From NCBI RefSeq assembly GCF_000026545.1, contig NC_011601.1: a stretch of DNA of 64,000 nt, one strand, 5' to 3'. The notes under the pieces were generated by a model, which saw nothing but the letters and a program-made list of their open reading frames with translations, was not told the origin of the DNA and ran no database searches. Made by a program: the position numbers and the translations under genes. Shown one piece after another: positions 1 through 64,000 of the stretch (positions are counted from its first letter, which is position 1; every line of letters begins with the position of its first letter). Origin of the DNA: Escherichia coli O127:H6 str. E2348/69 (GTDB lineage: Bacteria > Pseudomonadota > Gammaproteobacteria > Enterobacterales > Enterobacteriaceae).

Positions 1-32448: not shown

Positions 32449-33053
32449 AGGGTATTACGACCAAAGGTGGTTTTATTCAGCAGCAAGCCAAAGATGATCA
32501 AACACGCGACGGTGAGCCAGATTGGCGCAGGCAGACCAAACCAGTTGGCGTAACCAAGGGCAAAGAAGCTTTCATCTTCGATACCGACCGCTTTACCGTC
32601 TGAAATGATGTACGCCAGACCTCGAACAATCTGCATCGTTGCCAGTGTCGTGATCAGGGCATTTATTTTGAGTTTGGCGATAACAAAGCCATTGACCAGA
32701 CCACAGAGAATGCCCAGCAGCAACCCCGCTGCCACGCCAATCCACAGGCTTTCAGTCAGATTAATAACCACCGCCGTGGTGACACCCGCACAGGCAATTA
32801 CGGAGGCGACAGAAAGGTCAAAGTCACCGGAAGCAAGGCAGAACAACATGCCACAAGCCACCATCCCCGACATGGAAATTGCCAGGCCCAACCCTTTCAT
32901 ATTAATGAAGGTGGCAAAATTTGGGACAAAAATGGCACAGGCGATAAAAAGCACCGCAAACACCACCAGCATGCCGTACTGATCCCAGATACGCCCGAAG
33001 CTGAATGACGACTTAGGTGCGCCAGAACCCGATGTAGAAACAGAAGACATCAT
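32440..33053 (-). pseudogene. araH: araH 5' fragment (interrupted by IS)
   Basis: MMSSVSTSGSGAPKSS...LLNKTTFGRNTLAIG then reads into IS sequence; the 303-aa ORF in the track is an AraH-IS chimera. Confidence 0.85.
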
Positions 33054-33064
33054 ACTCTCCTTAC

Positions 33065-34579
33065 TCAGGCAACTGCCTGGCTGACTTTAGGCATCGCAAG
33101 GCTCAGTGCCTGACGCTCATCTGCCTGCTCGTGTAACAATTCACCGGCGATTTCGCCTTCCCGCATCACCACAATCCGGTCGGCAACGCCGAGGACTTCA
33201 GGTAAGTCGCTGGAGGCAAACAGCACCGCCACACCCTGCGCCGCCAGCGCATAAATCACGTTGTAAATTTCATGCTTAGCACCAACATCAATGCCACGCG
33301 TAGGTTCATCCAGCAAAATGACCTTCATCTCTTCCGATAACCAGCGGCCCAGAATAGCTTTTTGCTGATTTCCGCCTGAGAGATTCATGATCAGTTGCTC
33401 AGCGCCCGGCGTTTTGATGTTGAGCGAACGAATGTGGTGATCGGCATTGTTTTCTTCCCAACCGTTGTTGATTACACAACCGCCAAGCACATGTTTACGT
33501 CTGGCACTGATGTTGATATTGTCGCGAACGGAGTGCACGGGAATAATGCCTTCCGCTTTGCGATCTTCCGGGCAGAGCATCATGCCTGCGGCAATGGCGT
33601 GGCTCGGTTTACGAATATCGATCGGCTGTTGGTCGATATAAACCTGACCGGCGGTGATTTGCGTCCCGCCAAACATGCCTTTCATTAATTCGCTACGCCC
33701 TGCCCCGACCAGACCAAACAGACCGACAATTTCTCCACTGCGAACCGCCAGACTTATTGGCGTACGTACGCCTGGTGCTTTCACAGCATCAAGACGCAGC
33801 CGCTCCTCGCCATAACTACGCGGTTGCCAGCCGTAGATATCGCCAATGTCTCGCCCGACCATCGCCTGCACCAGTGCGTCGTGGTCAACCTGCTGCATAT
33901 CGGTAAAGGTTTTGACATAACGCCCATCTTTAAAGACGGTGATGGCATCGCTGAGGGCAAATATTTCTTCCATACGGTGAGAAACGTATAAGATCACCCG
34001 CCCCTCTTTTCGCAGTTCACGAATAACGCGGAAAAGATTGTCGATTTCGCGGGCAGAGAGGGAGCTGGTTGGCTCATCAAAGGCGATAATTTTGGCGTTA
34101 CGCGCCAGCGCTTTGGCGATTTCAACCATCTGCCACTGACCAATGGAGAGATATTTCAGCGGCGTGTCCGGGTCAATATCCATACCAAGATGTTTAAGTT
34201 GTAAACCTGCCTCATAATTCAGCAATGAACGATTCACAATGCCGCCTTTATGCGGCAGCTGGCCGAGATAGATGTTTTCCGCGACGGTCATTTCCGGCAC
34301 GAGATGCAGTTCCTGGTAAATAATCGCCACCCCCGCGTTAAGTGCTGCGGTCGTGTCGGAAAAGGACATTTCCTGCCCATTAATCACTACAGAACCCGTG
34401 GTTGGCGCATAGTTTCCGCTGAGGATTTTTAAGAGAGTTGATTTTCCTGCGCCATTTTCACCCATCAACGCATGAACCTGACCGGCATAGCAGTCAAAAC
34501 TAATATCCGTCAGCGCCTTAACGCCGGGAAACGTTTTACCGATGCCGCGAAATGAGAGATACGGGGTAGACTGTTGCAT
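33065..34579 (-). CDS. araG: arabinose ABC transporter ATP-binding protein
   Basis: 504 aa from [17 protein letters not shown]...; two ABC cassettes ([17 protein letters not shown]). Confidence 0.9.
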
Positions 34580-34648
34580 AACGTCTCCGTGAATCACTGG
34601 TCGTTCACACCCCCTCTGCATCATGCAGAGGGGAATTTTTCCGGCAAA

Positions 34649-35638
34649 TTACTTACCGCCTAAACCTTTTTTCTCCAGTTCTTCTTTAAAGTTGTCACGC
34701 GTGATCAGCACCACGTCGGTAACTTCGGTGAATTTGGTCGGTTCAACACCTTTTGCAACCCAGTTGTAAAGCATTTCGCTGGACTTATAACCATGTACGT
34801 CCGGGCTTGGCAGCAGGGAACCGTAGAAGCCGGTTGCCTGTGCCTTAGACAGTTCACTCACCGCATCCACACCGTTAATACCGATACCGATGATATCGGC
34901 CGCTTTAAAGCCCTGACCTTCCGTCGCGCGTACGCCGCCCAGCACGGTGCTGTCGTTCATACCGACAATCAGCCAATGTTTAACTTCCGGATGTTGAACC
35001 AGCATTGAGTTGGCAGCGTCAAATGCCCCCGGGATGTCGTTAGATTTGGTAGGTACCTGATAAATTTGTTTTTCCGGGAATCCTGCAGCTTTCAGCGCAT
35101 CCATAGACCCCGTAGTACGGCGACGAGCCGTATCCAGTTCGTTGGAGGTAATCGCCATCACCGCGCTTTCTTTGACATCCCAGCCACGTTTCTGCATCTC
35201 TTTATACAGTTCCTGGCCCTGACGTTCGCCAATTTTGGTCGCAGCCATCATCACCAGCGGAACGGTATCCATTGGCTTACCTTTGGCGTTAACAAACTGG
35301 TCATCCACGGCAATGACTTTCATATCGTAGCCACGCGCTTTCGCCACGATGGCAGAGCCGAGTTTCGGGTCCGGAGTACAAATAACGAAACCTTTCGCGC
35401 CACTGGCAGCCAGGCTGTCGATAGCGTTCAATGTTTTTTCGCCATCCGGCACGGCAATCTTAATAACTTCAAACCCTAAATCCTTCCCGGCTTTATCGGC
35501 AAACTTCCATTCGGTCTGGAACCACGGCTCTTCCGGTTGCTTCACCAGGAAACCGAGCTTCAGGTTCTCCGCCATAGCGGATTGTGACATAACGGCTGCC
35601 AGACCAATGGCTGCCAGGGCTTTAGTAAATTTGTGCAT
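34649..35638 (-). CDS. araF: L-arabinose periplasmic binding protein
   Basis: 329 aa from MHKFTKALAAIGLAAVMSQSAMA (signal peptide) ENLKLGFLVKQPEEPWF... Confidence 0.9.
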   Translation of the reverse strand: MHKFTKALAAIGLAAVMSQSAMAENLKLGFLVKQPEEPWFQTEWKFADKAGKDLGFEVIKIAVPDGEKTLNAIDSLAASGAKGFVICTPDPKLGSAIVAKARGYDMKVIAVDDQFVNAKGKPMDTVPLVMMAATKIGERQGQELYKEMQKRGWDVKESAVMAITSNELDTARRRTTGSMDALKAAGFPEKQIYQVPTKSNDIPGAFDAANSMLVQHPEVKHWLIVGMNDSTVLGGVRATEGQGFKAADIIGIGINGVDAVSELSKAQATGFYGSLLPSPDVHGYKSSEMLYNWVAKGVEPTKFTEVTDVVLITRDNFKEELEKKGLGGK

Positions 35639-36434
35639 GGTTCTCTCCAGCTTTAGTGTCGTTTTGTGTAGGGCAAAAACGAATGACATTCGTTAAATTA
35701 ATCGGAAAACAAAGCATTACCTTTTAACTAAAAGATAAGTGACTGTGTTGACATAGTTTTAGCGAGAAATTAATTCTCCATAGGAGAGCAATATCACATC
35801 GCAGAATTACAGTGAGAACGTGCATAAATTTAGCGGGAAAAGACATAAGGAAAAGCGAATTTGTCAGACAAATTATCTAGTGCACAGCAGAATAATCCAT
35901 AAGATTAGCCTGGAAGTCCTTGTTGTCTTTGGTACCCATGCGGGATGTTTTCTTTTTAACTAGTCAATAGGCCTCATTACCTGGCGTTGAGTTTTTGCAA
36001 TGGTGTAATAACCGCAACTTAAAGATGTGGAAAATGCGCGCCATTCATTTCGCCATTTATTATCACTGTACTCATTAATTAACAGAACACGTATAATGAG
36101 AGCCATATCGCAAAAATGAAAAAACGTTTTATAAAATCATTGCTTCATCATGAATTCAAATTCATCGATTAATATCAACAAGATACAAAAAGCACCATCA
36201 TTAAAATTCATTACAGTTACATTGATTTCATCAATGAAATGTAAAAATATATAAACTTGATGATTTAAGCATTTTCTTATACCCGTTCAGACGTTATTCT
36301 TATTTCAGATCATCGTCAGAATTGACTCCACGATCACATTTCGGACCGGCAGAAAGGAATTATTCTGCAAACAGTAATTATGGTGTTTTGATTTATCTTG
36401 CACCTCTCCACTTCTGGATATAAGGATATTAGGT

Positions 36435-36938
36435 ATGGCAACCGCTGGAATGCTTCTCAAACTCAACTCTCAAATGAACCGCGAGTTTTACGCATCCAAT
36501 CTCTACCTTCACCTGAGTAACTGGTGTTCTGAACAGAGTCTGAACGGCACCGCCACTTTCCTTCGCGCCCAGGCACAGAGTAATGTGACCCAAATGATGC
36601 GCATGTTTAACTTTATGAAGAGTGTCGGCGCTACCCCCATCGTTAAAGCCATTGATGTTCCCGGTGAAAAACTGAACTCTCTGGAAGAACAGTTCCAAAA
36701 AACGATGGAAGAATACGAGCAACGTTCAAGCACGCTGGCGCAGTTAGCCGATGAAGCGAAAGAACTGAATGATGATTCAACCGTCAATTTCCTGCGCGAT
36801 CTGGAAAAAGAACAGCAGCATGATGGCCTGTTACTGCAAACCATTCTTGATGAAGTGCGCAGTGCGAAACTTGCTGGTATGTGTCCTGTGCAGACCGACC
36901 AACATGTTCTGAATGTCGTGTCGCATCAGCTGCATTGA
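36435..36938 (+). CDS. ftnB: ferritin-like protein FtnB
   Basis: 167-aa ferritin-fold ORF. Confidence 0.85.
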
Positions 36939-36943
36939 TCATA

Positions 36944-37018
36944 CATCGGCGCCAATGCATTGCGCCGATGAAGTTTTTGAGAAACCGCTGCCTCATTTTT
37001 TTGAAGCAGCGGTTTTTT
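36944..37018. terminator. tandem hairpin terminators between convergent ftnB and yecJ
   Basis: catcggcgccaatgcattgcgccgatg + TTTTT, then aaaccgctgc...gcagcggtttttt. Confidence 0.6.
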
Positions 37019-37268
37019 AATGGGATTCGCCCTGTGGGGTAAACTTGAGTTCAATCAACGCGATGGCTTTTTGGATTGCCCGCATGGTGACCGGGTCTAC
37101 GGCGGCGGGATGGTGAGTAAAGTCGATATTCTTCAGCTGGCTGGACATTTTTTCGCGAACTTCAACGGGCGCGATCACATCGAGAACATCCAGAATTTGT
37201 TTGATAACCAACTGGCAAGCAACCACATCAGAAACCAGTTCCTGATCGGCATTCAGCGGCTGGGACAT
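37017..37268 (-). CDS. yecJ: DUF2766 protein YecJ
   Basis: 83-aa ORF at the conserved position. Confidence 0.8.
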
Positions 37269-37354
37269 CGTAAACTCCTGATAGCATTTTGAAAGCCGTT
37301 ATAGTAGCGGCTTCACATCTTCAGCGATAGTCACATCCACCGTCATCAGAACAC

Positions 37355-37382
37355 AAAAAAACCTGCCGGAGCAGGTTTTTTG
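37355..37382 (-). terminator. rho-independent terminator after azuC
   Basis: Hairpin cctgccgga/gcagg flanked by A/T runs directly after the azuC stop. Confidence 0.55.
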
Positions 37383-37469
37383 TTATCGGAACATATTGCC
37401 TGGCGGTACGTCTTTGAACGTCTTGCAATAGTTATTGAACATACTTTTCAGGATCTTGCGCAGTTTCAT
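37383..37469 (-). CDS. azuC: 28-aa small membrane-associated protein AzuC (isrB transcript)
   Basis: Minus strand ATG at 37469 translates MKLRKILKSMFNNYCKTFKDVPPGNMFR*, identical to the known AzuC peptide; too short for the ORF track. Confidence 0.85.
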   Translation of the reverse strand: MKLRKILKSMFNNYCKTFKDVPPGNMFR

Positions 37470-37551
37470 CGCGGTACTCCGACCATTTGTTATACAGGTG
37501 TTATTGTCTTTGCGTTTATAATATGACAACCATCACAAAAATCAATCTTTA

Positions 37552-37567
37552 TGTGATGTAAATCACA
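37552..37567. promoter_or_regulatory. CRP-consensus site upstream of azuC
   Basis: tgtgatgtaaatcaca = TGTGA-N6-TCACA, ~80 bp upstream of the azuC start. Confidence 0.6.
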
Positions 37568-37731
37568 TAAACACCCCTTTAATGTTATAAAAATGATAAT
37601 CAAAAAGCAGCCCCCCAATTTCTGACACATACAGATGGCAAGAAATAGCGCCTGCCAGGCGTCTTTTCCGGCCATTGTCGCAGCGCTGTAACGCGTAAAA
37701 TACTGCTTTCTTTTACTCTTCTGGCTGGACC

Positions 37732-38055
37732 ATGAGACTTCTGATTCTGACTCTTTCCTTAATAACGCTGACAGGATGTACGGTTACTCGCCAGGCCCAT
37801 GTGAGCGAAGTTGACGCGGCAACAGGTATTGTTCGGTTGGTTTATGATCAGGCTTTTTTGCAGCATGCCCGTACCGATCGTTATGTCAGTCGCGGGATCG
37901 CCGATCGCGCATGCCAGCAGGCAGGCTATACCCACGCTATCCCCTTTGGTCAGCCAGTAGGCAACTGTAGCCTCTTTGCGGGTTCCTTATGTTTGAATAC
38001 GGAATTCACTTTGTCATATCAGTGCCATCATTCCGCCTTCCCTGTCTTTCTCTAA
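37732..38055 (+). CDS. yecR: lipoprotein YecR
   Basis: 107-aa ORF with lipobox (LTGC). Confidence 0.8.
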   Translation: MRLLILTLSLITLTGCTVTRQAHVSEVDAATGIVRLVYDQAFLQHARTDRYVSRGIADRACQQAGYTHAIPFGQPVGNCSLFAGSLCLNTEFTLSYQCHHSAFPVFL

Positions 38056-38226
38056 ACGTTTTAATCAGCGAGGGGGATCTTCGCTGATTAAATAAATAGC
38101 GGTAATGCGTTTTATTCCCATTCGTATTTTTAATAAATGATGTTTATATTTTACCTTTTGCAAATAATAAAATAACAAATTATAGTGACGCCACAGCAAC
38201 AAATATAACCTTTGTGGAGCACTATC

Positions 38227-38724
38227 ATGCTGAAACCAGAAATGATTGAAAAACTTAATGAGCAGATGAACCTGGAACTGTACTCTTCACTGCTTTATCA
38301 GCAAATGAGCGCCTGGTGCAGCTATCATACCTTCGAAGGTGCTGCCGCGTTCCTGCGCCGTCACGCCCAGGAAGAGATGACGCATATGCAGCGTCTGTTT
38401 GATTACCTGACTGATACCGGCAACTTACCGCGTATTAATACCGTTGAATCTCCGTTTGCTGAATATTCCTCACTTGATGAATTATTCCAGGAAACCTATA
38501 AACACGAACAATTAATCACGCAGAAAATTAACGAACTGGCTCATGCTGCAATGACCAATCAGGACTACCCAACATTTAATTTCCTGCAATGGTATGTTTC
38601 TGAGCAGCATGAAGAAGAGAAACTGTTCAAATCGATTATTGATAAATTAAGCCTGGCAGGCAAAAGTGGCGAAGGTCTGTATTTTATCGACAAAGAACTC
38701 TCTACCCTCGACACACAAAACTAA
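38227..38724 (+). CDS. ftnA: ferritin FtnA
   Basis: 165 aa from [21 protein letters not shown]... Confidence 0.9.
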
Positions 38725-38726
38725 TG

Positions 38727-38758
38727 CTCTCCGGCGGCAGGTTTTCTGCCGCCGTTTC
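38727..38758. terminator. bidirectional hairpin between ftnA and yecH
   Basis: cggcggcaggttttctgccgccg. Confidence 0.6.
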
Positions 38759-38761
38759 AAA

Positions 38762-39001
38762 TCAGTGACGGCAAATCTTACTCTGATCGGTTGAAAAACC
38801 TTCTTCTGAAGGTATAAATTTGCCTTTTGCTGCCAGAAACGCCACCAACTCTCCCGCAGTCATCCCTTCTGCCGAGCAGGTGTGAAAACGTGCCTGTTCA
38901 CCAAAACGCGCTTTAATTGCTGCTTCCAGATTGGCTTGCGTATATTGCTCGCCTGATTCAATCATCATATTTAACACTTCATGACCGTGAATAGAGTCCA
39001 T
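38762..39001 (-). CDS. yecH: DUF2492 protein YecH
   Basis: 79-aa ORF at the conserved position. Confidence 0.8.
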   Translation of the reverse strand: MDSIHGHEVLNMMIESGEQYTQANLEAAIKARFGEQARFHTCSAEGMTAGELVAFLAAKGKFIPSEEGFSTDQSKICRH

Positions 39002-39191
39002 CGTTCCTCCTCAAAAAAAGCCTAGCGTAGCGATTGCCGCTTATGAAGACTTTGCGCCAGCGCAGAACTGAACGCTTTTTATTGTACATTTATATTTACA
39101 TCATATGTAACGCCGGTTTGACGAATCAGCCGTTATGCCTTAACCTGCGCCGCAGATATCACTCATAAAGATCGTCAGGACAGAAGAAAGC

Positions 39192-40403
39192 GTGAAAAAC
39201 AGAACTCTGGGAAGTGTTTTTATCGTGGCGGGAACCACAATTGGCGCAGGCATGCTGGCAATGCCGCTGGCTGCGGCAGGTGTTGGTTTTAGCGTCACGT
39301 TAATCTTGTTGATTGGGCTTTGGGCGTTGATGTGCTACACGGCGCTATTACTGCTGGAGGTGTACCAGCATGTCCCGGCAGATACCGGTCTGGGCACGCT
39401 GGCAAAACGCTATCTGGGACGCTACGGTCAGTGGCTGACGGGCTTCAGTATGATGTTCTTAATGTATGCTCTGACTGCGGCATACATCAGCGGTGCCGGT
39501 GAATTGTTGGCCTCCAGCATCAGCGACTGGACAGGTATTTCAATGTCGGCAACCGCTGGCGTGCTGTTGTTCACTTTTGTTGCCGGTGGCGTGGTTTGTG
39601 TCGGAACTTCGCTGGTCGATTTATTTAACCGTTTTCTGTTCAGCGCCAAAATTATTTTTCTGGTGGTGATGCTGGTATTGCTGCTACCGCATATTCACAA
39701 AGTGAATCTTTTAACCCTGCCGTTGCAACAGGGACTGGCACTGTCTGCAATCCCGGTGATTTTTACGTCGTTTGGTTTTCACGGTAGCGTGCCGAGTATT
39801 GTCAGCTATATGGATGGCAACATTCGTAAGCTACGCTGGGTGTTTATAATCGGTAGTGCGATCCCCCTGGTGGCATATATTTTCTGGCAGCTGGCGACCC
39901 TTGGTAGCATTGATTCAACAACCTTTATGGGATTGCTGGCTAATCATGCCGGATTAAACGGGCTGTTACAGGCGTTACGCGAAATGGTGGCCTCTCCGCA
40001 TGTTGAGCTGGCAGTGCATTTATTTGCTGATTTAGCCCTCGCCACGTCCTTCCTCGGCGTAGCGTTAGGCTTATTTGATTATCTGGCAGATTTGTTTCAG
40101 CGTTCAAATACCGTTGGTGGACGATTGCAAACTGGTGCAATTACCTTTCTGCCGCCACTGGCGTTTGCACTGTTTTATCCACGAGGATTTGTGATGGCGC
40201 TGGGTTACGCCGGTGTGGCACTGGCGGTACTGGCATTGATTATCCCTTCGCTGTTGACCTGGCAAAGCAGGAAGCACAATCCTCAGGCGGGTTACCGGGT
40301 GAAAGGTGGTCGTCCGGCGCTGGTGGTGGTGTTTCTCTGTGGTATTGCTGTGATTGGCGTGCAATTTTTGATTGCGGCAGGCTTGTTACCAGAAGTGGGG
40401 TGA
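39192..40403 (+). CDS. tyrP: tyrosine-specific transporter
   Basis: 403-aa polytopic membrane ORF starting at GTG. Confidence 0.9.
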
Positions 40404-40464
40404 TTAGATAGCCTCAAATTCCTTATTGGGTGCCAGAATTAACGCTGACACCCAATTTGACCTC

Positions 40465-41130
40465 TTAATGCAGGCAGCACTGCTTAAATTTCTTACCACT
40501 ACCGCACGGACAAGGATCGTTACGCCCCGGTTTCTCTTCTGCTTTGATAGGTTGCTGAACAGCTTTTTCCTGCGGATGCGCCATCCAGTATGCATGTAAA
40601 TCAAGCGCCGCCAGTCGAATAGCATCTACGCTCTCTTCAAACGCTTCTGGCGACATCTTCTCTACCCGCTCGAAGTTTTCCTCAGTACCGTGCAGCGCAA
40701 TCGCATCCAGCGCTGGTTTTAACGAATCGGGCAACGTTGACCAGTCAGAAAGTGCCACGCCCCGCATATAGCCAAAGCACCACTCCTCAACAATCGTCAG
40801 CTCGCTGCCATCGACTTCTCGCAAGCCGAATAACGGCTCAAACTGCTCCGGAAATTCGTTCAGACGCTCTGCGGTATCGGCCATATGTTGAAAAGCCAGG
40901 TTCATAAAGCGCGTCATCTCTTTCTCTGACGCCCAGCGCGGCACATAGTCAGCCCCACCCCACACGGCAACCAGCCACTGTGCCGGTTCAATCTCTTGCG
41001 GAGAACTCAACACCGCCGTCAATAAACCGTCCAGCTCCGCCACATCAAGAATGGCGTGGTCAGTGTTGTATTTGGTCAGAATATCGTCCAGCCATTCCAA
41101 CTCACTTTCGTTTAACGGTCCCGTTTTCAT
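40465..41130 (-). CDS. yecA: UPF0149 protein YecA with C-terminal SEC-C zinc motif
   Basis: 221-aa ORF ending in ...[15 protein letters not shown]. Confidence 0.85.
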
Positions 41131-41325
41131 ACGCTTTTCCTTGTGGATCTCAACTCGCCAGCACCTATCTTACATGCCGGTCCGTATCAGAGATACTTTT
41201 TGAGTGGCTTTGCCGGTGATTAAAAATTAAGGAGGGTGTAACGACAAGTTGCAGGCACAAAAAAACCACCCGAAGGTGGTTTCACGACACTGCTTATTGC
41301 TTTGATTTTATTCTTATCTTTCCCA

Positions 41326-41412
41326 TGGTACCCGGAGCGGGACTTGAACCCGCACAGCGCGAACGCCGAGGGATTTTAAATCCCTTGTGTCTACCGATTC
41401 CACCATCCGGGC
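41326..41412 (-). tRNA. leuZ: tRNA-Leu (anticodon UAA)
   Basis: Minus strand GCCCGGATGGTGGAATCGGTAGACACAAGGGATTTAAAATCCCTCGGCG...GGGTACCA, cloverleaf with CCA end. Confidence 0.9.
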
Positions 41413-41424
41413 TCGGGAAGAAAG

Positions 41425-41498
41425 TGGAGGCGCGTTCCGGAGTCGAACCGGACTAGACGGATTTGCAATCCGCTACATAACCGCTTTGTTAACGCGCC
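41425..41498 (-). tRNA. cysT: tRNA-Cys (anticodon GCA)
   Basis: Minus strand GGCGCGTTAACAAAGCGGTTATGTAGCGGATTGCAAATCCGTCTAGTCCGGTTCGACTCCGGAACGCGCCTCCA. Confidence 0.9.
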
Positions 41499-41551
41499 AA
41501 ATTCTTCAGGCCTTTCAGCCAGACATCCGCTGACGCCGATGCCTTTTAAAC

Positions 41552-41627
<76 letters not shown>

Positions 41628-41778
41628 ATTCATCAAGCAATCAGTTAATCACTTGATTTTATTATCGTCTGGCAATCAGTGCCGCCGTTCGATGCGTTGC
41701 ATTCTACTTACCTGGCGCGATGAGTCAACGATATTTTTCACCACTTTTGATCGTTTGCTGAAAATTGCGCCGAAACGA

Positions 41779-42327
41779 TCACTGATCAAGCAAATCTGCA
41801 CGCGCAGCGCTCAAATATTGCAACATTGACCACAGAGTCAGTACCGCAGCCACAAAGAAAAGTGCAATACCGGCGTACTCAACCCAAATGTTCGGACGCC
41901 ACAGCAGCCAGGCTAACGCCACCATCTGGGCAGTGGTTTTCACTTTCCCAATCCAGGAGACAGCCACGCTACTGCGTTTACCCAACTCCGCCATCCATTC
42001 GCGTAGCGCAGAAATAATAATTTCACGGGCGATCATCGTTGCTGCCGGTAAGGTCACCCACCAGCTGTGGTAATGCTCGGTTACCAGCACCATGGCGATA
42101 GCCACGAGAACTTTATCTGCGACAGGGTCAAGGAAAGCACCAAACCGGGTACTCTGGTTCCAGCGACGTGCCAGAAAACCATCGAACCAGTCAGTCACCG
42201 CCGCGACGCAGAAAATGAGCGCGGCGGCAAACGGCGACCAGGTGACAGGCAGATAAAAGACCAATACAAAGAATGGGATAAGGATGACACGGAACAGTGT
42301 AAGCAACGTAGGGATATTAAATTGCAT
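41779..42327 (-). CDS. pgsA: CDP-diacylglycerol--glycerol-3-phosphate 3-phosphatidyltransferase
   Basis: 182-aa ORF with CDP-alcohol phosphatidyltransferase motif (DGFLAR...G...DPVADK). Confidence 0.9.
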
Positions 42328-42383
42328 AATGACGGGTAACTATCTGTTGTCAGTAAGATTACCCCTATGTTGCTACAGAGACA

Positions 42384-44216
42384 TCAATGTTTCAACGACC
42401 AGAAGATCTTTTCTGCCAGACCTTGCGAAATACCCGGCACTTTTGCAATTTCCTCGACGCTGGCGTTACGTAAACCTTGCAAACCACCCATATATTTCAA
42501 CAACATTTGCCGACGTTTTGGCCCGACGCCTTCAATGGTTTCCAGGGAACTGGTATTTTTGACCTTCGCCCGTTTTTTACGGTGCCCGCCAATCGCGTGA
42601 TCGTGTGATTCATCGCGAATATGCTGGATAACATGCAGCGCGGGAGAATCTGGCGGCAAACTAAATCCCTCACCTTCCGGCTCAAAGAACAGCGTTTCCA
42701 GCCCAGCCTTACGATCTGCTCCTTTGGCAACGCCAAGTAGCAGCGGATGATTTTTATCCCATGAGACATCCAGTTCGGCGAAGACATTTTTCGCCTGCGC
42801 AAGCTGGCCTTTGCCGCCGTCGATAAGGATCACATCCGGGATCTTACTGTCGTCAATGGCTTTACCATAACGCCGACGCAGCACCTGATTCATCGCCGCA
42901 TAATCATCGCCCGGCGTGATGCCAGTAATGTTATAGCGCCGATACTCCGCACGCAGCGGGCCGTTAGCATCAAACACCACACAGGAAGCGACGGTTTGTT
43001 CACCCATGGTATGGCTGATGTCAAAGCACTCCATCCGCTTCACTTCCGGCAATTTCAACACGCTGGCAAGCGCGGTCAGCCGCTGGTGAACGGTAGATTG
43101 CTGCGAAAGTTTGCTGGTTAAGGCCGTCGCCGCATTGGTACGCGCGAGTTTCAGATAACGCGCTCTATCGCCACGAGGTTTGGTTTGAACATTAATCTTG
43201 CGTCCCGCCAGTTCTGAAAGGGAATCGGCGAGCAGCGTTTTATCGCTAAGATTAAAATCGAGCAGGATCTCACCCGGTAAGGTGCGCATCTGGCTGCCTT
43301 GTAAATAGAACTGACCTACGAAGGTTTCCACCACCTCGCTCAGTTCCGTACCGCCAGGCACTTTCGGGAAATAGCTGCGGCTGCCGAGCACTTTGCCCTG
43401 ACGAATGAACAATACGTGGACACAAGCCATACCCGCATCGAACGCCACTCCAATAACGTCAAGGTCGTCGCCGGTATTGGAAACAAACTGTTTTTCGGTG
43501 ACACGTCGCACCGCCTGAATTTGGTCGCGAATCCGCGCCGCTTCTTCAAACTCCAGATTCTGGCTGGCAGTTTCCATACGACTAATGAGTTGCGTAAGCA
43601 CCTGATCATCTTTGCCAGACAAAAACAGGCGCACATACTCGACCTGCTGAGCGTATTCTTCTTCACTCACCAGTCCTTCAACGCACGGCCCCAGACAGCG
43701 CCCTATCTGATATTGCAGACACGGACGCGAGCGGTTGCGATAAACACTGTTTTCGCACTGGCGAATGGGAAAAATCTTTTGCAGTAGCGCCAGTGTTTCA
43801 CGTACGGCATAGCCATTCGGGAACGGGCCGAAATATTCACCTTTGGCATGCTTCGCTCCACGATGCATCGCCAGACGCGGGTGGGTATCGCCACTCAGGA
43901 AGATAAAAGGATATGATTTATCATCGCGTAGCAAAACGTTGTAACGCGGCTGATAAAGTTTGATGTAGTTGTGTTCCAGTAATAGCGCTTCGGTTTCTGT
44001 ATGAGTAACCGTTACATCAATTTGCTGGATCTGGGCGACCAGCGCTTCGGTTTTGCGCGAAGCGAGGTTGCTACGGAAATAGCTGGAAAGCCGTTTTTTC
44101 AGGTCTTTCGCTTTGCCGACATAGATAACCGTACCACCAGCATCGTACATGCGATAAACGCCTGGCTGGCTGGTTACGGTTTTTAAAAACGCTTTTGCGT
44201 CAAACTGATCACTCAC
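42384..44216 (-). CDS. uvrC: excinuclease ABC subunit C
   Basis: 610-aa ORF with GIY-YIG N-terminus ([18 protein letters not shown]). Confidence 0.95.
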
Positions 44217-44869
44217 TGACTTGATAATGTCTCCGCATTACACAGACCATGGCGAATTGCCAGGTGAGTCAGCTCAACATCGCCATGAATGTTTAGTTTA
44301 CTGAACATACGATAGCGGTAGCTGTTCACCGTTTTCGGACTGAGATTGAGCTGTTCTGAGATCTCATTGACCTTCTGGCCCTTGGTGATCATCAGCATAA
44401 TCTGCAATTCACGTTCAGACAAACTGGCAAATGGGCTTTCTGTTTTTTCTGGTTCGATCTGGCTTAACGCCATTTGTTGAGCGATATCAGAAGCAATGTA
44501 ACGCTGCCCTGAATAGACAGAACGAATCGCACTCACGACTTCCTGCGGAGCCGCGCCTTTGCTGAGGTAGCCCGCAGCTCCGGCCTGCATGACTTTCGCT
44601 GGTAAAGGGTTTTCTGTATGGACGGTAAGCATGATGATTTTGACATCAGCTGTGGAACGCGCGATTTTACGCGTCGCCTCAAGACCGCCAATGCCCGGCA
44701 TACTCATGTCCATTAGCACCACGTCAACGGCATTTGCCCGGCACCATTTAACGGCGTCTTCACCGCACGATGCCTCACCGACGACTTTTATACCCTTTAT
44801 ATCTTCCAGAATGCGTCGTATCCCTGCGCGCACCAGTTCGTGGTCATCAACAAGTAGAACGTTGATCAA
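44213..44869 (-). CDS. uvrY: response regulator UvrY (BarA partner)
   Basis: 218-aa LuxR/FixJ-type regulator; 4-bp overlap with uvrC. Confidence 0.95.
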
Positions 44870-45327
44870 AGGAATATCTCCAGAAATAGGGATAACGCTA
44901 CTGATAGTTAGTCATTCGTATATTAGCGGTTTTTATTGCAACTTTGAAACGTTAAAAATGGTGGGTATTCGATTTTTCTCTCGTTTTTGTCAATTCGATT
45001 GTCCACAGTTATGGTCACGCCCGTCACCAACGGCTTCCGGGATCGTTTCACAGTAAGCCCGGCGATGAAATGTGACAAAAATTGACTTTATTCAGCAAAA
45101 ATGAAAATCAGCCCGCTGAATATGTAACATTAATTAACCCGAACAATACGGGCAAAAAACATTCATGATAAAAATATTTATTGGTCATTATATTAACGTA
45201 TTTTATAGTACTGTTGATATCACGCTCAAAAAACAACCACTGCTATTTTTAGCAAAGCTTATGGTATACTCCGCCGCCTTAACATTTTTCACCGCAAATT
45301 TTCATTGCAACATGACGAGGAAAATAA

Positions 45328-64000: not shown

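What the first reader, a model, noticed from the sequence alone, without database searches (positions are those of the whole stretch)
37383..37567. Small protein gene azuC with terminator and upstream CRP-consensus site, missed by ORF calling
A 28-codon ORF (MKLRKILKSMFNNYCKTFKDVPPGNMFR) on the minus strand matches the known AzuC peptide, is followed by an intrinsic terminator, and has a perfect TGTGA-N6-TCACA palindrome ~80 bp upstream. It falls below the ORF-track length cutoff, showing that real short genes in this window need manual inspection.
Basis: partly seen in the sequence, partly recalled or inferred. Interest (0 to 1): 0.35.

Follow-up and report, generated by a model that had tools for sequence, protein, structure and literature searches.

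The report
Known E. coli azuC/AzuCR small gene
This is the already well-studied E. coli gene azuC: a 164-nt RNA that both encodes a 28-residue protein and acts as a regulatory RNA.

Summary
The 28-codon ORF is at 37383-37469 (-). A strong intrinsic terminator follows it immediately. A perfect TGTGA-N6-TCACA palindrome lies at 37552-37567. The window is E. coli, 100% identical to EPEC E2348/69 here. RefSeq annotates the ORF as azuC. The peptide scores 75.9 bits on the NCBIfam AzuC equivalog model (cutoff 30).

The transcript is the dual-function AzuCR/IsrB RNA, starting at window 37511. The palindrome is centred at -48.5. It has a partner site, TGTGA-N6-TCATA, at -18.5 over the -10 hexamer. CRP represses this promoter; it does not activate it. 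The 5' UTR carries the validated FnrS target. A 2025 paper calls the same palindrome an FNR repressor site.

My eight-sequence alignment across four genera gives an independent footprint. Both operator cores, the -10, the FnrS target, the reading frame (third positions vary) and the terminator are conserved; flanking DNA is not. The gene is patchy in Enterobacteriaceae. Verdict: real, correctly identified, already known, low interest.

The parts
37383..37469 (-). azuC coding sequence, 28 codons plus a TAA stop
   Evidence: Translation is. RefSeq annotates it as azuC in E2348/69 and K-12. NCBIfam NF033642 scores 75.9 bits. Within Escherichia there are 9 synonymous and 1 conservative non-synonymous codon variants. 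Across 4 genera, invariant columns at codon positions 1/2/3 are 23/20/7 of 28.
37348..37511 (-). AzuCR (IsrB/IS092) transcript, 164 nt. The +1 A is at 37511. RefSeq places the azuR 3' end at 37353.
   Evidence: The published TSS, K-12 1988001, maps to window 37511 with an offset of 1,950,490 (PMC8915982). The window differs from K-12 at 3 of 164 positions: +37, +57 and +162.
37350..37381 (-). Rho-independent terminator: AAAAAACCUGC-UCCG-GCAGGUUUUUU followed by a U-run
   Evidence: Found by the scan. It folds at -16.0 kcal/mol, z = -5.6. The stem is invariant and the loop varies across 4 genera.
37552..37567 (.). Distal CRP-type operator, a perfect TGTGA-N6-TCACA centred at -48.5. This is the same DNA as the published 'FNR' repressor motif.
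   Evidence: Core halves are invariant at 8/10 columns against 1/6 for the spacer, across 8 sequences. The FNR motif coordinates come from PMC12266141.
37522..37537 (-). Proximal CRP-type operator, TGTGATGGTTGTCATA, centred at -18.5. It overlaps the -10 hexamer.
   Evidence: Only 3 sites in the 64 kb window have one mismatch or fewer, and this one lies 30 bp from the distal site. Core halves are invariant at 10/10 columns against 2/6 for the spacer. Two predicted CRP sites are reported in PMC8915982 and PMC12266141.
37518..37545 (-). Sigma-70 promoter: -35 TTGATT (37545-37540), 16-bp spacer, -10 TATTAT (37523-37518, positions -12 to -7)
   Evidence: Found by the scan. The -10 is invariant at 6/6 columns across genera. 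Its position relative to the published TSS is canonical.
37487..37504 (-). Conserved 5'-UTR block AUAACACCUGUAUAACAA (+8 to +25). It contains the FnrS target CACCUGU (+12 to +18, window 37494-37500).
   Evidence: 15/18 columns are invariant across 4 genera, while the rest of the UTR is about 4/24. The paper places FnrS 5'-end pairing 25-31 nt upstream of the ORF and confirms it with compensatory mutations (PMC8915982). The 7-bp duplex is -11.5 kcal/mol here.
37476..37479 (-). Shine-Dalgarno GGAG (+32 to +35), 7 nt before the AUG
   Evidence: Read directly from the sequence.
37398..37423 (-). AzuR base-pairing segment (+89 to +114), inside the ORF
   Evidence: In a local duplex search this segment is the best partner for cadA -15 to +10 (-24.2 kcal/mol) and for galE +17 to +44 (-19.8). 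Those positions agree with the published ones: cadA near its RBS, galE within its CDS, and the pairing region inside the ORF (PMC8915982, PMC12612679). The energies are not better than shuffled controls.
37556..37586 (.). Published PhoP (37556-37573) and NarP (37570-37586) repressor motifs, mapped from K-12
   Evidence: Coordinates are from PMC12266141 and were mapped. This stretch is conserved within Escherichia but not across genera (2/27 columns).

Best explanation
The locus is the E. coli azuCR (isrB) gene. A sigma-70 promoter drives a 164-nt RNA from window 37511 to about 37348 on the minus strand.

The RNA has two activities:
- As an mRNA it encodes AzuC, a 28-residue, cationic, amphipathic peptide. 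[quoted passage not shown]
- As the sRNA AzuR, a segment inside the coding region pairs with the cadA and galE mRNAs and lowers their expression. Translation and pairing therefore compete.

Transcription is shut off by cAMP-CRP when glucose is absent. My inference for the mechanism is that CRP binds two operators 30 bp apart, at -48.5 and -18.5. The proximal one covers the -10 hexamer and would exclude RNA polymerase. The distal palindrome, or DNA overlapping it, is also reported as a target of FNR, PhoP and NarP repression. Under anaerobiosis, the 5' end of FnrS pairs with +12 to +18 of the 5' UTR and blocks AzuC synthesis. A strong hairpin and U-run directly after the stop codon ends the transcript.

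Shown here: the identity and anatomy of every element, and their selective conservation. Taken from the literature: GlpD binding, cadA/galE and FnrS pairing, and the direction of CRP control. Inferred: repression by promoter occlusion, and cooperation between the two CRP sites.
For: Identity:
- The region is 100% identical to the annotated azuC of E2348/69, and 5409 of 5426 complete E. coli genomes carry it.
- K-12 annotates azuC (b4663) nested inside azuR (b4434).
- The NCBIfam equivalog scores 75.9 bits against a cutoff of 30.

Coding:
- Within Escherichia there are 9 synonymous and 1 conservative non-synonymous codon variants, with 15.7 synonymous and 68.3 non-synonymous sites available.
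- Across 4 genera, codon positions 1/2/3 are invariant at 23/20/7 of 28 columns.
- GGAG sits 7 nt before the AUG.
- Residues 1-20 have a helical hydrophobic moment of 0.53 against 0.24 +/- 0.12 for shuffles. Net charge is +6.

Promoter and operators:
- The published TSS lies 7 nt after TATTAT.
- Two of the only three sites in 64 kb with one mismatch or fewer are here, 30 bp apart.
- In both sites the core halves are conserved (8/10 and 10/10 columns) while the spacers are not (1/6 and 2/6). DNA upstream of the distal site is not conserved (2/27).

Other elements:
- FnrS target: UTR +8 to +25 is invariant at 15/18 columns and holds the exact complement of FnrS nt 1-7.
- Terminator: z = -5.6, with an invariant stem.

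Function and regulation come from PMC8915982, PMC12612679 and PMC12266141.
Against: - I found no direct CRP-DNA binding data (footprint or ChIP) for these two sites in the papers I could read. Both are described as 'predicted'. The primary source, Hemm 2010 (PMC2798279), is not held.
- PMC12266141 reports that IPOD-HR occupancy changes lie mostly upstream of the annotated CRP sites.
- A centre at -48.5 matches neither the class I nor the class II activating positions. That is compatible with repression but does not prove it.
- My AzuR-cadA and AzuR-galE duplex energies are not better than shuffles: 3 of 30 and 19 of 30 shuffles do as well. Those pairings therefore rest on the published compensatory mutations, not on my computation.
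- The Kluyvera distal site is degenerate (CGTGATTCAACTCTCA), so the two-site architecture is not universal.
Confidence: 0.93

Rival explanations
1. The distal palindrome is functionally an FNR operator and not a CRP operator. In this reading CRP control runs only through the proximal site, or is indirect.
For: PMC12266141 lists an FNR repressor motif at K-12 1988042-1988058, which is exactly this palindrome. It reports derepression when the motif is mutated and in an fnr knockout, and cites FNR ChIP-seq signal near the promoter. The inner TGAT-N4-ATCA matches 8 of 10 FNR consensus positions.
Against: The bases that distinguish CRP (GTGA/TCAC) from FNR (TTGA/TCAA) are of the CRP type and are invariant across genera. 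The FNR-like inner A/T positions are lost in Enterobacter (GTGATGCAGGTCAC). Mutating the motif would also destroy a CRP site, so that experiment does not separate the two homologous regulators. The flhDC CRP site scores the same 8/10 on the FNR consensus, so that score does not discriminate.
Confidence: 0.15
2. The RNA is only an mRNA, or only an sRNA, in this EPEC strain. One of the two K-12 activities would have been lost.
For: Three substitutions separate the window from K-12, including +37 in the SD-AUG spacer. My target-pairing energies are statistically unremarkable.
Against: The peptide is identical to K-12's. The +57 change is synonymous and +162 lies after the terminator. The pairing segment +89 to +114 and the FnrS site are identical to K-12. 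Purifying selection on the frame is clear.
Confidence: 0.04
3. The conservation reflects a gene on the opposite strand: the 48-aa + strand ORF at 37380-37526, annotated as c2317 in CFT073.
For: An antisense ORF exists mechanically. An 'antisense of azuC' probe, c2317, gave a sigma-S-preferred in vitro transcription signal (PMC3141248).
Against: That ORF shares triplet boundaries with azuC, so the variable columns fall on its first codon positions, which is the opposite of a coding signature. RefSeq does not annotate it. The RBS, promoter, terminator U-run and published TSS all belong to the minus strand.
Confidence: 0.01

Closest known systems
AzuCR / IsrB (IS092) of E. coli K-12 (azuC b4663, azuR b4434)
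   Same: The peptide is identical and 161 of 164 transcript positions are identical. The promoter, both CRP-type cores, the FnrS target, the terminator and the neighbours (yecJ, yecR, ftnA, ftnB) are the same.
   Different: There are two changes in the non-contacted spacer of the distal palindrome (TTTACA against TTTGTA). One base differs in the NarP motif. The transcript differs at +37 A/G, +57 G/A (synonymous) and +162. These are strain-level polymorphisms only.
Spot 42 / SpfP (E. coli) and VcdRP (Vibrio cholerae): other CRP-repressed dual-function RNAs of carbon metabolism
   Same: Each is a small RNA that both base-pairs with mRNAs and encodes a peptide of fewer than 30 residues. Each is transcriptionally repressed by cAMP-CRP. 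In AzuCR and VcdRP the peptide activates a metabolic enzyme (PMC12612679; PMC8916003).
   Different: The sequences and peptides are unrelated. In AzuCR the pairing region lies inside the ORF, so the two activities compete, and its translation is itself controlled by another sRNA, FnrS (PMC8915982).
flhDC CRP site in the same window (27186-27201)
   Same: It is also a perfect TGTGA-N6-TCACA core.
   Different: Its centre is 269.5 bp upstream of the flhD start codon. From my own knowledge, that corresponds to the class I activating position of -71.5. The azuC sites are at -48.5 and -18.5 and mediate repression.

Membership tests
AzuC small protein (NCBIfam NF033642 stress_AzuC, equivalog; Pfam PF28150) | Sequence scores above the curated cutoff of the equivalog model | tested here: met
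   75.9 bits against a cutoff of 30, E = 1.3e-21, covering profile positions 1-26 of 26. The local Pfam-A copy returned nothing. PF28150 'AzuC' is, however, attached to the orthologues in precomputed annotations.
AzuC small protein | Identity to the reference protein and the syntenic position between yecJ and yecR | tested here: met
   The CDS is annotated azuC (WP_010723106.1) in an identical genome segment, flanked by yecJ and yecR. The K-12 peptide is identical.
AzuC small protein | The reading frame is under purifying selection, so it is a real coding gene | tested here: met
   9 synonymous and 1 conservative non-synonymous variants within Escherichia. Codon positions 1/2/3 are invariant at 23/20/7 of 28 columns across 4 genera.
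AzuC small protein | Amphipathic helix; binds GlpD and stimulates it | tested here: inconclusive
   Amphipathicity is met: hydrophobic moment 0.53 against 0.24 +/- 0.12 for shuffles, with 1% of shuffles as high. GlpD binding cannot be tested with these tools and is taken from PMC8915982.
AzuCR/IsrB dual-function sRNA | A ~164-nt transcript with the published TSS, a sigma-70 promoter and an intrinsic terminator | tested here: met
   The TSS maps to 37511, 7 nt after TATTAT. The terminator folds at z = -5.6. 161 of 164 positions are identical to K-12. Transcription itself was not measured.
AzuCR/IsrB dual-function sRNA | A base-pairing segment inside the ORF that is complementary to cadA (RBS) and galE (CDS) | tested here: inconclusive
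   The best local duplexes fall at the published kinds of position and use AzuCR +89 to +114, but their energies are within the range of shuffles. The segment is identical to K-12, where compensatory mutations validated the pairing (PMC8915982).
AzuCR/IsrB dual-function sRNA | An FnrS target 25-31 nt upstream of the ORF | tested here: met
   CACCUGU at +12 to +18 is complementary to FnrS nt 1-7, with one G.U pair (-11.5 kcal/mol). It lies in a block that is invariant at 15/18 columns across genera.
AzuCR/IsrB dual-function sRNA | Membership of an Rfam family | tested here: not met
   No Rfam 15 family matches the locus. There are only sub-threshold hits of STnc370 and rsmX to the terminator. 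This reflects the lack of a matching curated family and is not evidence against identity.
CRP regulon (repressed promoters) | A match to the CRP consensus TGTGA-N6-TCACA at a position compatible with repression | tested here: met
   There is a perfect core at -48.5 and a one-mismatch core at -18.5 that overlaps the -10. Cores are conserved and spacers are free across genera.
CRP regulon (repressed promoters) | Direct CRP binding and crp-dependent expression | not testable with these tools
   Crp-dependent repression is reported by Hemm 2010, as cited in PMC8915982. The sites are called 'predicted' there. I found no footprint or ChIP result in the papers held.

The most novel reading that the evidence does not exclude
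The perfect palindrome at -48.5 may be a single operator shared by the two homologous regulators CRP and FNR, and partly overlapped by PhoP. Carbon, oxygen and Mg/pH signals would then compete for, or converge on, the same 16 bp. If so, the 2025 'FNR site' mutation data cannot be separated from loss of CRP control. The cross-genus footprint, with invariant GTGA/TC.CA, suggests that CRP-type recognition is the ancestral constraint.
Probability: 0.3. Interest if true: 0.3.

Novelty: already known. Interest (0 to 1): 0.1.

Why it matters
The finding matters mainly as a calibration point. A reader with no tools correctly recognised a real 28-codon gene, its terminator and a regulator site, which shows that sub-cutoff ORFs in such windows can be genuine. 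Biologically, nothing here goes beyond the published AzuCR work.

Two small additions come from this analysis:
- A cross-genus footprint independently supports both predicted CRP operators, the FnrS target and the reading frame.
- The recently published 'FNR' motif is the same DNA as the distal CRP site. This is a caveat for interpreting the site-mutation experiments in that paper.

Tried and rejected
1. Rfam, with permissive E-values on 3.5 kb and gathering thresholds on all 64 kb, has no family for AzuCR. The only matches are sub-threshold STnc370 and rsmX hits to the symmetric terminator, on both strands, which I take as chance.

2. A degenerate DNA pattern for MFNNYCK scanned against one genome per species returned 54 loci. 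Only 3 were real (E. coli clade, E. whittamii, Escherichia sp. E1V33). The rest are chance hits at about the expected rate.

3. The search for homologous proteins refuses queries under 40 aa and the look-up of encoding contigs needs at least 30 aa. I therefore anchored on the neighbour YecJ to reach other genera.

4. Full-length RNA duplexfold zips the whole molecules together and is uninformative. I replaced it with a windowed local search.

5. My first FnrS test looked at the RBS region (+15 to +60) and should be disregarded. The validated site is +12 to +18.

6. The first region-conservation table was off by one base and was redone (one search replaced).

7. The whole-transcript fold is not unusually stable (z = -1.0). 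A predicted 5'-UTR CCUG:CAGG pairing with the PPG codons is not conserved across genera, so I rejected it.

8. Hemm 2008, Hemm 2010 and the EcoSal review are not held, and no supplementary files are held for PMC8915982.

9. A terminator-like hit at 37661-37649 (-), upstream of the promoter, is not conserved even within Escherichia, so I treated it as chance.

Full report
**Observation**

On the minus strand, an ATG at 37469 opens a 28-codon frame that ends with TAA at 37385-37383. It translates exactly to MKLRKILKSMFNNYCKTFKDVPPGNMFR.

Two nucleotides after the stop codon comes AAAAAACCTGC-TCCG-GCAGGTTTTTTT (37381-37350). The terminator scan picks it up. On its own it folds at -16.0 kcal/mol against -4.8 +/- 2.0 for dinucleotide shuffles (z = -5.6).

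The palindrome TGTGATTTACATCACA occupies 37567-37552. Perfect TGTGA-N6-TCACA cores occur twice in the 64 kb window against 0.06 expected. The stated interval (37383-37567) leaves out the terminator. The mechanical ORF list shows only a 48-aa TTG-initiated version of the frame, whose start lies upstream of the transcription start, so that longer ORF is not real.

**Identity**

The 421 bp around the ORF are 100% identical to E. coli E2348/69. Of 5426 complete E. coli genomes, 5409 carry at least 80% of it, annotated as 'azuC: stress response protein AzuC'. The neighbours are yecJ, ftnB, yecR, ftnA, yecH and tyrP. In K-12 the CDS is b4663, nested in the ncRNA azuR, b4434. The peptide scores 75.9 bits on the NCBIfam equivalog model NF033642 against a cutoff of 30.

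**Anatomy relative to the literature**

Raina et al. 2022 (PMC8915982) describe a 164-nt AzuCR RNA starting at K-12 1988001. With the local offset of 1,950,490, checked directly on the K-12 record, the elements map as follows:

| Element | Window coordinates (minus strand) | Position relative to the TSS |
|---|---|---|
| Transcription start, an A | 37511 | +1 |
| -10 hexamer TATTAT | 37523-37518 | -12 to -7 |
| -35 hexamer TTGATT, 16-bp spacer | 37545-37540 | -34 to -29 |
| Second site, TGTGATGGTTGTCATA (proximal) | 37537-37522 | centre -18.5, over the -10 |
| Shine-Dalgarno GGAG | 37479-37476 | +32 to +35 |

The promoter hexamers come from the scan. The proximal site is one of only three sites in the window with one mismatch or fewer, and it lies 30 bp from the distal site. 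Both papers speak of two predicted CRP sites.

CRP represses this promoter. AzuC-SPA and AzuCR levels are high in glucose, low in glycerol, and derepressed in a crp mutant (Hemm 2010, as cited in PMC8915982). The window's transcript differs from K-12 at only three positions: +37, +57 (synonymous) and +162.

**Independent evolutionary evidence**

The degenerate-pattern scan found only three Escherichia lineages, so I used YecJ as a syntenic anchor. An azuC orthologue with about 85% peptide identity lies directly upstream of yecJ in the Enterobacter, Kluyvera and Kosakonia loci. It is absent from the sampled Salmonella, Citrobacter, Klebsiella aerogenes and Cedecea loci. This agrees with the published remark that AzuC is conserved in only a limited number of enterics.

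In the eight-sequence alignment (counts), conservation is sharply partitioned:

| Region | Invariant columns |
|---|---|
| Upstream of the distal site | 2/27 |
| Distal core halves | 8/10 |
| Distal spacer | 1/6 |
| Proximal core halves | 10/10 |
| Proximal spacer | 2/6 |
| -10 hexamer | 6/6 |
| 5' UTR, +1 to +7 | 1/7 |
| 5' UTR, +8 to +25 | 15/18 |
| 5' UTR, +26 to +42 | 3/17 |
| Codon positions 1 / 2 / 3 | 23 / 20 / 7 of 28 |
| Stop codon through terminator | 24/31 (loop variable) |
| Downstream of the terminator | 1/28 |

Within Escherichia alone there are nine synonymous codon variants and one conservative K8R change. This is the footprint expected of a translated ORF flanked by two CRP-family operators. 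It also excludes the antisense ORF, whose first codon positions would be the variable ones.

**The conserved 5'-UTR block**

I first noted this block as unexplained. Its centre, CACCUGU at +12 to +18 (window 37494-37500), is the exact complement of FnrS nucleotides 1-7. [quoted passage not shown] The duplex is -11.5 kcal/mol in E. coli, where it includes one G.U pair, and -13.9 in the other lineages. The flanking AUAACA repeats remain unassigned; an Hfq (ARN) contact is a guess.

**RNA activity**

A windowed duplex search places AzuCR +89 to +114, inside the ORF, against cadA -15 to +10 and against galE +17 to +44. These match the published kinds of position: the cadA RBS, the galE coding sequence, and a pairing region within the ORF (PMC8915982; PMC12612679). 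The energies are not better than shuffles, so this shows consistency only. The segment is identical to K-12.

**Peptide**

Residues 1-20 have a helical hydrophobic moment of 0.53 against 0.24 +/- 0.12 for shuffles, and the net charge is +6. This fits the published amphipathic, membrane-associated activator of GlpD.

**A nuance about the palindrome**

Ekdahl et al. 2025 (PMC12266141) report FNR, PhoP and NarP as repressors acting through motifs at K-12 1988039-1988076. On the K-12 record, the FNR motif (1988042-1988058) is the same DNA as the perfect CRP palindrome (1988042-1988057). PhoP overlaps its upstream half, and NarP abuts it.

The discriminating bases are of the CRP type (GTGA/TCAC) and are invariant across genera, whereas the FNR-like inner positions are not. 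The flhDC CRP site scores the same 8/10 on the FNR consensus. I therefore keep CRP as the primary reading of the site. FNR as sole occupant is a minor rival, and shared use is the most novel reading left open.

**Mechanism**

- Shown here: element identity, positions and selective conservation.
- From the literature: CRP repression, FnrS control, cadA/galE pairing and GlpD activation.
- Inferred: CRP at -18.5 occludes the -10, helped by a second dimer about three helical turns upstream.
- Missing: a direct CRP footprint or ChIP result. I found none in the papers held, and the primary paper is not held.

**Verdict**

It is not wrong. Interest is low.

Noticed in passing
window 27186-27201: This is the only other perfect TGTGA-N6-TCACA core in the window (TGTGATGCAGATCACA). 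It lies in the flhD-uspC intergenic region, centred 269.5 bp upstream of the flhD start codon. From my own knowledge, that matches the classic class I (-71.5) CRP activator site of flhDC.
   Followed up: partly
window 37487-37504 (-): The 5'-UTR block AUAACACCUGUAUAACAA is nearly invariant across four genera. Its centre is the validated FnrS target. The flanking direct repeat AUAACA-N5-AUAACA has no assigned role; Hfq ARN-type binding is a guess.
   Followed up: partly
window 37549-37586, equal to K-12 1988039-1988076: The FNR motif published in 2025 coincides exactly with the distal CRP palindrome. PhoP overlaps it and NarP abuts it. The window carries one substitution in the NarP motif (AACACCCC against AATACCCC in K-12).
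   Followed up: yes
L061 (Salmonella), L062 (Citrobacter), L064 (K. aerogenes), L067 (Cedecea), against L063, L065 and L066: azuC is patchy among Enterobacteriaceae even though yecJ is widely conserved. In several genera an MFS transporter and a LacAB_rpiB/DUF3666 gene lie between yecR and azuC or yecJ, and these are absent from E. coli.
   Followed up: partly
window 37380-37526 (+): A mechanical 48-aa ORF lies antisense to azuC and is annotated c2317 in CFT073. A 2011 in vitro transcription study saw a sigma-S-preferred signal for this antisense probe (PMC3141248). The codon-position pattern argues against it being coding. An antisense transcript remains possible.
   Followed up: partly
window 9288-9595 (-), 21466-21543 (+), 5310-5352 (+), 41326-41627 (-): Other RNA genes in the window pass the Rfam gathering thresholds: MicL, C0465 and ES036 (CssrF). 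There is also a tRNA cluster, Gly(GCC)-Cys(GCA)-Leu(UAA).
   Followed up: no
window 37350-37381: The azuC terminator is symmetric, with an A-run before the stem and a T-run after it, so it could terminate transcription in both directions. It gives sub-threshold STnc370 matches on both strands. yecJ starts 115 nt downstream on the same strand, so read-through into yecJ is conceivable.
   Followed up: no
window 37649-37661 (-): A terminator-like hairpin, CGCCTGGCAGGCG followed by T-rich sequence, lies upstream of the azuC promoter in the azuC-yecR divergent region. It is not conserved in the other Escherichia lineages and is probably chance.
   Followed up: partly
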